Part shown: positions 1 through 64,000 of the stretch, piece by piece
How positions within the stretch are numbered: the stretch's first letter is position 1
Layout of the letters: the number at the start of each line of letters is the position of its first letter
NCBI GenBank assembly: GCA_000004695.1
Contig: CM000154.2
Coordinates: forward strand, 4,192,001-4,256,000
Direction of reading: 5' to 3'
From: Dictyostelium discoideum
Lineage: Eukaryota
Length of the DNA stretch: 64,000 bases
Program-made: the position numbers and the translations under genes
Notes under the pieces: generated by a model
Database searches by the model: none
What the model was told of the DNA's origin: nothing
Seen by the model: only the letters and a program-made list of their open reading frames with translations

Positions 1-3000
1 TATTGGAAGATTCAATTTATTATGCAGAGTTGAATAGAATTAAATCAGAGGAATTGAATAGTTTATGTTCATCTCATTTAAGAGAAAAATTCTTAAGAGA
101 ACCATTTAGTAATATCATTTTAGAGTCAATCAATACACAAATCATTGAGAAATTTGCTGATCTTTTAAATTCAAATATTGAAAATGCAAAAGAGGTCTTG
201 GAGAAAACAAAGATTCTAAAAGGCACTTTACAATCTATATTGGTAGCACCAGAGAATCCAAATGGTAAAATATTAAAACTTATAAACTTTTATCATATGA
301 CTCTAATCAATCATTTGAAAGAGAGTACAATGGCCACCCTATTAAGAGATGAAGCATTCCTTTCAACATTTGGTTTAAGACTTCATTTATTGGATTCTGA
401 TAAAATTAGTGGTGTTGATGCTAGTCAACGTGGTGTTAATCTATCGAATAAGACAGAGGTTGATTTCAGTCAATTAAGATTCATCTATGATAGTAGTAAT
501 AATAGTTATGGTGTATTATTTAAAAAAATTGAACAATTAATTAATTCATCAGATAAACCAGAATTTGAAAAATTAACTGAAACTCTCAATACCCCAGATT
601 GTCAAGGTTTGTTTAGAGCAAGTTTATTCATTATACTTTATCAATATTATTTGGATGGTTTAGATTGTTCAGCATTTAAATACCTATTCGAATCAAAGGA
701 ACAAGATTCAACTCGTAAATTCTTTGATCTTCAAAATTTCACCGAATATTATTTACCATTCATTTATCCAGATCAAAAATTGAATAAAAATATTGGTGTT
801 CATAAACTTTTGATGAGACAAGAGAATAAAGAAAGGGAAGATATCACTGCCGCTCAAATCACTATCAATTCAATAGCAATATCAATTGGTTCAAATTCAA
901 ATACTTTTCTTTACAATTTAACAAGACATATTCAAACCGTGGCCGGTCAATATTTCCCGGCTTGTGATGTTGGTAATATCTTTAGAGATTGTGCAATGAT
1001 CTATTTAGATGGTCAAGATGATCATACCGTAACCATGGGTTATGATGTTTTGTATAAATATATTGTATCATGTTGTTCTTGGTCTGCTTTTACATTCACA
1101 GTATCGGTGCAACCTAGATACACAGAGTACCTTTTAAAACCACAAATTCATTTCGTTTCGAAATTGGATAAAAAAGATCACGTATCTTTAACAAATTACC
1201 TTTGGAATAGAGCATTAACTTCAATCAATGAAATCATTAGAAATCCAGAACTAAGTTCATCTCTAATTGAACCTTCTCAATATATTTCAGAGTTTCTTTA
1301 TCAAATTTGGTTAGATGGTCATACATTAAATAATAGTCAACAAACTCAACATTTCCGTTCACACTTTGCAAATACAACCCAAGTTACCAACTATGAGAAA
1401 TATCTTTGTAATGTTTTAACTAAAATTAAAAAAGAGAATGAAAGTAGAAAATCTCATCTAATGAGAATATTTGCTCAAAGAACTATTGTATCATCAAAGA
1501 ATAAAGAAATACAAATGAATATCAATTCAATTAGAAGTGATTTTGTTCGTTCCTATGAAAGACCTTATTTTACATTTGAAAAGATCAATCAATTTTGTTC
1601 AAGTTCAAATGGTAGTAGTAAAAATTTCGAAGTCCTAACATTTATGTCAAATCAAATTCAAAAGATATGTTTATCAAAACATTTCACTCCATTAGTTAAT
1701 TTCATTGTATTATTCCATCAATTCTTAAAATTCCGTTTACAAGAGAATCAATTCAATTTCAATTTCAATCAATGTGTTCAAATTCTATTGGATAAACAAT
1801 ATGAAACTGAAGAATCAATTAAACCATTAAGATTGGCTTGGACTCATTTCACAAATGCTTGGAAATCAGTTATCAAAGAAATGAATATCATTGAAGGTGG
1901 TTGTGCACAAAAACCAGAATATGAAAAAGTTGCATTCCCAATCCATGATGAAACTCCAATGTCTGTAATATTATTCGATAGTGATTCTAATGGTTCCGGT
2001 GTAATTTTGAATCTAATCAATGGTTGGGTATCGCATACTCAATCGCCTTGTCTAAATCTTAGAAATGATGTACCAATGTCACCACTTTTCAAAACGATTG
2101 CAGAAGGTTTCATTCCAAAAGGTGTGACCTATGATATCTCTGATTTGCCAGAAGGTGAGAATTATCTATTGTTAGGTTCAGATTTCGAACCAAATGATTA
2201 TCATCAATTCATCTATAGACTATTCTCTCAATATCAAACATTTGATAAGGAAACAATGTCACCAGATTTCCTATCGATTCAAAATCGTGTCATCAATAGA
2301 TTCTTTGCTGGTAAAGGCGTTGCAGGCATTTTAGAGAATTATTCAAAACGTTTTCCTTTTCAAAAAGTAATCTCTGAACAAGATAGTGTAGTTAAAAAGA
2401 AATTAGCATCATTGCTATTGGATGATGAAATTCAATCTCTGTCGAATCTAGTTAGAAATCTTTACTCATTAATTCAAAAATTACCAGAGATTTATTTCAA
2501 AGATATTGGACACTCTTATTTGAAAATTCATTTCGAAAATACTTTGAGTGCACGTCAAAATTATTTAGATGATTTCTCTCAAGAACTTAGTACTTTGGTT
2601 TCAAATATTATAAACCTAACAAATGAACAACAATCGATTGATGTCAATCAATCAATTTTCCATTTCCGAAATTCAATCACTACATTTGTTCCACTAGATT
2701 TAGCAAAACAGTTATCAATCAATATGGTTGGTACAATTTCTATTATGTTGATCAATTCTTCACTGAAACAAAAAAAATTATATAGAAACTTTTGTCCAGA
2801 ACCAAAGATTATCGATGGAAAATATATAGAGTTTTTCGATAGATTCAAATCTAATATCATTGAAAAAGCTAAAAATGAAGCTGATAATCTTAACTTCCTT
2901 AGAAATCTTTGTGAATACATTAGAGAGGTTCATAGTAAATTGGTTTCAAATGATGTTTTAAAAGAAATTTCCGTCTCAACTAGTGAATCAATAACATTGG

Positions 3001-3306
3001 CTCAAATCATTCAAAAGAGAATACCAGAGTTTTCTTTTGATAAAGAAGTAATCTCAAAGAAATCCTTCTGTTTAAATGGTACTCCAACTAGTTATTATAG
3101 AATCTTAATTAAAACAATCACTGATATTTACAATCATATTAATCCAATGATTCAAAATAAGAAAAATACAGTTTACTCTGAAATCTTTACAAATCATTTC
3201 AATTCAATCAATAGTGAAGAAGAAATTAAACAAATTAATATTGATTCAATAAGAACTTCAAATAATTCTTCACCAAATTTAATTCAAAAAATTAATGAAC
3301 AACTTG

Positions 3307-3366
<60 letters not shown>

Positions 3367-3956
3367 TTGATCACGGGGATGATAATAATGATGGAGAAAG
3401 TGAAAGTGATATTGAAGATTATGAAAATATTAATAGTACTTGTGGTAAAATTAAAATTATTAAAAATACAACTAGAAAAATTGATCAAATTGATAATCAT
3501 CCATTTAAACATTATCTTTATTATTGGATTAGATATTTATCTCAATTCTGTGAATTATTAAATGTCGAACCATTAAATAATTATAATAATAATAATAATG
3601 ATTTTAAAATTTTTAGTTTATTCAAACTTTTCAAACTTCAATCATTTGAACAAAATTATGACCAAAATTCACCAATAATCATTAATAGATTGGATAAGAA
3701 ATTATCAAAAGGTTTAATCACATCAATATCTCCAATGGAAACAATGATTCATATTTTAAATAGACTAAGTAAACTTGATTCAAATATTAAACAATTATTC
3801 AATTGGAAATTTAAAATCATTTGTGATGAATGTAAAGAAAATACTGAATCATCTGGTTTTATCAAGTTAACTTTGGATTTAACAAATATTAATGAAACTA
3901 ATAGATCAATCAAATCATTATTAATGTCAACTTTATTATATTCAATTAAAATTAGG
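1..3956 (+). CDS. Large hypothetical protein, 5'-partial. The frame is open from the window start (codons phased from nt 3) and carries a poly-N tract at 3310-3365. Proposed exon 1 of a 3-exon gene; the last codon before the putative donor is AGG at 3954-3956.
   Basis: 1320-codon stop-free ORF in roughly 78% AT DNA. The track's initial M is a TTG. The next two exons have no ATG and cannot initiate alone. A GTTTGT donor at 3957 and AG at 4014-4015 join them in frame, phase 0 to phase 0. Confidence 0.55.
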
Positions 3957-3966
3957 TTTGTATAAA

Positions 3967-4004
<38 letters not shown>

Positions 4005-4015
4005 TATAAACAAAG

Positions 4016-4252
4016 GAAAATAATACTAATTATAAATTTATTTTATTAAACTATAGAAATTGTAATCATAATAAATCAGATATTAAATTAGTAGAATCAC
4101 CAGAATATATATTTATTGAAGTTGAGAGATTTAAAAAAGGTCTTCCGTTCAATTCTAGTATTATAAACTTTGAAAAGAATATCAGTATATCAGAGTTATT
4201 GGGTAATTTTTCAAAAGATATTAATGGATTATATAATATTCAATCAATTCTT
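4016..4252 (+). CDS. Proposed internal exon of the same gene (79 codons, no ATG, frame 2). It is bounded by the acceptor AAAG at 4014-4015 and the donor GTAAGT at 4253.
   Basis: Stop-free frame from 4010 to 4252 with no start codon, a canonical GTAAGT donor at 4253-4258 and a TTTTAG acceptor at 4319-4324. Weak resemblance to the C-terminal His-box region of a degenerate USP fold (speculative). Confidence 0.45.
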
Positions 4253-4324
4253 GTAAGTTTATAAATATATTTTTATTTTATATAATAATAATAATAACAA
4301 ACTAACTTTATAATTTATTTTTAG

Positions 4325-5485
4325 TCTTATGGTTCAAGAAATGATGAATTTGATTTTATTACAAGTAATGAAGGTCAATACTATCATCTTACTTCTAGTA
4401 GTTGCGTTAAAACATTGAATGAGTACAGTTTTAACGCAATAATAGAGTCACTCAACAACAACTGTAACTTTATCATTTTAAAGAAAGGTGGCTATATCAA
4501 AACAAGTCATATCAGCGATCCAGTTGATCCTTCTCTTTTAAATAAACCACCTATTCCATCAAGTGATAATGAAGAAGAAGAAGAAGATGATGATGATGAT
4601 GAAGTAAATGAAGATGAATATGAAAATGGAAATGAGGATGAAGATGAAGATGAGGATGAAGATGAAGATGAAGATGAAGATGAAGATGAAGATGAAGATG
4701 AAGATGAAGATGAAGATGAAGATGAAGATGAAGATGAAGATGAAGATGAAGATGAAGATGAAGAATATGAAGATGAAGATGAAGATGAAGATATTATTGG
4801 AGATGACGCTGAGGTTGAAAAAGAAAACAAGAATGGATTTTCTCATTTAGAATCACTACAAATTACACCAATACCTCACGACAAAGATGAAGAACAACCA
4901 GAAAAACCTCAACAACAAGAGATACATCAACAACCAGAGAAACCTCAACAACCAGAGAAACCACAAGAACTACAATCAACTGAAACACCAGGACAAGAAG
5001 TATCAGTTGATTATAAAATCCTTTATGACAGAAAAGCTTTCAAAGAATTTTTATACGGTGGATTCGAAAAATTCACTGAAGATTTGAAACTGCAAATCCT
5101 TGATGCCGGTATCAATTGTTTTTCAGTTTTATTAAATTTAAAGAGTGAAGACTGGTCAAAGTTTTCATTCTTACAATTACCAAAGAGAAATCAATTGGTA
5201 AATTCTTATAAGAAAATTCATAATGAAGCCATCAAAAAAGAGTATCCTTTCGAATCTCCTTTTGATATAGATGACCAAAAAGCCTACGAACAATTCCTTA
5301 AAGATATCGTTAATGATGAAAAAACTATAATGGATTTGGTTGAAGCTGGTTTTGACTCATTTACATCTTTAATTCCATCTGATGATGGCGGTTGGGAAGA
5401 AGTGTCTTTAAATTTACAAGAGATCCTTAAACCTGCGACATGTTTCAACTTAATCAATCAATTAAAATTGGTTGGAAAAGCATAA
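4325..5485 (+). CDS. Terminal exon of the same gene. It holds an acidic (D/E)n repeat encoded by (GAAGAT)n, a PEKPQQ repeat and a globular C-terminal region.
   Basis: The frame continues from the acceptor at 4324 with no stop. The track ORF at 4415..5485 begins at a TTG, not an ATG. Confidence 0.6.
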   Translation, partial: SYGSRNDEFDFITSNEGQYYHLTSSSCVKTLNEYSFNAIIESLNNNCNFIILKKGGYIKTSHISDPVDPSLLNKPPIPSSDNEEEEEDDDDDEVNEDEYENGNEDEDEDEDEDEDEDEDEDEDEDEDEDEDEDEDEDEDEDEDEDEEYEDEDEDEDIIGDDAEVEKENKNGFSHLESLQITPIPHDKDEEQPEKPQQQEIHQQPEKPQQPEKPQELQSTETPGQEVSVDYKILYDRKAFKEFLYGGFEKFTEDLKLQILDAGINCFSVLLNLKSEDWSKFSFLQLPKRNQLVNSYKKIHNEAIKKEYPFESPFDIDDQKAYEQFLKDIVNDEKTIMDLVEAGFDSFTSLIPSDDGGWEEVSLNLQEILKPATCFNLINQLKLVGKA

Positions 5486-5744
5486 TGAAAAATAAAAAAA
5501 TAAAAAAATAAAAAAAATAAATATAAAAAAAAAAAATATTAAGATATAATAAAAAAAATAAAATAAAAAAAATAAATAAGAAAATAAATGTTAATAATTA
5601 TTAATAACATTTTTTTTTTTTAATATATCAATAAAAGTTGAAATAAAGAGAAAAGAAAGAGAATAAATAAGAACAAACAAGAACAACAAAGAACAATAAC
5701 AAGAACAATAACAAGTACAAAAAATAAAACAATTAAACAAAAAT

Positions 5745-5975
5745 AAAAGTCTATTTCCCAAAACATTTTAGCAATTATCTTTTTTGATTAAAAAAGAAAG
5801 ATCTTTCTTACAACAAAACCAATTATGGATTCATTTATTTTTTTTTTTTTCCTCTGGTGGTGGATTTATGGTTAAAAAGATTTCATTATAATTTGGACAT
5901 TTCATCTTGTTCATTTTCATTTCGTCTTCATTATCTTTCTTCTTTTAATTGCTTAATTGATGTTCATTTGAAATA
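5745..5975. repeat. Copy 1 of a duplicated intergenic segment of about 230 bp.
   Basis: About 85-90% identical to 6142-6385. A roughly 90-bp core (tttcccaaaacattttagc.attatcttttt.attaaaaaagaaagatctttcttacaacaaaaccaattatggattcatttatttt) is nearly identical. No conserved ORF. Confidence 0.7.
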
Positions 5976-6141
5976 ATCATTATTAATACAATTTGAAAAC
6001 TATTTTGAATAATTATAAAAAAAAAAATTAAATTCTTACAACTTTAAAAGGAATAGACATATTAATTTCATCAGACTAATTTTAACATATTAATTTCAGC
6101 CTTAAAACAGGTATATACATTAAAAAAACTTAAAATTTTAT

Positions 6142-6385
6142 TTCCCAAAACATTTTAGCGATTATCTTTTTAATTAAAAAAGAAAGATCTTTCTTACAAC
6201 AAAACCAATTATGGATTCATTTATTTTGATTTGTTTTTTTTTTTCTTTTCTTCTGGCAATGAATTTATATTTTTTCAAGAATTTATTATCATTTGGACAT
6301 TTCATCTTCTTCAATTTTCATTTTGTCTTCATAATATTTCTTCTTTTTTAATAGCTTAATTGATATTCATTTGAAATAATAATAT
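6142..6385. repeat. Copy 2 of the duplicated intergenic segment.
   Basis: Direct repeat of 5745-5975. The downstream segment 5990-6070 also reappears at 7700-7760 (acaatttgaaaa...aattaaattc.tacaa.ttttaaaggaatagat). Confidence 0.7.
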
Positions 6386-6520
6386 TTGGTTGGTTTATAT
6401 TTTTGACTGTAAAAAAAAAAATTTACCTTCGATTGAATTATTATTATAGTTGCTGCTTTTGTATTATTATTCAAGCATTTATTTTTACTATTTTCATTTT
6501 TTATGTTATTAATACAATTA

Positions 6521-6603
6521 GTATTACTATTACTATTACTATTACTATTACTATTACTATTACTATTACTATTACTATTACTATTACTATTACTATTACT
6601 ATT
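6521..6603. repeat. (ACTATT)n hexanucleotide microsatellite, about 14 units.
   Basis: Perfect tandem hexamer seen directly. Confidence 0.9.
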
Positions 6604-7031
6604 ATACCTCTTAAAAAGCCATTTGAGTTGTTGATAATAATGAGGAATCTCAATGGTAAAATGTTTATCATTTTTCTGGAACTAATTGCAACAAAGTTTG
6701 ATTCCAAATCTTTTATTAAAAATATTGCTTTTGTTTTCAAAGTGTGTGGTTTTTTTTTTCTTTCAATAATCCATCCATAAATTTTCATTCTTTTGAAATT
6801 GAAAAGTTTATGGATGGATTTTTGAATGAAAAAAAAAATCCCATACTATACTACCAAATTAAAATGAAATTTTGTGGTAATGAAAATTAAATATCATTCA
6901 AAAATGTTAATGCCAAAAAAAGCCTCAACAATAATAATATTAGATAATTAAATCCATATTAAAAATAAAAAAAAATCGAAGTAATAAAAAAAAAAAAACT
7001 AGATTATAAATCAAATCAAAAAGAGGATAAA

Positions 7032-7184
7032 ATGGATATCGATAATGAGGAGGAAGAAGGTGATACCGATTTTGATCATAAACAAAAAGTTGATACTAAA
7101 CAACAACATGATGAAAATAAAAAATATCAATGCCAGATTAGAAACAAGATCAATTGTAACAAAAATAAAAAATAAATAACATTT
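7032..7184 (+). CDS. Small acidic ORF of 50 aa (MDIDNEEEEGDTDFDHKQKVDTKQQHDENKKYQCQIRNKINCNKNKK). Possible small gene or isolated exon.
   Basis: ATG-initiated, with GC content above the surrounding desert, directly upstream of the 16-mer repeat array. No homology recognised. Confidence 0.2.
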
Positions 7185-7268
7185 AAGGAAGGCACAAGAA
7201 AAATCATTTTATTAAAATCCTAACTATTAAATGTACAATATGATATGTTTACTTCCAATTTGACAAAT

Positions 7269-7606
7269 AGTGTTGATAACTTTTTATGTCTCAAATTATT
7301 GATTTTACCGGCTACAGTGTTGATAACTTTTAACCACCAATAATATTTGGTGAATTGATTCTATAATTTTACCAATTTTTGAAAATACTTCTTGATAATT
7401 CCTACTTACATGTAAAACAATTAGTGTTGATAACTTTTCTTGAATTAAACTATAAGAGATGTGGATCCAATTGACAATTAGTGTTGATAACTTTTTTCGT
7501 CGTACACAAGAGAGTAACTCCTCACTAACAATTTGATAAAAAGTGTTAATAACTTTTTTTATCATGTATTATTACAATGATTAAGCTAATAGTGTTGATA
7601 ACTTTT
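7269..7606 (+). repeat. Array of six direct copies of the 16-mer AGTGTTGATAACTTTT (one copy has G to A) separated by unique spacers of 31-91 bp.
   Basis: Unit starts at 7269, 7316, 7423, 7480, 7542 and 7591, all in the same orientation. A partial copy (cttgataatt) lies at 7391. An ACCCATAA DUSE-like motif directly follows the last unit (7609-7616). Confidence 0.85.
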
Positions 7607-8074
7607 TAACCCATAATAATACTTTGAGAGTGGTGAATTTCCAAATAATTCCAGATACCATCTATTTTATTTTTTTTTTTTTTTTTTTTTTTTTATTAGC
7701 ACAATTTGAAAATGAATAATTAAAAAAAATAAATTAAATTCATACACATTTTAAAGGAATAGATTATAACTTTTGATTTTTATATGTAATAGCACACTTT
7801 TACATAAAAAAAAAAAAAAAAAAAAAAAAAACTTTCTTTTATACTCAGTCCAAAATCTTTAAAACCAAATTGTAAAATTTTATTTTTTCCAATTTTGGTA
7901 AATTAAAATATGAGATTTAATCCACAAATATATAAATGGTGATTGTTTTATCTTGATTCTTTTTAAAGTAATTTTTTCATTTAATCTAAAAGATTTTAAT
8001 TGAAAGTGAAAAATAGGGGTTTGCTGATTGATTAAAAAAAAAAAAAATAAAAAAAAAATAAAAAAAAAAATAAA

Positions 8075-8140
8075 AATAAAATAAAATAAAATAAAATAAA
8101 ATAAAATAAAATAAAATAAAATAAAATAAAATAAAATAAA
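8075..8140. repeat. (AAAAT)n microsatellite.
   Basis: Tandem pentamer of about 13 units. Confidence 0.9.
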
Positions 8141-8323
8141 AAAAAACAAAATTAAATTAAATTAAATTAAATAAAAATATTTAAGATCTTGGTCAACTTT
8201 TATTTTTTTGTTTAAATTATTTAATTTATTATTTTAATTTTTTTTATTTTTTTTATTTTTTTTTTATTTAAATATATGTTTTTTATTTTATTTATTTTTA
8301 TTTTATTTTTTTAATATTTAAAG

Positions 8324-9613
8324 TTAAAATAAAAAGTATAAAAATAGAGATACCATTATTAATAAGTATTTTGGTATATTCTTACAAGAGCTATTACCAT
8401 CACTATTCTTTTCGAGTAATTCATTTGAGCTTGAGTGATGAATAAAAGGTGGTGGAGGTGTTCCCCTTTTATGTAATGGTGTTGGTGATACGTTTTCTTC
8501 AGAATCCGAAGATGATGAGTCCATAATTGGCAATGGTGATGCTGATACTGATACTGATGTTGATGCTGATGCTGATTCTGATGCTGATTCTGATTCTGAT
8601 GCTGATGCCGATGGTGATGGTGATTCAGATTGAGAAGATTTACTCTCACTATCTTTTTTTTTATCTTCACTACTAGATTCATTAAACTCACTAGATGCTT
8701 GAATAACCTCTTCAGATGAAGATGGTTTTTCTGTAGAAATTGACATTGGTCTAGAGGATATTGGTGTTTGAGTTGGAGTTGGAGTTTGAGTTTGAGTTGG
8801 TGTTTGGCTTGGTGTTTGAGTCGGGGTTGGTGTTTGACTTGGTGTTGGAGTTGGTGTTTGACTTGGTGTTTGACTTGGTGTTTGACTTGGTGTTTGACTT
8901 GGTGTTTGACTTGGTGTTGGTGTTTGAGTTGGTGTTTGAGTTGGTTTTGGTGTTTGACTTGGTGTTGGTGTTTGACTTGGTGTTTGAGTTTGGGTTGGTG
9001 TTAGTGTTTGAGTTTGAGTTGGTGTTGTTGTTTGAGTTTGAGTTGGTGTTGGTGTTTGAGTTGGTGTTGGTGTTTGGCTTGGTGTTTGACTTTCCTCTAA
9101 TGATGATGATGGTGATGGTGATGGTGATGGTGATGGTGATGGTGATGGTGATGGTGATGGTGATGGTGATGGTGATGGTGATGGTGATGGTGATGGTGAT
9201 GGTGATGGTGATGGTGATGGTGATGGTGATGGTGATGGTGATGGTGATGAGTTTGGATCTAATTCACCACATTTTACTTTAATAAAAGAGTTTAATTCTA
9301 ACCATTCACCATTGCAAGTTAAAGCTTTAGTCATTTCGAAAGCATTTGATCTTGTTGAGCATTGATTATTTTTATAAACATCGAAAATATAACCATTGGT
9401 TAATCTTTTTTTAACGGAAAATGAACGTGTTAATTGATCTTGTTGATCGACATTCTCATCTTTACATATTAAATAACTACATCTATTAGCAAGTGTTACA
9501 TTCTTTATAATACCACCATCTTTACAATTTAAACAAACTGTAAAAATTGTAGTATCAATTGAATATATACCAACTAATACATTAAAAAACAATACTACAA
9601 ATAATAATATTTT

Positions 9614-9616
<3 letters not shown>
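8324..9616 (-). CDS. Secreted or GPI-anchored mucin-like glycoprotein. It has an N-terminal signal peptide, a Cys-containing domain, (SP)24 and (TQTP/SQTP)n repeats, and a C-terminal hydrophobic tail.
   Basis: 430-aa ATG ORF. The signal peptide is [19 protein letters not shown]. The (SP)n tract is encoded by a perfect (GATGGT)23 array on the + strand at 9107-9246. The hydrophobic C-terminus is [15 protein letters not shown]. Confidence 0.65.
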
Positions 9617-9646
<30 letters not shown>

Positions 9647-10033
9647 CTAAAATTGGTAATTTATTTTTTATATTATTTTTTTTTTTTTTACTAAAATTTT
9701 TATATTATTTTTATATTATTGTAATCTAATAAAAAAATTATTTTGAAATGTAATAATGGTTTGTTTGTTTTTTTTTTTTTTTAATTGTTTTATTTATTTT
9801 TTTAATTTGGTTATTTTAATTTAAAAAAAATAAATATATATTATTTTTATTTTGTTTGGTTATTAATCTCTAAATTTAATTTTACAAATGAAAAATGAAT
9901 TGGATTTAAAATAATTTCATACCATAAATAGTGCTTTTGTATATAAAAAATAACAGAAAATCATTGACAATTATTTTTAAATTTTCAACCATGATTTTAT
10001 TTGAATCGTAATTAAAAACAATACCTTTAAAAA

Positions 10034-10074
<41 letters not shown>

Positions 10075-10595
10075 GATTAGATTCTATTAAATAAAAAGAA
10101 AACATCCATTCACTTCATTATATTTTTATTTCTAATGTTTCAATTCAAATTACAAATCCAAAAATTCGTGCCCTATTGCGTTAAATTCCACCCATATAAA
10201 AATAAAATTTCTTTTTAAAAGAATTTAAAAAATCCACACCACACGTATGGATATTTTTATATATATATAAATTATATTTATATATTAAAATAAAACACCC
10301 GTTTGTGCATATCATTATTATAATAATTACCAATTTTTTTCAATTGGTAATTGTGGAATTTTCAAAACAATTCTTTTTTTTTTTTTTTTACGACTTTGTT
10401 ATCAATCTGGAGTGAAAATAAAAAAAAAAAATTAAAAAAAAAAAAAAAATAAAAAAAAAAAAAAAAAAAATAAAAAAAAAAAAAACATTTTAAAAAATTC
10501 ACACTTTTTCTTTTTTTATCCATTATTAGTGCGTCTTTTTTCTTTTTCTTTTTTCTTTTTTTTTAATTAAAACAAATAGAAAATACTGCACCACC
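9617..10595. promoter_or_regulatory. Divergent intergenic region of about 1 kb between the mucin-like gene (-) and rbm22 (+). It contains an (AAT)n microsatellite at about 10034-10074.
   Basis: Head-to-head gene starts at 9616 and 10596 in AT-rich homopolymer-laden sequence. No specific motif could be assigned. Confidence 0.3.
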
Positions 10596-10703
10596 ATGTA
10601 TAAAAGCAAATTACAAAATCAAGATGAACATTTACAACAACAACAAAAGGATTTTCCAATCGTTTGTGAAAATTGTTTAGGTGACAGCCCATATTTAACA
10701 ATG
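10596..10703 (+). CDS. rbm22: rbm22 / Slt11-like pre-mRNA splicing factor, exon 1 (36 codons: MYKSKLQNQDEHLQQQQKDFPIVCENCLGDSPYLTM).
   Basis: ATG at 10596. The donor GTATGA lies at 10704. The N-terminal FPIVCENCLG..PY motif matches the RBM22 zinc-finger start. Confidence 0.8.
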
Positions 10704-10926
10704 GTATGACATAATCTATAATTTTAATAATAATAAAAAAAAACAATACAAAAAAACAAATTCTAACCCTCCATACAAATAATCTTCCTTTTCACACTCA
10801 TACACGTATTCATACACATTATATATATATAAATATACTTTAATATATTTATATATTTATTTATTTTTATATCTTTATATTATGTATAAATAAAAAATAA
10901 AAAATAAAAATTAATAATAATAATAG

Positions 10927-12042
10927 ACTAGATCAGAATTTGATAAAGAATGTAAAATATGTACTAGACCATACAATGTATATAGATGGAAACCAGGATC
11001 AAGTTCAAGATATAAGAGAACAGAGATTTGTAAAACATGTTCACAAGTTAAGAATGTTTGTCAAGCTTGTATACATGATTTAGAATTTGGATTACCAGTT
11101 CAAGTTAGAGATGCAGCATTAGCAGCAAATCAATTTGAAAACTCTTATGTTACAGATAAAGGTATTGAATACCAAGCAACTGAGAATCAACGTTTAATTG
11201 ATAACGGTTTAATATCATATGATAATTTTCAACCAAGTGATATCGTTACAAAATTAGCAAAAACAATACCAAAATCAAATTTTAATAATAGTAGTAATAA
11301 TAATAATAATAATAATAATAAAAATGATTCAAATGCACCAAAAATATGCTCATTCTTTCAAAAAGGTAATTGTAATCGTGGTGATGAATGTCCATATAGA
11401 CATGATTTAAATAGCAGCAATACAGAAATAAAAGATGGTGTAAATAAAATACAACAACAAAAACCACCAAAGAAACCAATCGATCAAAGTATAACAACAT
11501 TATTTTTAGGTAATTTAGAGTTTGATAAGATCACTGAAGATCATATTAAAAATAATTTATTTGTATTTGGTAATATTAAAAAGGTTAAATTAATTGAACA
11601 TCAAAAATGTGCTTTTGTAACATTTGAAACTCGTGAATCTGCTGAATCCGCAATAGATTCTTTATTTAATAATTTTAAAATTGATAATTGTGAAATTAAA
11701 TTAAATTGGAGTAAATCAAATAAACCACCACCAATTCAAAATACAAATAATAACAATAATAATAATAATTCATATCATCCTTATCAACATCCAAATAATA
11801 AAATAAATAATAATAATAATACAAATATAGAAAATACAGAAGAAAAAGAATTATATTCAGCAGCACCAACAGATAAACCAAAACCAATTACAATTATGAA
11901 ACCAATGGGAATTAAATCTTTCCCAACTTTTAAAATTAATCCAACTCCAACTTCTTCCTCCTCATCTTCATCAACAACTACAAATAAACCATACTACTCC
12001 TCAATGGATCCAAGTAATTATGGTAGTAAATATAGTTCATAA
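10927..12042 (+). CDS. rbm22: rbm22 exon 2 (371 codons). It holds ECKICTRPYNVYRWKPG...VCQACIHDLEFGLPVQVRD, the C3H1 zinc finger (CSFFQKGNCNRGDECPYRHD) and an RRM (TLFLGNL...CAFVTFETRESAESA).
   Basis: Acceptor AATAG at 10925-10926. The frame is stop-free to TAA at 12040-12042. This exon is absent from the ORF track because it has no in-frame start codon for 320 codons. Strong similarity to human RBM22. Confidence 0.85.
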   Translation, partial: TRSEFDKECKICTRPYNVYRWKPGSSSRYKRTEICKTCSQVKNVCQACIHDLEFGLPVQVRDAALAANQFENSYVTDKGIEYQATENQRLIDNGLISYDNFQPSDIVTKLAKTIPKSNFNNSSNNNNNNNNKNDSNAPKICSFFQKGNCNRGDECPYRHDLNSSNTEIKDGVNKIQQQKPPKKPIDQSITTLFLGNLEFDKITEDHIKNNLFVFGNIKKVKLIEHQKCAFVTFETRESAESAIDSLFNNFKIDNCEIKLNWSKSNKPPPIQNTNNNNNNNNSYHPYQHPNNKINNNNNTNIENTEEKELYSAAPTDKPKPITIMKPMGIKSFPTFKINPTPTSSSSSSSTTTNKPYYSSMDPSNYGSKYSS

Positions 12043-12120
12043 ATAAATAAATAAAATTTTAAAAAAACTCTATTCTTTTATAAATTTATTTATTTAAATT
12101 TTTATTATTTATTTATTAAT

Positions 12121-12175
<55 letters not shown>

Positions 12176-12425
12176 TTATTGTTATTTTTGATTAACCTAA
12201 AATTCTTGAAATGAAATTAATACAAATATGAGCCCACAATAATAAACCTCTTGATTTTGAAATCAACCATAATAAACCATATGATGATGAACAATGACAA
12301 CTTGAACATTCCCACCATTCTGAACATAAAAATGAAATCAAAATTGCTAATACGAAATGTGATAAACCTTGATAAATTTTATAAATTCTATTATCCTATT
12401 TTATTTATTTAAAATTTGTTTTATT

Positions 12426-13504
<1,079 letters not shown>

Positions 13505-14507
13505 CTCTCTCTCTCTCTTTTTTATTAATCAATTAATTATTGAACAAATAAAAAAAATAAAAAAAATAATAAAAAAATAAAAAAAGTGTGAAGTTTTTTC
13601 ATTTTTTTTTTTTTTATTTTTTTTTTATTTTTATTTTTATTTTTGTCATTTTAAAAAATTTGGAAGATCGTTGTTTGACTTTTTGAGGATAATAATAGTG
13701 TTTTTTAATTTTAAATTTAAAATTAAGGATTTGAATTGTTTAATTTTTTTTTAATTAACATAAAAATAAAAAAATAAAAAAATAATTAGTTTTTTTAATT
13801 TTTAAATTTTAAATTATTTATTATTTTATTTTTAACATTTTTATTTTTTTTTTTTTCTTGAAATAATAAGAGATATTTTTTTTTTTTTTTTTTTTAATAG
13901 ATTTTATTATATTAACACAACCACTAATTATTTATTAATAATTTTTTTTTTTTTTTTGTTTATTTTTTTTAAAAATAAATATGCGCCAAAATTTCAAAAA
14001 AAAAAAAAAGTAAGATCTCCCTAAATCCAACAACTAATTTTTGTTTTTTTCAAAAAAACCACCTTTTTTTTTTTTTTTTTTTTTTTTTATTTGTTTTTCG
14101 AATCACTAACATCACCACACTACATTTTAAATTTAATTCCAGATAACGGTTCATTTTTTTTTTTTATTAATATTGTTTTGTTTTTAATACTAGGGTGTGT
14201 GTTAATTAATAATAATTTATTTTATTTTTTTATTTTTATTTTTTATTTTTTTATTTTTTAATTTCATTAATTTTATTCTATGTGAACAGTCAAACTAAAT
14301 AATACCATATAATCAAACAAAACCAAAATCAAAATAATAATAATAATAATATAAAAAATTATATAAATATATATATAAAATAAAAAATAAAATTAAAAAA
14401 AAAAAAAAAACATATAATTTTATGCATATAATAATAATATAATATAATTTCCTACACATTTCATTAAACATAAAAGTTAAAAATTAAAAAACAAAAAAAA
14501 CAAAAAA
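13505..14507. promoter_or_regulatory. Divergent intergenic region between the GET2-like gene (-) and the S/T-rich gene (+).
   Basis: Gene starts at 13504 (-) and 14508 (+). Long A/T homopolymers. No specific motif could be assigned. Confidence 0.3.
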
Positions 14508-14606
14508 ATGTATTCAAAAGAAAAGTTAAGTACCATATCAAGGGATGACCTTTTAAAGATTTGTAGAAATAATAGAATTCATATTCTTTCAGCTGAAATT
14601 GAAAAG
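14508..14606 (+). CDS. Exon 1 (33 codons, MYSKEKLSTISRDDLLKICRNNRIHILSAEIEK) of a Ser/Thr/Asn-rich low-complexity protein.
   Basis: ATG at 14508. The donor GTAATG lies at 14607 and the acceptor TATAG at 14693-14697. The frame is continuous with the downstream ORF. Confidence 0.6.
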
Positions 14607-14697
14607 GTAATGCAAATACTCTAAAATAAATAAATAAATAAACAAACAAACAATATATTAATTAATGTATTTAAAAAATAAAAAAATAATTATATAG

Positions 14698-14865
14698 CCT
14701 GAATTAATTTCTAGTATCCTAAGATACTTTAGAAGACAATCAAGATATTTTCAACCACCAGAAACTAATAATAATAATAATGAATTAACACTTGATCAAT
14801 TAGAATCACCAACTACAACAGCAACAACAACAAATACATTAAAATCATCATCTGAAGTTTACCCA

Positions 14866-14913
<48 letters not shown>

Positions 14914-15809
14914 TCATTATATCCAACATTATTAGAGAATAATAATAATAATAATGAAAATAGTTTAATTAAATTATCATCATCACTTTCAAATTATTCA
15001 TTTAATGGCGAAGTATCAGCATATAAACCACCACCAGCAATACCGATTTCAGTTGCATTAGCAAGAAGAAAAACAATATTCAAGAGTAGTACAAGTAGTA
15101 ATTATAATAACTTTGAAATGACATTAGATTTAAATTCTTCAAATGTCGATTTAAATAATTATCAAAATACAGGTTCACATTGTACCGATGATAAAAAATC
15201 AATCATCAAAAATATTTTAAATAATAATTTATTAATTCAATCACAATCCCAACCATCATCAACTTCAACTAATAATAATAATAATAATACATTATTACAA
15301 CAATCGTCATCAGGTGCATTACCACCACTAAAATTTCAACCACCACCAAATGTTACTAGTAATATAGCTAGTACCGCCAATATGGTATTACCAACTAACC
15401 CTTCTGATATTTCATTTCAATCACCACTATCACCTTGTGCACAAAAAGAACAAGATTCTATCATTAATCAAATTGCATCATTGGATTTAACCAAAATTTC
15501 ACCAAGAAAAGTAGATTATAATATTAACAATAATGATAACAATAATACAAGCATAATTCAATCACCATTACAATCAGAAACAACAACAACACCATTGATT
15601 ACTTCAACACTATCATCACCATCAACATCATCACCAATGAAAGGTTCTACCAATAATTCTCCAAATACCAAAACTACAGCTTCAACAACAACTACAACCA
15701 CAACAACAAATAAATCACCAACATCAACAACTGTTGTACCAGTTCAAGCTGAAAATAGAAAAGATAGTTTTATGGCCTTCAAAAAGAGACTATCTTTAAT
15801 GAAATTAAA
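14698..15809 (+). CDS. Exon 2 of the same gene (PELISSILRYFRRQ ... poly-N, S/T-rich).
   Basis: Same frame as the track ORF at 15118..17622, with no stop between 14698 and 15118. The end at 15809 assumes the optional 111-bp intron. If that intron is unspliced, the exon is continuous to 17622. Confidence 0.55.
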
Positions 15810-15920
15810 GTTTGTGTCAAATTTTAAAAAAAACTTTATTTATTTCTTATTTATTTCTTTATTTATTTATAATAAGAGTACTAATACTACTTTTTTTTTT
15901 TTTTTTTTTGTTTTCAATAG

Positions 15921-16320
15921 GGATATGTCATCAAAAAAGAAAGCAACCACAACAAGTAGTAATGATACAAGATATGCAGAAACATCAAGACCAATTCCAA
16001 AATTAAATCCACATTTATCAAATAATAAACCAAAAGTGGCAACGCAACAACCAACAACAAATACAGCATCAAGAGTAACAAAGAGACCAGATTTTGATAA
16101 AATTCATCAAGCCGCTTTTGATAAATTACCTTCAATCGTTGATTATGAAGCAAAAAGAAAAGATCTATGGTTGAAATTAGGTTTTACAACTGTACCTCCA
16201 TTTGTTTCAAATAATAATGATACTACAATAACTACAACTGAATCAGATTCTAATAATACAAATGATAATAATAATAATATAAATGATAATAATACAGACA
16301 ATGATAATGAAAAAAAAAAA

Positions 16321-16370
<50 letters not shown>

Positions 16371-17622
16371 TCAATCAATTGATAGTCATATGGATATGTC
16401 AATTGAGAATAACAATAATAATAATACAACACCACCAAAACCAATACAGCCACAAATATTTAAACCTTCCTCAAATAATTTTAATCCAATTAATCCAATT
16501 ACACCAAAGAAAACAACAACTAATCCATTCCTTTCTTCAAATATTAATTTATCAAGTGTTAAAACTCCAACTAAATTTAAGTCTAGTCTTTCTAGTACAT
16601 TATCATCAATTCCACAAATGTCTTCAGCTGCAATCACTGAAGCTAATAAAACACCTTCAAAACATTCTTCAACAGTTTCATTATTAATGAATAAAAATTT
16701 TAATAATAATAATAATAACAATACACCTACAAATAATACTACTGCCTCAACTCCAACTACCATTACACCAACTTCAACTTCCACTACTTCTGCTACTTCA
16801 ACATCATCATCTTCTTCTTCTAAAACTACTACACCGGGAACTACTGCTGTTAGAAAACCCACCATTCCATCTTTTACATCAGCAACAACAAAACCATCAA
16901 GTAAACCAACAACTTCAACTTCTACTACCACTTCTTCAACATCATCTCTCTTTTCAAATAAACCAACAACCACTAGCACCACTGCATCATCAAAGTCAAC
17001 AACTGTAAATATGAAACCAACAACCTCAACCACTTCCAAATCCACATCAAGTACCACAATGAAACCAAAATCATCCACAACAACATCATCTTCATCTTCA
17101 ACTTCAGTAGCACCCACCACCGTTAGTAAATTACCATCATACGCTCAACCAACTTTTGCTTCAAATTTAAATTCAAAAGTTACACCAACAACTACATCCA
17201 CTAAATCATCTTTAACACCAAAAACTGGTATATTAAAATCAACAACACCAACAAGTTCATCTGAAAGATTGAAATCAAAATTATTATCAACAACAACATC
17301 ATCATCATCATCTTTAACACCAAAATCTTCATCATCAACTCAATCATCTCAATCACCTTTAACCAATATTACAAATACACCACCAAAAGAAACTTCAACA
17401 ACTACAACACCGAAATCAACAATTTTTGGTAATACAAAATCATCCTCTTCAACTACACCTTCATCACCTGGTAAAATAAAGAAAAGAAAGAGTATAAAAT
17501 CAACTGTTGTAATTTCAGGTACTGAAAAAAGAACAATAACACAAAAAAAGACATCTGATCAATCTCATGATTCTCTAATTCAAAGAAAAAGATTAGAACA
17601 ACAAGGGATAATTACAAAATAA
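15921..17622 (+). CDS. Exon 3 of the same gene. It is extremely S/T-rich and mucin-like, with a basic C-terminus (KKRKSIKS...QRKRLEQQGIITK).
   Basis: The candidate intron at 15810-15920 has a GTTTGT donor, a T-rich body and a CAATAG acceptor. It is a multiple of 3, so read-through would insert FVSNFKKNFIYFLFISLFIYNKSTNTTFFFFFFVFNR. Confidence 0.5.
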
Positions 17623-17814
17623 AATAATTTTAATTTTAAAAAAAAATATATAACTTTATTTCTAAATTAATTTTAAAATAAAATTAACTATTCTATCAAT
17701 TTAAATTTTATTGTTATAATTTTAAATTTATTTATTTATTTATTATTTCTTTTTTTTTTTTTTTTTTTTCTTCCATTGAATCATTATTATCATCTTATCT
17801 TAATTATTTAATAT

Positions 17815-18916
17815 TTATTCATCAACATTATCAAGGAAGAAATAATTACCAGCAGCTTTTTGTTCATTATCTTTGATTGAATTTAATTTGTTAATTCTTG
17901 GACGGAAATTGGATGGATCACGACGGAAAGTGATTTCGAGAGATTTAAGGAAAGAGTTCATACCAGTGAGGAGAGATTGTGGAGTATTAGCAACACAAGA
18001 GACACCTGGAATACCATCATAAACGATGACACGATCAGCTAAATAAGTGGCCATAATGAAATCGTGCTCTACGATGAAACCAGATTTACCAGCGTGAAGA
18101 ATGAATCTCTTGATGACTTTAGAGACGATAATACGTTGTTCAGAATCCAAATAAGCGGATGGTTCATCAATGAGATAGATATCAGCAGGTTGACCTAAAC
18201 ATAAAACGATGGCAACACGTTGTAACTCACCACCAGATAAATTGAGTACTTGATTGTCGATGATGTTTTCAATGTTTAATGGTTTAACGACATCGGATTG
18301 GAATTGTGGATGAAGGAAAGTGTTGCAAATACGTTTATTAATCAATTCTCTAACGGAACCTGGGAATTTTGGATCGATTTTTTGTGGTTTGTAACTGACA
18401 TTCAACTCTGGAACTTGAGCATCAGTATCGGATGGCATATGACCAGCCAACATTCTGATAAAGGTGGTCTTACCGGTACCGTTTTGACCCAACATAACGA
18501 TGATTTCAGAATCTGTGAATTGACCTGCTTTAATTTCCAATTTGAAGGTACCCATTGTTTTGGTCATATTTGGATATTTGTAGTTACAATGTTTCTTGAT
18601 CTCTTCTTCATTCTCTGCTGTCTCTGAGAATTTAAAGGTTAATGCATCCTTACGGAATCTCATATTCTCTGTGTGAATATAACCACTAAGGAAAATATTA
18701 ATACCTTCTCTAACAGAGAATGGTAATGTTACAACACCATAAGCACCTGGTGCTCCATAAAGACAACAAATAAAATCTGATAAGTAATCTAAAACACTAA
18801 GATCATGTTCAACTACAATAATATAATTTTGTGATTGAATTAAACCTCTAATAACTTGTGCTGCCTTTAATCTTTGTTTAACATCAAGATAACTTGATGG
18901 TTCATCAAACATATAA
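17815..18916 (-). CDS. abcE1: abcE1 (ABCE1 / RNase L inhibitor), C-terminal exon (from ...[16 protein letters not shown] to the end). It covers the twin ABC nucleotide-binding domains.
   Basis: Walker A (GQNGTGKTT), the LSGGELQR signature, and Walker B ([12 protein letters not shown]). Acceptor TATAG at 18917-18921 on the minus strand. Confidence 0.9.
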
Positions 18917-18985
18917 CTATAATAAAAAAAAAATATATAATATTATATATATATATATATATATAAATATATTAATATTTGATAT

Positions 18986-19051
18986 TGTTGTTGTTGTTGT
19001 TGTTGTTGTTGTGTTGTTGTTGTTGTTGTGTTGTTGTTGTTGTTGTTGTTG
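18986..19051. repeat. (GTT)n microsatellite, (AAC)n on the gene strand, inside the abcE1 intron.
   Basis: Tandem GTT units with two GTG interruptions. Confidence 0.9.
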
Positions 19052-19083
19052 ATTTAAATTTTAATTTCTTTAAAAAAACTTAC

Positions 19084-19793
19084 ACATCGGCTTTTTGAAT
19101 TGCAACAACAGCAATTGCAAAACGTTGTAATTCACCACCTGAAAGTACTGGTACAGTTTTATGAAGTGCTTCTTTTAAGTCAAGACAATCGATCATTTCT
19201 TGTTTATTATCTTTTTCAGATTTAGCATCGAGGATACTTGAGACTACACCAGTGACAGCCTTTGAAAGATTATCAACGTATTGTGGTTTGATGAGTGCTT
19301 TTAAATCTTCACCGAGAATTCTAGTGAAATAGGATTGAAGTTCATTACCACGGAAGAAAGAAATGATTTCATCCCAAGTTGGTGGATTATCGTAGAGACC
19401 TAAATTTGGTTTTAATTTACCAGCTAAAACCTTTAAGGCAGTGGATTTACCAATACCATTGGTACCTACTAAACCCAATACTTGACCTGGACGTGGTGTT
19501 GGTAATCTATGAAGTTTGAAACTGTTTGGACCATAACGATGTGTGGTTTCTTTGGTTAAATTCTTTGGTAAATTAATGATTTGAATTGCTTCGAATGGAC
19601 ATTTCTTTACACAAATACCACAACCATTACAAAGTTCTTCTGAAATGTATGACATCTTTGATGTTGGTTTAACTTCAATACAAAGTTTACCCATCTTTAC
19701 GACTGGGCAATACTTTTTACATTCTTGACTACATTTCTTTGGTTTGCATCTATCTGCATTTACAATTGCTATTCTAATTGCATCATCTGCCAT
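19084..19793 (-). CDS. abcE1: abcE1 N-terminal exon. It covers the Fe-S (4Fe-4S ferredoxin-like) domain and the first nucleotide-binding domain ([31 protein letters not shown]...).
   Basis: ATG at 19793. The donor GTAAGT lies at 19083-19078 on the minus strand, with the exon ending at ...GAT GT. The splice restores ...[15 protein letters not shown], matching human ABCE1 (...[16 protein letters not shown]). The total is 603 aa. Confidence 0.9.
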
Positions 19794-19903
19794 CTTTGTT
19801 TTTTATATATACTATTTGAAATAATTATATTTTTAATAAAATACAGTTACAATTATTTTAAATAATAATATTATTGTGCGTGTTATATAAAAACGAAGTA
19901 ACT

Positions 19904-19942
<39 letters not shown>

Positions 19943-19996
19943 ATGATTTTTTTTTTTTTTTACCGAAATTTTTTTTATTTTTTTTTTAAAAATAAA

Positions 19997-20027
<31 letters not shown>

Positions 20028-20336
20028 GTATCTCACACATTCTTATTTATTTATTAAAATTTTCTAATAAAAAAAGCAGTTTTTTTTTTTTTCTTTTTTT
20101 TTAATTAATTTTTATTTTTATTTAATTTTTTTAAACAAAATAATTATCAAAAAATTTATTAAAATAATTTATTTATTTATTAATTAATTTATTATTATTA
20201 TTCATTTATTTAAATAATAAATAAATATAAATAAATTAAATAAAAAATTAAAAATAAAATAAAAAAAATAAATAAAATAAAATAAAAAAAAAATAAAATA
20301 AATACCTTTTATTTTATTTTATTTTATTTAATTTTT

Positions 20337-22089
20337 TTAATCATCTCTATATTTTATATATTTTGAAATGAAATGAGTATCTAAATTTTTAATATAACGT
20401 GCATATCTATCACAATAGATTACATTTAAATTTTTTGGAATTGTATTAATATCAAAAATTGGTAAAAAACCATAAATATGAATATAATTTAAAGAAGATG
20501 GTAAACAATTGATTGGTGATAAATCAATTATTCTATTACTATAATTAATAATTGTTAAAGATTTTAAATTTGATGGTAAAATTGATGGACCTATTGCATT
20601 TGGATTATTAAAATTATAACATATTGTTAAATATTCTAATGAATTTGGAAAAGAAACTAAAGTTAATGGATGATTATAACCACCTAAATCTAATTTTTTA
20701 AGAGTACTCGGTAGTGATGATTTGTTTATTATTTGATTAAATCCACTACCAAATTTTAAAGTTTTTAATTTTTTATATATTTCATTAAATTCACTACTAC
20801 CACCACCATCACCACCACCACTATTAGGTATATTAATTAATTGATTATAATACCAACCAAATTTTAAAGATTTTAAATTATTTAATTGATTTTTAAATAT
20901 CAAATTATTTAATAAAGGTTGATTAAAATCTTGTTCAAATTTTAATTTTAAAAGATTACTAGGTAAACTATTTTCTTGAATAGCTTGATTGAAATTTACA
21001 CCAAATGATAATTTAGTTAATGACATTGGAAGTGAATTTTCATTTATAATTTGATTAAAATTATTACCAAATCTAATTGTTGATACATTCTCTGGTATAT
21101 CACCATCATTTAAAATATTATTAAATTCATTTTCAAATATTAATGTTGTAGTTGATCTTGGTATATTTAATAAATTATTATTAGAATTAATATTAAATTT
21201 TAAAGTTGTCACTGATTTTGGAATTGATTTTGGTTCAATTTTACCAAAATAATTTTTATTTAATTTTAAAGTTATTAAAGATATTGGTAATTTATGTTTA
21301 ATTAAAATTGGTTGTTGAAATGATGTGCAATATTCTAAATCTAAAGATTTAATTGATTTAGGTAACCATGTTGATTCTATTGTTTGTTTAAAATCTCTAC
21401 CTGTGAATGTTAAACTTGTAATATTCTCATGAAGTGTGAATTCAGTGAATGGTGAACTAAAAATAACATTATTAAATTCTAATTGTGTCAACGATTCTGG
21501 TAAACAATTACAATCGAGTTCAATTGAAAATCCAGTTCTAAATTTAATAGATTTTAAACCATTTAAAAATGTACCTTGTTTAATTTGTAATTTATCATTT
21601 CTATTATCCATTAAATTAATTGATGTTAAATAACTTTTAAATTTATAATTTTTATATTCTTCAATACCTTTAAAATTAATTTCAAATTTATGTAAATTAT
21701 ATAATCTCGAATGAAAAATTATTTCATTTCTTATAACTAAATTATTCCAAACTTTTTTAAATAAATTATAATTTTTATAATTAATTAATTCTTTATTATT
21801 ACTATTATTTTTATTATTATTATTACTATTTTCATTTATAATATGTTTTTTATTATTTATAATATATTTTTTATTATTTTCAATAATTATGAATATTGAA
21901 CAATTAAATTTTATTTTTAAAATATCATTACTATTATTATTATTATCATTATTATTATTATTAAAATAAATTTTATTTATAAAAGTTTCAATATTGTTAT
22001 TATTATTATTTTTATTTAATGATTTTAAATTATTTTTTATTAATTTAAATTGGAATTCATTTAACCCTAAATTATTTTCATAATCATTT
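20337..22089 (-). CDS. FNIP-repeat protein, exon 2 (584 codons). Repeats are of the LP.SLT.L.FG..FNQ type.
   Basis: The track ORF at 20337..21611 is only the part after the first ATG. The same frame is stop-free for a further 159 codons upstream to 22089 and has no start codon there. Typical FNIP-family text (FKKVWNNLVIRNEIIFHSRLYNL). Confidence 0.65.
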
Positions 22090-22162
22090 CTATATTTTTT
22101 TTCAGGGATGTTAATAATAATAATAATTTAATTAATTATTTAAAAAGTGTATTTTTATTTAC

Positions 22163-22317
22163 TTTTTAAAATTTTTTGAGAAAAAGCATTTTAAATTTTC
22201 AATGGAAATGTATAAACCATTAATTGATAGAATTGTGATACAATCTATTAATGAAAATTTATAATATGGTAACCCATCAACACTATTTATTAACCACTCG
22301 TAAACTATATTTTCCAT
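22163..22317 (-). CDS. FNIP-repeat protein, exon 1 (MENIVYEWLINSVDGLPYYKFSLIDCITILSINGLYISIENLKCFFSKNFK + 2 nt).
   Basis: ATG at 22317. The donor GTAAAT lies at 22162 and the acceptor TATAG ends at 22090. The phase-2 junction restores K-N-D-Y-E. Intron of 73 bp. Confidence 0.55.
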
Positions 22318-22688
22318 TGATGATCATCGTTCTTTTTTTTTTATTTTTAATTTTTTTATTTTTTTTTATTTTCTAAATTTCACAAAAAAAAACATTATTT
22401 TTTATTTTTTTTTATATTATTTTTTATTTTATAAATTTGGTAACAATAGCAGTGTGTGAGGGAAATTTGATGACTCAGTGCCAAAGGAAATTTAAAAGAT
22501 ATTTTTTCGAGCTTAAAAATTTTTTTTTTTTTTTCAAAAACTATTAATATCTTTTTTTTTTTTTTTTTTTAGTATAAGATTTATGAATTCCTTTGTTTTT
22601 TAAACTATTATTATTTTTTTTATTTATTTAATTTAAGATTTATGATTTCAATTGTTTTTTATATTATTATTATAATTATTACTATTAT

Positions 22689-22735
<47 letters not shown>

Positions 22736-22739
22736 TATT

Positions 22740-23347
22740 TTAGTTTGGGCAATTATTTCTAACTTTAACATGGCTTGAAATATCACAAGATTCTAGTGAT
22801 TGTTTAAATCCATCAAAAATTGTAATATTTTTAACAGTTTTTGGAATTGAACCAAATAATAAAGGTTGTTTTATATCATATAAAAATAATCTTTCAACAC
22901 CTTCTGGAAGAATACCTGGAGTTAAAGCATGATCAAAACCATCACCTAAAATTACATTCTTTACAGTTGATGGTATTGAACCAACAACTAATGGTTTTTT
23001 AATATTATAAAGATGTAAAAATTCAACACCTTCTGATATTAAACCCGGTGTTAAAACTTGATTAAAACTTTCATTAAATACAATTCTTTTAACAGTTGGT
23101 GGAATTGAACCAACAACTAATGGTTTCTTTATATCATAAATATGTAATCCTTCAACAGTTTCTGGTAATGTATTTGGTTCAATTGATTGGTCAAATCCAT
23201 CTAAAAGCATAACTGCAAATGTTTTTGAATTGAATTTGAATTTTGATATATCAGTACTTTTATTTCCAAATGCAATTCTTGTAAATTCATTTTCTAATGC
23301 ACAATCTGAATCACTTTCAATTTGTAAATAAAATTTAGAGTTTTTAT
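22740..23347 (-). CDS. C-terminal exon of the B-box zinc-finger / FNIP-like-repeat protein. It holds degenerate FNIP-type repeats (IPPTVKRIVFNESFNQVLTPGLISEGVEFLHLYNIKKPL...).
   Basis: The frame is open upstream of the track ORF at 22740..23210 with no start codon. The acceptor AAAG ends at 23348. It joins in phase with the upstream exon. Confidence 0.55.
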
Positions 23348-23438
23348 CTTTTTTTTTTTTTGGAAAAAAAAAAAATAAAATTAAATTAGTTTTTTTTTTT
23401 TTTTTATTTATTTTTTATTTCTATTACAAACTACTTAC

Positions 23439-25137
<1,699 letters not shown>

Positions 25138-25384
25138 TTTTTTAATATGAATTAAAAATATTATTTATTTTGATTTTGATTTTGGTATGAATAATTTTTT
25201 TTTTTTTTTTTATTTAATTTTGTTGTGTTGTTTTTTTTTTTTTTTTAATTTAATAAAAAAAAAAAAAAAAAAATGTAATTTATTATTATTTTTATTATTA
25301 TTTTTATTATTATTTTTATTATTGGTCATCTAGATTACCACTTGATTTATTGAGAAAATTATAAAATAATAATAATAATAAAAT

Positions 25385-25500
25385 GGGTTAAACCCCATAA
25401 ATAGTATTTATTTTTGGGGTTGGACACCCCCCCAAAAAAAAAAAAAAAAAAAAAAAGAAAAAAAAAGTCCTTTCCCCCCAATTTTTCAATTTTAATCTAA
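25385..25500 (+). promoter_or_regulatory. GC-rich island with a DUSE-like motif (ACCCCATAA at about 25393-25401), G and C runs (GGGGTTGGACACCCCCCC), and a CCCCCCAATTTTT motif.
   Basis: The DUSE consensus [AT]CCCA[CT]AA precedes Dictyostelium ncRNA genes by about 60 bp. The island is compositionally unlike the flanking desert and shares motifs with 58440-58560. Confidence 0.25.
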
Positions 25501-25897
25501 AAATGAAAACAGTGATGTTTTTATTTTTTTCATGGGATTTAAATCTTCATACCAATTGGGATATCCCACTGTTAAAAAAAAAAAAAAAAAAAAAAAAATA
25601 TTGTGAATAATCAAAAATAAAAAATAAAAAAAAATAAAACAAAAAAATTTTTTCTATGAACTTTTTTTTTTTTAATAATGGTAGAAAATCATTTATTTTT
25701 AGAAAAAAAAAATCTAGTGAATATTATTATTATTTTTTTTTTTTTTTCAAATATCACAAGAGATAACCAGATTACTATGGTGAAACTTTTTTTTTTTTTA
25801 AAAAAAAATTAAAAACAAAAGATTAAAATAAAAGGAGTTATTTTATGAATACATGAAGAATTTAATATTTTTTTAATTTATTTTTAATTTTTTAATT

Positions 25898-27163
25898 TTA
25901 ATTTTTCATATTTGGGAAATAATTTTGACTTTTCATATAACCAATTAATTGTTCAGGTATTTCACAAAGTGTTTCAGCAGCTAATTGTTCAGGATCATTT
26001 TCATATTTTTTGAATGGTACGAATTGAACAATGTCACGAGTAGCAATAACACCATTTTTATCAGATAATTGATTTTCATCACCATCTAATTTTTTCATAA
26101 GTTCAAAAGAAGCAATACCAACACCAACGATAACGATTGATAATGGAGCTTTGGAGGATGCTTTTACAATTTCTTCAATGGTTTCTTCCATATCTGTGAT
26201 TTCACCATCTGTAAGTATTAATAGAATTGTATATTTTTGATTTTTAGAATCAACACCTTTAATTGACTTTTTATGAGCATGTTTAATAATCTCTTGAAAG
26301 TTAGTTGGATAACTTAATTTAATAGTTGGTATAACTTTATTATAGGTTGATAAAACTTCTTCAATACCGCGAGCTTCAGCTTTTGGACCGAATTGGAAAC
26401 AGTGGCTTGTTACACCACCGAATCTTTCAGCACCGAAACCCAATAATTCAATTTTACCATCGGAATCATATGGGGCTAAAACATTACCCACTGCCAAGAT
26501 AGATCTTGCATACTCACTTTCATGAGTTGGTGTATTGTAATGTAAAGATGTACGATCACTTGGCATACCATTTGAAGCTGTACAATCAATTGCAATCATT
26601 AAATTAATTTCACAACCACCCGATAAATAATCAATAAAAGTTGGTTGTGCAATTAATCTTGCATCTGTGAATACAATTTTACCACTATTTTTATAACTTG
26701 ATTTTGATAGCTTCTTTGGATTGATTAATGTGAATTCCCTAACTTGTCCTTTTAATATCTCATCAGTTGTAGTTTTAAATGAACCAATGAAATCATTATC
26801 ACCAATTGTATCATAATCCCAAAATTCAAATGTTAATTCTCTAAACATATCTCCACCATTAAACTCTTCCAATTTAAATATGATTGGATTATAAATTGGA
26901 TTAATATTACTCTTTATAACTGGACTTTGATAAACTAATAAATTACCATTAGCTGATGATTTAAAAATTTTAAAAAATGGATCACTTGAAAATAAATCCT
27001 TTTTATCTAATTTACTACCTTGAAGTTTTAAAATTATATTTTGACCAGTTTCTTGAATTTCTTCTGCAATAATTTCAATTGTACCTGTTTGTTTACCATT
27101 ACATTTAATTTCACCAATTACTTTTTTACCTGGTTTTGAGATTATATTACCTAATGTTATTGA
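25898..27163 (-). CDS. Copine, exon 3. It covers the end of C2A, the C2B domain and the vWA-like domain.
   Basis: Contains KLDKKDLFSSDPFF (C2B) and the vWA/copine core (INLMIAIDCTASNGMP...LGFGAE...ILLILTDGEITD). The frame is stop-free from the acceptor TTTTAG ending at 27164 to TAA at 25898. Confidence 0.8.
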   Translation of the reverse strand, partial: SITLGNIISKPGKKVIGEIKCNGKQTGTIEIIAEEIQETGQNIILKLQGSKLDKKDLFSSDPFFKIFKSSANGNLLVYQSPVIKSNINPIYNPIIFKLEEFNGGDMFRELTFEFWDYDTIGDNDFIGSFKTTTDEILKGQVREFTLINPKKLSKSSYKNSGKIVFTDARLIAQPTFIDYLSGGCEINLMIAIDCTASNGMPSDRTSLHYNTPTHESEYARSILAVGNVLAPYDSDGKIELLGFGAERFGGVTSHCFQFGPKAEARGIEEVLSTYNKVIPTIKLSYPTNFQEIIKHAHKKSIKGVDSKNQKYTILLILTDGEITDMEETIEEIVKASSKAPLSIVIVGVGIASFELMKKLDGDENQLSDKNGVIATRDIVQFVPFKKYENDPEQLAAETLCEIPEQLIGYMKSQNYFPNMKN

Positions 27164-27247
27164 CTAAAATTTAATTTTATTATTAATTTTATTAATTTTA
27201 TTTATTATTATTATTATTATTGAAATTTAATAGATTATTAATACATA

Positions 27248-27474
27248 CAAAGTCACCAATAGTATCATTTTTACCACCACCATCTATATCTAAAACTTCA
27301 AATTTTAAATTTTGAATTCTTTCAAAATGGTAATCAATTGTAACAGTTTTTTTAAAAACTGGATTTAAATTATTACTAATCATTTCTGTTGAACCAATAA
27401 GAATTGGTTTTGAATTATTATTATTATTATTATTACCTTTTTTTTCATAAACAAAGATTTGTGGATCTGATTTT
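27248..27474 (-). CDS. Copine exon 2 (C2A: TFSKSDPQIFVYEKKG...NPVFKKTVTIDYHFERIQNLKFEVLDIDGGGKNDTIGDF).
   Basis: Acceptor TATAG ending at 27475. Donor GTATGT at 27247-27242. Confidence 0.75.
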
Positions 27475-27578
27475 GAAAAGGTATCTATATTTTTTTTATA
27501 TTTTAATTAATTAATATATATTTAAACATTATTATTATTATTTTTTTATTTTTTTTTAAAAAAAAAGAAACACTATAC

Positions 27579-27816
27579 CCATATCTTTTAAATTCATGCA
27601 TTTAAATCTTAATTCAACTTTTGTACACTTTGAAAGGTTTATACCTTGATTTGAAGGATTAGACATTTGATTTGAAGGATCAATAGTTACTTTTGAAAGA
27701 TTGATAGTTGCATTTGAAACATTTACTGTATCATCAACTTTTGAAAGATTTATTGTTGCACTTGAAAAATTAGAATCTCCTTCTTTTGAAAGGTTAACAA
27801 TTGATGAATCACTCAT
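27579..27816 (-). CDS. Copine exon 1. It holds N-terminal INLSK repeats and then the start of C2A (CTKVELRFKCMNLKDM-).
   Basis: ATG at 27816. The exon ends ...GAT ATG G, followed by GTATAG at 27578. The splice restores NLKDMDTFSKSDP, comparable to the human copine motif NLLDKDIGSKSDP. The total is about 576 aa. Confidence 0.65.
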
Positions 27817-27895
27817 TATATTGATGTGTGATGTGTGTGTGATGTGTGTTTTATAACAATAATGATAATAAAAATAATGGGTCCATCATGTCAAA

Positions 27896-27931
<36 letters not shown>

Positions 27932-28162
27932 ATTTTTAAAAAAAAAAAAAAAAATAAAATAAAAAAAAATAAAAATTAGATATTTTCAACCAACTGTTTT
28001 TCCAAAAAAAACAAAAAAAAGACTTTTTGTAACCCACTTGCACCAAAAATAAAAATAAAAATAAAATAAAAATAAAAAATCAATGAAATGATTATTATAA
28101 TGATCGCAACAAAACAAAATATATGCCATTTGTTTTTGATACTTTAATTTTTTTTTTTATTC

Positions 28163-32968
<4,806 letters not shown>

Positions 32969-33009
32969 CTAAAAAAAAAAAAAAATTAATATATTGTTCA
33001 CCTGTGAAT

Positions 33010-33010
<1 letters not shown>

Positions 33011-33077
<67 letters not shown>
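33011..33077. repeat. (TAA)n microsatellite, (ATT)n on the gene strand, inside intron 2 of the Sac gene.
   Basis: About 22 perfect units. This explains the poly-I shadow ORF at 32899..33156 (+). Confidence 0.9.
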
Positions 33078-33080
33078 TAC

Positions 33081-33271
33081 CTCTTCTTCTGTTAATGAAA
33101 TTGGTATACGAGCAATTGGTGTAATTGTATGTTTTGCAACTCTATTTAAAATTTGAGTTTCACGAATTGATCCTATAGTTTCAAAATCTGTAATACATAT
33201 TATAAATGGTCCTGATAATAAATTTATTATTCCTAAACATCCAAATATTTTAACACATGATCTAATCGGTC
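33081..33271 (-). CDS. Sac-domain gene exon 2 (GPIRSCVKIFGCLGIINLLSGPFIICITDFETIGSIRETQILNRVAKHTITPIARIPISLTEEE).
   Basis: Matches the Sac-domain N-terminal consensus (I.G..G.I.L..G.YL.vIT....VG.I). Acceptor TTTACAG ending at 33272. Donor GTAATT at 33080. Confidence 0.6.
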
Positions 33272-33382
33272 CTGTAAATATTGAATTTTCATATACTTTA
33301 TATAATTTTTTTTTTTTTTTTTAAAAAAAATATTAGTAAATATTATTACTATTTATTGTGTATGTGTATATATATTATATAC

Positions 33383-33515
33383 CTTTTTGTTCAATTTTTA
33401 AAGTTGTTCTATCAATAAAAATTGATTTTGGATTCTTGTAAATAGTTAAATCTGGTTGAAGGACAACATATGAATCTAAAAATATTAGATTAATATTATA
33501 ATATAATTCATTCAT
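33383..33515 (-). CDS. Sac-domain gene exon 1 (MNELYYNINLIFLDSYVVLQPDLTIYKNPKSIFIDRTTLKIEQK + 1 nt).
   Basis: First ATG at 33515. Donor GTATAT at 33382. The phases are consistent (1 + 2), for a total of about 1709 aa. Confidence 0.5.
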
Positions 33516-34829
33516 TATGTTTTTGTTTAATGTTTGAAATGTTTAAATTATTATTGTTTTTTTTATTTTTTTTTTTTTTTATTATTATTATTACTATTAC
33601 TATTGATTATTGTTATTGTTTTTTTTTTTTTTTTTAAAATTAAAAATTCTAAAATAATCGAATTTTTATCGTTTATTATTATAATAATAATAACTTTAAC
33701 GATTTGATGATGTATGAATACAAATTTATAATTTTATAGTAATGACTATTTTAAAATGATAGTAGTCATAAGTGTATTATTATTATTTATTATTATAATA
33801 ATGTTTTATTTATATTATTGGTATTATTGTTTTTGTTATTGTTATTATTATTATTGTTTAAAAAAAAAAAATATAGTTTGCATAAAATTAGAAAATGTAA
33901 AAATGTGTGGATTTATAAATAAATTTTATGAAAAAAAAAAATAATAAAAAAATAAAAATAAAAATAAAAATAAAAAAAAAATAAAAATCAAAAAAAAAAA
34001 AAAAAAAAAAAAAAATGAAATTACATAATCCTGGTTTAGGAAAAAAATTCAGAACTAGCTGATTATAATAATCATTTTAAAAATTATTTTATTTTTTATT
34101 TTATTAAATTTATTTTGTTTTTATTTCATTGTTTTAAAAAAAAAAAAAAATTTATATATTTTATTATTAAATAAAATATGGGAATTTCTTATTTTTTAAT
34201 TAATTTTAATAAAAAAACTTCTTAAAATATTGCAAATACTATTAAAAATAAGAAATTTCCTAATTGATAATATAATTTATTAAGCAAAGAAAGTAATTTT
34301 TTTTTTTTTTTAAAAAAAGATTTTAATTTTATTAATATATTTGTATGTTTTAAAAAATTATAAATATTTAAATTTTCATAATAAAAATAAATAAAATAAA
34401 TAAATAAATAAAAATTACAGATAAAAAAGTATTAGAAAACTCTCAAGGAATGTATTTAAGGAAAGTTGATAAATACTTTTCTGAAAAATTTATTGGTTAA
34501 AACAAGAGGAGCCTATCGGAACCTATGGTAAATATTTTGAACCTATTTTTCATTCAACGGAGCATACCAGACCTATAATCTAAAACAATCCAAAAGAATT
34601 GGCAAGCTAAAGATGAAATTAAAACATTTGGAAAAGGATTAAATCATAATAATGCACAGTATAGTGGTAAATCCGAATAATAATTATTTTTTTCCTTAGA
34701 TTTTAATTAATAAATAAAAAAAAAAATAATTTTAATCTCTCATTGTCATAAATTTAAATTATAGTACCTTATCTCGGAAATTTAAATTTAATCTTCAATT
34801 AAATAATTATTAAAAATTTTATCTTTAAT

Positions 34830-34870
<41 letters not shown>

Positions 34871-36088
34871 ATAATTAAATAATTTTTTCCATTTTCATAG
34901 GACATATCCTCAATTTATTAATTTTAAACTTTCTAGAAAAAAAAAAAAATCAATCATTTTAAACACAAAATTATTCCATTTCCTCATTGGGTTATGACTT
35001 TTAAATTTTAAATATTCATTTTATTATTTTTTTAATTAATAATGTAGAATGGATTTTTTCGTTCGGGGAGAATTATAAATTAAAACTATTCATTTTTTTA
35101 TTTTTTTTTTTTTTATTTTTTTTAATTTAATTGGATCTATTTTAATTTGTGAAAATACTATTTGGGAAATTTATTTTTTTTTATTTTTTTTTTTTTTTAT
35201 TTTTTTTTATTTTTTATTTTTTTATTTTTATTTTTATTGTAAAGATTTGCTATAAGGAGGAATTTTTTTAATTCTAATATACTATTTTTAAAAAAAAAAA
35301 AAAAAAAAAGATATTTTTTAATCAAATAACTAACATATAAAATAATTTGTAAGTTTTAAAATATTATTATTATTATAATTATTATTATTATTTTTTATCT
35401 TTTCTCTTTTTCTTCCTCACTTTCAATATTACTAAATTTAATAATATTCGCTCTTATAAAAAAAAAAAAAAATAAAAAAAAAAATAAAAAAAATAAAAAA
35501 ATTAAAAACAATACAAGCAACACACATACAAGCACACCATTTTTCTCATTGAAATTTACTATTTTTATTATAAAATTAAAAAACAATAATTATTTTTAAA
35601 AAAAAAAAAAATAAAAAAAAAAAAAAAAAAAATAAAAAAAAAAAAATTTGGGAGTTGATCGATATATCTCATATAAATAATATTTTATTGTTGTTACTCA
35701 TATTATTATTATTTTACAATATTAGTATGTACATTCAAAATAAACAAATTACATTTCTCAAAAAAAAATAAAAATAAAAATAAAAATAAAAAAATAAAAA
35801 AATTTTTTTATTTTTTATTTTTTTTTATTTATTGCCTCTCCCCTTTTTGTTTAGTATTGTTTTGTTATTATAATCTTAATTTCAAATAATATTAATTTTA
35901 TCATATTTTCTTTTTTTTCTTTTTTTTTCTATTTTAAAATTTTTTTTTCCCTTTTTTTAAAATTCAATATAAATACTTTTACTTTTTTTTTATTTAGTTA
36001 ATAAATATTTCCTCTTTCAAATCCAATTTTAGAAAAAAAATAAAAAAAATCAAGATTTTTTATAATCTTTAATACTCAAATTTAAAAA

Positions 36089-36194
36089 ATGAATACCTCA
36101 AAAACTTTAATATTAGCCAATAATTTTAGAAACCAATTCAATAGAAGAATTACCACATATTCAACATTTACTTTAAGTCAAGTAAGAGGAAAAG
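36089..36194 (+). CDS. Exon 1 of a cryptic small 2-exon gene (MNTSKTLILANNFRNQFNRRITTYSTFTLSQVRGK + 1 nt). The N-terminus looks like a mitochondrial presequence.
   Basis: ATG at 36089. Donor GTAAAT at 36195. It sits in an otherwise gene-free desert and is not in the ORF track. Confidence 0.4.
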
Positions 36195-36271
36195 GTAAAT
36201 TATAAATTATAAAAATTATTAAAAATATATTTTAATTTAATATTAATAATATTTAAAATTATTTACTTTAG

Positions 36272-36462
36272 ATGGTAAACTTTATACTGTTCCACCAAAG
36301 CATTGGGAAGAGGGAATTTCAACACCAAGTGAATCAATTGTAAAAGCAGAAAGAGCTCCACCAATGCCAATCGAAGAATTACAAAGAGTGTCTGCTGCTA
36401 AATTTAGTTCAAGTGTTCCAAATTCTCAAAAAACTCCATTTTTAAATAAGAATATGCATTAA
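36272..36462 (+). CDS. Exon 2 of the same small gene (...DGKLYTVPPKHWEEGISTPSESIVKAERAPPMPIEELQRVSAAKFSSSVPNSQKTPFLNKNMH). Total 98 aa.
   Basis: Acceptor TTTAG at 36267-36271, phase-consistent with exon 1. Stop TAA at 36460-36462. Confidence 0.4.
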
Positions 36463-37550
36463 AATTTTTTTTTTTATTATTTCTAATTAGAAATAAATAA
36501 CAAAAAAAAAGGAAGAAAAGAAAAAAAACATATAAAAAAAAAAAATAATTATAATAACAATAAAATTATTTTAAAAAAAACTTTGTAAATAAAAAAACAA
36601 AAATAAAAAAAAAAAAAAGAAACCCACTTTAACTATATTTGTATTTTTGTGTAATGTTTTATCTGAGGTTGTATGGGTTTTTTTTTTTTTTAAACATTCA
36701 AAAAATGTATTAAATCTTGTATTATTTTTTTCTTTTAGATTTTGTTAAAATTGCAGTTGTGTGGGTATTTTATCTCAACATTAATAAAAAAATCTTACAA
36801 AAAACAAACGAAATCGACTCATAAAATTTTAAAACATAATAATAATATTATTATTATTATAAAATTATTAAACATATTAATTTTAAAATATTCCTTAATC
36901 TTTTTTTTTTTATGATAAGTGAATAAATGGGGTGTGGTGAAAATGAAAAAACAATTTTTTTTTTTTTTTTTTATTATTTTTAAAACAGAAAATGTTATTT
37001 CTATTATTAGATTTATTTTTACCAGATAATTCATTACCCCCTAAATTCAAGTATTTATAATAAACAAATTAGTCATACCATTCTTAAAAAAATAAAAAAA
37101 TAAAAAAATAAAAAAATAAAAAAATAAAAAAAATAAAAAAAAATAAAAAAAATTTTAATCACACATATGTATAAATAGATAAGATATATAAAATTTTTCA
37201 TTATTTAGGAAGTTAATTTTGGGGGTTCGTATTACAAGATAAATTTTGTAATTGATCATTGTTTAGGTTTTTTAATATTTTTTTAATTTTTTTATTTTTT
37301 TTATTTTTTTTTTTGTTTGCCCTTTTTGGTGTTGGTGCTGAGGAATTGTGATTTTTTTTTTTTTTTTAAAACTCCTATTATTATAATCAATACAATTAAA
37401 TGTCAAAAACCCTATTATACTTCAAATATGTCACTAATATTAAAAAAAAAAAAAAAAAAACAGTATAAATTAAAAAAAAAAAAAAAACAATATCTAATTA
37501 TAAAATAAACAAATCAAAAAATAACTAATCAAAAAAAAAAAAAAAAAAAT

Positions 37551-38435
37551 ATGAAAAATATATCTATATTAATAACTATATTATTATTATTTTTAACAAG
37601 TTTAATAATAAATTTATCAAATTCATATAAATTAGAAAGATATATTGAAGAAAAAGATTGGGAAATAATTGAAAATGAAAAAGAAAATGTATTTAAACCT
37701 GTAATTGTTGAAAGAAGAGAATTATTATTCTTTAGATTCCAAAGAAGTGGAAATACTGAAAATTCATCATCAACTGAATCTGTATCAGTAAAATTTGAAA
37801 TCCATTCAAAAGATATTCAAGAAACTTTTTATTTATTTGGATTAAATAATGAAACTTCTATTAGAAATATTAAAGATGTAGAATTAAAAGATAGAAAAGA
37901 AGAAACCACTCCAATTAGAAAAGAAGCTTGTTTCGACCCTATTAAACCATTATACTTTTCATTATCAATGTTTAATTATTTATGGGGTGGTGATTTATTA
38001 TTCACAATTCAAGAAAATAATTCAAGTTATTGTATAAATTCAATGCCTAAAACGAAAAATGAAACTATTACTCTTATTTCAACTGAAATTCCCACCCCTA
38101 CTCCTACTCCTACCTCTACCCCTACTCCTACCTCTACCCCTACTCCAACCCCTACCTCTACCCCTACTCCAACCCCTACTCCTTCAAAATTATCAAATGA
38201 TACTGTAACTTCTAATAATGTTACCTCTTCACCATTAATTACTCCAACGAGTGTGAGTGTTACTCCTTCACCACCAAAGGTTGAAAATGTACCTGTTATT
38301 GTATCAAATAAACAAAAAATTGAATCTGATTATACTGAATCTGAAGTACCAATTGATACTACTAAGAAATCTCTTGTGGAAACTAGTCCAGCTGTAGAAA
38401 ATAAACAAATAGAATCAAATAGTAATAATAAATAA
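37551..38435 (+). CDS. Secreted or type I membrane protein with a signal peptide (MKNISILITILLLFLTSLIINLSNS) and a (PTPTST)n Pro/Thr-rich stalk.
   Basis: 294-aa ATG ORF with an N-terminal hydrophobic leader and a PT-repeat tract, giving a glycoprotein-like architecture. Confidence 0.6.
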   Translation: MKNISILITILLLFLTSLIINLSNSYKLERYIEEKDWEIIENEKENVFKPVIVERRELLFFRFQRSGNTENSSSTESVSVKFEIHSKDIQETFYLFGLNNETSIRNIKDVELKDRKEETTPIRKEACFDPIKPLYFSLSMFNYLWGGDLLFTIQENNSSYCINSMPKTKNETITLISTEIPTPTPTPTSTPTPTSTPTPTPTSTPTPTPTPSKLSNDTVTSNNVTSSPLITPTSVSVTPSPPKVENVPVIVSNKQKIESDYTESEVPIDTTKKSLVETSPAVENKQIESNSNNK

Positions 38436-38497
38436 ATAAAAAAAATATTAATTTTATAATTTACATAAAAAGTATTTTATTTTATTGTTTGTTGTTG

Positions 38498-39122
38498 TTA
38501 TTGTTGTTGAGCATGTAAAGTTTTATGAGCAATTGTAACAGCTTTAACAGATAAATAACTTTGAATTGCATATTCAGATAGGTCACGACCAATACCAGAT
38601 TGTTTATAACCACCAAATGGTATTGATGGCATGATTGAATAATATTCATTAATCCAAACTGAACCACTTTTTAATTTATTTGAAACATTTAATGCTAAAC
38701 TGATATCTTTAGTCCAAACACCAGCTGCTAAACCATAGGTTGTGTTATTTGCTCTTTTAATTACTTCATCAACAGTTTTGAATGGTAAAATTACAACAAC
38801 AGGACCAAAGATTTCTTCTTTACAAATTGTCATATCATCAGTGACATTGGTGAAAATAGTTGGTTGAACGAAATAACCTTTACCATCGGCATGATGATAA
38901 TTACCACCACCTAAATGACAAGTTGCACCTTCTTCTTTACCTTTTTGGATGTAACCTAATACACGATCATGTTGTTGTTTACTAACTAATGGGCCTAAAT
39001 TTGTACCATTTACATTTGGATCACCAACTTTTAATAATTTAATATTCTCTGTGAAAATTTGTAAAAATGCTTCATAGATATTCTCTTGAACAAAGAATCT
39101 TGATGGAGCACAACATGACTGC
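38498..39122 (-). CDS. Aldehyde dehydrogenase paralog A, exon 3 (G + QSCCAPSRFFVQE ... to the C-terminus). It includes the catalytic Cys.
   Basis: Acceptor TTATAG ending at 39123. The frame is continuous with the track ORF at 38498..38833. ALDH motifs are QSCCAPSR and EEIFGPV. Confidence 0.85.
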
Positions 39123-39252
39123 CTATAAAATTTTAAAAAGGGTGAAGAGGGGGGTTGAAAAAAAAAAAAAAAAAAAAAATTAATTTTCCAGTTCCAATTT
39201 TTTCTTTTGGTTAATTAAAAAAGGTAAGATAATTATATATATATATACTTAC

Positions 39253-39962
39253 ATGCTATTGGCGAAAACGTAATCCTTAGCACATTGTGCAATATGGTTA
39301 ACGTCACAGTCGTTAAAGAAGATATTTGGTGATTTTCCACCAAGTTCTAATGTCACTGGTTTTAAATTACTCTTTGCTGCACCCTCCATAATTAATCTAC
39401 CAGTTATAGTTGAACCAGTGAATGAAATCTTATCGATATCCATATGATGTGATAATGCACTACCAACAGTTGCACCAAACCCATTTACTAAATTGAAAAC
39501 ACCAGGTGGGAAACCAGCTTCTTTAATTAACTCACAAAGATATAACGCAGTCAATGGGGTGAATTCAGATGGTTTAGCAACGATTGTGCAACCTGCAGCT
39601 AAAGCTGGTCCCAATTTCCAACATAATAACATACATGGATAATTCCAAGCAACAATTAAAGCAACTACACCAATTGGTTCATGTCTGGTAATTGATGTAT
39701 ATTCATTACTAATTGGAATGGTTTTACCTTGAATTTTATCAGCCCAACCACCGAAATAACGAAGAGTCTTTTCTGATTGTGTTATATCATATCCTTTTGA
39801 TGCTGTCAATGGTTTACCATTATCTAATGTTTCTAATTGTGCTAAATTATCTTTATGTTTTTCAATTAAATCTGCAAATTTTAATATAATTCTACCTCTA
39901 TCTTCAGATGTCATTTTACTCCATTCTCCATTTTCTAATGCTTCTCTTGCTGCTTTCACTGC
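39253..39962 (-). CDS. ALDH-A exon 2 (AVKAAREALENGEWSKMTSEDRG ... ELGGKSPNIFFNDCDVNHIAQCAKDYVFANS-M).
   Basis: Acceptor TTATAG ending at 39963. The exon ends ...AGC AT, and the donor GTAAGT at 39252-39247 contains the track ORF's stop. The ELGGKSP glutamate motif is present. Confidence 0.85.
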
Positions 39963-40083
39963 CTATAAAAAAAAATTTTGAAAAAAAAAAAAAAAAAAAA
40001 AAAGGGGTGAAGAGGGGATTAATTTTCCAGTTCCATTTTTTTTTTTTTTTGTTTTATTAAAAAATTATTATATATATACTTAC

Positions 40084-40233
40084 AATATCAACATCAGCTT
40101 TATCACCTTCAGAAACTTCACAAATTAATTCTTCATTCACTGGATTAAATGTTTTAAATTTCTTTCCAGAAACTGACTCTACCCATTCATTATTAATAAA
40201 TAATTTTGTGTTTGGTAATTGAACTTTTGACAT
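40084..40233 (-). CDS. ALDH-A exon 1 ([50 protein letters not shown]).
   Basis: ATG at 40233. Donor GTAAGT at 40083-40078. The exon is 50 codons, the same as exon 1 of paralogs B and C. Confidence 0.85.
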
Positions 40234-40731
40234 TTTATTGTTTAATTAAACTTTAATTGATTGAATAAAAGAAAAAAAAAAAACATTTTCGTTTGCAGTC
40301 TTTTTAATAAAAAAAAAAAAAAAACAAAAAAAAATAAAAAAATAAAAAAATTAAATTAAAAAAAAAATAAAAAATAAAAAAAAAATCTAAAAATTTTCAC
40401 AATCAAAAAGCAACACTGTTTCGGTTAAAAATAATTTTAATTAATTAATTTTTTTTTTTTTTTTTTTAGATATATAAACGATTTTCGAAATAACACTTTC
40501 CTTTTATAAAAAAAAAAAAAATAAAAAAAAAATAAAAATAAAAATAAAAATAAAAAAAAAAACCAAACTGATACCCAAAATAATAAATAAAAAAAAAAAA
40601 AAAATAAATAAAATAAAAGAATAAAACTAAAATATTCCAGAACATTTTATTTTAAAATAAAATTTTTATTTTATTTTTTATTTTATTTTTTATTTTATTT
40701 TTTTTATTTTTTTTATTTTTTTTATTTCATT

Positions 40732-42069
40732 TTATTGTTGTTGAGCATGTAAAGTTTTATGAGCAATTGTAACAGCTTTAACAGATAAATAACCTTGAAT
40801 TGCATATTCAGATAAATCACGACCAAAACCGGATTGTTTGAAACCACCAAATGGAATTTGAGATTTTAAGATATTGAAACCATTTACCCAAACTGAACCA
40901 CTCTTTAATTTATTTGAAACATTTAATGCTAAACTAATATCTTTAGTCCAAACACCAGCTGCTAAACCATAGGTTGTGTCATTTGCTCTTTTAATTACTT
41001 CATCAACAGTTTTGAATGGTAAAATTACAACAACAGGACCAAAGATTTCTTCTTTACAAATTGTCATATCATCAGTGACATTGGTGAAAATAGTTGGCTG
41101 AATGAAATAACCAGCACCATCGGCATGATGATTATGAACTTCACCACCTAAATGACAAGTTGCACCTTCCTCTTTACCCTTTTGAATGTAACCTAAAACA
41201 CGATCATGTTGTTGTTTACTAACCAATGGACCTAAATGAGTTTCACTATCATATGGATCACCAACTTTTAATTGTTTAATCTTCTCTGTGAATATTGTCA
41301 AGAAAGCATCAAGAATACTCTCATGAACAAAGAATCTTGAAGCGGCACAGCATAGCTGCATACTATTTGCAAAAACGTAATTTTTTGCAGCATTGGCCAC
41401 ATATTCAATGTCGCAGTCACCAAAGATGATATTTGGAGATTTACCACCAAGTTCTAATGTCACCGGTTTCAAATTACTCTTTGCAGCAGCCTCCATAATT
41501 AATCTACCAACTCTAGTTGAACCGGTGAATGAAATCTTGTCAACATCCATATGATGTGATAATGCATCACCAACTACATCACCAACACCATTTACAATAT
41601 TAATTACACCAGGTGGGAAACCAGCCTCCTTAACCAATTCACAAAAGTATAAAGCAGTCAATGGGGTGAACTCAGATGGTTTAGCAACTATTGTACAACC
41701 TGCAGCTAAGGATGGTCCCAATTTCCAAGACAATAGTAACAATGGGAAATTCCAAGCAACGATTAATCCAACTACACCAATTGGTTCATGTTTGGTCATT
41801 GCAGTGAATTCACTACTAATTGGGATGGTTTTACCTTGAATTTTATCAGCCCAGCCACCGAAATAACGTAAAGCTCTAGCAGCTTCAGTAATATCAAAAC
41901 CACTTGATGCTGTCAATGGTTTACCATTATCCAATGTTTCTAAATCTGATAAATGCTCTCTATGTTGATCAACTAAATCTGCCAATTTCAATATTAATTT
42001 ACCTCTATCTTCTGCTGTCATTTTACCCCATGGTCCATTGTCTAATGCATTTCTTGCTGCTTTAACTGC
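40732..42069 (-). CDS. Aldehyde dehydrogenase paralog B, exon 2 (AVKAARNALDNGPWGKMTAEDRG ... to the end). It has no second intron.
   Basis: Track ORF at 40732..42021 extended upstream to the acceptor TTTATAG ending at 42070. Motifs are ELGGKSP and QLCCAASR. Confidence 0.85.
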   Translation of the reverse strand, partial: AVKAARNALDNGPWGKMTAEDRGKLILKLADLVDQHREHLSDLETLDNGKPLTASSGFDITEAARALRYFGGWADKIQGKTIPISSEFTAMTKHEPIGVVGLIVAWNFPLLLLSWKLGPSLAAGCTIVAKPSEFTPLTALYFCELVKEAGFPPGVINIVNGVGDVVGDALSHHMDVDKISFTGSTRVGRLIMEAAAKSNLKPVTLELGGKSPNIIFGDCDIEYVANAAKNYVFANSMQLCCAASRFFVHESILDAFLTIFTEKIKQLKVGDPYDSETHLGPLVSKQQHDRVLGYIQKGKEEGATCHLGGEVHNHHADGAGYFIQPTIFTNVTDDMTICKEEIFGPVVVILPFKTVDEVIKRANDTTYGLAAGVWTKDISLALNVSNKLKSGSVWVNGFNILKSQIPFGGFKQSGFGRDLSEYAIQGYLSVKAVTIAHKTLHAQQQ

Positions 42070-42221
42070 CTATAAAATAAAAAAATAAAAAAATAAAAAA
42101 ATAAAAAAATAAAAAAATAAAAAATAAAAAATAAAAAAATAGAAAATAAAATATTAATTAATTACTTAAAAAAAAAAAAAAAAAAAATTCTATTCATTAA
42201 AAATATTGTTTTTATACGTAC

Positions 42222-42371
42222 AACATCAACATCTTCTTTACCACCTTCTGAAACTTCACAAATTAATTTTCCATTTGTTGGATTAAAAGTTTTTAATTTC
42301 TTTCCAGAAACTGACTCTACCCATTCATTATTAATAAATAATTTAGTATTTGGTAATTGAACTTTAGACAT
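42222..42371 (-). CDS. ALDH-B exon 1 ([50 protein letters not shown]).
   Basis: ATG at 42371. Donor GTACGT at 42221-42216. Intron of 152 bp. Confidence 0.85.
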
Positions 42372-42455
42372 TATATTTTTGTTTAATAATTAATGAAGGA
42401 AAAAAAAAAAATTAATAATAAAAAAAAAAAAGGTGGATATTCATAAATAATATCA

Positions 42456-42494
<39 letters not shown>

Positions 42495-43158
42495 AAATTA
42501 AATTAAATTAAATCTCAGGATGATTGAAGTTTTTTGAGGTTGAATATTAAAAAAAAAAAAATAATAAAAAATAAATAATTGAAGAAAAAAAAAATCTATT
42601 ATAAAGATTGGTGTGAAACCAATGAAAAAAAAAAAAAAAATCTATTATTTATAAAGATTTGTGTGAAACCAATGAAAAAAAAAAAAAATAATAAAAAGAA
42701 AGTTGATATTTAAAAAATTAAATTATTTTTATTAAATTGTTTGAATTTTTGATTTTTTTATTAAACTGTTTGAATTTTTATTATTTTAATTATTTTAAAA
42801 AAAAAATTCTATTGAATGTTTAAAGAACTTCTGAACGTTTGTTCTGAATTAAACCAAACACGGGATAATTTTAAAATTACTTTGTTTGAATATTTAATAT
42901 TAAAAAAATATTTTTCTATTTGGGAATTGTTGTTCTGAATGATTGTTCTATCAAAAAAAAGTTTTTTTTTATTTTTTTTTTTTTCAATTTTACAATTTTA
43001 TTTTTTTTTTAATTTTTTTTTATTTTTTGTAATTTAATTTTTATTTTAATTTATTTTTTTTAATTTATTTTTTTTAATTATTTAAATAAAAAAAAAAAAA
43101 AAAAATTTATTCATTCTTAAATTTTAAAAATAAAATTAATAATAAATTTAAAAAAATA
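42372..43158. promoter_or_regulatory. Bidirectional (head-to-head) intergenic region shared by ALDH-B (-) and ALDH-C (+).
   Basis: 787 bp between divergent ATGs. It contains a tandem duplicated block (gattggtgtgaaaccaatgaaaaaaaaaaaaaaaatctattat...) at about 42612-42690. Confidence 0.35.
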
Positions 43159-43308
43159 ATGTCAAAAGTTCAATTACCAAACACAAAATTATTTATTAAC
43201 AATGAATGGGTAGAGTCAATTTCTGGAAAGAAATTTAAAACATTTAATCCAACAAATGAAGAATTAATTTGTGAAGTTTCTGAAGGTGATAAGGAAGATG
43301 TTGATAAA
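43159..43308 (+). CDS. Aldehyde dehydrogenase paralog C, exon 1 ([50 protein letters not shown]).
   Basis: ATG at 43159. Donor GTATTT at 43309. Confidence 0.85.
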
Positions 43309-43357
43309 GTATTTATAAATATTTTTTGAAAAATTAAAAAAAAAAGTTTTGTAAAAA

Positions 43358-43399
<42 letters not shown>

Positions 43400-43460
43400 T
43401 AATATGTTTTTATTTTTTATTTATTTTTATTTTTTATTTTTTATTTTTTTTTTTTAATAG

Positions 43461-44795
43461 GCAGTAAAAGCAGCAAGAAATGCATTTGAAAATGGACCAT
43501 GGGGTACAACAATGTCATCAGAAGAAAGAGGTAGAATTATATTGAAATTGGCAAATTTAATTGAAAACCATAAAGAGAAACTTGCACAATTGGAAACATT
43601 GGATAATGGTAAATCAATTGTTTCAGCAAGGGAAGATATTGATTTTTGTGTTAGAGTAATTCGTTATTTCGGTGGTTGGGCTGATAAAATTCAAGGCAAA
43701 ACCATCCCAATTAGTAGTGAATTCACATCGATTACTAAACACGAGGCAATTGGTGTAGTTGCTTTAATTGTTGCTTGGAATTATCCAGTGATGTTGTTAT
43801 GTTGGAAATTGGGACCAGCTTTAGCTGCAGGTTGTACAATCGTTGCTAAATCATCTGAATTCACCCCATTGACTGCATTATATCTTTGTGAATTATTTAA
43901 AGAAGCTGGTTTCCCACCTGGTGTTTTCAATTTAGTCAATGGGTTTGGTGCAACTGTTGGTAATGCATTATCATATCATATGGATATCGATAAGATTTCA
44001 TTCACTGGTTCAACTATAACTGGTAGAAAAATTATGGAAGGTGCAGCAAAGAGTAACTTAAAACCAGTGACATTAGAACTTGGTGGTAAGTCTCCAAATA
44101 TCTTCTTTTCAGACTGCCAAATTGATCATTGTGTTGAGGCTGCTAAGGATTACGTATTCTCAAATAACAGTCAAAACTGTTGCTTCTCATCAAGATTCTT
44201 TGTTCATGAGAGTATCCATGACGCTTTCTTGGCATTATTCACAGAGAAGATTAAACAATTAAAAGTTGGTGATCCATATGAAGAATCCAACAATTTAGGC
44301 CCATTGGTTAGTAAACAACAACATGATCGTGTATTGGGTTACATTGAAAAAGGTAAGAGTGAAGGTGCAACTTGCCATTTAGGTGGTGTTAAACATCAAA
44401 TTGATGGTAAAGGTTATTTCGTTCAACCAACTATTTTCACCAATGTCACTGATGATATGACAATTTGTAAAGAAGAAATCTTTGGTCCTGTTGTCGTAAT
44501 TTTAAAATTCAAAACTGTTGATGAAGTAATTAAAAGAGCAAATAACACAACCTATGGTTTAGCAGCTGGTATTTGGACTAAAGATATCAGTTTAGCATTA
44601 AATGTTTCAAATAAATTAAAAGCTGGTTCAGTTTGGGTAAATAATTATGATAACTGTTTACCACAAGTACCATTCGGTGGTTTCAAACAATCTGGTATTG
44701 GTCGTGATTTATCTGAATATGCAATTCAAAGCTATTTATCTGTTAAAGCTGTTACAATTGCTCATAAAACTTTACATGCTCACCAACAACAATAA
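43461..44795 (+). CDS. ALDH-C exon 2 (AVKAARNAFENGPWGTTMSSEERG ... to the end).
   Basis: Acceptor TTTTTAATAG at 43451-43460. The frame is continuous with the track ORF at 43512..44795. Motifs are ELGGKSP and QNCCFSSR. Confidence 0.85.
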   Translation, partial: AVKAARNAFENGPWGTTMSSEERGRIILKLANLIENHKEKLAQLETLDNGKSIVSAREDIDFCVRVIRYFGGWADKIQGKTIPISSEFTSITKHEAIGVVALIVAWNYPVMLLCWKLGPALAAGCTIVAKSSEFTPLTALYLCELFKEAGFPPGVFNLVNGFGATVGNALSYHMDIDKISFTGSTITGRKIMEGAAKSNLKPVTLELGGKSPNIFFSDCQIDHCVEAAKDYVFSNNSQNCCFSSRFFVHESIHDAFLALFTEKIKQLKVGDPYEESNNLGPLVSKQQHDRVLGYIEKGKSEGATCHLGGVKHQIDGKGYFVQPTIFTNVTDDMTICKEEIFGPVVVILKFKTVDEVIKRANNTTYGLAAGIWTKDISLALNVSNKLKAGSVWVNNYDNCLPQVPFGGFKQSGIGRDLSEYAIQSYLSVKAVTIAHKTLHAHQQQ

Positions 44796-44849
44796 AATAA
44801 AAATAAAAATAAAATAAATTTAAAAATATATATATTTATTTATTTATTT

Positions 44850-45263
44850 TTAAATTAATGTTTTTTTTAAATATTTACTACCTTCTCTAATTGAAAGAAT
44901 TGATAAATTATTACGATTTAATTCAATAAATTCAAAAACTTTATTATGATGAGTTTTACTTAATTGTCTTAAACTCCAACCAATTGCTTTTCTAATAAAG
45001 AATTCTTTATTAAAATTATCATTTACCAATAATTTATTAATAAAATTAAATAGTAAATCAATATTAATTTGATCCTTTTTAAAAGTTAATTGAAATAATA
45101 AACAAATTCTACGATCCCAAAAACTATCACTTTCAATCCATTTATCTGTATATTCTTTTATTTGATCCGGATATTCTTTAAAATGTCCACCAATTAATTT
45201 AGATGAAATTATATCAATTGTATCCCAAAATGGTTCAGTTTGTGCAAATTTTTCATAAAGTTC
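44850..45263 (-). CDS. AlkD-like DNA alkylation repair glycosylase (HEAT-like repeat family), exon 3 (ELYEKFAQTEPFWDTIDII ... FFIRKAIGWSLRQLSKTHHNKVFEFIELNRNNLSILSIREGSKYLKKTLI).
   Basis: Acceptor AATAAG ending at 45264. Stop TAA at 44852-44850. FFIRKAIGWSLRQLSK matches the conserved AlkD-family helix. Confidence 0.65.
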   Translation of the reverse strand, partial: ELYEKFAQTEPFWDTIDIISSKLIGGHFKEYPDQIKEYTDKWIESDSFWDRRICLLFQLTFKKDQINIDLLFNFINKLLVNDNFNKEFFIRKAIGWSLRQLSKTHHNKVFEFIELNRNNLSILSIREGSKYLKKTLI

Positions 45264-45294
45264 CTTATTAATTTAAAAAAAATTGAAAAAATTA

Positions 45295-45358
45295 ATTTTA
45301 TATTTTATATTTTATATTTTTATATTTTTATATTTTTATATTTTATATTTTATATTTT
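45295..45358. repeat. (TATTTTA)n / (ATATTTT)n minisatellite inside intron 2 of the AlkD-like gene.
   Basis: Tandem 7-8 bp units, about 8 copies. Confidence 0.85.
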
Positions 45359-45364
45359 ACTTAC

Positions 45365-45643
45365 AATTCTTGATTCTGGTAATTTTATTTTTTTACAAGT
45401 TTGTTGCCATGCTGCTAATTCAATTGCAACATATTTAAATTCTCTCTCTGGTTGATTATAAATTGTTAATAAATCATCATCAGTATAATCTCTACCATTC
45501 TTTTCAATAAATGATTTCATTAATTCTTTTCTATCAGGTGATTGTAATCCTAAGAATGGGAATTGATCACGCATATATTTTTTCATTGCAATTGCTTTTT
45601 TTGAATCACTTTCATTTTTAAAATGTTTAATTAAATTTGATAC
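45365..45643 (-). CDS. AlkD-like gene exon 2 (VSNLIKHFKNESDSKKAIAMKKYMRDQFPFLGLQSPDRKELMKSFIEKNGRDYTDDDLLTIYNQPEREFKYVAIELAAWQQTCKKIKLPESRI).
   Basis: The KKYMRDQFPFLGLQSPDRKEL motif matches the Pfam DNA_alkylation family signature (mkkYmk..fpflGv..P.lR). Acceptor AAAAAG ending at 45644. Donor GTAAGT at 45364-45359. Confidence 0.65.
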
Positions 45644-45762
45644 CTTTTTAGTTTTTTAATTTTAGTTTGTTTTTTTTATTTTATTTTTAAAAAATGGAAT
45701 AAATAATAATTATTTTTATTTTTTTTTTTTTTTTTTTTTTTTTCATCAAAAAGGATACATAC

Positions 45763-45783
45763 ATATTTACTTGATTTTGACAT
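45763..45783 (-). CDS. AlkD-like gene exon 1, a micro-exon (MSKSSKY).
   Basis: ATG at 45783. The donor GTATGT at 45762-45757 and the phase-0 junction give the reading MSKSSKY|VSNLIKHF. The total is 237 aa, matching AlkD length. Confidence 0.45.
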
Positions 45784-46132
45784 ATTTTTATAAATTATAA
45801 ATAAAAAAAAAATAGTTGTGGTAGTGGAAATAATAATAGTAAACTCAAAAAAAAAAAAAAAAAAAAAAAAAAAATGTGAATAAAATTAAAAATAAAAATG
45901 AATAAAAAATCAAAATAAAAAAATCAAATTCCAAGAAATGTTATTTTAAAAATGTTTTATTTTTATTTTTTTTTTTTTTTATTTTTTATTTTTTTTTTTT
46001 TTTAGTAAAGGTGAAGTTCTGGTTTTACTGTTATTAATGATCGTTCAATTGTTTTTTTTTTTTTTGTTTTGTTTTTTTAATTTTTTTTGTTTTTTTTTTT
46101 TGTTTTAGTTGTTTTTTATTAATATGATTTGT

Positions 46133-46162
46133 TTAATCGTCTTGTTCTAAACATTCGAAAAT
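46133..46162 (-). CDS. Terminal micro-exon (IFECLEQDD, stop) of the Q/N/G-rich protein.
   Basis: Donor GTATGT at 46353-46348, immediately followed by poly-T, and acceptor TTAAACAG ending at 46163. The alternative is read-through into poly-F. Confidence 0.35.
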   Translation of the reverse strand: MFECLEQDD

Positions 46163-46353
46163 CTGTTTAATTAAAAAAGAAAAAAAAAAAAAAAATTTTA
46201 GTAATTGTTTTATTTATTAAAAAAAAAAAAAATCAAAAAAATGGGTTTGCAAAAAAGACAAAAAAAAAAAAAAGTGAAAAAACGAAATTTTGGTCAAAAA
46301 AAAAAAAAAAAAAAGTGATTGTGTGGTGTGGAAAAAAAAAAAAAAAAACATAC

Positions 46354-46850
46354 ATTTCCAGAAGTCTTGGCAACAGTTGGTTGTGATACTTCTTTTGATG
46401 GTTGATCTTTTGGATGTCTTGCTGGACCAGTTGATTTCCAACCATCTTCTTCTCTCTTGTTGTTGTATTTATTTTGTCCAAATGGTTTCTTGTTATCAAA
46501 TTTGTTGTTGTTATCAAATTTATTGTCATTTTGTTTGAATCCACTATTAGTTCTCATTGAGTTTGGTCTGTATTTATTATCATTTTGTTGTTGTGGTTGT
46601 TGTTGACCTTGTTGACCTTGTTGAGTTGGTTGTTGTTGTTGCTGTTGTTGTTGGGTTGGTTGTGGTTGTTGTTGAGTTGGTTGTTGTGGTTGAGTAGAAT
46701 TTGAAAGATGAACTTTAGAAGTATCAATTGGAGTAGCATTACCAAATGGATTAACTTTAGAAGTTGATTGTGGTTGGAATGATTGATTATCACCTGATGA
46801 TGATGATGATTGATTTGAATAACTTGGTGGAACAAAGCCTGGTTGTTTTC
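46354..46850 (-). CDS. Exon 2 of the Q/N/G-rich protein (R-KQPGFVPPSYSNQSSSSSGDNQSF ... QQPTQQQ ... WKSTGPARHPKDQPSKEVSQPTVAKTSGN).
   Basis: Acceptor AATTAATAG ending at 46851. In frame with the track ORF at 46294..46557. Confidence 0.55.
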
Positions 46851-47007
46851 CTATTAATTTTTTTAAAAAAAAAAAAAAATAAAATAAAAAAAAATAAAAA
46901 ATGAAGGTGGGGGAGGGAGGGTGGGTGAAAAAGAAGAGGTTAATATATTTTTTTTTTATAAATAGATATAAAATATTTTAAAAAATATATAGATATAGAT
47001 AATTTAC

Positions 47008-47878
47008 TTGTATAATTAAGAACAGTAATTTGAGAATCATTAAATTTAGTACCAGTTAATTTCATTGTTTTAAGATAATTTTCAGAATCTTTTAATGATA
47101 CAATTGTTTCATTTGGTGCGAAATTGATATCAGAGTATTCAATTAAATGTGATTGTAAAAACTCTTGGAAGAGTTCTTTTGATGCATTAGCTTCGTCATA
47201 GCCAGTGATTGAAACTTCATTTCTCTTATAGTTGATAGAATTCTTTTGAGTATATTGATTATTATTATTATTATTGTTGTTATTATTGTTGTAGTTATTA
47301 TTTTGATAACCACCTTGTTGCATTCTATTATTGTTATAATTGTTGTTGTTGTTGTTGTTATTTTGGTAACCGCCACCTTGTTGCATTCTATTGTTATTAT
47401 TTTGATAACCACCTTGTTGGTTATTGTTATTGTTGTTGTATCTATTTTGGTAACCACCTTGTTGGTTGTTATTGTTATATCTGTTGTTGTTATTGTTTTG
47501 GTATCCGCCTTGTTGGTTATTGTTATTGTTGTATCTGTTGTTGTTGTTATTTTGATAACCACCTTGTTGACGGTTATTATTATTGTTATTGTTATAGTAA
47601 TTATTACTATTATTACTATTACCGCTATAATCTCCTCTACCACCTGATGATCTGTTGTTATTGTTGTTGTAGTTATCACGTTCATCATCTTGAGTTTGTG
47701 GTGGTTGTTGTTGTTGTGGTGGTTGTTGTTGTTGTTGTTCAACTACTGGTTCTGGTTGAATTGATGCTTGAGGTAAAGAAGATTGAGTTGGTTGTTGTGG
47801 TTGAACTGGTTCAACAATTGCTTTCATCTCATTCTCTCTCTCTTCATTTTCAGTTTCATCTGCCCAATTTAGACTCAT
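47008..47878 (-). CDS. Exon 1 of the Q/N/G-rich protein. It has an acidic N-terminus (MSLNWADETENEE), a poly-Q/P region, (QQGGYQNNNN)n repeats and a globular segment (EVSITGYDEANASKELFQEFLQSHLIEYSDINF).
   Basis: ATG at 47878. The donor GTAAAT at 47007-47002 sits inside the track ORF's tail, so the ORF's last 20 residues are intron read-through. Function unknown (RGG/YQ-like low-complexity, possibly RNA-binding). Confidence 0.55.
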
Positions 47879-48431
47879 TTTGTTGTCTATTTTAAATTTT
47901 TTTTTTTTTTGGAAATAAAATAAAAAGTTTTAAAAATAAAAAATTTATAGAAAAAAAATGAAAAATAGAATTTAAAAAATAAAATTTAAAAAAATGAAAG
48001 AGATTAAAATATTAATAAAATTAGAATTATAATAGTGTATATGTATATATATATGAATAATTGAATTTATTAAAGATTTAGAACACAACCACTTAATATT
48101 ATTATTATATTATTGTTGGTGGATAATGTGGGGGGAGTGTGGTATTTTTATTTTTATATTTATTTATATTTAATTTTTTTTTTTTTTTATTTTTTGTTTA
48201 TTTTTATAATAATATTGTTATTCATTTTTTTAATTTTCTTTTTTTTTTTTTTTTATGTTTTGTTTTCAATTTGTTTATTTATTTCATCAAATAATAAAAT
48301 TTGATCAAACTAAGTGAAAATCAAGTGAGTACTCAAAATAAATAAATAAATAAATACCTTGTAGTTTTGTTTTGACAATTTCACTTTTATTATTTTTTTT
48401 TTTTTTTTTTTTTTTTTTTGAAAAAAATTAA

Positions 48432-48471
<40 letters not shown>

Positions 48472-49585
48472 AAAAAAAAATTAAAAAAAAAAAAAAAATT
48501 GATTTGTGCATTGGAACTTTAAAGTTAGTCAATAAAAATTTTTATTTATACTTTAATTTTTTTTTTTTTTTTTTTTTTTTATATTTTTAATTTTAATTAT
48601 TTATTTAAATAATAAATAATAAAAAAAAAAAAATAATAAAAATAAAAAAACCTATATACCAAAATAGAAATTAAATAATTGAAAATAGTTGAAATTATTT
48701 ATTTCAAATTCATAATATTTATTATTTCCAAAAAAAAAAAAAAAAAAAAAAAATTTCTGGATTATTTTTTTAATTTTTTTAATTAAGCCAAACAATTATA
48801 ATGGTTATGATTATAATCACAACATATTTAGATATATTAAAAAAAAAAAAAATAAAAAATAAAAAAATAAAAAAAAATAAAAAAAGTTGACCAACCGTTA
48901 CCAAAAATTGATTCACTTTTTCAATTTTTACTTTTCGACCTTTGCACAAATTTTTATTCAGATATTTTCATTTTTAATGCCTATATTTTTTTTTATTTTT
49001 TTTTTTTTTTAAAAATGATTCTATTTAAACTTTTTTTTTTTTATTTTTTTTATTTTAATCAATATTTTATATATATCCCCCCCTTAAATTAATTTTTTTT
49101 AAAAAACTTACAAATAATCAAAAATGATGAATTTATCTTATAACTCCAAAAGTAGGAATTTAATTTATTTATTTTTAGGAAATAAAAATAAAAAAATAAA
49201 TCTAACCCTTTTTTTTTATTTTATTTTATTTTTTGTATTTTTTTATTATAAACTATGAATATAGGCAAAGCAACTGTAATCTTTGTTAGCAATTCTACAA
49301 GAAATAGTTCCTCCTCATCTCGTTCATCTTATTCATCAAGAACAACAGTTTTCTCTTTATAAAAAAAGTTTACAATTGTAAAACATTATTAATAAATATT
49401 ACCTGTAATAATTATTAATACATCAACATATTATTATTATTTTTTTATTATTTTTTTAAACAAAATTATTGTCGATGGAATTTTCTTTTATTTTATTTTA
49501 TTTTTTTCTTTTTTATTTTATTTTGGATCAAAATTCGAGCATGGTTTTGAATAAAATTCGTGCATCGTTCTGAATTTTAAAATAT

Positions 49586-49646
<61 letters not shown>

Positions 49647-50894
49647 TTAGAACTTAAAATTTTTTTTTTTTTTTTTTTTTTTATATAAATCAAAGTAATC
49701 AATAAATTGTTTAAATATTAATTAAAATAAAATAAAATAAAATGAATGGCCCAAGATATGCTCATTCCAATTATGGTAAATGACCAATTTTTTTTTTTAA
49801 AAAAAAAAAAAAGTGATTACTAATAATTTTTTTTTTATTTTTTAAAAACTGAAAAAAAAAAGGAGGAAATAAAGGAGGACCTTCAAATTCAACAAGTGGA
49901 GGTAGAACTAGATTTGGCATTTAGAATATTAATCAATTAATTTTCCAACTTAACCTATTTTAATAAAATTACTATTAAAATCAAATTTTATTGTTTTTTT
50001 GTCTTTTTTATTTTATAAATTTATTGTTGATATTTTTTTTATTTTTTTATTTTATTTTATTTTTAATAATTTTTTTTTTTTTTTTTATCAGTCACCAACC
50101 GACGCCGAAATAAAATTTTATTTTTTTATTTTTTTTTTTATTTTTCAATCAATCTCTCAACCATTTTATTTTATTTTTTTTTTATTTTATATAAATATAA
50201 ATATATATAAATTATTTCAACCATGTGTAAGACTTTTTGGAAAAAAAAAAAGTAAAAAAAAAAAATATTCAATTAATAAATTCTTATATTTTTTATTTTT
50301 TTTTTTGATAAAATAGTATTTGCAGGTGATATAAGATGCCAAGTTTCAAACAAATCCATTATGTTAATTTCTTTGAAAATTACAAATTCCCCAAATAGCA
50401 ATTCTAGAGGATCATCATCATCATCGTCAACATCAAAATCATCATCAAAAACTAGTTTCACTCAATAAATTAAAATTTGTTTTTTATCATCAAGAAATTA
50501 ATTTTTTTTTTCTTTTTTTTTTTTTTTTTTATTTTTGTTATTAAAGATTTGGATAAATCTATATAGAATTGGTTTACCAGTCTATATATATATATAGATA
50601 CATTAAGTAATTTAATAATTAAATGGAAAAAATTAAAAATTTGTATTTCTTTATTTATTTAAAAAAAAAAAACTCAATTTTAAATTTTTTCAAATAACGA
50701 TTTATAATGAATATTCATTAACTCACGCCCCTAAATTGTGTTTGATTTTTTATTGTTATTTTTTTTGCGTCTTAATGTAGTTTAATCACTAAAAATCATG
50801 TAATTTCTATCAAAAATGGATAATAATTTTAACTATATTATTGTGTATATTGTTGTAATCTAGCTAAATTAAAAGTAGAATTAAAAAATTTTAA

Positions 50895-51650
50895 TTAATT
50901 TAAATATTGAAATGGAATTGAATAAATTTTTTGTTTGATTGTAAAAAGGTCAATAGCTAATGCAGGAAGATTATTTGGAAATGATGAATTTTGAAAAAAT
51001 AATGAGTTTGGTTGGATGGTAATGGTGTAGATTGGGTTATTTGGTGTATTATTTACATTATCATTATTAAATAATGAACCTGTAATTGGTGTATTATTAT
51101 TTGATAAGTTTATATATTTTCTGATATCAATCTCAGTGAATCTTTGAGAACCAAAAGAAATTATTTTTAATGGATCTACAATACTAAAAGTACGATCAAA
51201 AAGAACAGCAGAGTTCTGACCAACACCTAAAGAATAAAGGTGAAGTAAAATAACAATGTTTATAGAACTATTGCCAAAAAAACATCTACATTTATTGAAC
51301 GCTTCTTTTTTACTTTGTGATTTATAATTTACTTCAAATACTAATAATACACTTCTTGGAAATTGACTTGGTAAAATTTCAAAAGAACCATCTGGATTAT
51401 AATCTGTATTCTCTTTAATAATAACATCAGCACTACCTGAACCTCCAATATAGCCATATGTATTGTAATAATTTAAAATTATTCTATTCATTTCCATTGA
51501 AACTGTTCCATGGAAAACTGATTCACTTAATTTATTAATTATTACCAATCCATTTAATAAGAATGCATTTTTATTATTACTACGATCATTTGTAAATGAA
51601 TTAAAGTTTACTTTCTTTTCAATTACAAACCCATTATAACCATTGCTCAA
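50895..51650 (-). CDS. Hypothetical protein of about 250 aa. The 5' end is uncertain. The track M is a TTG, and the first in-frame ATG is at ...VSMEMNRI.
   Basis: Stop-free frame whose upstream limit is the TAG codon formed by the TTTAG acceptor (AG at 51672-51671), so the frame opens at about 51670. No recognisable domain. A possible upstream mini-exon could not be phased. Confidence 0.4.
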   Translation of the reverse strand: MSNGYNGFVIEKKVNFNSFTNDRSNNKNAFLLNGLVIINKLSESVFHGTVSMEMNRIILNYYNTYGYIGGSGSADVIIKENTDYNPDGSFEILPSQFPRSVLLVFEVNYKSQSKKEAFNKCRCFFGNSSINIVILLHLYSLGVGQNSAVLFDRTFSIVDPLKIISFGSQRFTEIDIRKYINLSNNNTPITGSLFNNDNVNNTPNNPIYTITIQPNSLFFQNSSFPNNLPALAIDLFTIKQKIYSIPFQYLN

Positions 51651-51922
51651 AAGCTCAATATTCTAAATTTATTTAAAAATTATATTATTAAAAATTATAG
51701 AAATAGATTTAAATTAATTATTATCAATATTATTTTTAAAATTAAAATATTTCAGTGATTGAACAACTTACATTTCTAATAAAAACTAATTTCTCTTCAT
51801 TGAAATATCAACATATCTTGAACCACCATCCATATTAATAACATCAAGTGAAGGATTTCCATTATCTGAATCTTCTTCCATTTACAGGTAAATATTATTT
51901 AATTTTTATGAAATATGTAATT

Positions 51923-51985
51923 CTAATAGATGATATCATTATTATAATATGTAAATATTCTTATAATAATGATATCATCTATTAG
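51923..51985. repeat. Perfect 25-bp inverted repeat (CTAATAGATGATATCATTATTATAA / TTATAATAATGATATCATCTATTAG) with a 13-nt loop.
   Basis: Exact reverse-complement arms seen directly. It lies about 270 bp upstream of the minus-strand gene ending at 51650. Confidence 0.9.
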
Positions 51986-52033
51986 ATTTCAAAAGAACAA
52001 ATAAATGAAATTTTTTTCAATATTTAAAAAATA

Positions 52034-52078
<45 letters not shown>

Positions 52079-53576
52079 AAACATTGTTTGAAATTGTTTA
52101 AATAAAAAAAATTAAAAATAAAAAAAAGGTTCACACACATCTTATTGTTTGAAACATTTTTGAAATAATTTTTTTTCATATAAAAAATCAATTTTGTAAA
52201 TGATAACAACAAAAATAATATATTAAAACAAAATATAATGTAAAATAAAAAATAAAGAAAAAAAAAAAAAAGAAATATTTTTTAAATTTTACTATCATAT
52301 TAAAACTAAAATGAACAAACTTAATTATTTTTTTTGGGACCATAAAATAAATTTATTAGTTTCTACAATTTTTAAATAGTGAACCTTCTAAACAACAACC
52401 ACCATTTTGTAAACACACTTAAAATTATTCCCCACATGAAAAGTGTTTTATCAAACTGAATAATACATAAGTTTGTATAATTTCTTTCTTTTAAAAGTAA
52501 ATCAGTTATCTATTTTTAAATTTTAAGAATAAAAAAATAAAAAATTAAAAATTAAAAAATAAAAATAAAAAATAAAAAAAAAAAAGTAATCACCAGAAAT
52601 CACCTTGGGTTTTTTAGAATAATATCAGTGTTACCTGATCATTAATTCAAATACCGACTAGGCAATTTGAAAAAAAAAAAAAATTATTATTATTATAATA
52701 AACAAAAAAAAAAATAAAAAAATTAAAAAATAAAAAAAATAAAAAAATAAAAAAAAATGGAAAAATAGAAAATATCTTAGTGGGATTGACAAAGATTTAA
52801 AAAAATAAAAAAAAAAAAAAAAAATTTTGAAATGAAAAAATTTAAATAATTCAACAACGAAGGAAAAAGAATACAATTCCAATTAAAGGCTAATTGTTTT
52901 AAAAAAAATCTTTGAAAAATATCATAGTTAAAAAAAAAAAAAAAAAAAAGTTAACCCATTACTGATATATTACCGAAATGATATAATCAGCTTTTTTAAA
53001 GGAATTTAAATTAAAAAAAGAATAATAAAAATAAAAAAATTCTTGATTGTTGAGCCAAATGTGTGGGTGTGGTTACTTTTTTTTTTTTTTTTTCAATTGT
53101 TTGAATTATTTGATTATCAGGGGGTTTTTTTATTTTGTGTTGATAATTATAAAAATAATAAAAATAATAACACAACCACAATATTAGTAATCAATAACCA
53201 CAGGTTAATTTTTTAATTTTAGTAATTTTAATTTTTTATTATTTTTTTATTATTTTAAATTCACCTTTTTTTTTTTTTTTTTTTTTTTTTATTTTTAAAT
53301 TTTTATTTTTTTATTTAAATAACAAGTGTTTTTTTTGTAACCATTTTTTTTTTTTTTTGGTAATTAAATTTTTACAACTTTTATTATTATTATATAAAAA
53401 AAAAAAGTAATATATTTTAAAATTTGATTAGATGAGTTTGAAAAAAATTGGTTTAAACTAATTCAAATAAAATTTTTAGATATTTTATTAATTATTTTTA
53501 GAAAATATCTTTTTCCAAAAAAAAAAATAAAATAAAAAAAAAAAAAAAATAATATCTGGAAAAAAAAAAAAAAAAG

Positions 53577-55814
53577 ATGAAAATAAATAATTTAATTTAC
53601 AATGAAGGTAATTCATCCATTAATGTAAATTTAAATAGTTTTAAAAAATTATTACAACCACCAAAAGAAAATATAAATTTAGTAGCAATGGATGATAAAA
53701 CTATTGAAATACTTGGATCGGATGATGATATTAGAAGAGTATTAAATTCATTGAAAATTCAAGTTGATAAACATGGTAATTCATTAATTGAATCTGATAA
53801 ATCAATTGGAAAAACAACATTAATTAAAAACTATAGTCAATTATTTAATGACCAGTATGACCTAATTACAATGATTCATAATGAATCAATGGATAAAGAT
53901 TTATCAACATTCGCAATGTATATTGAAAATTATGAAAATGAAAATAATAATAATAATATTCAACTATTTGATAAATTAACAAATATAAATAATTTACCAA
54001 TACTTGTAAATGAAAAACTTTATAAATATTTGAATGAAACAAATAATAATTGGTTAATTTTATTTGATAATGCAAATTTAAAAAATTTAAATGAATTTCA
54101 AAAATCAGTACCTTTAATTTTTAATAGTAATAACAATTGTAAACATCATATATTAATTACAACTAAAGAATCTCAATTAAACAATATTGAAGATTTTAGT
54201 GATTTAGTATCATTTACATTAGAACCATTTTATGAAAGAACTAAATCAACAATTTTTATTAATAATCAAACAAATGAAAATAATTTATTTTTTTATAATA
54301 AAAATGAAGTTATAAAAAAGGGGATTATTCCAGAAGATGTTTCACATTTAATTTTAGGATTAGATTATAATTTACCAATACCAGATCAATTTATAATACC
54401 AAGATCAGTGGTTGAGATAACATTTGGGTTTAATTATAATATATCATTCTCTGAAACTATTTTACCAAATTCAATTACAAAATTAGTATTAGGTCATGGA
54501 TTTAATCAAATTATATATCCGGGTGATTTACCAAACAGTATTAAACATTTAGAATTGGGTCATTGTTTTAATCAAATTTTACAAGTTGGTTCAATACCTT
54601 CATCAACAACATTTTTAAAATTTTCACATTGTTATAATCAAAATTTAAAACCTGGTGTGATACCATCAAAAGTTAGAGTATTAGAATTTGGTCATTGTTT
54701 TGATAAAGTGATCGGAAAGAATACATTACCATATGGTTTATTAAGTTTAAAATTTGGTAACTTTTTCAATCAACCAATTGAAATTGATGAAATTCCAAAA
54801 ACTGTTAAATCAATTCACTTTGGGTACTACTTTAATCAACCAATACCTGAAAATGTAATACCATTCGGTGTTTATGATTTAACATTTGGGTGGTCATTTA
54901 ATCAAGTGTTAACAGAAGGTAGTATACCAAACTCAATTTGTAATTTAATTTTCAACGGAATGTTTAATCAAATGGTATCAAACACTAACACTATCCCACT
55001 ATCAGTACAACATTTGCAAGTTGGTAAGAATTTCAATCAGCCAATTAACAATCTATCATCATCAATCACACATTTAACTTGGAATAGTGAATTTAAATTA
55101 AAAGAAGACCAATTACCAATGACAATTACTCATTTAACATTTGGTGATAATTTTAATAAATTGGTTAAAGGCCATTTACCAAATTCAATAACTAGAATTG
55201 ATTTTGGTAACTTTTTCAATCACCCAATTCCAAAGAGTTACTTTCCACAATCTTTGACTCAATTAAACTTAGGTTACAAATTTAATAAACAAATTCAACC
55301 ATTTGTTTTACCACCATCTCTAACTCATTTAACTTTATCAAATGATTATAATCAAAACCTATTACCTGGAACATTACCACAATCTTTAAAATATTTATCA
55401 ATGGGTCAATCATTTAATAAACCTTTAGTTTTAAAACAAGGTTTGTTTTCAACAATTGTTAAATTTTTAAATAATCAAAATAATAATAATAATAATCAAA
55501 ATAATAATAATATTAATAATAGTAATAATAATATTATTATTAATCAAAATCAAATAATTAATGATAATTTTATTTCATTACTTCCAAATAATCTTGAAAT
55601 AATTTCATTAGGTTGGAAATATAATCAACCAATTTTAAAAGGTATTCCTGAAACTGTTAAAGAAATTAGTTTTGGTCCTTTCTTTTCACATCCAATTCAA
55701 AAAGATACTTTACCACCATCTGTTAAAAAAATAAATGTTTTTGGTGGTAAAAAAAATACTCAAATATTCGATAATATTTGTAAATCTATTAAAATTAATT
55801 ATCCTGATGAATAA
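53577..55814 (+). CDS. FNIP-repeat protein (745 aa). Its N-terminal region has NB-ARC/STAND-like motif spacing (GKTTL ... WLILFDNA ... HHILITTKES), followed by more than 15 FNIP repeats and a poly-N linker.
   Basis: ATG ORF. The FNIP repeats are of the LP.SI..L.FG..FNQPI type. The N-terminal motif block is described in findings. Confidence 0.7.
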   Translation: MKINNLIYNEGNSSINVNLNSFKKLLQPPKENINLVAMDDKTIEILGSDDDIRRVLNSLKIQVDKHGNSLIESDKSIGKTTLIKNYSQLFNDQYDLITMIHNESMDKDLSTFAMYIENYENENNNNNIQLFDKLTNINNLPILVNEKLYKYLNETNNNWLILFDNANLKNLNEFQKSVPLIFNSNNNCKHHILITTKESQLNNIEDFSDLVSFTLEPFYERTKSTIFINNQTNENNLFFYNKNEVIKKGIIPEDVSHLILGLDYNLPIPDQFIIPRSVVEITFGFNYNISFSETILPNSITKLVLGHGFNQIIYPGDLPNSIKHLELGHCFNQILQVGSIPSSTTFLKFSHCYNQNLKPGVIPSKVRVLEFGHCFDKVIGKNTLPYGLLSLKFGNFFNQPIEIDEIPKTVKSIHFGYYFNQPIPENVIPFGVYDLTFGWSFNQVLTEGSIPNSICNLIFNGMFNQMVSNTNTIPLSVQHLQVGKNFNQPINNLSSSITHLTWNSEFKLKEDQLPMTITHLTFGDNFNKLVKGHLPNSITRIDFGNFFNHPIPKSYFPQSLTQLNLGYKFNKQIQPFVLPPSLTHLTLSNDYNQNLLPGTLPQSLKYLSMGQSFNKPLVLKQGLFSTIVKFLNNQNNNNNNQNNNNINNSNNNIIINQNQIINDNFISLLPNNLEIISLGWKYNQPILKGIPETVKEISFGPFFSHPIQKDTLPPSVKKINVFGGKKNTQIFDNICKSIKINYPDE

Positions 55815-56316
55815 AAAAAAAATAAAAAAATAAAAAAATAAAAAAAAATAAATTTTTGTAAATAGCCTCTAATTTTTTTTTTTAGGTCTCACCAATGGAT
55901 ACGCATATATCATTGTTTATTATTTAATTTAGAAATTATAATAAATGATTTCAAAAAAAAAAAAAAAAAAAAAATTAAAAATAAAAAAAAAAAAACATTG
56001 GGTGATTGCCCAGGGGATTTATAAAAAGGATTCTGAAAAAAAAAAAAAAAAAAAAAAGTTTTTATACAATGAATGAGTGCATTTAAATGGAATTTCAATA
56101 CAATCTTTGTTTTTTTTTTTTTTTGGTATGGAAATATGAAAAAAATAAATAATATAATAAAACAATTAAATTTTGAAAACACGTAAAATAAATGGTTTTT
56201 TTTTTTTTTTTTTTTTTTTTTGATTTGTAACAGAACTTCTATTGTTTATTTTAAAAGTTTAGTCGTTCACCAAAAAAAATTTTTTTTTTTGGGTTGCCTT
56301 ATCTATTCGTGAAAAA

Positions 56317-56378
56317 TTATTGTGCATATTTTCTTGTCCACTCACGGGCATTAGATTCGAATCTATTTTTGTCTGTTT
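56317..56378 (-). CDS. UBE2D-type ubiquitin-conjugating enzyme E2, exon 5 (-TDKNRFESNAREWTRKYAQ, stop).
   Basis: Acceptor AAAAACAG ending at 56379. Stop TAA at 56319-56317. Compare human UBE2D, [20 protein letters not shown]. Confidence 0.75.
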
Positions 56379-56430
56379 CTGTTTTTTTTTAAAAGAGAAT
56401 GGTGTTAGAGAGAGGAGATATTCTGTTTTA

Positions 56431-56700
<270 letters not shown>

Positions 56701-56868
56701 TTAATGAAAACTTTTTTTTTTTTTTTTTTTTTTTGCTGTTATTATTATTATTATTTTTATACGATTCTGGTGCTATTTATTATATTCTTTGTGTAGACCA
56801 CTATTTGGAAGGTTATGATTATATTTATGTATATTTTTGAGGTATTATTGTTTTATTTTATGTTGCTA

Positions 56869-56976
<108 letters not shown>

Positions 56977-57031
56977 CTATGTAATCCAATTTTTATGTTA
57001 ATAATAGAATTAAAAAAAAAAAAAGATGTTA

Positions 57032-57208
<177 letters not shown>

Positions 57209-57399
57209 CTATAAAAGAGAAAAGGGAAAGGGGAGAAAGGGAGAGGGAGGAGGAGAAAAAAAAAAAAAAAAAAATTAATATCCAAATTTTATGTTGATTA
57301 AATAAAAGTCCATAGAACTAATTGAAAGAAAAAAAAAAAAAAAAAAAAAATTCTTTTTTTTTTTTTTTTATATATATAAACCTATTCTATGATTCTTAC

Positions 57400-57423
57400 T
57401 TTATTAATTCTCTTTAAAGCCAT
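57400..57423 (-). CDS. E2 exon 1 (MALKRINK).
   Basis: ATG at 57423. Donor GTAAGA at 57399. UBE2D begins MALKRI. The total is 147 aa, exactly UBE2D length. Possibly ubcB, but this cannot be confirmed from sequence alone. Confidence 0.7.
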
Positions 57424-57750
57424 ATTTGTTCCTATTTTATATTTAAAAATTGTATTTGAAGGTAAATTATGTAAAATTTTGTGTGTATAAATAAAAAAAA
57501 AATAAAAAATAAAAAAATGTTTATTATTAAAATAAATAAAAAAAATAATAAAAAAATTATTAGAAATTTTCTTGTATAAAATGTTTGATTCCCTATAATT
57601 ATAAATAAAATACTTACAAACTGTTACTTTTTTGTGAAATATATAATTTATAGTAATAAATATAAAAAGTCTTTGTGTGTGTAAAAATTTAAATGAAAAA
57701 AACAAACTCAAAAAAAAAAAAAAAAAAAAAATAGCAAAGGTTTTTTTTTT

Positions 57751-57782
<32 letters not shown>

Positions 57783-58032
57783 TTTAATTTTTTTTTTTTT
57801 TTTAATTTTTTTTTTTTTTTCTTTTTAAAATTAAAAATAATATAGATAAACGAATGCGTTATCACAAATATTTGTGTAAATATCAATTATTTTATTTATT
57901 AATTTTTTAATCTATTTATAACGCACATTAACTTTAGTTTAAAAAAAAAAAAGAAAAAAAAAAAAAGAAAAAAAGAAAAAAAAAAGAAAAAAAAAATAAT
58001 TAAAAAATGACTTTGGATGACTTATGATGACT

Positions 58033-58074
<42 letters not shown>

Positions 58075-58551
58075 ATTATTAAAAATAAAGAACAAACAAA
58101 ATTGATTCAATTTTTTGTGTATTTATTTAAAAATATAATAATTATCCAACATTGTTTTTAATTTAATTTTTTCCTTTTTCTTTTTTTTTTAATTTTTTTT
58201 TAATTTTTAATTTTTAATTTTTTTTTTTTTTATTGGTTTTTCTTTATTTAATTAAAAAGTTAAAATGAAAACACCTTGTTTAGTTTTTTTTTTCACACAC
58301 ACAACTGAGTACAAAAATTTAAAAGTAAAAAAAAAAAAAAATAATTAATTGGAAAAAATAATTAAATAAATAAAAAGGGGTTTAATTAATTATTAAAAAA
58401 TCCAAAAAAAAGTAGTGTGTCATTGAAAAAAAATGAAACATTGAATTAACCGGGTTTAAATGAACGTGGGGGGAAAAGTGTGTCAATAACCAATTCCCCA
58501 CCCCCAATTTTTTAAAAAAGGAATTAAATCCCAAAATTTACAAAGGGCCAA

Positions 58552-58582
<31 letters not shown>

Positions 58583-58628
58583 TTTTATTTTTTTTTTAAA
58601 TTAAAAGGGGAAAAGGTAAAAAATTGTT

Positions 58629-58662
<34 letters not shown>

Positions 58663-58707
58663 TTCAAGTGGAATCGCTTATAAATAATCCCCATAAAAGG
58701 TAATTAT

Positions 58708-58747
<40 letters not shown>

Positions 58748-58882
58748 AAATAAAAACTTTAATAATAAAAAAAATAAAAGATTAATAAAATTTTAAAATA
58801 TAATTTTTATTTTATTTTATTTTTTATAAAAAAAATAAAGAAAAAAAAAATAAATAAATAATAGAATTATATAATTTAAACA

Positions 58883-59233
58883 ATGGAACCAATTCCATCA
58901 TTAATTGAATTTGATGAGTTATATAAAGAGAATTTATTTTTAAAAAAACAAATAAATCAATATAAAGTTGAAAATGAACAATTAAAATATGATAAAAATC
59001 AAATGAAAAAAAGTTTAGAAAAAGCAAGATTAATAATAGTCGAACAAAGAAAAAAAATTATTTCACCACCACCAATTGTAGATTCATTTGGAAATGTTCA
59101 AATTTCAACTCCTTCTTCAACTATTTCCTCTCCTTCAATTGGTAAACAACTTCAATCACAATCACAACTACAACAACAAATAAATAAACAATATCAAGAT
59201 TCAACAATAAAAAATATTTCAAACGAAACTTTA

Positions 59234-59267
<34 letters not shown>

Positions 59268-60034
59268 TTAATAACTCAAATGATTTTGAAATTGAAATTA
59301 ATTTAGGTTCAAGTAAGAAATCATCACCAATGATTAAAAGTTTTTCATTACCATCAATTAATATACCATTTTTTTCATTTCAAAATAATAATAATAACAA
59401 TAATATTAATAAACTAAAACAATTTGATGAAGAAGAACAAATTGAAATTGAATATCCTATTGAATCAATATCGACAACACCATGTTCATTTAATAGTGAA
59501 TGTTCAACACCTAATGGAAGTGTATCAATACCATTTTGTTTAAGTAAATCCCTACCTAGTATAGCTACAAATTTAAACATCAACAACAATAATAATAACA
59601 ATAATACAAATAATACAAATAATAATAATGGAATACTATTGGAAACAATTAAAAATATGTTAAAAAAGAATAAAGATAAAACAAAAGAGCAAGAGCTATT
59701 AATTCGTCAATTAAAGCAACAGAATACAATTTTATTAGACTTAAATAATTCATTCAAAGAAAGAACTGAAATTTTAGAAAAAAAAGTCATTTTAAATAAA
59801 CAACAATTAAATAATAATAATATTAAAAATGATAATAATAATAATAACCAAAATAACAATATTAATAATTTTAATAGATCACCATCAAAATTATTAAATA
59901 ATATTAGATTATCACCTTTAGTATGTTCTTCAAATATTCCTAATAATAATACTAATAATAACAAAAATAATAATAATAATAATAAAAATAAGCAACAACA
60001 AAATGATGTTCAGTTAGAAGTAATTGTATTATAA
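58883..60034 (+). CDS. Asn/Gln-rich protein (383 aa) with N-terminal and central coiled-coil segments (LKKQINQYKVENEQLKYDKNQMKKSLEKARLIIVEQRKKI; QELLIRQLKQQNTILLDLNNSFKERTEILEKKV).
   Basis: ATG ORF with heptad-like charged and hydrophobic periodicity and poly-N tracts. No specific family recognised. Confidence 0.55.
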
Positions 60035-60150
60035 TTAAAATCAAGATCCAAAATTTTTTTTTTCCAATTTTAAATAAATAAAACTGATTTTCTTAATTTA
60101 AAAAACTAAATATACTTTTATTTATTTTTATTTCAAAAAATATAATTTAT

Positions 60151-60481
60151 TTATGATTTTAACCTCTTTCTACCTCCACTAGAAGAAGAGGAAGAGGAGG
60201 AGGAAGAAGAAGATAATGGTGAGGAAGAAGGAGAATTGTTACCAGGGTCATCAACATTTTCACTCTTATTATTATTATTATTCTTTTTGTTATTATTTAA
60301 AATTGTAGGTGATGAGGAAGAGGATGGGGTTGAAGGTGATTCTTCATAGTCAAATAATAATCTTTTGCCAACCATTTTCTTTTCAGTATTATTATTATTA
60401 TTGCTATTATTATTGCTATTATTATTGTTATTATTATTGTTATTATTGTTATTATTGTTATTATTGTCGTTGCTATTATTA

Positions 60482-60540
<59 letters not shown>

Positions 60541-61064
60541 ACTTGAAGGAGTTGTTGGTGGTGGAGGTACCATTTCATCATTTTTCTTTTTATTTAAACA
60601 TTGATTGATTTGAAATAATTCTTTACTTGGACTCTTTGCGACAATATAAGTGTATGAACTAGAGATTGGAGTATGTTGTTTCATAGGTGATATTGTAACC
60701 ATACTATTTACAGAGAAACTACTATTATAATTAACACCTTTTTGTGGTGATAATGGTATTGATGAAGAGAATTTATTTGGTGTATTATTATTGCTATTAT
60801 ATGGATTATTATTTTGATTTTTGGTTGGTGTGTGAAATAATGGGTTCCATTTCTTAGGTGAATTTTGATTTAGTAAAGGTGGTGGTAAATTTTGTAGTGG
60901 TTGTTGATATTGATGTTGTTGCTGTTGTTGATATTTACTAAATACTTCATGAATGTAAGGATCCATTTTTGTTAAAAATATTTTATTATAAAATAAAATT
61001 ATATCACCCTTTACTGGATTATTATTATTATTATTATTTTCATTATTATTATTATTATTATTAA

Positions 61065-61131
<67 letters not shown>

Positions 61132-61884
61132 TTCATCATTACCTATATAAACTTCTTTATAAACTTTAGCAGAGATACAAGATTTATCAATGATTGCTTT
61201 AAAGGTAATATTTTTAGAGTTAACTTTACATATTGCATAGATTGAACAAATTAAAAGTACATCTATTTCTCTATTTTTAAATAATAATGTTTCATCGATT
61301 AAGATCTTTATCATGACTTGATAGATTTGAACCACATAATCTGATGATAATCCCATTGCATGAATTAACTTTCTACATTTTGCAATGATCAATGTTGATA
61401 CTTTTTTAATGAAATTTTGAATAAATGGATTCTTTTTAGTTGGTGTATTTGGTATATTTGTATTAATTAATTGTTGATTCCTGAAAGGATTATTATTTTG
61501 ATTTTTAGTTGGTGTTGAAAATACTTGAGTTGGACGTAAATGTGTTGTTATGGCAGCACCAACACCATTACTATTAAAAATGTTTTGAAAATCATGACTT
61601 TTAATTGTTGAAAAAACGGTTGAATTATTTGACCAAACATATTTCTCTAAAATTTTCTCTTCAATTTGACTAAAATGTTGAGCCAACAGTTTAGGGAGAT
61701 CAGCATCAACTTTTAATACTAAATCAATTAATCTTAGATAAGAGAATGGATGAAGTTTGAAAACATTTATAAAATGAGGGAAATATAATCCTTCCATCTT
61801 ATAAACATATGCTATAATTTCAAAGCTATTTGACAATAATGATTTATGAAAATCTTCATGATTTAATAATACATTAATATTTGA
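60151..61884 (-). CDS. rblA: rblA (retinoblastoma-like), exon 2. It covers the end of pocket A, the spacer, pocket B (DVLLICSIYAICKVNSKNITFKAIIDK...DIILFYNKIFLTKMDPYI) and the C-terminal tail.
   Basis: Pocket B matches Rb (LDQIMMCSMYGICKV...FKIIVTAYKDL...IIVFYNSVFMQRLK). Acceptor CAAAAG ending at 61885. The frame is stop-free to 60151. The track M is a TTG. Confidence 0.75.
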
Positions 61885-61977
61885 CTTTTGTATAAATATA
61901 TATATATATAAAATAGAAATAGAAATATATTAATATTAATAATTTTTTTATTTTTATTTTTTTTAAATTTTACTTAC

Positions 61978-62476
61978 ACTTGTATTTTGTTCAAATTTAA
62001 TTAATTTTTCAAGTAAACAATAATATAATTGTATTGCCATATTCTTTCTTCTTTGTTTTACTTCTTGTTGTTGTTGTTGTTGTTGTTGATGATCGTCAAT
62101 ACCACCAATAGAGAATAAACTATCAGTATTATTTGTTAATGATGAAACTCTTTCAATCATTTTATCAACTTCTGATGTTTGTTGTGGTTGATCCGCAGAT
62201 TTTAAAATATTAATTAAATTTAAAGAGGGATTTGGATCTCTATAGTTTTGAATTTCAACTTTTAACCAAGATTCTAATGTTAGAGTTAAAGATATTGGTG
62301 TTTGTGGTATAACACTACCTAAATTACCGGCACTTAAGGATTTTGATGGTGTACCGTATATATTCTTTCTTAAATTACCACCACCACCACCACCACTACT
62401 ACTACTACTACCATATCTTGATGGTGTCGTTGGTGTTGAAGGTGGCAATAATGATGAATATTGATAATTTAAATGA

Positions 62477-62520
<44 letters not shown>

Positions 62521-63104
62521 ATAATTATTATTATGATTATTGTTATTATTATTATTATTTTGGTTATTATTATTATTATTTAAAACATATATATCATGAT
62601 CAAATGAATAAAATAAACGTTCATCTATGTCACCATTTGCATAATAATAAAGTTCATATGATTTGTTTAAAGAATTATAGTTATCTTTAATTATGCTAGA
62701 ATTATTAAAGATTGATTTAATACCATCACTATTATTATTATTGTTATTATTATTGTTATTATTATTGTTATTATTATCAAATAATTTTAAAATGGAATTA
62801 TTAATTAATAAATTAGAATAAGTTGAAAATATATTTTGATTAACATTTGAAAGATCGTCAAGATTACATGGAATTGATTTAGCTAAATATAATAGTATAT
62901 CTCCAGTTGCAGTATCAATGATTTGAACGCCTTGTGGTATCTTTTTCAATTCACTTATCGATGTATTAACATAAATGAAATTTATAATACATAATAGTAA
63001 ATGTAAAGATTGAACGAAATCTGGACTGTCCTTGGTAAACAATTTATTCTTACAGAAAAGGAAAATTAACCAGCCAATTGATAATAAATAATCTTCATTT
63101 GTTC

Positions 63105-63158
<54 letters not shown>

Positions 63159-64000
63159 TGTTATTATTATAGTTATGTTGTTGTGTTGTTTTTAATATAT
63201 AATTTTCAGTTGGATGAAATAGAGTGAAAAAGATTTGTTCATATTTTCTATAAAGATTATTTAATGTATTAAAAGATTGCTCCAATTGTCTACCTTGTTC
63301 TTCGAATGCATTACCTAATCTAAGGTTACTAATGAACGATCTAAGGGTATCAAAGAATTGTGATAATTTAATCTCACCTTCAAAGTGTTTCAAAAGTTGT
63401 GATAAAAACACTGAATTTTGTAAGAATTGACTATCACCACCACTTTCATTAATGCATGATCTTATTGATACTAATAATTCATTATTATTACTACTATTTT
63501 TATTAATACTATTATTATTTTCATTTAATAATGTATCTTCTTCTTCTTCTTCTTCTGTATCAGTGGTGGTTTCTTCTTCTTCTTCATTACTATCATTATT
63601 TTTATTTTTGCTATTATTAGTTTTTCTTATCTTTCTTCCTTTTATTTTACTATTATTATCTGGTTGAAAAGATGAAGAAGAGGGTTGATTTAAATTATAT
63701 AATAAAGAACTAAATTTCTTATTACCACATATAAATAATGAGCATGCTACAATTTGTTTTTGAAATTGTTCAGATGTATCAACCGATACTAATTGCATAT
63801 TCTCTAATAAACACCATGCCAACTTGATTGTATCTTGATCTACATTCAATGCTGATGATGTCCTATCTAATTTTGATTTTAATTCCTCTAATTGAATTTG
63901 GGTATATCTACCTTTTAATTCTGCTGCTGCCACTAACTCATCCAAAAGATTAATTTTATTATTTATAATATCATTATTATTATTTTCATTATTTTCATTA
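61978..64000 (-). CDS. rblA: rblA exon 1 (RbN and the pocket A cyclin folds), 5'-partial. The frame is still open at the window edge.
   Basis: The donor GTAAGT at 61977-61972 overlaps the track ORF's stop. The N-terminal DTIKLAWCLLENM...ACSLFICG aligns with Rb (RERAWLTWEKV...GICIFIAA). The track M at 63945 is a TTG, and the frame continues upstream (NENNENNNNDIINNKINLL) to nt 64000. Confidence 0.7.

What the first reader, a model, noticed from the sequence alone, without database searches (positions are those of the whole stretch)
7269..7616. Array of six identical 16-bp direct repeats with unique spacers (CRISPR-like layout in a eukaryotic intergenic region)
What is seen. AGTGTTGATAACTTTT occurs six times in the same orientation, five exact and one G>A, at 7269, 7316, 7423, 7480, 7542 and 7591. 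The spacers are unrelated and 31-91 bp long. Several units are preceded by CAATT. A DUSE-like ACCCATAA follows the last unit.

Why it is odd. Exact 16-mers repeated six times cannot be chance in this genome.

Possible explanations:
- subterminal transposase-binding repeats at the end of a DNA transposon or MITE;
- a clustered cis-regulatory array (the unit contains a GATA-type core, TGATAA);
- a cluster of very small RNA genes that share one end.

The array sits inside a larger composite repeat region (5745-7760).
Basis: seen in the sequence. Interest (0 to 1): 0.65.

Follow-up and report, generated by a model that had tools for sequence, protein, structure and literature searches.

The report
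Six-copy 16-bp binding-site array, Dictyostelium
A non-coding stretch of the Dictyostelium discoideum genome carries six same-direction copies of one 16-base word separated by unrelated DNA; it looks like a landing pad for a DNA-binding protein, is missing from two sister species, and its function is untested.

Summary
AGTGTTGATAACTTTT occurs six times on the + strand at the stated positions, five exact and one G>A. None of 100 shuffles reached six matches.

The window is D. discoideum chromosomal DNA. The array lies in a 2.8 kb gap between two convergent genes. In D. citrinum and D. dimigraforme the same two genes are 166 and 205 bp apart, with no trace of the array or its surroundings.

The 16-mers have sharp edges: 99% column identity inside against about 58% in the flanks, which is background. 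The spacers are mutually unrelated. The core TTGAYAA occurs nine times on the + strand and never on the - strand.

It is not a CRISPR array, a tandem repeat, coding sequence, a tRNA or a known RNA family. It shows no unusual RNA structure. No terminal inverted repeats, inverted motif copies, transposase remnants or second copy were found.

Best reading (confidence about 0.4): a same-orientation cluster of sites for one sequence-specific DNA-binding protein, probably a regulatory module next to TATA/oligo-dT promoter-like signals. A transposon-derived protein-binding region is the main rival. Genome-wide copy number, transcription and binding could not be tested.

The parts
7269..7284 (+). Repeat R1, AGTGTTGATAACTTTT (exact). 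Long form, preceded by CCAATTTGACAAAT.
7316..7331 (+). Repeat R2 (exact). Followed by AACCACCAATAATATTTGGTGAATT, which is related to the tail after R6.
7423..7438 (+). Repeat R3 (exact). Preceded by AAAACAATT.
7480..7495 (+). Repeat R4 (exact). Long form, preceded by CCAATTGACAATT.
7542..7557 (+). Repeat R5, the one variant (G7>A: AGTGTTAATAACTTTT). Long form, preceded by CAATTTGATAAAA.
7591..7606 (+). Repeat R6 (exact). Followed by TAACCCATAATAATACTTTGAGAGTGGTGAATTT.
7260..7266 (+). Extra core heptamer TTGACAA, 13 nt upstream of the core inside R1 (a double site).
7392..7398 (+). Extra core heptamer TTGATAA inside the long spacer. It sits in a decayed copy of the 16-mer (10 of 16 positions match).
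   Evidence: sequence
7471..7477 (+). Extra core heptamer TTGACAA, 13 nt upstream of the core inside R4 (a double site).
7533..7539 (+). Extra core heptamer TTGATAA, 13 nt upstream of the variant core inside R5 (a double site).
7609..7616 (+). DUSE-like 8-mer ACCCATAA. The position about 60 nt downstream falls in a T-run and no ncRNA signature follows. It is probably not a working DUSE.
7663..7694 (+). TATTTTA followed by a run of 25 T. This looks like a canonical Dictyostelium core promoter on the + strand and begins 57 bp after R6 ends. Activity is inferred, not shown.
   Evidence: promoter architecture from own knowledge
6520..7700 (.). Segment X1 (1181 bp), which carries the array and the hairpin. 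It is present in copy 2 of the local A-B duplication and absent from copy 1. It is flanked by the direct repeat ACAATT (6514-6519 and 7701-7706).
5486..8323 (.). The whole 2838-bp gap between the stop codons of two convergent genes. The syntenic gap is 166 bp in D. citrinum and 205 bp in D. dimigraforme, with no similarity to this block.
6745..6843 (-). Near-perfect hairpin of about 100 nt, 430 bp from the array. On the - strand it lies downstream of TATAAT (7008-7003) and T13 (6998-6986).

Best explanation
The array is a same-orientation cluster of binding sites for one sequence-specific DNA-binding protein. It has six full 16-bp sites, AGTGTTGATAACTTTT. The core TTGAYAA is present ten times if the R5 variant is counted, and three times as double sites 13 bp apart. 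It sits in non-coding DNA that D. discoideum has and two sister species lack.

The most likely role is a transcriptional control module, an upstream activating or silencing array, for a neighbouring non-coding transcription unit. On the + strand the last site is followed 57 bp later by TATTTTA plus T25, the classic Dictyostelium core-promoter layout. On the - strand the array lies 260-630 bp upstream of TATAAT plus T13, which precedes a 100-nt hairpin.

Shown: the repeats, their sharp boundaries, their single orientation, the absence of coding, tandem-repeat and RNA-family signals, and the absence of the block in the syntenic gap of two relatives. Inferred: that a protein binds, which protein it is (a GATA-type zinc finger or a TTGA-reading factor are candidates), and that the nearby promoter-like signals are active.
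For: - Enrichment is far beyond chance: 6 matches against 0.33 expected, and 0 of 100 shuffles reach 6.
- It is the only dispersed non-coding 12-mer family in the 64 kb window.
- The conserved block has sharp edges. Identity is 0.99 over 16 columns, against 0.56-0.61 in the flanks and 0.56 for background.
- The spacers are unrelated and TRF finds no tandem array. The word itself is therefore what is kept.
- The core heptamer TTGAYAA occurs 9 times on the + strand and 0 times on the - strand within 342 bp. Four of these lie outside the 16-mers, where about 0.2 would be expected from the window-wide density of 82 per 128 kb of strand.
- The repeat falls in different reading frames because the spacings are 47, 107, 57, 62 and 49. 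The block's ORFs have no Pfam family and no homologue among 5.8 billion proteins.
- Nothing points to an RNA gene. There is no tRNA and no Rfam family, and the folding z-scores are +0.6 and +0.2.
- TGATAA fits the WGATAR consensus, and GtaC ChIP-seq peaks in D. discoideum are enriched for a GATA-like motif (PMC4506546).
- TATA plus oligo-dT signals lie next to the array on both strands.
Against: - No binding, expression or chromatin data could be consulted.
- A 16-bp letter-perfect site is longer than a typical transcription-factor core of 6-10 bp.
- No target gene with a recognisable product exists. The only gene model nearby, a 110-aa ab initio call at 6289-6788 on the - strand, has no homologue.
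- The block is absent from both relatives, so there is no cross-species conservation to argue for host function.
- Perfect identity of five copies could also mean recent copying rather than selection.
Confidence: 0.4

Rival explanations
1. The array is the protein-binding region of a non-autonomous mobile element, such as subterminal transposase sites or an internal insulator- or enhancer-like array. The element inserted here in the D. discoideum lineage. The 16-mers are perfect because the copy is young or was selected within the element family, not at this locus.
For: - The whole 2.8 kb block is missing from the syntenic gap in D. citrinum and D. dimigraforme, although both flanking genes are conserved to their C-termini.
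- Segment X1 (6520-7700), which holds the array, interrupts copy 2 of a local duplication. It is flanked by a 6-bp direct repeat, ACAATT.
- A 108-bp palindrome lies in the same segment.
- The segment has no coding capacity.
Against: - There are no terminal inverted repeats above the shuffle background at the ends of X1, of the block or of the array.
- No inverted copy of the motif exists anywhere in 64 kb.
- No transposase or reverse-transcriptase remnant was found.
- There is no other copy in the window or in 21 kb of each sister locus.
- The 6-bp flank repeat fits a microhomology deletion in copy 1 equally well.
- A gain in D. discoideum and a loss in a citrinum+dimigraforme ancestor are equally parsimonious.
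Confidence: 0.25
2. The array works at the RNA level. A long non-coding transcript runs through it, and the 16-nt word is a repeated docking site for an RNA-binding protein or a small RNA. On this reading the array is a repeat-motif lncRNA or a sponge.
For: - A canonical TATAAAAG plus T26 promoter-like signal lies on the - strand at 7843-7806, upstream of the array.
- The hairpin lies downstream on the same strand.
- Single orientation of all sites is required for an RNA motif and is observed.
Against: - There is no transcription evidence.
- AATAAA followed by an A-run at about 7695-7669 on the - strand would probably end such a transcript before the array.
- No listed D. discoideum miRNA contains or complements the word.
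- Complementarity to the neighbouring hairpin is only 7 nt, judged by reading the sequences.
- There is no structure signal.
Confidence: 0.12
3. The array is a cluster of very small RNA genes that share a 3' end. Each spacer plus 16-mer would be one unit ending in a T-run.
For: Every copy ends in T4-T7, which resembles a Pol III terminator. A DUSE-like 8-mer is nearby.
Against: - No promoter element recurs upstream of the units.
- There is only one DUSE-like site. It lies after the last unit, and the position 60 nt downstream is a T-run.
- No tRNA-like or Rfam match was found.
- Folding energy is no better than shuffles.
Confidence: 0.05
4. The array is a relic of bacterial DNA, a DnaA-box cluster from a replication origin, acquired by horizontal transfer.
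For: - The core TGTTGATAA, read on the other strand, is TTATCAACA. That is one mismatch from the E. coli DnaA box TTATCCACA (own knowledge).
- The exact 18-mer occurs in more than 120 bacterial-looking metagenome contigs. Some of these lie inside clusters of TGTKGATAA boxes.
Against: - The bacterial clusters have mixed orientation and variable flanks, whereas here all copies are direct with 16-bp identity.
- The two-repeat pattern and the long-form unit are absent from 185,579 prokaryotic genomes, from viral contigs and from metagenomes.
- There are no bacterial gene remnants.
- Composition, T-runs and A-runs are typical Dictyostelium.
- With many known motifs to compare against, a 9-mer resemblance is weak evidence.
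Confidence: 0.03
5. The array has no function. It is a by-product of old local duplications, with short-tract gene conversion keeping the word uniform.
For: The region is rich in local duplications. One decayed copy (10 of 16 positions) lies in the long spacer at 7388-7403.
Against: - Conversion tracts limited to exactly 16 bp in six places, with background-level flanks, would be unusual.
- The orientation bias of the additional heptamers argues for a constraint.
Confidence: 0.15

Closest known systems
Homotypic clusters of transcription-factor sites, such as the yeast GAL1-10 UAS with four 17-bp Gal4 sites (own knowledge)
   Same: Several copies of one long site (16-17 bp) lie within a few hundred bp, separated by unrelated spacers of irregular length and placed next to a core promoter.
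   Different: Gal4 sites are palindromic and orientation-free. Here the word is asymmetric and all copies point the same way. No factor, target gene or activity is known.
Su(Hw) site array of the Drosophila gypsy retrotransposon, with 12 sites in about 350 bp (own knowledge)
   Same: A dense array of one protein's sites with AT-rich unrelated spacers, of similar overall size, carried by DNA that is an insertion relative to related genomes.
   Different: gypsy is a recognisable LTR element with coding capacity and many copies. Here no element boundaries, coding remnants or further copies were found.
Subterminal transposase-binding repeats of cut-and-paste transposons such as Ac/Ds, En/Spm and P; in Dictyostelium, Tdd-4/5, DDT and thug
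   Same: A short motif is repeated with unrelated spacers near what may be the end of an inserted segment.
   Different: Those elements carry terminal inverted repeats and motif copies in inverted orientation at the other end. Tdd-4/5 have 260-297-bp TIRs and 5-bp target duplications (PMC2836005). None of these features is present here.
CRISPR arrays
   Same: The layout is the same: identical direct repeats alternating with unique spacers.
   Different: The repeat is 16 bp rather than 23-55, and spacer lengths of 31-91 bp are not uniform. The host is a eukaryote. The called neighbouring genes have orthologues in other dictyostelids and none has a cas-type Pfam hit. No CRISPR repeat family hits the array.
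GATA-factor target regions in D. discoideum (GtaC ChIP-seq, PMC4506546)
   Same: Seven of the ten core sites contain TGATAA, which fits WGATAR. GtaC-bound regions are enriched for a GATA-like motif.
   Different: Two cores are TGACAA and one is TAATAA, neither of which is GATA. Conservation extends over 16 bp, far beyond a GATA core. Binding at this locus is unknown.

Membership tests
CRISPR array | Direct repeats of about 23-55 bp with spacers of near-constant length | tested here: not met
   The repeat is 16 bp and the spacers are 31, 91, 41, 46 and 33 bp.
CRISPR array | Prokaryotic or viral host, usually with cas genes nearby; the repeat matches a CRISPR-DR family | tested here: not met
   The window is D. 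discoideum (100% identity to an AX4 protein). The called neighbouring genes have orthologues in other dictyostelids, and none of the genes called in the 21 kb locus has a cas-type Pfam hit. No Rfam CRISPR-DR hit overlaps 7269-7616.
Cut-and-paste DNA transposon or MITE | Terminal inverted repeats at the element ends | tested here: not met
   The best inverted matches at the ends of X1, of the block and of the array are homopolymer runs. Their scores lie within the shuffle range.
Cut-and-paste DNA transposon or MITE | Target-site duplication flanking the element | tested here: inconclusive
   ACAATT flanks X1 at 6514-6519 and 7701-7706. A 6-bp AT-rich repeat fits a microhomology deletion in the other copy equally well.
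Cut-and-paste DNA transposon or MITE | Subterminal motif also present in inverted orientation at the other end | tested here: not met
   No - strand match with up to 2 mismatches exists in 64 kb. None with up to 5 mismatches in 7151-7760 is convincing.
Cut-and-paste DNA transposon or MITE | Multiple copies in the genome | not testable with these tools
   No D. discoideum whole-genome search is available. There is no second copy in the 64 kb window or in the sister-species loci.
Cut-and-paste DNA transposon or MITE | Transposase gene or its remnants (autonomous copies) | tested here: not met
   The ten largest ORFs of the block have no Pfam hit below E = 0.1. They have no homologue among 5.8 billion proteins.
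Tandem repeat or minisatellite | Head-to-tail copies whose whole units are homologous | tested here: not met
   TRF reports nothing over 7200-7660 at a minimum score of 30. Spacer pairs are at shuffle level.
DUSE-driven ncRNA gene (Class I RNA, snRNA) | DUSE about 60 nt upstream of the RNA start or of a TGTG box, followed by an RNA with the family's conserved ends and motif | tested here: not met
   One DUSE-like 8-mer lies at 7609-7616. The position 60 nt downstream is the T25 run and no AAATGTG follows on that strand. No Rfam match was found. The criteria are taken from PMC7919456.
Pol III small RNA or tRNA-like genes | Internal A/B boxes or a tRNA-like fold; a stable structure | tested here: not met
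   ARAGORN finds 0 genes in the window. Folding z-scores are +0.62 and +0.18.
GATA-type cis-regulatory cluster | Clustered WGATAR cores | tested here: met
   TGATAA is present in seven of the ten core sites. Two are TGACAA and one is TAATAA.
GATA-type cis-regulatory cluster | Occupancy by a GATA factor and an effect on transcription | not testable with these tools
   No ChIP-seq, ATAC-seq or RNA-seq tracks are available here. ChIP-seq data for GtaC exist (PMC4506546).
Bacterial DnaA-box cluster (oriC) | Several 9-mers close to TTATCCACA, usually in both orientations, in a bacterial genome | tested here: not met
   The 9-mer resemblance is met, with one mismatch (own knowledge). Orientation is uniform and the host is a eukaryote. 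The array patterns are absent from 185,579 prokaryotic genomes.

The most novel reading that the evidence does not exclude
The array may be the control region, or the RNA-level docking array, of a species-restricted non-coding RNA locus. The neighbouring 100-nt hairpin would be its processed product. That would make it a lineage-specific regulatory module in D. discoideum built around a dedicated long-site (16-bp) DNA- or RNA-binding factor. No such factor has been described for this motif.
Probability: 0.12. Interest if true: 0.6.

Novelty: new member of a known kind. Interest (0 to 1): 0.33.

Why it matters
If a protein binds these sites, the array gives a ready-made, highly specific bait of six identical 16-bp sites. 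It could be used to purify a Dictyostelium DNA-binding factor whose long recognition site is not among those found in the literature searches made here.

The locus would also be a clean example of regulatory or mobile DNA present in D. discoideum and absent in its nearest sequenced relatives.

If the array turns out to be part of a catalogued transposon, it is ordinary. Its value is then limited to marking an insertion that is absent from two sister species.

Tried and rejected
- **Coding repeat.** Rejected. The spacings are not multiples of 3. The 86-aa ORF on the - strand reads the word in three frames. No homologues were found.
- **Exact-protein look-ups of the block's ORFs**. Nothing was on record. 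This is uninformative, because look-ups also missed the 430-aa gene that is on record.
- **Higher-order repeat of three double units.** BLAST and an alignment suggested it. The permutation test shows that only short extensions of some repeats are shared, not the spacers. The idea was downgraded.
- **Retroposition of X1.** Rejected. The homopolymer run is at the wrong end for either strand.
- **Copy 1 as a spliced retrocopy of copy 2.** Rejected. There are no GT...AG boundaries at the junctions.
- **Known miRNA at the hairpin, or a small RNA matching the word.** Not found in two D. discoideum miRNA papers with their supplements, nor for the hairpin in the wider paper library.
- **Literature search for the motif.** Only CRISPR sgRNA-scaffold noise came back.
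- **Plasmid origin.** No hit in PLSDB, which holds bacterial plasmids only. Dictyostelium nuclear plasmids could not be searched.
- **Array pattern scans** of metagenome, viral and prokaryotic collections gave no hit. Single 18-mer hits are bacterial and unrelated.
- **Outgroup for polarity.** The P. violaceum locus has lost synteny.
- **dutA lncRNA idea.** It could not be tested because no sequence is held.

Full report
**Observation**

The word AGTGTTGATAACTTTT is present six times on the + strand, at 7269, 7316, 7423, 7480 and 7591 (exact) and at 7542 (G7>A). Allowing two mismatches finds no other copy on either strand of the 64 kb window. Dinucleotide-preserving shuffles give 0.33 matches on average and never reach six.

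The spacers are 31, 91, 41, 46 and 33 bp. A scan for dispersed 12-mers shows that this is the only such family in non-coding DNA of the window. The other families lie in coding repeats.

**Where it is**

The window is Dictyostelium discoideum. An RBM22-like exon at 10927-12039 is 100% identical to the AX4 protein. The window also carries rblA. A second D. discoideum assembly (GCA_054883475.1) is 99.9% identical over 19.6 kb. Its array is identical, and the only differences in the region are homopolymer lengths.

The array lies in a 2838-bp gap (5486-8323) between two convergent genes. One is a gene for a protein of about 5,800 residues that ends at 5485 on the + strand. The other is a 430-aa Pro/Ser/Thr-rich gene with a hydrophobic N-terminus at 8324-9616 on the - strand.

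**Comparison with relatives**

In D. citrinum and D. dimigraforme the gene order is the same. Both flanking genes align to their C-termini. The gap there is only 166 and 205 bp. Nothing in 21 kb of either locus resembles the D. discoideum block or the 16-mer.

The two relatives are closer to each other (85% in RBM22) than to D. discoideum (80-81%). The next outgroup available, P. violaceum, has lost synteny. A gain in D. discoideum and a loss in the other lineage are therefore formally equally parsimonious. A short gap like those in the relatives is the usual state for a compact genome (own knowledge).

**Anatomy of the array**

The conserved unit is exactly the 16-mer. Column majority is 0.99 over the 16 positions. 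It falls at once to 0.61 in the 5' flank and 0.56 in the 3' flank, against a background of 0.56.

A BLAST hit and a three-way alignment suggested three diverged double units. Permutation tests do not bear this out. Only R1, R4 and R5 share a roughly 14-nt 5' extension, CCAATT(T)GAYAAWW. Only R2 and R6 share a 3' tail. All other flank pairs are at shuffle level. TRF finds no tandem repeat over the array.

The core heptamer TTGAYAA occurs nine times on the + strand and never on the - strand between 7260 and 7601. Four of these lie outside the 16-mers, where the window-wide density predicts about 0.2. Three of them sit 13 nt upstream of a 16-mer core and form double sites. One decayed copy of the word (10 of 16 positions) lies in the long spacer.

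**What it is not**

- It is not coding. The spacings put the word in different frames. The block's ORFs have no Pfam family and no homologue among 5.8 billion proteins.
- It is not a tRNA or any Rfam family.
- It is not a structured RNA. Folding z-scores are +0.62 and +0.18 on the two strands.
- It is not a CRISPR array. The repeat is too short, the spacers are irregular and the host is a eukaryote.
- The DUSE-like ACCCATAA at 7609-7616 is real and rare, one of two in the window. DUSE acts about 60 nt upstream of an RNA start or of a TGTG box (PMC7919456). That position here is a T25 run, and no ncRNA signature follows.

**Transposon hallmarks**

The array lies in a segment X1 (6520-7700). X1 is present in copy 2 of a local duplication and absent from copy 1 (A: 5732-5980 against 6119-6383; B: 5980-6057 against 7693-7763). 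It is flanked by ACAATT direct repeats. This is compatible with an insertion, and equally with a microhomology deletion in copy 1.

No terminal inverted repeats exceed the shuffle background at the ends of X1, of the block or of the array. There is no inverted copy of the motif. There are no transposase remnants and no second copy in the window. Genome-wide copy number, the decisive figure, could not be obtained, because no tool here searches a eukaryotic genome.

**Origin outside Dictyostelium**

Two-repeat and long-form patterns are absent from metagenome, viral and 185,579 prokaryotic genome collections. PLSDB gives no hit.

The bare 18-mer does occur in more than 120 bacterial-looking contigs. 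In several it lies within clusters of TGTKGATAA boxes in mixed orientation. Its core is one mismatch from the DnaA box (own knowledge). I regard this as a chance resemblance. Orientation, extended identity, composition and the absence of bacterial genes all argue against horizontal transfer.

**Neighbouring signals**

- On the + strand, TATTTTA plus T25 (7663-7694) begins 57 bp after R6 ends.
- On the - strand, TATAAAAG plus T26 (7843-7806) lies upstream of the array.
- Also on the - strand, TATAAT plus T13 (7008-6986) lies between the array and a near-perfect 100-nt hairpin at 6745-6843. The hairpin has a folding energy of -44.2 kcal/mol and a z-score of -7.85, and gives sub-threshold miRNA-precursor hits.

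These resemble the TATA/oligo-dT core promoters of Dictyostelium (own knowledge). T-rich stretches before pri-miRNA start sites have been reported (PMC6161686). The hairpin is not among the published miRNAs I could search.

**Interpretation**

Three features together are the signature of a word read by a sequence-specific macromolecule: a sharply bounded, letter-perfect 16-mer; unrelated spacers; and strict co-orientation of ten core sites.

I rank the readings as follows:
- A DNA-binding-protein site cluster acting as a transcriptional control module: about 0.40.
- The protein-binding region of a mobile element: about 0.25.
- A non-functional product of duplication and conversion: about 0.15.
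- An RNA-level docking array: about 0.12.
- Small RNA genes: about 0.05.
- A bacterial relic: about 0.03.

Candidate readers of the site are GATA-type zinc fingers, since TGATAA fits WGATAR and GtaC peaks carry GATA-like motifs (PMC4506546), or TTGA-reading factors (own knowledge). Neither was tested.

**Verdict**

This is a real and statistically solid motif array, specific to D. discoideum among the three species compared. It belongs to a known general kind, the homotypic site cluster. Its function is unproven. Interest is moderate to low until copy number, transcription and binding have been checked.

Noticed in passing
window 6745-6843 (either strand; - strand favoured): A near-perfect hairpin of about 100 nt (-44.2 kcal/mol, z -7.85) with sub-threshold Rfam miRNA-precursor matches. 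On the - strand it lies about 130-160 nt downstream of TATAAT plus T13/T9 runs (7008-6967). It overlaps the start of an ab initio 110-aa gene call (6289-6788, - strand) that has no homologues. It was not found in the D. discoideum miRNA papers I could search.
   Followed up: partly
window 5732-6057 versus 6119-6383 plus 7693-7763: A local duplication of a unit of about 330 bp (A-B, 82-83% identity). The second copy is split by two extra segments, 6383-6505 and 6520-7700. The larger one is flanked by ACAATT direct repeats.
   Followed up: partly
window 7670-7694 and 7806-7831: A T25 run and an A26 run in inverted orientation bracket about 110 bp that includes the B' repeat. Each run is preceded, on its own strand, by a TATA-like box, so the two look like convergent core promoters. 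The A-run is 3 nt shorter in the other D. discoideum assembly.
   Followed up: no
loci L010, L077, L115, L006, L098 (metagenome contigs): The exact 18-mer TAGTGTTGATAACTTTTT recurs in bacterial contigs. It often lies inside clusters of TGTKGATAA (DnaA-box-like) 9-mers in both orientations. One contig family has it about 50-70 nt from contig ends. These hits are unrelated to Dictyostelium.
   Followed up: partly
window 57116-57123 (+): The only other WCCCAYAA (DUSE-like) match in the window. The motif is five times rarer than dinucleotide shuffles predict. It could mark a real ncRNA promoter.
   Followed up: no
window 6513-6604: A (TACTAT)15 microsatellite (96% matches) at the left edge of segment X1. 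On the - strand it reads as an Asn/Ser run inside the 110-aa gene model.
   Followed up: no
window 40732-42021 (-) and 43512-44795 (+); 60151-63945 (-): Two divergently oriented aldehyde dehydrogenase paralogues, and the retinoblastoma-like gene (RB_A and RB_B domains). I take the latter to be rblA, on chromosome 5 (own knowledge, unchecked).
   Followed up: no

Follow-up and report, generated by a model that had tools for sequence, protein, structure and literature searches.

Three aldehyde dehydrogenase (ALDH) genes, A, B and C, lie intact within 6298 bp (38498-44795) of the window, the whole 64-kb stretch of Dictyostelium discoideum DNA analysed here. They are most alike at their ends, and gene A carries a second intron that genes B and C lack. 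How old is this cluster, what keeps its members alike in some segments and distinct in others, and where did the additional intron come from?

Gene models and age of the cluster

Spliced products of A, B and C match annotated D. discoideum AX4 proteins exactly, hence the cluster was already annotated (accessions in Table 1). An earlier note, made from the letters by eye, had described three full-length ALDH genes, A and B in tandem and B and C head-to-head across a shared 787-bp region; the spliced models confirm these placements, and the spacer has exactly this length. Its motifs around the catalytic Cys were also read correctly (QSCCAPSR in A, QLCCAASR in B and QNCCFSSR in C), and all three genes are intact, with ELGGKSP present in each and the catalytic Cys invariant. 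The first 50 codons, called nearly identical in that note, are indeed alike, but this was overstated, as each pair differs by 4-7 amino acids and 10-15 nt. Each gene matches the Pfam Aldedh profile (PF00171) at positions 1-461 of 461 with 587-594 bits, and the best relatives of solved structure are ALDH1A1 and ALDH2 (phmmer E = 1e-171 to 1e-165, full length). By sequence, these are the NAD-dependent aldehyde dehydrogenases of class 1/2 and cytosolic type that make up the annotated AX4 trio.

Table 1. Features of the ALDH cluster, in window positions
Feature	Position	Strand	Remarks
ALDH gene A	38498-40233	minus	494 aa; Q54FY3 / XP_635634
Gene A exon 1	40084-40233	minus	spliced model
Gene A intron 1	39963-40083	minus	121 nt, phase 0, after codon 50
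Gene A exon 2	39253-39962	minus	spliced model
Gene A intron 2	39123-39252	minus	130 nt, phase 2
Gene A exon 3	38498-39122	minus	spliced model
ALDH gene B	40732-42371	minus	495 aa; Q54FY2 / XP_635635; one intron
Gene B exons	42222-42371 + 40732-42069	minus	intron 42070-42221
Divergent B-C intergenic region	42372-43158		787 bp
Tandem duplication, 50-nt unit (TCTATTAT..GTGTGAAACCAATG)	42582-42681	plus	AX4-specific
TTCTGAA-N6-TTCTGAA pair	42829-42848	plus	candidate conserved cis element
ALDH gene C	43159-44795	plus	494 aa; Q54FY1 / XP_635636; one intron
Gene C exons	43159-43308 + 43461-44795	plus	intron 43309-43460
Main conversion tract	A 38684-38863, B 40918-41097, C 44427-44606	A minus	
3'-terminal conversion tract	A 38501-38593, B 40735-40827, C 44697-44792		
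A-C only conversion tract	A 39351-39665, C 43758-44072	A minus	copies inverted
Conversion-resistant island, mouth	A 39711-39845	minus	ALDH2 residues 113-126
Conversion-resistant island, around Cys302	A 38996-39305	minus	span includes intron 2
Conversion-resistant island 3, neck loop	A 38594-38683, B 40828-40917, C 44607-44696		ALDH2 residues 455-463

The similarity among the copies had been taken as a sign of recent local duplication. The duplication is local, but the triplication is already old. The C/B/A trio is syntenic in eight further genomes (two of D. citrinum, D. firmibasis, D. dimigraforme, two 'cf. discoideum' and two further D. discoideum), and divergence between orthologs reaches dS ~0.45-0.57. 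A phylogeny of the three copies, which the earlier note had proposed, bears out duplication and contradicts recency: in a tree of five genomes, ortholog groups A, B and C are each monophyletic with 100% bootstrap, A+B+C is supported at 99%, and D. purpureum copies branch outside. The triplication dates from the interval between the D. purpureum split and the time when D. discoideum, D. citrinum, D. firmibasis and D. dimigraforme radiated. Great similarity of exon 1 and the 3' ~370 nt among copies would fit a recent cluster whose near-identical ends simply remain from its origin. However, orthologous trios of such divergence, together with the fully supported clades, leave this explanation virtually no chance; moreover, in each lineage the alike tracts cluster by species, a pattern that independent recency cannot yield. 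Synteny and segment trees refute it.

The divergent region between B and C contains a tandem duplication of a 50-nt unit, whose copies (42582-42631 and 42632-42681) are 84% identical. The duplicated block that the earlier note had pointed out at 42612-42690 is thus real, but it is confined to AX4 and is not a conserved element; the unit is single copy in FIR, FIW and FIY, and none is found in more distant species. A paired TTCTGAA motif, TTCTGAA-N6-TTCTGAA, has its only exact match in the 64-kb window here, with a second, degenerate pair at about 42920-42945. The pairing recurs in the B-C spacer of all species compared (degenerate in D. dimigraforme), where surrounding sequences are not alignable between species, and may represent a conserved cis element.

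Gene conversion and the substrate channel

Concerted evolution by recurrent gene conversion maintains the near-identity of both gene ends, 5' and 3', and the argument for recency drawn from it fails. This conclusion is based on sliding-window distances, neighbour-joining (NJ) trees of short segments, and run-length permutation and third-position tests. In the main tract, distances are 0.00-0.04 between paralogs and 0.03-0.13 between orthologs, and genes cluster by species rather than by ortholog in the NJ tree. The most alike tract (CDS nt ~1120-1300) includes a run of 117 nt identical between A and B, a length that none of 5000 permutations attained. Strong purifying selection on the protein might in principle produce alike tracts without any conversion, and the tracts do encode conserved ALDH core motifs such as EEIFGPV. 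However, at third codon positions of the same tract paralogs differ at 1-2 of 60 and orthologs at 7-13 of 60, and synonymous states are common to the paralogs of one species, which cluster together. Selection without conversion is hence exceedingly improbable. A further tract involves only A and C, with distances of 0.02-0.06 against 0.03-0.14 among A and C orthologs, and in the tree of this segment A joins the C copy of its own species in D. citrinum, D. firmibasis and D. dimigraforme.

The result is a mosaic: conversion keeps exon 1, CDS nt ~1120-1300 and the last ~90 nt alike within each species, and conversion between the inverted copies A and C does the same for CDS nt ~450-765 in these two genes only. 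Three short islands remain paralog-specific and conserved across species (ALDH2 residues 113-126, 286-305 and 455-463). Trees of island segments group strictly by ortholog. The majority of fixed residues that are specific to one paralog lie in these islands, which correspond to segments of the substrate entry channel, residues 124 and 459 among them. Homogenised tracts with resistant specificity segments are a common pattern in tandem gene families, and the within-species homogenisation and paralog-specific segments seen here are like those of other families under concerted evolution. Different from those families, the present case is an amoebozoan metabolic enzyme trio that includes one inverted copy, and its resistant segments correspond to the three walls of a single substrate channel.

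Catalytic and cofactor residues are all unchanged across A, B and C orthologs; N169, K192, E195, G245, G250, E268, C302, E399 and F401 (human ALDH2 numbering) do not vary among the 24 genes examined in 8 genomes. Like human and sheep ALDH1A1 and human ALDH2, the Dictyostelium enzymes have Cys302, Glu268, Asn169, Lys192, Glu399 and GxxxxG in ~495 aa; absence of a mitochondrial presequence is a difference within this class 1/2 comparison. The 'bottom' residue 303 is Cys as in ALDH2 and, being Cys in all three genes, does not discriminate the paralogs. Mouth residue 124 (E or Q in A, E in B, F in C) and neck residue 459 (I in A, L in B, C in C) fit neither the ALDH2 signature (M, F) nor that of ALDH1 (G, V/L) (PMC8160307).

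Thirty sites discriminate the paralogs as fixed differences across 8 genomes, and 29 of these fall in the tested range. Seventeen of the 29 lie within 47 substrate-entry-channel positions (expected 2.8; P = 7e-12), among which only positions 124, 303 and 459 were taken from PMC8160307 and the segments were delimited from literature and background knowledge after the data had been seen. Seven fixed paralog-specific residues are located at 456-463, five at 113-126 and four at 286-305. Substrate sub-specialisation, which the earlier note had suggested as possible, gains support as an inference from this concentration of discriminating residues in the channel, where conversion is escaped. Because the conversion-resistant islands line the substrate entry channel, A, B and C most likely share their catalytic machinery and differ in aldehyde preference. 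Selection may remove convertants with swapped channel segments.

The second intron of gene A

Intron 2 of gene A, which the earlier note had passed over, is a recently gained full-length copy of intron 1 of the same gene. It is the reciprocal best non-self match of intron 1 in the window. Their local alignment scores 108, whereas 2000 shuffles reached at most 62 and 1213 real AT-rich windows at most 74, and in FIR and FIW the two introns are collinear from GT to AG. Intron 1 carries TGGAACTGGAAAATTAAT and CCCCTCTTCACCC, and within the window both motifs are confined to introns 1 and 2 of gene A. An intron at the intron-1 position is present in A, B and C of all eight dissected genomes, and its motif-bearing form is limited to gene A within the discoideum clade (AX4, FIR, FIW, FIY and FIZ). 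Among nine genomes from the D. discoideum group, which comprises D. discoideum, D. citrinum, D. firmibasis and D. dimigraforme, intron 2 is present in AX4, FIR and FIW only; it is absent from the six others and from every B and C gene, and D. purpureum has no intron at this site. A clade of the three carriers is backed by 51 informative sites, the alternative groupings by 12 and 15. The carriers differ from each other by dS ~0.07, and the empty site of FIZ is identical to the AX4 intron-2 flanks.

Intron 2 splits the Met287 codon (AT|G) just before Gln288, three codons upstream of the catalytic Cys290. The spliced CDS contains TGCAGT just twice, at nt 150 and nt 860, and both occurrences are intron sites. 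No target-site duplication, flanking exon sequence or direct repeat is found at intron 2, and the introns show neither a stable fold (z-scores -0.5 and +0.4) nor terminal repeats. The copied element in the gene A introns reads GGAACTGGAAAATTAAT...CCCCTCTTCACCC.

Compared with other D. discoideum genomes, gene A has a dN/dS of 0.07-0.08 over the whole gene and 0.03-0.065 in exon 3, where partial maintenance by conversion from B and C weakens the argument for selection. The non-converted part of exon 3 has 3-4 synonymous and 0-1 non-synonymous changes. Strong purifying selection on gene A since the gain implies that intron 2 must be spliced, and from this selection, the annotation and the canonical splice signals (GTAAGT...ATAG) we infer splicing in vivo. 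If the insertion had instead inactivated gene A, the insert would stay unspliced and the downstream ORF would persist only through conversion from B and C; a retained insert does give an immediate TAA (ATG TAA), and exon 3 is partly homogenised with those two genes. However, no frameshifts or stops have appeared in the three carrier genomes despite their divergence, low dN/dS extends across the whole gene, the A-specific neck island downstream of intron 2 is unchanged, and the splice signals are preserved in all three carriers. Inactivation is hardly credible in view of these data.

Possible routes of intron gain

Intron 2 might be ancestral and lost elsewhere, or belong to a mobile introner family, considering that precise intron loss is common in D. 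discoideum and that such families exist in other protists and fungi. However, an ancestral intron would have to be lost precisely and independently in FIY, FIZ, the D. citrinum/D. firmibasis/D. dimigraforme lineages, B, C, D and D. purpureum, and its similarity to intron 1 would stay unexplained. A family is contradicted by the lack of any further copy in the window or in the ~135 kb of seven related loci, and by the missing terminal repeats, target-site duplication and stable fold. Both are very unlikely. Copying from intron 1 could have proceeded by spliceosomal reverse splicing into the gene's own mRNA, followed by reverse transcription and local recombination. The copy extends exactly from GT to AG without exon flanks or target-site duplication, and the donor sits in the same transcript. 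To our knowledge, reverse splicing does not need a target that resembles the exon junction of the donor itself, and the TGCAGT match would then be a coincidence of roughly 1 in 1500 sites; moreover, because intron 1 is retained, only a short conversion tract can have been used. Such a model has been described (PMC3443670), and intron loss mediated by reverse transcriptase is documented in Dictyostelium (PMC4683709), but no in vivo demonstration exists of an intron reverse splicing into a new site. We regard this route as quite possible, short of probable.

Microhomology-mediated template switching, either in DNA repair or conversion or in reverse transcription between spliced and unspliced RNA, could also have copied intron 1, with the 5-nt GCAGT priming the switch and a 1-nt T priming the return. 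Donor and target share T|GCAGT, a hexamer with no third occurrence in the mRNA, the two sites are in cis at a genomic distance of about 830 bp, and recurrent homologous repair is demonstrated at the locus. In addition, the third base of Gln288 is A (CAA) in FIY, D. citrinum, D. firmibasis and D. dimigraforme and G (CAG) in the carriers, as expected if GCAG arrived with the insert; however, FIZ also has G without intron 2. The left junction is exactly at the first intron base with 1 nt of microhomology only, so that its precision calls for either good fortune or strong selection favouring a product that can be spliced and is in frame, and templated insertions of 130 nt exceed the typical length. 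Template switching is a tentative explanation to which we give the same weight as to reverse splicing.

Intron transposition or duplication in Oikopleura and Mycosphaerella (PMC3443670) also concerned intron-derived, precise insertions polarised by close relatives, whereas gene A presents a single intragenic event in Amoebozoa, whose donor and target share the exon-junction TGCAGT. Introners and introner-like elements of Micromonas and fungi are likewise intron-sized copies entering coding positions with their own splice signals, but they form multi-copy families, often longer, structured or with transposon hallmarks; here only two copies are seen, both in gene A, and they show neither a significant fold nor a target-site duplication. 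Gained introns flanked by short direct repeats usually have no identifiable source (PMC3443670, PMC4683709). Intron 2 resembles them as a recent, lineage-restricted gain at a frequently repaired locus, but its source is identified and a direct repeat is absent. The only Dictyostelium survey found sources for 2 of 40 intron gains, neither an entire intron of any gene (PMC4683709).

The combined picture, an old annotated trio with a conversion mosaic and an intron 2 copied from intron 1 in gene A, is one that we hold with good confidence. The trio itself was already annotated, and the intron copy is the new result. In the D. discoideum lineage, after the split from 'cf. discoideum' FIY and FIZ, a full-length copy of intron 1 of gene A was inserted precisely 710 coding nt downstream, at the mRNA's only other TGCAGT, and the insertion created a phase-2 intron next to the catalytic Cys codon.

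Arrangement, identity and age of the cluster

Gene models of the three clustered aldehyde dehydrogenase (ALDH) genes A, B and C were read from both strands of window positions 38400-45000, in AT-rich eukaryotic DNA with short introns. B and C lie head-to-head across a spacer of exactly 787 bp. By exact-sequence look-up, the spliced products are identical to the AX4 proteins Q54FY3 (XP_635634), Q54FY2 (XP_635635) and Q54FY1 (XP_635636) for A, B and C, and the cluster is therefore already in the public annotation.

Features of the ALDH cluster of AX4 and of its B-C spacer, in window positions
Feature	Position	Strand	Introns	Product or occurrence
Gene A	38498-40233	minus	39963-40083, 39123-39252	494 aa
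Gene B	40732-42371	minus	42070-42221	495 aa
Gene C	43159-44795	plus	43309-43460	494 aa
Tandem-duplicated 50-nt unit (TCTATTAT..GTGTGAAACCAATG)	42582-42681			two copies in AX4; one copy in FIR, FIW and FIY
Exact TTCTGAA-N6-TTCTGAA	42829-42848			unique in the 64-kb window
Further TTCTGAA pair, 6-nt spacer	~42920-42945			B-C spacer

Three intact genes without a pseudogene among them had been proposed in the earlier note, and this is borne out by full-length matches to Pfam PF00171 (Aldedh), which score 594, 593 and 587 bits for A, B and C over profile positions 1-461/461 against a curated cut-off of 23 bits, and by the invariance of catalytic and cofactor residues. Residues are numbered here after human ALDH2; the length of the reference sequence and its residues 124, 192, 268, 302, 303, 459 and 465 agree with expectation. 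Cys302 (catalytic nucleophile), Glu268 (general base, within ELGGKSP), Asn169, the NAD-binding Lys192, Glu399 and G245/G250, and likewise Glu195 and Phe401, are the same in 24/24 genes from eight genomes. Among PDB entries, ALDH1A1 (E = 5e-171) and ALDH2 (E = 1e-164) come nearest over query residues 3-485, with E about 1e-171 to 1e-165 overall. Judged by these closest solved relatives, all three proteins belong to the ALDH1/2 class, in which they are ordinary members. No biochemical data on the three proteins were found in the literature searched, and a search by their UniProt accessions returned no papers. A proteomics study mentions an ALDH, gi 66818493 / DDB0231504, which is left out of the evidence on A, B and C (PMC3546656).

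The trio had also been described as a recent duplication, which is refuted by synteny and phylogeny. Among the loci encoding the closest relatives, the C/B/A order with the same flanking genes is found in eight other genomes: two of D. citrinum, those of D. firmibasis and D. dimigraforme, the 'cf. discoideum' genomes FIY and FIZ, and the further D. discoideum genomes FIR and FIW. All 24 genes are intact in the eight genomes dissected in full; the second D. citrinum locus was examined for arrangement and gene A only. A neighbor-joining protein tree built from five of these genomes recovers separate A, B and C clades, all with 100% bootstrap, and a joint A+B+C clade with 99%; a fourth copy, seen in D. 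dimigraforme alone, is sister to A+B+C (95%), and two D. purpureum copies fall outside. According to this tree, the triplication is therefore older than the radiation of these species, between whose orthologs dS reaches up to ~0.45-0.57.

Several features of the related loci accompany these comparisons. The fourth D. dimigraforme paralog (P0009, 490 aa; L007 10001-11552) is tail-to-tail with gene A and has no counterpart there in AX4 or any other genome compared; it was either lost elsewhere or retained there alone. The two D. purpureum genes (L008 10001-14744) are also tail-to-tail, in a different genomic context, and have introns around codons 148, 211 and 255 and none at codon 50, so that intron 1 of A, B and C is not common to this species. 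Compared with AX4, FIR and FIW (ACTFIR, ACTFIW), which are labelled D. discoideum, show dS of 0.07-0.15 in the ALDH genes and ~8-9% difference over the whole locus. This seems high for a single species, and towards gene C the 'cf. discoideum' genome FIY lies at a similar distance from AX4. In FIY, the gap between B and A is ~2.5 kb instead of ~0.5 kb (L004 9594-12086) and contains short open reading frames only.

In the B-C spacer, the promoter block flagged in the earlier note does hold a real tandem duplication of two 50-nt units, but it is found in AX4 only and was set aside as a regulatory feature on that ground. Paired TTCTGAA motifs occur in this spacer in all Dictyostelium species compared, degenerate in D. 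dimigraforme, within surroundings that cannot be aligned, and they are a candidate for a shared regulatory element. The spacer of FIZ is 1366 nt long (L006 6635-8000), with the promoter block internally duplicated around an unrelated insert of ~600 nt. A tRNA scan of the window found none. Away from the cluster, the composition profile shows very strong GC skew, +0.37 to +0.46 at 8001-10000 and -0.36 to -0.50 at 15001-18000; these stretches are probably strand-biased repetitive coding sequence.

Gene conversion and the substrate channel

Conversion mosaics are a known evolutionary mode in tandem gene families. Sliding windows of nucleotide distance along the codon alignment show that, in exon 1, at CDS nt ~1120-1300 and in the last ~90 nt, distances among the AX4 paralogs fall below those separating each paralog from its orthologs; the A-C distance is also below the ortholog distance at nt ~450-765. 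The tree of nt 1126-1305 groups sequences by species, joining A+B+C of D. citrinum, of D. firmibasis and of D. dimigraforme and placing the discoideum complex together, whereas trees of nt 271-405, 811-990 and 1306-1395 group cleanly by ortholog. At third codon positions of nt 1126-1305, AX4 paralogs differ at 1-2/60 sites and AX4 differs from D. citrinum orthologs at 7-13/60. Purifying selection alone is insufficient, because the paralogs have synonymous states in common. Identical runs as long as the longest between paralogs (117, 92 and 68 nt) came up in 0, 0.06% and 0.2% of the permutations, respectively. The pattern is one of recurrent gene conversion, a form of concerted evolution in which the inverted pair A-C takes part.

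At 30 alignment columns, the residue is constant inside every ortholog group across the eight genomes but differs from group to group, and these columns are concentrated at residues 113-126, 173-176, 286-305 and 456-463. Segments of the substrate-entry channel, comprising 47 positions that we assigned to it after the data were seen, hold 17/29 of the tested discriminating sites where 2.8 are expected (hypergeometric P = 7e-12). Residue 301, directly before the catalytic Cys, follows the same pattern, being S in A, L in B and N in C, and the QSCC, QLCC and QNCC difference previously read for the three genes belongs to it. At the mouth of the channel, position 124 is E/Q in A, E in B and F in C; at its neck, position 459 is I, L and C, respectively; and at its bottom, position 303 is C in all three. 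The published channel signatures are M124, F459 and C303 for ALDH2, and G124, V/L459 and T/I/V303 for ALDH1 (PMC8160307). Cys303 of A, B and C is thus ALDH2-like, but no copy fully fits either signature.

These islands, which resist conversion, suggest one common scaffold that would carry three different substrate channels, with selection acting against convertants in which channel walls have been swapped. The substrate sub-specialisation suggested in the earlier note is plausible, and residues 113-126, 301/304/305 and 456-463 can be nominated for probing the aldehyde substrates of A, B and C. The cluster would then be a compact case of a tandem enzyme family partitioned by conversion and selection, with the scaffold homogenised and three channel walls kept distinct.

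Intron 2 of gene A

In addition to intron 1, which follows codon 50, gene A has a 130-nt phase 2 intron that is not present in B or C. This intron 2 splits the Met287 codon between AT and G and lies directly before Gln288, three codons ahead of the catalytic Cys. Both introns of A begin GTAAGTATATAT, both carry TGGAACTGGAAAATTAAT and CCCCTCTTCACCC, neither of which occurs elsewhere in the 64-kb window, and both end TTTTATAG, followed by GCAGT; the motif pair that they have in common is GGAACTGGAAAATTAAT...CCCCTCTTCACCC. An 18-mer and a 13-mer common to the two introns are unique in the window, and the introns are reciprocal best non-self matches within it. Their local alignment score is 108, whereas the best of 2000 dinucleotide shuffles scored 62 and the best of 1213 real AT-rich windows 74. 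In FIR and FIW, introns 1 and 2 are collinear over their full length. Intron 1 of AX4 later lost the T-run between both motifs, so intron 2 retains the older layout, which is also kept in intron 1 of FIY and FIZ. FIZ has an empty site, AATAGCAT^GCAGTCATG, with the same sequence as the flanks of intron 2 in AX4, and the insertion was precise, with no exon sequence co-duplicated and no target-site duplication. Intron 2 is a recently gained copy of intron 1 of the same gene.

The carriers of intron 2 are AX4, FIR and FIW. It is absent from gene A of FIY and FIZ, of both D. citrinum genomes, and of D. firmibasis and D. dimigraforme, from every B, C or D gene examined, and from either D. purpureum gene. 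In the 5.7 kb surrounding gene A, AX4, FIR and FIW are joined against FIY and FIZ by 51 informative sites, and the alternative groupings have 12 and 15. The carriers thus form a clade and a single gain is enough; a position of FIY inside this clade, which would imply loss, was rejected on the same counts. An ancestral intron 2 followed by multiple losses was rejected on parsimony, and it would leave the similarity to intron 1 unexplained. Intron 2 is predicted to be spliced, because gene A has been strongly constrained since the gain (dN/dS of AX4 against FIR and FIW is 0.07-0.08 over the whole gene and 0.03-0.065 in exon 3) and has no frameshift or stop in any of the three carriers.

Origin of intron 2 and its implications

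Reverse splicing and template switching would both be compatible with the sequence of intron 2. In reverse splicing, the excised intron 1 would enter its own mRNA, and reverse transcription and local recombination would then return the product to the gene. This accounts for the exact GT-to-AG boundaries of the copy. However, it leaves unexplained why the spliced A mRNA has TGCAGT at two places and no others, nt 150/151 and 860/861, which are both intron positions. Template switching primed by microhomology could have happened while DNA was repaired at this locus, which is prone to conversion, or when a reverse transcriptase jumped between spliced and unspliced transcripts. It accounts for the GCAGT match; yet its other junction must hit the first base of the intron exactly with 1 nt of homology, presumably via selection for a spliceable in-frame product. 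The downstream G of GCAGT may have been transferred together with the intron, but FIZ has this G without intron 2. The junction-hexamer match offers a concrete handle for telling the two routes apart.

A mobile introner family is unlikely as the source, since the motifs yielded no further copies in the window and seven related loci (~135 kb; ~200 kb in total) and the insertion lacks a target-site duplication, a stable fold and an Rfam match. A structured or snoRNA-like element was also considered and dropped: neither intron folds beyond its shuffles (z-scores -0.54 and +0.39), and neither hosts a known RNA, as no Rfam family matched anywhere in the window at its gathering threshold. The motif pair of the introns had 0 matches in a metagenome scan, which carries no information because the collection would not be expected to contain D. 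discoideum.

Rarely has a source been identified for a spliceosomal intron gained recently. For eukaryotes as a whole, a review of 2012 recognised 14 unambiguous events of the transposition type, all in Mycosphaerella and Oikopleura, and stated that intron transposition had no in vivo demonstration (PMC3443670). Intron 2 falls in the same 'intron transposition/duplication' category as these cases. The single survey of intron gain in Dictyostelium listed 40 putative gains in D. discoideum and found sources for 2/40, neither of them a whole intron (PMC4683709). The supplementary text of Ma et al. 2015 that was searched shows no sign of gene A, and surveys based on ortholog sets may omit paralog-rich families such as these ALDHs. 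As far as can be told from the literature searched, the gain of intron 2 has not been described before.

Overall, the locus adds a new case to processes that are already known in kind. The cluster itself is ordinary, and of greatest interest in it is the lineage-specific copy of intron 1, for which the donor intron and both the empty and the filled target allele are known, in a model organism that is easy to manipulate genetically. It is possible, although we lean somewhat against it, that intron 2 represents a natural, datable transposition of a spliceosomal intron in Amoebozoa, in which excised intron 1 entered its own mRNA by reverse splicing, at a site that resembles its exon junction. If this is true, a long-debated mechanism would become directly testable, with donor, empty and filled sites in closely related culturable strains of a tractable organism.

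What the first reader, a model, noticed from the sequence alone, without database searches (positions are those of the whole stretch)
39123..40083. ALDH-A carries an extra intron that is a diverged duplicate of its own first intron
Shared intron. All three ALDH paralogs (A: 38498-40233 minus; B: 40732-42371 minus; C: 43159-44795 plus) share intron 1 at the identical position, after codon 50 (…DVDI/V/K | AVKAAR…).

Extra intron. Only paralog A has a second intron, 39123-39252 (130 bp), splitting …FANS-M|QSCCAPSR. In B and C the same codons are contiguous.

Homology of the two A introns. Read on the gene strand, both begin GTAAGTATATATATA. Both contain AAT(T)GGAACTGGAAAATTAAT, both contain CCCCTCTTCACCC, and both end AAAATTTTATAG followed by exonic GCAGT. 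The match is too extensive for chance in AT-rich DNA and points to intron gain by duplication or reverse-splicing of a resident intron.
Basis: seen in the sequence. Interest (0 to 1): 0.8.

Follow-up and report, generated by a model that had tools for sequence, protein, structure and literature searches.

The report
Young intron copied from neighbouring intron
In one Dictyostelium discoideum aldehyde dehydrogenase gene, the second intron is a recent full-length copy of the gene's own first intron, inserted at the only other TGCAGT in the coding sequence. This is a rare, datable intron gain whose source is known.

Summary
The observation and the interpretation both hold. The window is D. discoideum AX4, and ALDH-A equals XP_635634.1/Q54FY3.

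- **Intron homology.** Intron 2 (39123-39252) and intron 1 (39963-40083) share an exact 18-mer and an exact 13-mer. Neither occurs anywhere else in 242 kb examined. Composition-weighted alignment gives z of about 23, against about 1 for the introns of paralogs B and C.
- **Phylogenetic distribution.** Intron 2 is present at the same site in three D. discoideum genomes. It is absent from two 'cf. discoideum' lineages, D. citrinum (two genomes), D. firmibasis, D. dimigraforme, D. purpureum, P. violaceum and T. lacteum. It is also absent from every B and C paralog.
- **Direction of the copy.** Intron 1 of the intron-2-less 'cf. discoideum' genomes already carries the motifs, in the arrangement that intron 2 preserves. 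Intron 1 is therefore the donor. AX4 intron 1 later suffered a private deletion.
- **Target site.** TGCAGT occurs exactly twice in the spliced CDS, and both occurrences are the exon junctions of the two introns.
- **Mechanism (inferred).** Homology-guided copying. I favour microhomology-primed template switching (about 0.5) over reverse splicing (about 0.35).

This is a new member of a known but rarely documented kind. A genome-wide scan for further copies and RNA-seq could not be run.

The parts
38498..40233 (-). ALDH-A gene (start codon to stop codon), three exons. Exon 1 is 40084-40233, exon 2 is 39253-39962, exon 3 is 38498-39122.
   Evidence: The spliced ORF of 494 aa is identical to XP_635634.1/Q54FY3, aldehyde dehydrogenase of D. 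discoideum AX4. Pfam PF00171 is recorded for its cluster.
39963..40083 (-). Intron 1 (121 nt, phase 0, after codon 50). This is the old donor intron.
   Evidence: The position is shared with paralogs B and C, with all A orthologs and with P. violaceum. In ACTFIY and ACTFIZ, which lack intron 2, it already carries the motifs.
39123..39252 (-). Intron 2 (130 nt, phase 2, in codon Met287). This is the recently gained full-length copy of ancestral intron 1.
   Evidence: It is needed to keep the reading frame. It is present in 3 of 3 D. discoideum genomes and absent from 8 other A orthologs and outgroup genes and from all B and C copies. Homology to intron 1 gives z = 16-26.
40018..40035 (-). Motif 1, TGGAACTGGAAAATTAAT, copy in intron 1.
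   Evidence: Exact 18-mer. It occurs only in ALDH-A introns in 242 kb.
39179..39196 (-). Motif 1, TGGAACTGGAAAATTAAT, copy in intron 2.
40005..40017 (-). Motif 2, CCCCTCTTCACCC, copy in intron 1. It directly abuts motif 1 because of an AX4-private deletion.
   Evidence: Layout comparison.
39140..39152 (-). Motif 2, CCCCTCTTCACCC, copy in intron 2. It contains TTCAC (a yUnAy-like sequence) about 21 nt upstream of the 3' splice site. This is a candidate branch site plus pyrimidine tract, by inference only.
   Evidence: The position was read.
39210..39226 (-). Block TACCTTTTTTAATTAAC in intron 2. D. discoideum intron 1 has largely lost it, but D. dimigraforme intron 1 still has it as TACCTTTATTAATTAAC.
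   Evidence: The local alignment of AX4 intron 2 against D. dimigraforme intron 1 scores 26.0, above all 300 shuffles (maximum 23.1).
39958..39962 (-). GCAGT, the first 5 nt of exon 2 (donor junction). Together with the T at 40084 it forms TGCAGT in the spliced mRNA.
   Evidence: TGCAGT occurs only at CDS nt 150 and 860.
39118..39122 (-). GCAGT, the first 5 nt of exon 3 (target junction), preceded by the T at 39253. It contains the only CAG among the 17 Gln codons of the gene.
   Evidence: The empty site in ACTFIZ reads AGCATGCAGTCA, identical to the spliced AX4 sequence.
40732..42371 (-). Paralog ALDH-B. It has a single intron at 42070-42221 after codon 50 and no intron at the intron-2 site (ATGCAGCTA is contiguous).
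   Evidence: The intron has no similarity to the A introns (z = 1.6).
43159..44795 (+). Paralog ALDH-C. It has a single intron at 43309-43460 after codon 50 and no intron at the intron-2 site.
   Evidence: z = 0.9.

Best explanation
Intron 2 of ALDH-A is a young, complete, same-orientation copy (GT to AG) of the ancestral form of the gene's own intron 1.

**Timing (shown).** The copy was made in the D. discoideum sensu stricto lineage, after the split from the 'cf. discoideum' ACTFIY lineage and before AX4 separated from ACTFIR/ACTFIW.

**Insertion (shown).** The copy sits 710 coding nucleotides downstream of the donor, with no gain or loss of exon bases. It lies between T and GCAGT, the only other TGCAGT in the coding sequence and the same hexamer that spans the donor's exon junction.

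**Function (inferred).** The copy brought its own 5' splice site, branch/pyrimidine region and 3' splice site, so it is removed as an ordinary spliceosomal intron and the enzyme is unchanged.

**Later decay (shown).** D. discoideum intron 1 lost the ATCTTACC block. AX4 intron 1 also lost the T-run/CAA spacer between the two motifs. This explains why the two AX4 introns look rearranged relative to each other.

**How the copy was made (inferred).** It was a homology-guided copy-and-paste. I favour a template-switch event at about 0.5. In this model a 3' end at the target anneals through the 5-nt GCAGT microhomology next to intron 1, copies through the intron, and rejoins at the T. The polymerase could be a DNA polymerase during break repair or replication, or a reverse transcriptase working on A transcripts, with the cDNA then recombining into the gene. 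Classical reverse splicing of the excised intron 1 into an A transcript, followed by reverse transcription and recombination, gets about 0.35.
For: **Gain rather than loss.** Intron 2 is in AX4, ACTFIR and ACTFIW at the same site. The site is empty in ACTFIY, ACTFIZ, D. citrinum (two genomes), D. firmibasis, D. dimigraforme, D. purpureum (two genes), P. violaceum and T. lacteum, and in all B and C copies. Three independent regions give the topology (((AX4,(FIR,FIW)),FIY),FIZ),(citrinum, dimigraforme, firmibasis).

**Homology.** There are exact 18-mer and 13-mer matches found nowhere else in 242 kb. Composition-weighted alignment gives z = 16-26 against intron 1 of the discoideum complex and about 1 against the introns of B and C.

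**Polarity.** The motifs are present in intron 1 of ACTFIY and ACTFIZ, which lack intron 2. Intron 2 keeps the layout motif 1 - T-run - CAA - motif 2, as seen in intron 1 of FIR, FIW, FIY and FIZ. It also keeps a block shared with D. dimigraforme intron 1.

**Precision.** The ACTFIZ empty site AGCATGCAGTCA equals the spliced AX4 junction.

**Target homology.** GCAGT and TGCAGT occur only at CDS nt 151/861 and 150/860, which are the two junctions. The expected number of TGCAGT in this CDS is 0.26. The chance of hitting the single other site is about 1 in 1484.

**Still spliced.** Exon 3 is intact. Synonymous:nonsynonymous codon differences are 6:2, 7:1 and 7:1 among D. discoideum strains, and 16:1, 16:1 and 16:0 against ACTFIY. 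The annotated protein equals the spliced model.

**Feasibility of an RNA route.** D. discoideum shows hundreds of reverse-transcriptase-type intron losses (PMC4683709).
Against: - I could not scan the whole AX4 genome, so a third, older source copy elsewhere is not excluded.
- No RNA-seq or EST was examined. Splicing of intron 2 is inferred from ORF conservation and from the deposited protein.
- The phylogeny rests on this one locus (three regions) and on nine genomes.
- The mechanism step is not decided. The exact GT...AG unit is what reverse splicing predicts. Under template switching it must be explained by 1-nt microhomology plus selection against imprecise products.
- The state of exon position +4 before the gain is ambiguous. 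It is G in ACTFIZ and in paralog B. It is A in ACTFIY and in citrinum, firmibasis and dimigraforme.
Confidence: 0.88

Rival explanations
1. The event is the same (intron 1 copied to make intron 2), but by classical intron transposition. The excised intron 1 lariat, still in a post-catalytic spliceosome, reverse-splices into an ALDH-A transcript at a site that mimics its own ligated-exon junction (U|GCAGU). The RNA is reverse transcribed, and a short cDNA patch recombines into the gene without removing intron 1.
For: - The copied unit is exactly the intron, GT to AG, in the same orientation and inside the same transcript, with no exon bases gained or lost.
- The contiguous hexamer TGCAGT exists for the donor only in spliced RNA, and the target is the only other TGCAGT in the mRNA.
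- Reverse-transcriptase-mediated gene conversion is inferred to be active in D. discoideum (PMC4683709).
- A catalytically active intron-lariat spliceosome has been proposed as a route to intron transposition (PMC10996645).
Against: - Reverse splicing into a new site has never been shown in vivo (review PMC3443670).
- From general knowledge of spliceosome structure, exon recognition by U5 loop 1 involves mostly positions -3 to +1/+2. A match concentrated at +1 to +5, with only one upstream base, is not specifically predicted. It is what a priming microhomology looks like.
- Three rare steps are needed, and the conversion tract must stop before intron 1.
Confidence: 0.35
2. Intron 2 is ancestral to the A lineage and was lost precisely and independently in every other lineage. 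Its similarity to intron 1 would then come from later gene conversion between the two introns.
For: Precise intron loss is frequent in D. discoideum (441 cases, PMC4683709).
Against: - On the topology this needs at least four independent precise losses (FIY, FIZ, citrinum/dimigraforme, firmibasis), plus absence from B, C, D. purpureum, P. violaceum and T. lacteum.
- Intron 2 resembles only the discoideum-complex-specific version of intron 1.
- Full-length conversion between two introns whose flanks share only 6 nt is itself a duplication event.
Confidence: 0.03
3. Both introns are insertions of a mobile, multi-copy intron-generating element (an introner or introner-like element, or a MITE) present at many places in the genome. 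Intron 1 was overwritten by it and intron 2 was created by it.
For: Introners create families of similar introns in several eukaryotes (PMC9860276, PMC3609843). The whole genome could not be searched here.
Against: - There are no further copies in the 64-kb window or in 178 kb of related loci.
- There is no target-site duplication and no terminal inverted repeat (sequence).
- There is no stable secondary structure (z = -0.54 and +0.39).
- Intron 1 sits at an ancient position shared with B, C and P. violaceum. It grades into the intron 1 of relatives, with weak residual similarity to D. dimigraforme (z = 5.8) and D. firmibasis (z = 4.3), rather than being replaced.
Confidence: 0.05
4. The similarity is chance or low-complexity resemblance between two AT-rich Dictyostelium introns.
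For: Most of both introns is A/T runs. An unweighted score also makes the B and C introns look similar to each other (80, against 82 for A1-A2).
Against: - The matches that matter contain G and C, in introns with only 5-8% of each.
- With composition-weighted scoring z = 22.6, against 0.9-1.6 for the B and C introns.
- The 13-mer has an expectation of 0.05 per 64 kb.
- The same motifs are conserved in six D. discoideum intron copies and in two 'cf. discoideum' introns.
Confidence: 0.01

Closest known systems
Intron gain by duplication of a pre-existing intron of the same gene: Drosophila Xdh (Tarrio, Rodriguez-Trelles and Ayala 1998, PNAS 95:1658). The reference was seen. Its content is recalled from my own knowledge, because the paper is not held.
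   Same: A lineage-specific new spliceosomal intron whose sequence is homologous to an older intron in the same gene.
   Different: - The case here is in Amoebozoa.
- Polarity is fixed by intron-2-less sister genomes that already carry the donor version.
- The insertion site shares a unique hexamer (T|GCAGT) with the donor junction.
Intron transposition in Mycosphaerella/Zymoseptoria and in Oikopleura. These are the 14 'unambiguous' events listed in the review PMC3443670, which cites Torriani et al. 2011 and Denoeud et al. 2010.
   Same: Recently gained introns with clear sequence homology to other introns of the same genome. They are interpreted as reverse splicing or a mimic of it.
   Different: - Those are mostly copies between different genes. 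In fungi they were later attributed to multi-copy introner-like elements with stable structure (PMC3609843).
- Here there is a single donor-copy pair within one gene, no predicted structure and no other copies in 242 kb.
The two sourced intron gains reported in D. discoideum (Ma et al. 2015, PMC4683709): intron 2 of DDB_G0275263 and intron 4 of DDB_G0273471.
   Same: Same organism. These are gained introns with an identifiable source sequence and no flanking direct repeats.
   Different: - Their sources were part of an intron of another gene and a CDS/3'UTR segment.
- The authors state that no source was an entire intron of the same or another gene, and that no proposed model fitted.
- The ALDH-A case is an entire intron of the same gene, so it fits the transposition/duplication model.
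- It would have failed their BLAST filter (E <= 1e-10, coverage >= 80%, similarity >= 0.85).
[quoted passage not shown] 2009, as summarised in PMC3443670), and templated insertions by polymerase-theta end joining (general knowledge).
   Same: Microhomology at the junction (5 nt GCAGT and 1 nt T) and a filler sequence copied from a nearby template in cis.
   Different: - Daphnia-type gains show short direct repeats flanking the new intron and have unknown sources.
- Here there is no flanking repeat, and the filler is a complete functional intron.

Membership tests
Intron gain by intron duplication/transposition (a new spliceosomal intron derived from a pre-existing intron) | The new intron is absent at the orthologous site in outgroups and paralogs, on a resolved phylogeny. 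| tested here: met
   It is present in 3 D. discoideum genomes. It is absent from 8 other dictyostelid genomes or genes and from all B and C copies. Topology.
Intron gain by intron duplication/transposition (a new spliceosomal intron derived from a pre-existing intron) | Significant full-length sequence homology between the new intron and another intron. | tested here: met
   Exact 18-mer plus 13-mer, z = 22.6 with composition-weighted scoring, and collinear from 5' splice site to 3' splice site.
Intron gain by intron duplication/transposition (a new spliceosomal intron derived from a pre-existing intron) | The donor is older than the copy (polarity). | tested here: met
   The position of intron 1 is shared with B, C and P. 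violaceum. The motif-bearing intron 1 exists in ACTFIY and ACTFIZ, which lack intron 2.
Intron gain by intron duplication/transposition (a new spliceosomal intron derived from a pre-existing intron) | Precise insertion: the exon sequence is unchanged after splicing. | tested here: met
   The ACTFIZ empty site AGCATGCAGTCA equals the spliced AX4 junction. The ORF is intact.
Intron gain by intron duplication/transposition (a new spliceosomal intron derived from a pre-existing intron) | An RNA intermediate (reverse splicing, reverse transcription). | not testable with these tools
   This needs transcript or experimental data. The flank microhomology fits a template switch at least as well.
Introner / introner-like elements | Many near-identical copies across unrelated genes. 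| tested here: inconclusive
   There are only the two ALDH-A copies per genome in 242 kb sampled. The whole genome was not searchable.
Introner / introner-like elements | Transposon hallmarks (target-site duplication, terminal inverted repeats), or the stable predicted secondary structure of fungal introner-like elements. | tested here: not met
   There is no target-site duplication or terminal inverted repeat at the boundaries. Folding energies are no better than shuffles (z = -0.54 and +0.39).
Intron gain by tandem genomic duplication of an AGGT-containing exon segment | The new intron sequence duplicates the adjacent exon sequence. | tested here: not met
   Intron 2 is 80% A+T intronic sequence homologous to intron 1, 710 coding nt away. 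It is not homologous to the flanking exons.
DSB-repair intron gain with flanking short direct repeats (Daphnia type) | Short direct repeats flank the inserted sequence. | tested here: not met
   The boundaries are AGCAT|GTAAGT...TATAG|GCAGTC, with only a 1-nt ambiguity (G) and no flanking repeat. Microhomology is to the donor locus instead.
Aldehyde dehydrogenase family, Pfam PF00171 (host gene) | Full-length match to the Aldedh domain, and the catalytic Cys motif is retained. | tested here: met
   PF00171 is recorded for the cluster, and the protein is identical to the annotated AX4 aldehyde dehydrogenase. The SCCAPSR motif lies just 3' of intron 2. Assigning the catalytic Cys rests on general knowledge of ALDHs.

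The most novel reading that the evidence does not exclude
The locus may be a natural footprint of spliceosomal reverse splicing with target choice by junction mimicry. In this reading an excised intron re-entered its own transcript at the single site (U|GCAGU) that looks like its ligated-exon product and was then fixed in the genome. That would be the cleanest single-event evidence for the long-postulated, never-demonstrated intron transposition pathway. It would also sit in a genetically tractable organism, where the empty-site allele (as in ACTFIZ) can be rebuilt and the reaction looked for.
Probability: 0.3. Interest if true: 0.8.

Novelty: new member of a known kind. Interest (0 to 1): 0.6.

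Why it matters
How new spliceosomal introns arise is a long-standing open question, largely because the source of gained introns is almost never identifiable. The 2012 review (PMC3443670) lists only 14 unambiguous intron-transposition events. The Dictyostelium survey (PMC4683709) found no gained intron derived from an entire intron.

All the elements of a strong case are present here:
- a resolved presence/absence pattern across nine closely related genomes;
- an identified donor in the same gene;
- a fixed polarity;
- a precise empty site;
- a unique 6-nt identity between donor and target junctions, which constrains the mechanism to a homology-guided one.

D. discoideum is easy to engineer. 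The competing mechanisms (reverse splicing against microhomology-primed template switching) therefore become experimentally testable at this locus.

Tried and rejected
- **Unweighted alignment and longest common GC-containing substring with dinucleotide shuffles.** These were uninformative, because T-runs dominate. B and C introns score 80 against each other, and one shuffle reached an 18-nt 'match'. I replaced them with a composition-weighted log-odds alignment and with motif counts.
- **Known RNA in the introns.** Rfam at E <= 1 gave only a sub-threshold patAB leader hit (24 bits against a gathering score of 92, E = 0.41), which I treat as chance.
- **Structured element.** Both introns fold no better than shuffles.
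- **Ancestral intron with multiple losses.** Rejected on phylogeny.
- **Tandem duplication of exon sequence, and transposon insertion with target-site duplication.** Rejected by direct reading.
- **Whether Ma et al. 2015 had this gene in their table of discordant introns.** I do not know its DDB_G identifier. A prefix search of the supplement was inconclusive.
- **Tarrio et al. 1998.** The paper could not be read because it is not held.
- **Whole-genome search for other copies.** None of the searchable collections holds eukaryotic genomes as DNA, so this was not possible.
Full report
**1. What is in the window**

The region is very AT-rich, with GC-richer exons. On the minus strand, 38498-40233 holds a three-exon aldehyde dehydrogenase gene. 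Joining 40233-40084, 39962-39253 and 39122-38498 gives a 494-codon ORF. Leaving 39123-39252 in place gives a stop codon straight after Met287. The 494-aa product is identical, residue for residue, to XP_635634.1/Q54FY3, 'aldehyde dehydrogenase [Dictyostelium discoideum AX4]'. So the window is D. discoideum AX4, and both introns are part of the deposited gene model.

Two paralogs follow: B (40732-42371, minus) and C (43159-44795, plus). Each has a single 152-nt intron after codon 50, the same position and phase as intron 1 of A. Both are uninterrupted where A has intron 2. Every coordinate in the finding is correct.

**2. Is the similarity of the two A introns real?**

Read on the gene strand, both introns begin GTAAGTATATATATA. 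Both contain TGGAACTGGAAAATTAAT and CCCCTCTTCACCC. Both end ...AAAATTTT(T5)ATAG and are followed by exonic GCAGT.

These introns hold only about 5-8% each of G and C, so G/C-containing matches carry nearly all the information.

- In the 64-kb window the 18-mer (up to 3 mismatches) and the 13-mer (up to 2 mismatches) hit only these two introns, apart from one 3-mismatch hit at 2651. The expectation for the 13-mer is 0.05.
- A plain match/mismatch score is misleading, because T-runs make even the B and C introns score 80 against each other.
- With a composition-weighted log-odds score, AX4 intron 2 against AX4 intron 1 scores 67.3. Shuffles give 13.4 +/- 2.4, so z = 22.6. Against the introns of B and C, z is 1.6 and 0.9.

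No Rfam family reaches its threshold, and neither intron folds better than shuffled controls. There is therefore no sign of an embedded RNA gene or a structured element.

**3. Comparative evidence**

The A protein clusters with orthologs in several newly deposited genomes. I fetched the loci for the following:

- D. citrinum (two genomes: L001, L002)
- D. firmibasis (L003)
- 'D. cf. discoideum' ACTFIY (L004) and ACTFIZ (L005)
- D. dimigraforme (L006)
- D. discoideum ACTFIR (L007) and ACTFIW (L008)
- D. purpureum (L009)
- Polysphondylium violaceum (L010)
- Tieghemostelium lacteum (L011)

*Presence and absence.* A tblastn search with the A protein shows residues 51-494 contiguous in the A orthologs of citrinum, firmibasis, dimigraforme, ACTFIY and ACTFIZ, and in every B and C ortholog. 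Only ACTFIR and ACTFIW break at residue 287/288, as AX4 does. They carry 136- and 132-nt introns at exactly the AX4 site. D. purpureum has introns elsewhere. P. violaceum shares intron 1 but has nothing at residue 287. T. lacteum is intronless.

*Phylogeny.* Distances from the A coding sequence and from two flanking regions all give (((AX4,(FIR,FIW)),FIY),FIZ), with citrinum, dimigraforme and firmibasis outside. One gain on the D. discoideum sensu stricto stem explains the pattern. The loss alternative needs at least four independent precise losses, plus absence in all paralogs.

**4. Direction of the copy**

Intron 1 of citrinum, firmibasis and dimigraforme lacks the two motifs. Intron 1 of ACTFIY and ACTFIZ, which have no intron 2, has both motifs. 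The motif-bearing version of intron 1 therefore predates intron 2.

In FIR, FIW, FIY and FIZ, intron 1 has the layout motif 1 - T-run - C(A)AA - motif 2 - T-run - AAAATTT..ATAG. That is the layout of intron 2 in all three D. discoideum genomes. Only AX4 intron 1 has the two motifs abutting.

Intron 2 also keeps a 5' block (ATCTTACCTTTTTTAATTAACCAAAAG). FIZ intron 1 partly retains it (ATCTTGTAATTAA). D. dimigraforme intron 1 retains it as TACCTTTATTAATTAAC, with a score of 26.0, above all 300 shuffles. D. discoideum intron 1 has mostly lost it.

Intron 2 is thus a full-length snapshot, GT to AG, of ancestral intron 1.

**5. The insertion site**

The empty site in ACTFIZ reads AATAGCATGCAGTCATG. 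That is identical to the AX4 sequence after removal of intron 2, so no exon base was gained or lost and there is no target-site duplication.

The donor junction is ...GATATT|GCAGTG and the new junction is ...TAGCAT|GCAGTC. In the spliced A coding sequence, GCAGT occurs at nt 151 and 861 only, and TGCAGT at 150 and 860 only. These are exactly the two exon junctions.

- The composition-based expectation for TGCAGT in this CDS is 0.26.
- A randomly placed intron would hit the single other site with probability of about 1/1484.
- The CAG within this hexamer is the only CAG among the 17 Gln codons of the gene.

ACTFIY and the three outgroup species read GCAAT at this site. ACTFIZ and paralog B read GCAG. 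There are two possibilities:

- The rare CAG pre-existed, with a reversion in FIY, and created a unique homologous target.
- The G arrived together with the intron.

Either way the event was guided by, or transferred, donor-flank sequence.

**6. Is the new intron functional?**

This is inferred, not shown.

- Its 5' splice site is GTAAGT in AX4 and GTACGT in FIR and FIW. Its 3' splice site is TATAG.
- Exon 3 has stayed open.
- Synonymous:nonsynonymous codon differences in exon 3 are 6:2, 7:1 and 7:1 among D. discoideum strains. Against ACTFIY they are 16:1, 16:1 and 16:0.

This pattern is expected only if exon 3 is still translated in frame, which requires that intron 2 is removed precisely. 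The deposited protein agrees. Motif 2 contains TTCAC about 21 nt upstream of the 3' splice site and is followed by pyrimidines. It is a plausible branch site carried along with the copy, but this is inference only.

**7. Mechanism**

*Shown:* a complete intron was copied, in the same orientation, 710 coding nt (831 genomic nt) downstream within the same gene, at the only site sharing T|GCAGT with the donor junction.

*Inferred:* how the copy was made. I considered two models.

(a) *Microhomology-primed template switching.* A 3' end at the target pairs with GCAGT next to intron 1 and copies through the intron. The product rejoins at the T. The polymerase may be a DNA polymerase during break repair or replication. 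It may instead be a reverse transcriptase switching between spliced and unspliced A RNAs, with the cDNA then recombining. This model directly explains the 5-nt plus 1-nt flank identity. It would also explain a co-transferred G at +4. The exact 5' boundary must then be attributed to selection, because any imprecise product would disrupt the catalytic-site region.

(b) *Classical reverse splicing followed by reverse transcription and short-patch recombination.* This model explains the exact GT...AG unit intrinsically. It also fits the fact that TGCAGT is contiguous for the donor only in spliced RNA. However, known exon contacts of the spliceosome do not specifically predict identity at +1 to +5 (general knowledge). 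The pathway has never been observed in vivo (PMC3443670). A catalytically active intron-lariat spliceosome has been proposed as a route (PMC10996645), and reverse-transcriptase-mediated conversion is inferred to be common in D. discoideum (PMC4683709).

I put about 0.5 on (a), about 0.35 on (b), and the rest on other or undetermined routes.

**8. Comparison with what is known**

The kind is known: intron gain by duplication or transposition of an existing intron. The review PMC3443670 counts 14 unambiguous transposition events (Mycosphaerella, Oikopleura). A same-gene intron duplication was reported for Drosophila Xdh by Tarrio et al. 1998 (reference seen, content from memory).

In Dictyostelium, Ma et al. 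2015 (PMC4683709) found 40 putative gains in D. discoideum and a source for only two. They state explicitly that neither source is an entire intron of the same or another gene. Their BLAST filter would not have passed this pair.

I found no paper describing this locus. It does not meet the tested features of:

- introners: no target-site duplication or terminal inverted repeats, no structure, and no further copies in 242 kb, although genome-wide copy number is untested;
- tandem exon duplication;
- Daphnia-type gains flanked by direct repeats.

**9. Verdict**

This is a new, unusually well-polarised member of a known but rarely documented class. The unique junction hexamer makes the mechanism testable.

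Main caveats:

- There was no whole-genome scan for other copies.
- There was no transcript evidence.
- The phylogeny comes from one locus.
- The ancestral state at exon position +4 is unresolved.

Noticed in passing
window 38498-44795 (ALDH-A, B and C coding sequences): Identity between the three paralogs is mosaic, from 0.62 to 0.99 per 90-nt window. A and C are 0.94-0.98 identical over CDS nt 451-720, and all three are 0.96-0.99 identical over nt 1171-1260. This suggests gene-conversion tracts. The 90-nt window holding the intron-2 site (nt 811-900) is among the least similar (0.66-0.73).
   Followed up: partly
L007, L008 (D. discoideum ACTFIR, ACTFIW); L004, L005 ('cf. discoideum') compared with the window: Assemblies labelled D. 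discoideum differ from AX4 by about 2% in the A coding sequence (4.5% at third positions) and by 4% in a flanking region. The 'cf. discoideum' genomes differ by 3-8%. That is a lot for one species and suggests a species complex.
   Followed up: partly
window 42072-42145 (intron of ALDH-B) and 43360-43396 (intron of ALDH-C): The B intron is mostly a tandem array of about ten ATTTTTT(T) units. The C intron holds an uninterrupted run of 37 A. Neither resembles the A introns.
   Followed up: no
window 37551-38435 (+): An ORF of 294 aa has a hydrophobic N-terminus and a (TPTPTS)n-like Thr/Pro repeat. This explains the local GC rise to 35-39% and the strong C-over-G skew just downstream of ALDH-A. 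Relatives have a gene of 273-312 aa called at the equivalent place.
   Followed up: no
L006 11889-13440 (D. dimigraforme), minus strand: D. dimigraforme has a fourth ALDH gene directly downstream of its A ortholog (P0009, about 63-64% identical to A). AX4 has no counterpart in that position. Its A intron 1 is also much longer, at 213 nt.
   Followed up: no
L009, L010, L011 (D. purpureum, P. violaceum, T. lacteum ALDH genes): Intron positions in this ALDH family turn over quickly. P. violaceum shares the codon-50 intron and has two others near residues 365 and 445. One D. purpureum gene has breaks near residues 148 and 255-258, and the other has a break at 211/212. The T. lacteum gene is intronless.
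   Followed up: partly
window 18800-24200, 28600-29800, 47200-47600, about 62000; also 4600-4800 and 8800-9200: Many G/C-containing 16-mers recur between these places. They are most likely coding trinucleotide (CAA-type) and other tandem repeats typical of Dictyostelium. I did not inspect them.
   Followed up: no
window 39987-40052 (-), inside intron 1: There is a sub-threshold Rfam match to the bacterial patAB leader (24.4 bits, gathering score 92, E = 0.41). I regard it as chance in A/T-rich sequence.
   Followed up: yes

Follow-up and report, generated by a model that had tools for sequence, protein, structure and literature searches.

AlkD excises bulky adducts of the yatakemycin/CC-1065 class. 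In the B. cereus enzyme (PDB 3BVS, 3JX7, 5CL3, and 5UUF), Trp109, Asp113, and Trp187 are the catalytic residues (PMC8626424); Arg148 forms a pair with the catalytic Asp, and mutagenesis shows it to be indispensable, with W109A, D113N, and R148A all being loss-of-function mutants (PMC1874660). YtkR2 and C10R5, which provide self-resistance to yatakemycin and CC-1065, share the fold and the three catalytic residues (PMC8626424); however, they are 19%–25% identical to AlkD and are encoded in biosynthetic clusters. AlkD2 (S. mutans, 4X8Q) and AlkC (P. fluorescens, 5VI0) belong to the same HEAT-like repeat superfamily.

Members of the AlkD subfamily of PF08713 are also found in eukaryotic nuclear genomes, both as a metazoan AlkD clade and in bdelloid rotifers, whose gene has previously been suggested to derive from bacteria (Hecox-Lea & Mark Welch 2018, PMC6264785). 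A published AlkD tree includes Acanthamoeba, Cavenderia fasciculata, Naegleria, ciliates, green algae, Capsaspora, a choanoflagellate, and many animals; a choanoflagellate homologue is reported for Salpingoeca, and an Entamoeba homologue has been reported as well. Dalhus 2007, quoting Alseth 2006, refers to an AlkD homologue in D. discoideum, and the gene is thus already known, being annotated and having a homologue in the literature since 2006–2007. A literature search for DDB_G0290539 and for PF08713 returned no publication, a review of glycosylase evolution (PMC8307549) makes no mention of AlkD, and the AlkD domain is not named in a 2026 preprint that restates—possibly incompletely—the horizontal gene transfer list of the D. 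discoideum genome paper. What is new here concerns the timing of the gene (its presence in the dictyostelid ancestor), the history of its introns, and the wider eukaryotic distribution of the family.

The window, meaning the whole 64,000-nucleotide stretch of D. discoideum DNA that was analysed, carries on the minus strand of positions 44850–45783 a gene of three exons (21 + 279 + 414 nt) and two GT..AG introns. Its CDS of 714 nt encodes a protein of 237 aa, and the spliced product is identical in every residue over its full length to XP_635637.1 (DDB_G0290539; UniProt Q54FY0) of D. discoideum AX4. The three-exon model put forward in the initial annotation was reproduced exactly, including the AT-rich introns with GT..AG ends. 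The gene and its convergent neighbour are laid out as follows:

45763..45783, minus strand: exon 1, the micro-exon (21 nt; ATG plus six codons, reading MSKSSKY, then a GTATGT donor)
45644..45762, minus strand: intron 1 (119 nt, phase 0, GTATGT..AAAAAG, 10% GC)
45365..45643, minus strand: exon 2 (93 codons, V8–I100; N-terminal HEAT-like repeats, including Y30, equivalent to AlkD Y27, and KKYMRDQFPFLGLQSPDRKEL)
45264..45364, minus strand: intron 2 (101 nt, phase 0, GTAAGT..AATAAG, 4% GC)
45295..45359, no strand assigned: 7-nt minisatellite in intron 2 ((ATTTTAT)n on the plus strand, 8.9 copies, 96% matches, TRF score 103)
44850..45263, minus strand: exon 3 (137 codons plus TAA, with the stop at 44850–44852; W113, D117, and W196, equivalent to AlkD W109, D113, and W187, R152, equivalent to R148, and the FFIRKAIGWSLRQLSK helix)
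44796..44849, no strand assigned: convergent spacer (54 bp between the aldehyde dehydrogenase (ALDH) stop codon on the plus strand and the AlkD stop codon on the minus strand; AATAAA-type motifs on both strands)
43512..44795, plus strand: last large exon of the neighbouring ALDH gene (PF00171, 540 bits)

GC content is 20%–25% in the two main exons and 19% in the 21-nt micro-exon. Both helix motifs that had been quoted as hallmarks of the family are present in the product, KKYMRDQFPFLGLQSPDRKEL at residues 28–48 and FFIRKAIGWSLRQLSK at residues 188–203. The locus is, to a virtual certainty, the nuclear D. discoideum gene DDB_G0290539, and its product is of the AlkD type.

Membership of the AlkC/AlkD family, claimed from the letters of the DNA, is borne out by the Pfam search, in which PF08713 scores 194 bits (cut-off 21; E = 3.3e-57) across profile positions 2–213 of 213; an NCBIfam search yielded no model matching the product. 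The protein falls in the length class of B. cereus AlkD, and the AlkD PDB chains align to residues 7–234 with 38.7% identity (E = 1.1e-38). The AlphaFold model is all-helical (pLDDT 95.9, pTM 0.91) and predicts the six-repeat HEAT-like alpha-superhelix of AlkD: the top PDB matches in Foldseek are all B. cereus AlkD–DNA complexes, with TM scores of 0.85–0.90 and an rmsd of 2.0–2.3 Å. The model fits AlkD2 (TM 0.52, 15% identity) and AlkC (TM about 0.5) poorly, and the protein is therefore not of either subtype. It likewise differs from YtkR2 and C10R5 in being AlkD proper, encoded outside any such biosynthetic cluster.

AlkD residues Y27, M28, W109, D110, D113, R148, L155, and W187 correspond to Y30, M31, W113, D114, D117, R152, L159, and W196 of the D. 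discoideum protein, and Y30, W113, D114, D117, R152, and W196 are invariant both in an alignment of 72 sequences and among seven dictyostelids. Two features set the amoeba protein apart from B. cereus AlkD: K156 is replaced by a threonine (T160), and a 4-residue insertion (the LLVNDNFN region), shared by D. discoideum and D. citrinum only, precedes the FFIRKAIGW helix. Inactive paralogues exist for this fold, S. mutans AlkD2 is among the fold-search matches, and the K156 replacement could be taken to suggest that the product is an inactive relative of the AlkD2, AlkF, or AlkG type, with a role in DNA binding or elsewhere but no glycosylase activity. This is very unlikely in view of the retention of all three catalytic residues together with the equivalents of R148 and Y27, the far closer match to AlkD than to AlkD2 in both model and sequence, and a dN/dS of 0.18 against D. 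citrinum. In that species the CDS is 94% and the protein 92% identical to D. discoideum, while the introns are 63%–68% identical. The D. discoideum protein is predicted, with good confidence, to be catalytically competent.

Judged from its homology with B. cereus AlkD, the protein would bind the minor groove with the basic, concave side of its alpha-superhelix and bend the duplex, with W113, D117, and W196 contacting the deoxyribose of the lesion without base flipping. The Asp would be tuned by R152, and hydrolysis of the N-glycosidic bond would be promoted for cationic N3- and N7-alkylpurines (3mA and 7mG); bulky minor-groove adenine adducts may also be excised. The abasic site left behind would then pass to the amoeba AP endonucleases and the remainder of base excision repair. 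A more speculative proposal, and one that is rather improbable, is that these bacteria-eating soil amoebae have kept an ancient bacterial AlkD, acquired before the dictyostelids radiated, mainly as a defence against bulky minor-groove alkylators made by prey or neighbouring bacteria, and less for the housekeeping repair of methyl lesions; on this view AlkD might also be the sole alkylpurine glycosylase of the amoeba. The alkylators in question are natural products of the yatakemycin, CC-1065, and duocarmycin class. The proposal is compatible with the protein since this is AlkD proper and conserves the adduct-contacting shelf residues (Y27, M28, W109, D110, L155, and W187 in AlkD). DNA repair is readily studied in Dictyostelium, where knocking out the gene could, for the first time, put a eukaryotic AlkD to the test in vivo.

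No recognisable nuclear localisation signal is present in the D. discoideum protein, unlike metazoan AlkDs, which possess N-terminal extensions of the KKKRRKV type. The group-2 dictyostelid copies also differ from D. discoideum in this respect through their N-terminal extensions, which are rich in S, T, and K, are about 40–80 aa long, and are shared by a further EukProt entry.

Orthologues are present in C. fasciculata (XP_004355281.1), H. album, A. subglobosum, T. lacteum, P. violaceum, D. purpureum, D. citrinum, and one further EukProt entry. They form one clade in which the catalytic residues are all invariant, and all four dictyostelid groups are represented; the presence in other Amoebozoa that the initial annotation had left to be checked thus extends throughout Dictyostelia. 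In H. album, the gene model of the 1079-aa ‘prespore-specific protein’ results from a merger, and a stand-alone intronless AlkD ORF (beginning MITRSKS) lies at positions 4814–5617 of L090. A single-sequence search, which listed D. citrinum, D. purpureum, and P. violaceum and then bacteria, had suggested a gene confined to group 4 and recently transferred; this reading was overturned when a profile search and hmmsearch recovered the orthologues of T. lacteum, A. subglobosum, C. fasciculata, and H. album.

In an exhaustive hmmsearch, dictyostelid sequences score at least 283 bits and the next-best match 229 bits. Below this lies a continuum in which the named matches are bacterial or metazoan, the top named metazoan reaching about 202 bits; no eukaryote was identified outside Dictyostelia above 229 bits. 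Four further candidates were set aside. Two possible eukaryotes (P0004 and P0005) both lie on bacterial contigs, and two proteins with long, basic, NLS-like N-terminal extensions (P0233 and P0259) were considered as other amoebozoans, P0259 being encoded next to an NRPS on a contig whose compact layout is that of a prokaryote. Neither Acanthamoeba nor an Entamoeba homologue is among the best 120 named matches of a dictyostelid query or of a sponge query. A large metazoan PF08713 clade was recovered, and with the many eukaryotes sampled in the published tree, this makes the description of the family as overwhelmingly prokaryotic too simple; AlkD is far less confined to prokaryotes than had been assumed.

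Within Dictyostelia, the topology of the gene tree is that of the species tree, with bootstrap support for monophyly of 79%, 69%, and 78% in three neighbour-joining (NJ) trees. With orthologues present in all four groups as well, the gene is not a recent or species-restricted acquisition. On these comparisons, the last common ancestor of Dictyostelia already possessed the gene, which has been vertically inherited since then.

The nearest non-dictyostelid relatives are bacterial, which would also be expected of bacterial contamination or an assembly artefact. The likelihood of this is negligible: the same gene occurs in at least nine dictyostelid assemblies with species-tree topology, its GC content matches the local genome in every species, its neighbours, on contigs ranging from 50 kb to several Mb, are eukaryotic genes, and the D. 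discoideum copy combines two spliceosomal introns with an extreme AT content like that of the host. Judged on its introns, its host-like GC, the eukaryotic genes around it, and the size of the contigs across nine species, the gene is genuinely integrated into a eukaryotic genome.

How the gene reached the dictyostelid ancestor is less certain. The initial annotation had regarded it as a candidate for horizontal transfer and had proposed a phylogeny with bacterial homologues, in which the dictyostelids do fall beside Bacteroidota and Bacillota. The NJ trees used an alignment of about 220 columns with identity near 40%, with bacterial samples picked by similarity to the query—which favours bacterial neighbours—and with the Acanthamoeba (XP_004334680.1), Entamoeba, Naegleria, ciliate, algal, Capsaspora, and choanoflagellate homologues left out; in these trees, dictyostelids and metazoans group together in 0/200, 0/100, and 2/234 bootstrap replicates. 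Of the 234 replicates with dictyostelid monophyly, 143 have mainly Bacteroidota as the sister group, 89 mainly Bacillota, and the other two metazoans; where sequences in the immediate sister group carry names, these are Flavobacteriales or Bacteroidota, albeit with a support of 7% for the exact sister node in the first tree. On average, the dictyostelid proteins are 39.7% identical to bacterial and 34.0% identical to metazoan sequences, the latter occupying a separate region of the tree. Fast evolution in both eukaryotic lineages could lower dictyostelid–metazoan identity despite a common eukaryotic ancestor.

The best reading, favoured with moderate confidence from these comparisons, is a single ancient bacterial transfer into the dictyostelid stem. 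Such a transfer would most likely have been independent of the metazoan AlkD clade and have come from a Bacteroidota- or Bacillota-like donor, and the composition of the gene would afterwards have converged on that of the host genome. What does not stand is the notion of a gene rare in eukaryotes: the family is not, and the dictyostelid gene is old. Its main competitor is vertical descent, whereby AlkD was present in an early eukaryotic or Amorphea ancestor and was lost many times, leaving the dictyostelid gene as an amoebozoan descendant. The patchy occurrence of PF08713 across eukaryotes (Acanthamoeba, Capsaspora, Salpingoeca, Naegleria, ciliates, green algae, and animals), the large metazoan clade, the reported Entamoeba homologue, the universality of the gene in Dictyostelia, and the weakly supported deep nodes of trees made by NJ alone are all consistent with such descent. 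It nonetheless appears unlikely, given the near-absence of dictyostelid–metazoan groupings among the replicates, the higher identity to bacteria, the gap in scores between Dictyostelia and any other identified eukaryote, and the failure of Acanthamoeba to appear among the best named matches of either query.

The introns bear on the same question. Both are of the Dictyostelium spliceosomal type, being short and AT-rich (4%–10% GC), with the frame restored by splicing, whereas B. cereus AlkD is the product of a bacterial gene and the orthologues outside group 4 are without introns. An intron of 120 nt occupies the position of intron 1 in D. citrinum, and one of 64 nt in D. purpureum, where the ..SKY|V.. 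position and the phase are identical; intron 1 has no counterpart in the genes of P. violaceum, T. lacteum, A. subglobosum, and C. fasciculata or in the AlkD ORF of H. album. Intron 2 is matched in position by a 123-nt intron in D. citrinum (63% identical) and is absent from D. purpureum and all more distant dictyostelids examined. By this distribution the ancestral dictyostelid gene was intronless—a further point against vertical descent—with intron 1 and the micro-exon gained in the group-4 ancestor and intron 2 in the D. discoideum/D. citrinum lineage. Stepwise gain from no introns to one and then two, in a gene that is probably of bacterial derivation, is a small example of domestication. 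The account as a whole, namely an AlkD gene with a history of bacterial origin and later introns, is considered probable. Its significance beyond good annotation is small, the gene being real but ordinary.

The 7-codon micro-exon, already proposed from the D. discoideum sequence, holds up. There is no in-frame ATG upstream of exon 2 and an in-frame stop lies five codons upstream of the V8–A26 region, which aligns to the first helix of AlkD. D. citrinum has the same 21-nt exon 1, D. purpureum has a 27-nt exon 1 ending at the same junction, and in other dictyostelids, whose genes are uninterrupted, the SS.Y motif of exon 1 is found in colinear position. The absence of an alternative ATG and the junction common to D. 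purpureum and D. citrinum thus support the micro-exon. Intron 1 contains a long A-run on the gene strand, detected by TRF as a T run of 31 nt (93% matches) at 45713–45743 on the plus strand. The minisatellite described earlier was also recovered, TRF finding the 8.9 copies of its 7-nt unit in intron 2. It is not present in intron 2 of D. citrinum, which makes it a species-level expansion that arose in D. discoideum itself, and it shows no sign of function.

Downstream, the AlkD gene converges on an ALDH gene. The convergent arrangement was correctly described in the initial annotation and Pfam confirms three adjacent ALDH ORFs; the gap, however, is 54 bp and not 55. Proximity to the ALDH stop codon, the three ALDH paralogues alongside, and the same arrangement in D. 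citrinum would fit a functional neighbourhood in which aldehyde detoxification is coupled with alkylation repair, as had been suggested. Such a link is highly improbable. The ALDH adjacency is common to D. citrinum only, a very close relative with 92% protein identity whose gene order is therefore weakly informative, and none of the six other AlkD loci inspected (D. purpureum, P. violaceum, T. lacteum, A. subglobosum, C. fasciculata, and H. album) has an ALDH neighbour. Genomic neighbours of AlkD differ in every dictyostelid genus, so that synteny is not conserved beyond D. citrinum, and the convergent orientation rules out a shared promoter. At so short a distance, the 3′ UTRs of the ALDH and AlkD genes must presumably overlap.

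The predicted alkylpurine DNA glycosylase gene lies immediately beyond an aldehyde dehydrogenase (ALDH) ORF, and the three-exon structure first proposed for it is reproduced exactly from the window sequence.

The AlkD gene and neighbouring ALDH ORFs
39249-39959, minus strand: ALDH (PF00171) ORF
40732-42021, minus strand: ALDH (PF00171) ORF
43512-44795, plus strand: ALDH (PF00171) ORF, convergent with the AlkD gene
44850-45783, minus strand: AlkD gene, three exons and two introns
45783..45763, minus strand: exon 1, ATG and six codons (MSKSSKY)
45762..45644, minus strand: intron 1, 119 nt, GTATGT...AAAAAG, 10% GC, phase 0
45643..45365, minus strand: exon 2, 93 codons
45364..45264, minus strand: intron 2, 101 nt, GTAAGT...AATAAG, 4% GC, phase 0
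45263..44850, minus strand: exon 3, 137 codons and TAA

The 714-nt CDS encodes 237 amino acids that match XP_635637.1 (EAL62130.1, DDB_G0290539, UniProt Q54FY0; D. discoideum AX4) at every position over the full length; the initial annotation thus arrived at the reference gene model starting from raw sequence. The gene is thus already annotated, with a homologue in print since 2006-2007. The literature searched yielded neither a mention of DDB_G0290539 by name nor a published claim of its horizontal transfer, and the AlkD domain is not among the entries of the Eichinger 2005 list of transferred domains as restated, possibly incompletely, in a preprint. The window is extremely AT-rich and Dictyostelium-like (12-37% GC per kb). 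Tandem Repeats Finder (TRF) detects a 7-nt unit in 8.9 copies within intron 2 (45295-45359), a 31-nt T run (93% matches) within intron 1 (45713-45743), and a 28-nt A run (45847-45874) some 65 bp upstream of the ATG; both homopolymer runs are typical of Dictyostelium non-coding DNA.

Membership of the AlkD family is upheld by a significant, full-length match of the spliced protein to Pfam PF08713 (DNA_alkylation; E = 3.3e-57, 194 bits, profile positions 2-213 of 213); the family has no NCBIfam model. Among solved structures, the top relatives are all chains of Bacillus cereus AlkD (E = 1.1e-38, residues 7-234, 38.7% identity), with E. faecalis EF3068 next. The catalytic residues of AlkD, Trp109, Asp113, and Trp187, touch the modified nucleotide (PMC8626424), and activity is abolished in W109A, D113N, and R148A mutants and reduced in Y27A (PMC1874660). 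Pairwise alignment places AlkD Y27, M28, W109, D110, D113, R148, L155, and W187 at D. discoideum Y30, M31, W113, D114, D117, R152, L159, and W196, and among the residues compared only K156 differs, being T160 in D. discoideum. Y30, W113, D114, D117, R152, and W196 are invariant both in seven dictyostelid sequences and in a 72-sequence alignment of bacteria and animals. An AlphaFold model built from the latter alignment is all-helical (pLDDT 95.9, pTM 0.91), and its ten significant PDB matches comprise AlkD and EF3068; it superimposes on AlkD structures with TM 0.85-0.90 and rmsd 2.0-2.3 Å, whereas TM is only about 0.5 against AlkD2 and AlkC. All tested sequence and structure hallmarks of an active AlkD are thus present, and the protein is a predicted glycosylase.

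AlkD acts specifically on cationic lesions, namely 3mA, 3mG, and 7mG (PMC1874660), and additionally removes bulky yatakemycin-, duocarmycin-, and CC-1065-adenine adducts (PMC8626424). With Trp109, Asp113, and Trp187 all conserved, the amoeba protein most likely performs the same chemistry, by homology. As in AlkD, the HEAT-like superhelix would apply its concave basic face to the minor groove and bend the DNA, leaving the damaged base stacked in the duplex, and the abasic site would then pass to an AP endonuclease. The protein, estimated at about 28 kDa from its length, could enter the nucleus passively; it has neither the KKKRRKV-type extension seen in metazoan AlkDs nor the S/T/K-rich one found in group-2 dictyostelids. 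N-terminal extensions are of the MSKRRA..KKKRRKV type in metazoans, S/T/K-rich and about 70-80 residues long in A. subglobosum and a EukProt entry (proteins P0126 and P0128, beginning M..TRSKAKA), shorter in the H. album ORF (about 40 residues, starting MITRSKS), and absent from D. discoideum, P. violaceum, and T. lacteum. Judged by sequence, these extensions resemble targeting signals acquired independently of one another.

D. discoideum and D. citrinum AlkDs share 92% protein identity and the same exon lengths (21/279/414 nt), with a CDS 94% identical and introns 63-68% identical; dN/dS is 0.18, indicative of purifying selection. The start of exon 2, encoding V8-A26, aligns with the first helix of AlkD, yet a stop lies five codons upstream and there is no in-frame ATG. 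In D. purpureum, a single 64-nt intron occupies exactly the same ..SKY|V.. junction, and the uninterrupted genes of other dictyostelids carry the S-x-Y-V motif in colinear position. On these three grounds, the predicted 7-codon first micro-exon is supported. Bacterial contamination is excluded, since GC matches the local genome in each species compared and the flanking genes are ordinary eukaryotic ones.

A tidy by-product of the analysis is a stepwise record of intron gain. The gene is a single uninterrupted ORF in C. fasciculata, A. subglobosum, T. lacteum, and P. violaceum, has intron 1 only in D. purpureum, and has both introns in D. discoideum and D. citrinum, with the intron-2 minisatellite confined to D. 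discoideum. The simplest reconstruction starts from an ancestor without introns; intron 1 would have arrived in the group-4 ancestor, giving rise to the micro-exon, and intron 2 later, in the lineage of D. discoideum and D. citrinum. An intronless ancestral gene is consistent with a bacterial origin, but is no proof of one. In H. album, the 1079-residue "prespore-specific protein" XP_020427335.1 (locus L090, 3001-8309) carries an AlkD domain between DUF829 matches; this model is probably a merger of separate genes, joining AlkD to DUF829 exons, because the locus contains an AlkD ORF that stands alone, lacks introns, and starts MITRSKS... (4814-5617; GL290995.1).

In a single-sequence search, D. 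citrinum, D. purpureum, and P. violaceum were the only dictyostelids ranked ahead of bacterial proteins, suggesting a recent transfer restricted to group 4, an idea overturned by profile searches reaching groups 1-3. A profile built from the first matches detected T. lacteum (group 3), A. subglobosum (group 2), and one EukProt entry. When 1.84 billion cluster representatives were searched exhaustively with hmmsearch, two further sequences emerged, scoring 289 and 283 bits against 229 bits for the match ranked below them; the pair comprises C. fasciculata XP_004355281.1 (group 1) and H. album (group 2). Each of the four major dictyostelid groups thus carries the gene. Nor is the family "overwhelmingly prokaryotic", as had been supposed: a passage in Dalhus 2007, citing Alseth 2006, places homologues in Entamoeba histolytica and D. 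discoideum; Hecox-Lea and Mark Welch 2018 include in their AlkD tree a dozen animals along with Acanthamoeba, C. fasciculata, Naegleria, Paramecium, Tetrahymena, Chlorella, Micromonas, Capsaspora, and Salpingoeca; and a search with a sponge protein brought up a large metazoan clade that takes in sponges, cnidarians, molluscs, annelids, amphioxus, and a hemichordate.

Origin was addressed with three neighbour-joining (NJ) bootstrap analyses of 70, 486, and 93 taxa, which used simple distances over about 220 columns at roughly 40% identity, drew bacteria by similarity to the query, and were run without the homologues from Acanthamoeba, Entamoeba, and other protists. The 70-taxon tree makes dictyostelids monophyletic (79%), branching as C. 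fasciculata, then A. subglobosum with H. album, T. lacteum with the EukProt entry, P. violaceum, D. purpureum, and finally D. discoideum with D. citrinum; this is the accepted species order, and inheritance within Dictyostelia is therefore vertical. A dictyostelid-metazoan clade receives 0% support there, and the exact sister node of the dictyostelids only 7%. With 486 taxa, dictyostelids (monophyletic in 69/100 replicates) fall within a 126-member group holding Bacteroidota-labelled sequences, the named members of their immediate sister group being Flavobacteriales or Bacteroidota; all named metazoans occupy a separate 69-member split, and even a loose dictyostelid-metazoan grouping appears in 0/100 replicates. 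The fully labelled 93-taxon tree, with GTDB genomes, recovers dictyostelid monophyly in 234 of 300 replicates, in which the sister group is mainly Bacteroidota (143), Bacillota (89), or metazoan (2). Dictyostelid proteins average 39.7% identity to bacterial and 34.0% to metazoan ones, and metazoan proteins average 39.5% to bacterial ones.

The proposal of horizontal transfer is partly supported: it retains the bacterial grouping in these trees and loses both a recent date and the supposed rarity of the family in eukaryotes. Ancient vertical inheritance with many losses would accommodate that wide eukaryotic spread, and would sit less easily with the absence of a dictyostelid-metazoan grouping from the 70- and 486-taxon analyses; it is judged rather unlikely. 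The best reading, and a reasonably probable one, is a single ancient bacterial transfer into the dictyostelid stem, separate from the metazoan copies. Babeliales (Dependentiae) are amoeba-associated bacteria. AlkD homologues sharing about 35% identity with the D. discoideum protein are found in a Candidatus Babeliales MAG (L046, OY970310.1) and repeatedly in Obscuribacter/Obscuribacterales (Melainabacteria; loci L033, L035, L036, L044, and L052); neither is the dictyostelid sister group in the tree analysis.

A PF00171 match (540 bits) identifies the convergent plus-strand neighbour ending at 44795 as an aldehyde dehydrogenase, and the three ALDH ORFs, which lie inside about 6 kb and recur as a trio in D. 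citrinum, look like a local paralogue cluster. The stops of the convergent pair are separated by 54 bp (44796-44849) rather than the 55 bp first given, with AATAAA-like motifs on both strands; the predicted 3′ UTRs must overlap or abut, and antisense transcript overlap could follow. The adjacency is shared only with D. citrinum, a very close relative, and no ALDH was found beside the gene at the other six dictyostelid loci, where neighbours are unrelated, so that the suggested aldehyde-detoxification and alkylation-repair neighbourhood is rejected.

Among homologues elsewhere, P0259 (related to P0233; L088 5001-6077, Logan contig SRR12908336_15298) bears a 129-residue K/S-rich, NLS-like N-terminal extension. 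Its gene directly follows an NRPS (Condensation/AMP-binding/PP-binding), a Peptidase_M3 gene, and a phosphopantetheinyl transferase, on a contig that looks prokaryotic because gene ends overlap; the protein could serve for self-resistance, as a glycosylase within a natural-product cluster, or act as an effector directed at the nucleus of a host. Metagenome proteins P0279/P0367/P0368 and P0283/P0369 represent two types of AlkD fusion, one with an N-terminal PurN-like GAR formyltransferase (about 400-412 residues) and the other with a P-loop domain (GLPGSGKST; 423 residues).

Follow-up and report, generated by a model that had tools for sequence, protein, structure and literature searches.

The 64,000-nucleotide window of Dictyostelium discoideum AX4 DNA analyzed here contains an intact single-exon open reading frame (ORF) that runs from ATG to stop and encodes a 745-amino-acid protein with a nucleotide-binding-like N-terminal block and a long array of FNIP repeats (Table 1). 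An identical 745-aa single-exon gene is annotated in D. discoideum assembly GCA_054883475.1, and a neighboring ORF (58883..60031) corresponds exactly to DDB_G0290549 of D. discoideum AX4. The first 250 codons are coding, with a chance probability for the open frame of ∼3e-13 and with 27 and 62 stops interrupting the two alternative frames over the same interval. The encoded 250 residues are strongly biased in composition and include 46 Asn. An A-run lies immediately upstream of the ATG, in DNA of 15% GC. We considered and rejected a missed upstream exon, based on the length of this run in such AT-rich DNA and on the recovery of the same single exon in the independent annotation.

Table 1. Features of the FNIP-repeat gene, with coordinates in the 64,000-nucleotide window
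Feature	Coordinates	Strand	Basis and remarks
Whole gene	53577..55814	+	Single-exon ORF, 745 aa plus stop; A-run before ATG
N-terminal leader, residues 1-40	53577..53696	+	No recognizable domain; no TM/signal-like segment (max KD19 = 0.87)
NB-ARC-type nucleotide-binding (NB) subdomain with first ARC1 helix, residues ∼41-232	53697..54272	+	NCBIfam FxSxx_TPR, custom NB-ARC HMMs, hhalign, MAFFT
Noncanonical Walker A/P-loop, S73-D-K-S-I-G78-K79-T80-T81	53793..53819	+	G78, K79, T80 conserved; S73, K75, S76 replace family-invariant glycines
P-loop helix and RNBS-A-like strand, LIKNYSQLFNDQYDLITMIHNE vs LAiEYAHRFaadYDlvWWinAE	53820..53885	+	Profile and hhalign alignments
Asn-rich insertion relative to NB-ARC family, about 13 extra residues within ∼118-141	53928..53999	+	Alignments
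Walker B block, W159-LILFD164-N-A-N; family WLLvFDNAe	54051..54077	+	Profile and MAFFT alignments
RNBS-B/sensor-1 block, H190-HILITT-K197; family GHVLITSR	54144..54167	+	Alignments; Lys in place of Arg
Strand beta5 and first ARC1 helix remnant, VSFTLEPFYERTKSTIFI vs VeVDVLaRaESValLr	54207..54266	+	NB-ARC similarity stops here
Short Asn-rich linker, residues 233-252, where ARC1 core (GLPL) and ARC2/WHD (MHD) would sit	54273..54332	+	Alignments and repeat mapping
FNIP/FGxxFN leucine-rich-type repeat array 1, about 17 units of ∼22 aa, residues ∼253-630	54333..55466	+	Pfam FNIP, repeat mapping, Crov588 match
Asn/Gln-rich low-complexity spacer, residues 631-664	55467..55568	+	Composition
FNIP repeat array 2, 2-3 units, residues 665-724	55569..55748	+	Pfam FNIP, repeat mapping
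C-terminal tail (about 20 aa) and stop codon	55749..55814	+	ORF translation

The repeats, which the preliminary description had correctly placed after the N-terminal motifs, follow a 22-aa period with the consensus FGxxFNQ...IP/LP and total about 20 units. The Pfam FNIP model (PF05725) matched 16 stretches with E = 4.7e-108 (353.6 bits against a cut-off of 21), and the array matched the crystallized FNIP/FGxxFN leucine-rich repeat (LRR) protein Crov588 with E = 2.6e-142. FNIP/FGxxFN repeats are an LRR subclass by crystal structure, and both Dictyostelium and giant viruses possess large, variable FNIP gene families (PMC9525666). Based on these matches, we assign the repeats to the structural class of Crov588, and the coarse layout of the protein reads as an NB domain followed by LRR-type repeats.

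Evidence for the NB domain came from profile searches and alignments. Among 18,950 NCBIfam models, the best and sole meaningful match was the NB-ARC/TPR STAND family FxSxx_TPR (E = 2.4e-4 to 1.2e-4), which aligned residues 76 to 203 with model positions 35 to 142; the E-value (1e-4) is library-wide, and the score of ∼20 bits lies far under the full-length family cut-off of 300. With the Walker A motif removed, FxSxx_TPR was still the only NCBIfam family matched, at E = 0.036 for residues 95 to 235 and E = 0.014 for residues 140 to 235. We also built a reference NB-ARC profile from 120 real PF00931 proteins, confirmed as NB-ARC by its PDB matches to AfsR, NRC1-4, Roq1, Apaf-1, and ZAR1. Against this profile, which was picked after the NCBIfam match was known and consists mostly of actinobacterial sequences, the protein scored 14 to 15 bits, as high as none of 3,000 composition-matched shuffles. 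Residues 41 to 110 (10.2 bits) and residues 95 to 235 (6.4 bits) each scored above all 3,000 shuffles as well.

Trimming the reference to its core raised the score to 24.9 bits (E ∼6e-10 for one comparison) in a single colinear stretch from Walker A to RNBS-B, compared with at most 1.6 bits in 69 ORFs of similar composition and less than that for the reversed query. The second-best ORF of the window (7.2 bits against the NB-ARC profile) proved to be an artifact in which the poly-Q run of a B-box exon aligned with the Ala-rich flank of the profile, and it disappeared with the trimmed version. Alignment with the NB-ARC reference by hhalign (P = 2.2e-5) recovered five motif blocks in colinear order, and MAFFT gave the same register, with 22 identical and 14 similar residues among the 54 family-conserved columns that are occupied in the query. 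Judged from these sequence comparisons, residues ∼41 to 232 are homologous to the NB subdomain of NB-ARC STAND ATPases, specifically to the NB-ARC/TPR clade with a “WLLxFDNA” Walker B.

Other searches were less informative. The Pfam NB-ARC model (PF00931), a search that the preliminary description had proposed, did not match the protein even at E ≤ 10, and the only Pfam signals were sub-threshold hits to AAA_14 (E = 0.012 to 0.6; 10 to 16 bits against a cut-off of 27) and AAA_22 (E = 0.21; 12 bits against a cut-off of 27). A match to ClpC (E = 0.01) was confined to the region around GKT. The protein thus has no above-threshold match to the classical AAA+ profiles (AAA_14, AAA_22, Clp/Hsp100), and it has no lid domain. 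AlphaFold2 run on the single sequence gave no usable model (pLDDT 35). The confident, MSA-guided model was structurally closest to the plant NLRs ZAR1, NRC2, Sr35, and Roq1 together with Apaf-1, Dark, and CED-4, a result that rests on the NB-ARC alignment and is hence circular.

From the letters alone, the preliminary description had read a P-loop-like GKTT, a Walker B motif, and an RNBS-B-like stretch, in an order and at a spacing that mirror NB-ARC domains. All three are present in that order, at K79, D164, and T195-T196-K197, and the colinear NB match bears out the spacing (24.9 bits with the trimmed profile, 0/3,000 shuffles, two aligners in agreement). The Walker B stretch reads N157-N-W159-L-I-L-F-D164-N-A-N-L168, with D164 lying 85 aa from K79, and six of the columns with at least 95% conservation are identical or similar in the query. 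In the RNBS-B stretch, K189-H-H-I-L-I-T195-T196-K197-E-S-Q-L201, the segment I192-L-I-T195-T196-K197 aligns with V-L-I-T-S-R, and P179 upstream matches the preceding P of the clade. Retained residues therefore include the phosphate-binding Lys-Thr pair (K79, T80), the Walker B Asp (D164), and a basic sensor-1 residue (K197; Arg in the family). The canonical Walker A GxxxxGK[ST] is absent. Its leading glycine had already been reported missing (S73), and the two central invariant glycines are also replaced (K75, S76); all 63 reference sequences used for column conservation have Gly at each of the three positions, the family form being GMGGvGKT.

Similarity to NB-ARC ends within ARC1. The first ARC1 helix (residues ∼216 to 230) is the only part of this subdomain that aligns, and all nine conserved columns of the GLPL core (the “GDLPLAxAQA” region) are gapped in the query. 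With only about 20 to 25 residues between the end of NB similarity (∼230) and the start of the FNIP units (∼253), an ARC2/winged-helix domain (WHD) would not fit, and this domain with its MHD motif is absent from the protein as a whole, the tail after the repeats being ∼20 aa long. No N-terminal effector or adaptor domain (such as CC, TIR, CARD, or PYD) was found either: only ∼40 residues precede the NB domain, and they match no Pfam or NCBIfam domain. Lacking the lid domains on which such switches depend, the protein falls short of a complete NLR and appears to be a relic or a minimal variant of NLR-like type.

We searched for relatives of the N-terminal block in several collections. A word-indexed search of 5.8 billion proteins, a collection that lacks this protein itself, returned no homologues of the N-terminal 250 to 260 aa or of residues 41 to 240 at E ≤ 10. 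None were found in an exhaustive search of 1.84 billion representatives, which likewise lacks the protein, or in viral or metagenome contigs. As evidence on paralogues and orthologues these negatives are weak, as the protein is absent from the databases though called in an NCBI assembly. Because no N-terminal homologue was found, selection on the domain as an NTPase has no support from conservation. The preliminary description had also suggested looking for the motif block in other FNIP proteins, where it did not recur: the two other FNIP genes of the window consist of repeats alone or carry an upstream exon with a B-box zinc finger, and one viral and one metagenomic FNIP locus, a sample too small to generalize from, lack an NB-type N terminus. 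A literature search by gene ID returned nothing on this gene. We found no published FNIP protein with a STAND-type N terminus, and for NB-ARC/NLR plus FNIP in amoebae the search returned only plant NLR surveys with FNIP as an incidental Pfam match.

We consider it probable that the gene encodes a truncated, likely catalytically weakened NB module on an FNIP scaffold, acting as an accessory nucleotide-binding or oligomerization head and not as a working NLR switch; the functional part of this reading is deduced from the missing parts. A fragment of a STAND gene may have fused to an FNIP array, one of the many that shuffle in Dictyostelium, giving a soluble, lineage-restricted chimeric protein in which the NB subdomain is joined via a ∼20-aa linker directly to about 20 FNIP repeats. 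The FNIP solenoid could provide a partner-binding surface, and the NB module would at most bind nucleotide or self-associate. In the canonical STAND cycle, ADP is clamped between NB, ARC1, and WHD, and its exchange releases oligomerization; the query presumably cannot run this cycle because the clamp is missing and the three P-loop glycines are lost. Of the NLR-like switch-plus-repeat design initially proposed, the NB subdomain followed by LRR-class repeats stands, but the putative switch is structurally incomplete because the ARC1 GLPL core, ARC2/WHD, and an effector domain are missing and the P-loop glycines are gone.

A more active role is conceivable, with the protein working as a minimal receptor of the NLR-like kind: its FNIP array would sense a microbial, viral, or allorecognition-related ligand, and the NB domain would bind and hydrolyze ATP and drive oligomerization and signaling without ARC lids or an effector, an FNIP N-terminal cap or a partner perhaps replacing the lid. 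The size and variability of FNIP families in Dictyostelium and giant viruses are as expected for recognition modules (PMC9525666). Also in keeping with such a receptor are the NLR-like order of NB domain and LRR-class repeats, the intact, coding-like ORF, and the retention of K79, T80, and D164 with a basic K197 at sensor-1. To our knowledge, however, ARC1/ARC2-WHD always hold the nucleotide and mediate the switch in solved STAND proteins (Apaf-1, ZAR1, NLRC4), and here the ARC1 core and ARC2/WHD are absent, as are an effector domain and three invariant P-loop glycines. Immune receptor families are, moreover, usually expanded, whereas this gene is a single copy without detectable family, and we regard a functional receptor as unlikely.

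Two further readings question the NB-ARC assignment itself. The N-terminal domain might be a generic or differently related P-loop NTPase, such as an AAA+-like or ABC-like fragment, that resembles NB-ARC through the common ASCE P-loop fold. We think this quite improbable, given that the region without Walker A picks only the NB-ARC/TPR family among the NCBIfam models, that the query matches the “W-L-L-x-F-D-N-A” and “h-L-I-T-[ST]-[RK]” blocks specific to the clade in sequence and in spacing and has the P (P179) that precedes, and that the trimmed profile reaches 24.9 bits in one continuous alignment against 10 to 16 bits for generic AAA models. The preliminary description had allowed that the domain is degenerate or the match fortuitous. 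A chance resemblance, arising in an orphan stretch that is rich in Asn, Ile, and Lys and lacks a P-loop fold, would fit the biased composition (46 Asn in 250 residues), the failure to find N-terminal homologues, the sub-threshold Pfam matches, and the single-sequence pLDDT of 35, but shuffles never reached the real score for the whole block or either half, similar-composition ORFs stayed at or below 1.6 bits with the reversed sequence lower still, two independent aligners placed five motif blocks colinearly with correct spacing, and the NCBIfam E-value of 1e-4 holds library-wide. We therefore give a fortuitous match very little credence.

The truncated NB module on an FNIP scaffold represents a further, previously undescribed instance of the NB-plus-LRR combination, built in a social amoeba from a STAND-derived NB domain and LRR-class FNIP repeats. 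Putative K79-dependent nucleotide binding offers a testable biochemical handle on one of several hundred uncharacterized Dictyostelium FNIP proteins. If the module is active, an NB domain could work without ARC lids; if it is inactive, the gene would cleanly exemplify how a rapidly shuffling family of repeat proteins captures a domain fragment that then decays. A bolder and rather unlikely proposal is an independent origin in Dictyostelium of an NLR-like intracellular receptor, put together from a STAND NB domain and LRRs of the FNIP type and working without ARC/WHD lids, with an FNIP cap or a partner possibly closing the nucleotide site. If true, the NB-plus-LRR design would have a third origin, in amoebozoans, beside those of plants and animals, and the huge FNIP families of social amoebae and giant viruses would gain a first functional clue. 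With a single gene and no relatives detected, the practical weight of the finding is limited for now.

The closest sequence relatives of residues ∼41 to 232 are the NB-ARC/TPR STAND ATPases, namely, the bacterial FxSxx-COOH system TPR proteins (NF040586) and AfsR/SARP-type regulators, which share with the query the order and spacing of the pre-P-loop helix, GKT, the YD..hh strand, WLLxFDNA, P...hLITs[RK], and the first ARC1 helix. These ATPases have a complete ARC1 (GLPL), a winged-helix/ARC2 domain, TPRs, and usually an N-terminal effector or DNA-binding domain, whereas the query has one ARC1 helix, no ARC2, FNIP in place of TPR repeats, and a P-loop stripped of its glycines. [quoted passage not shown] Like the query, plant NLRs (ZAR1, NRC2, Sr35, Roq1) place LRR-class repeats after an NB-ARC-type NB domain. 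Unlike the query, they and the apoptosome proteins Apaf-1, Dark, and CED-4 have a full NB-ARC with ARC1/ARC2, MHD, a canonical GxxxxGKT, and an N-terminal CC, TIR, or CARD, and their repeats belong to the canonical LRR or WD40 types and not to FGxxFN. Residues ∼253 to 724 are typical of FNIP/FGxxFN proteins (PF05725), a group with hundreds of members in Dictyostelium and crystal structures for Crov588 and Crov539. Truncated or atypical plant NLRs (“N,” “NL,” and “TN” types) keep part of the NLR modules and are often regarded as adaptors, regulators, or decaying copies. They have usually lost the whole LRR or N-terminal domain and kept NB-ARC intact, whereas the query is cut inside NB-ARC, between the NB subdomain and the ARC lids. 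In published surveys, every NACHT domain found outside animals was accompanied by ANK, TPR, or WD40 repeats, from which a separate origin of NB-plus-LRR receptors in animals and in plants was concluded (PMC3879445).

The window is strongly AT-rich (GC about 0.14 to 0.31), and an exact match to DDB_G0290549 identifies its source as D. discoideum AX4. A newer NCBI assembly (GCA_054883475.1) has an identical gene (one exon, 745 aa) at the corresponding position. The first 250 codons are genuine coding sequence, based on the chance probability of the open frame in local composition (about 3e-13), the 27 and 62 stops in the other two forward frames, and a GC1 > GC2 > GC3 ordering that is the same in the repeat part. 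Lacking any hydrophobic segment (maximum Kyte-Doolittle 19-mer, 0.87), the protein is likely to be soluble and intracellular.

Coordinates of the gene, its repeat arrays, and other genes in the window
Feature	Position	Strand	Description
FNIP gene with N-terminal block	53577..55814	+	ATG to stop, 745 aa; A-run just before ATG
FNIP array 1	residues about 253-630		about 17 units, 22-residue period
Asn/Gln-rich low-complexity spacer	55467..55568 (residues 631-664)	+	GC 0.07; splits FNIP array between unit ~17 and last 2-3
FNIP array 2	after residue 664		2-3 further units
FNIP gene	20337..21611	-	repeats alone; Pfam FNIP E = 1e-57; about 30 kb upstream
Second FNIP gene	22740..25137	-	B-box zinc-finger ORF 23431..25137 (567 aa), then FNIP ORF 22740..23210; about 30 kb upstream
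DDB_G0290549	58883..60031		neighboring ORF
Ubiquitin-conjugating enzyme (UQ_con)	~56300..57420	-	147 aa, intron-split, just downstream on opposite strand; HPN...C active-site region in ORF 56428..56691
Retinoblastoma homologue	60151..63945	-	two large ORFs with A and B pocket domains and DUF3452; 1312-aa assembly-called gene running past window end
ABCE1/RNase L inhibitor-type gene	17815..19793	-	Fer4_RLI and two ABC_tran ORFs
Copine gene	25898..26872	-	C2 and Copine

The preliminary description proposed an NLR-like protein in which three NB-ARC-like motifs precede FNIP repeats. All three motifs were recovered: a Walker A-like S73-DKSI-G78-K79-T80-T81 (residues 73-81), a Walker B-like W159-LILF-D164-NAN (159-167), and an RNBS-B-like H190-HILITT-K197 (190-197). 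The repeats are FNIP, as claimed (Pfam PF05725, E = 4.7e-108, 16 matched stretches), and the region matches the crystallized FNIP/FGxxFN proteins Crov588 (E = 2.6e-142) and Crov539 (E = 4.9e-28), whose structures showed that this class is a subtype of leucine-rich repeat (PMC9525666). As a FNIP family member the repeat part is ordinary; its Asn/Gln-rich spacer may serve as a flexible hinge or may be an insertion from recent repeat expansion.

Single-sequence standard scans of the N-terminal block gave weak, yet consistent, matches. The proposed Pfam search for NB-ARC (PF00931) found no match to that family; the sole Pfam matches were AAA_14 (E = 0.012 to 0.6) and AAA_22 (E = 0.21), with ClpC/ClpB among PDB sequences around the GKT (E = 0.01) and mad8 in PADLOC (E = 0.007). 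We consider a generic non-STAND P-loop domain highly unlikely in light of NCBIfam (18,950 models), where the top match was NF040586, the FxSxx-COOH system TPR protein (E = 2.4e-4 to 1.2e-4). This is an NB-ARC/TPR STAND family, and residues 76-203 align with its model positions 35-142. When Walker A was left out, residues 95-235 (E = 0.036) and 140-235 (E = 0.014) matched that NCBIfam family alone.

An NB-ARC/TPR-style consensus was used as a query solely to fetch real sequences, yielding 120 proteins, nearly all annotated with PF00931. The resulting profile, dominated by these proteins, is a genuine NB-ARC profile, as it recovers AfsR, NRC1-4, Roq1, Apaf-1, and ZAR1 from the PDB. Against the HMM of the 120 proteins, the N-terminus scored 14 to 15 bits, equivalent for one comparison to E about 1e-6; the top score among 2000 to 3000 composition-matched shuffles was 1.8 to 10.3 bits, and none attained the real score. 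Separate segments also outscored all 3000 shuffles (residues 41-110, 10.2 bits; 95-235, 6.4 bits; 140-235, 7.0 bits). Trimming the profile to the 195-position NB-ARC core raised the score to 24.9 bits (E = 6e-10), with residues 77-204 placed on model positions 40-144 in one unbroken, colinear alignment from Walker A through RNBS-B. None of the 69 control ORFs, taken from the window and from two fetched loci, exceeded 1.6 bits, and the reversed query scored still lower. With these controls, we regard resemblance by chance as very improbable. Tracts of low complexity in Dictyostelium can imitate weak profile matches: the B-box exon, with more than 80 near-uninterrupted glutamines at residues ~283-375, gave a 7-bit, high-bias match to the Ala-rich flank of the profile, which we rejected as a poly-Q artifact.

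Alignment with hhalign gave P = 2.2e-5 (probability 76%) and, under relaxed settings, placed five blocks colinearly: ILGSDDDIRRVLNSL against FTGRdxLLxxLRxxL, SIGKTTLIKNYSQLFNDQYDLITMIHNE against GVGKTqLAiEYAHRFaxdYDlvWWixAE, WLILFDNAN against WLLvFDNAE, VP...HHILITTKE against LPGGxGHVLITSRe, and ERTKSTIF against aRaESvaLL. In an independent MAFFT alignment, G78-K79, W159...D164-N165-A166, P179, and T195-T196-K197 fall on the matching family columns. The query fills 54 of the 65 family columns with ≥85% conservation, and 22 of these 54 residues are identical and 14 similar. Based on the library scans, the HMM scores against shuffles and controls, and both alignments, we take residues ~41-232 to be a homologue of the NB-ARC STAND ATPase NB subdomain, closest to the NB-ARC/TPR clade.

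The similarity extends no further than strand beta5 and the opening helix of ARC1 (residues ~210-230). All nine conserved columns of the ARC1 GLPL core ('GDLPLAxAQA') fall in a query gap, ~20 to 25 residues lead to the first FNIP unit, and there is no space after the repeats; thus, the rest of ARC1 and the entire ARC2/winged-helix domain (WHD) with its MHD-type motif are absent. An effector domain is also absent, given that the stretch ahead of the NB domain is about 40 residues long and yielded no domain match. Within the NB subdomain, K79, T80, and D164 are retained. The leading Walker A glycine, already noted as missing, is S73, and K75 and S76 likewise replace glycines; all three positions are invariantly Gly (100%) across the reference sequences (GMGGvGKT). 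At sensor-1, Lys takes the place of Arg, and about 13 extra Asn-rich residues, an insertion of a kind typical of Dictyostelium proteins, precede Walker B. Because it falls below the curated threshold and lacks a canonical Walker A, ARC1, and ARC2, we would describe the protein as carrying an NB-ARC-derived NB subdomain rather than file it as an NB-ARC/STAND family member.

The NLR-like architecture therefore stands in part: an NB-ARC-type NB subdomain is fused directly to a FNIP solenoid of the LRR class, but the lid and effector domains are missing. The canonical STAND cycle requires ADP clamped by the NB, ARC1, and WHD domains, as in Apaf-1, ZAR1, and NLRC4 structures, and this clamp is missing here. 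The retained catalytic residues and fused solenoid would suit a functional minimal NLR-like receptor, which we consider unlikely without the clamp; an amoebozoan NLR-like receptor that evolved independently and works without a lid is, in our judgment, distinctly unlikely. We favor, as the probable explanation, a STAND gene fragment captured by an FNIP array, whose NB part would now be a truncated, probably weakened nucleotide-binding or oligomerization head and not a working NLR switch. The solenoid would provide the binding surface, and nucleotide binding or self-association may persist in the head.

Looked for elsewhere, as had been suggested, the motif block did not recur in either of the other two FNIP genes of the window, and it was absent from a giant-virus FNIP locus and from a metagenomic one. 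The B-box and FNIP ORFs of the second gene appear to be two exons, their join being inferred. Homologue searches with the N-terminal block came up empty in every collection. The 745-aa product itself is missing from a 15-billion-protein collection and both homology libraries, with no Pfam record at the locus, whereas its neighbor DDB_G0290549 is present; these negatives are therefore weak, and not reliable evidence of orphan status, since the gene is called in the public assembly. The neighbors (ubiquitin-conjugating enzyme, DDB_G0290549, retinoblastoma homologue, ABCE1, and copine) are unrelated housekeeping genes without functional implication, as expected in a eukaryote.

Amoebozoan STAND proteins include an NB-ARC-TPR protein in Acanthamoeba (PMC4053784) and a TEP1-type protein in D. 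discoideum (bioRxiv 10.64898/2026.09.21.753143). In the literature, we found no protein combining a STAND-type NB domain with FNIP repeats; plant co-mentions of NB-ARC and FNIP proved to be incidental Pfam matches in NLR surveys. The fusion appears to be a truncated version of a known architecture, previously unreported in the literature found. Surveys have recorded NACHT domains outside animals, including those of D. purpureum, solely with ANK, TPR, or WD40 repeats (PMC3879445). Complete NB-ARC STAND proteins share the NB subdomain with this protein, but the ARC1 core and ARC2/WHD are theirs alone.
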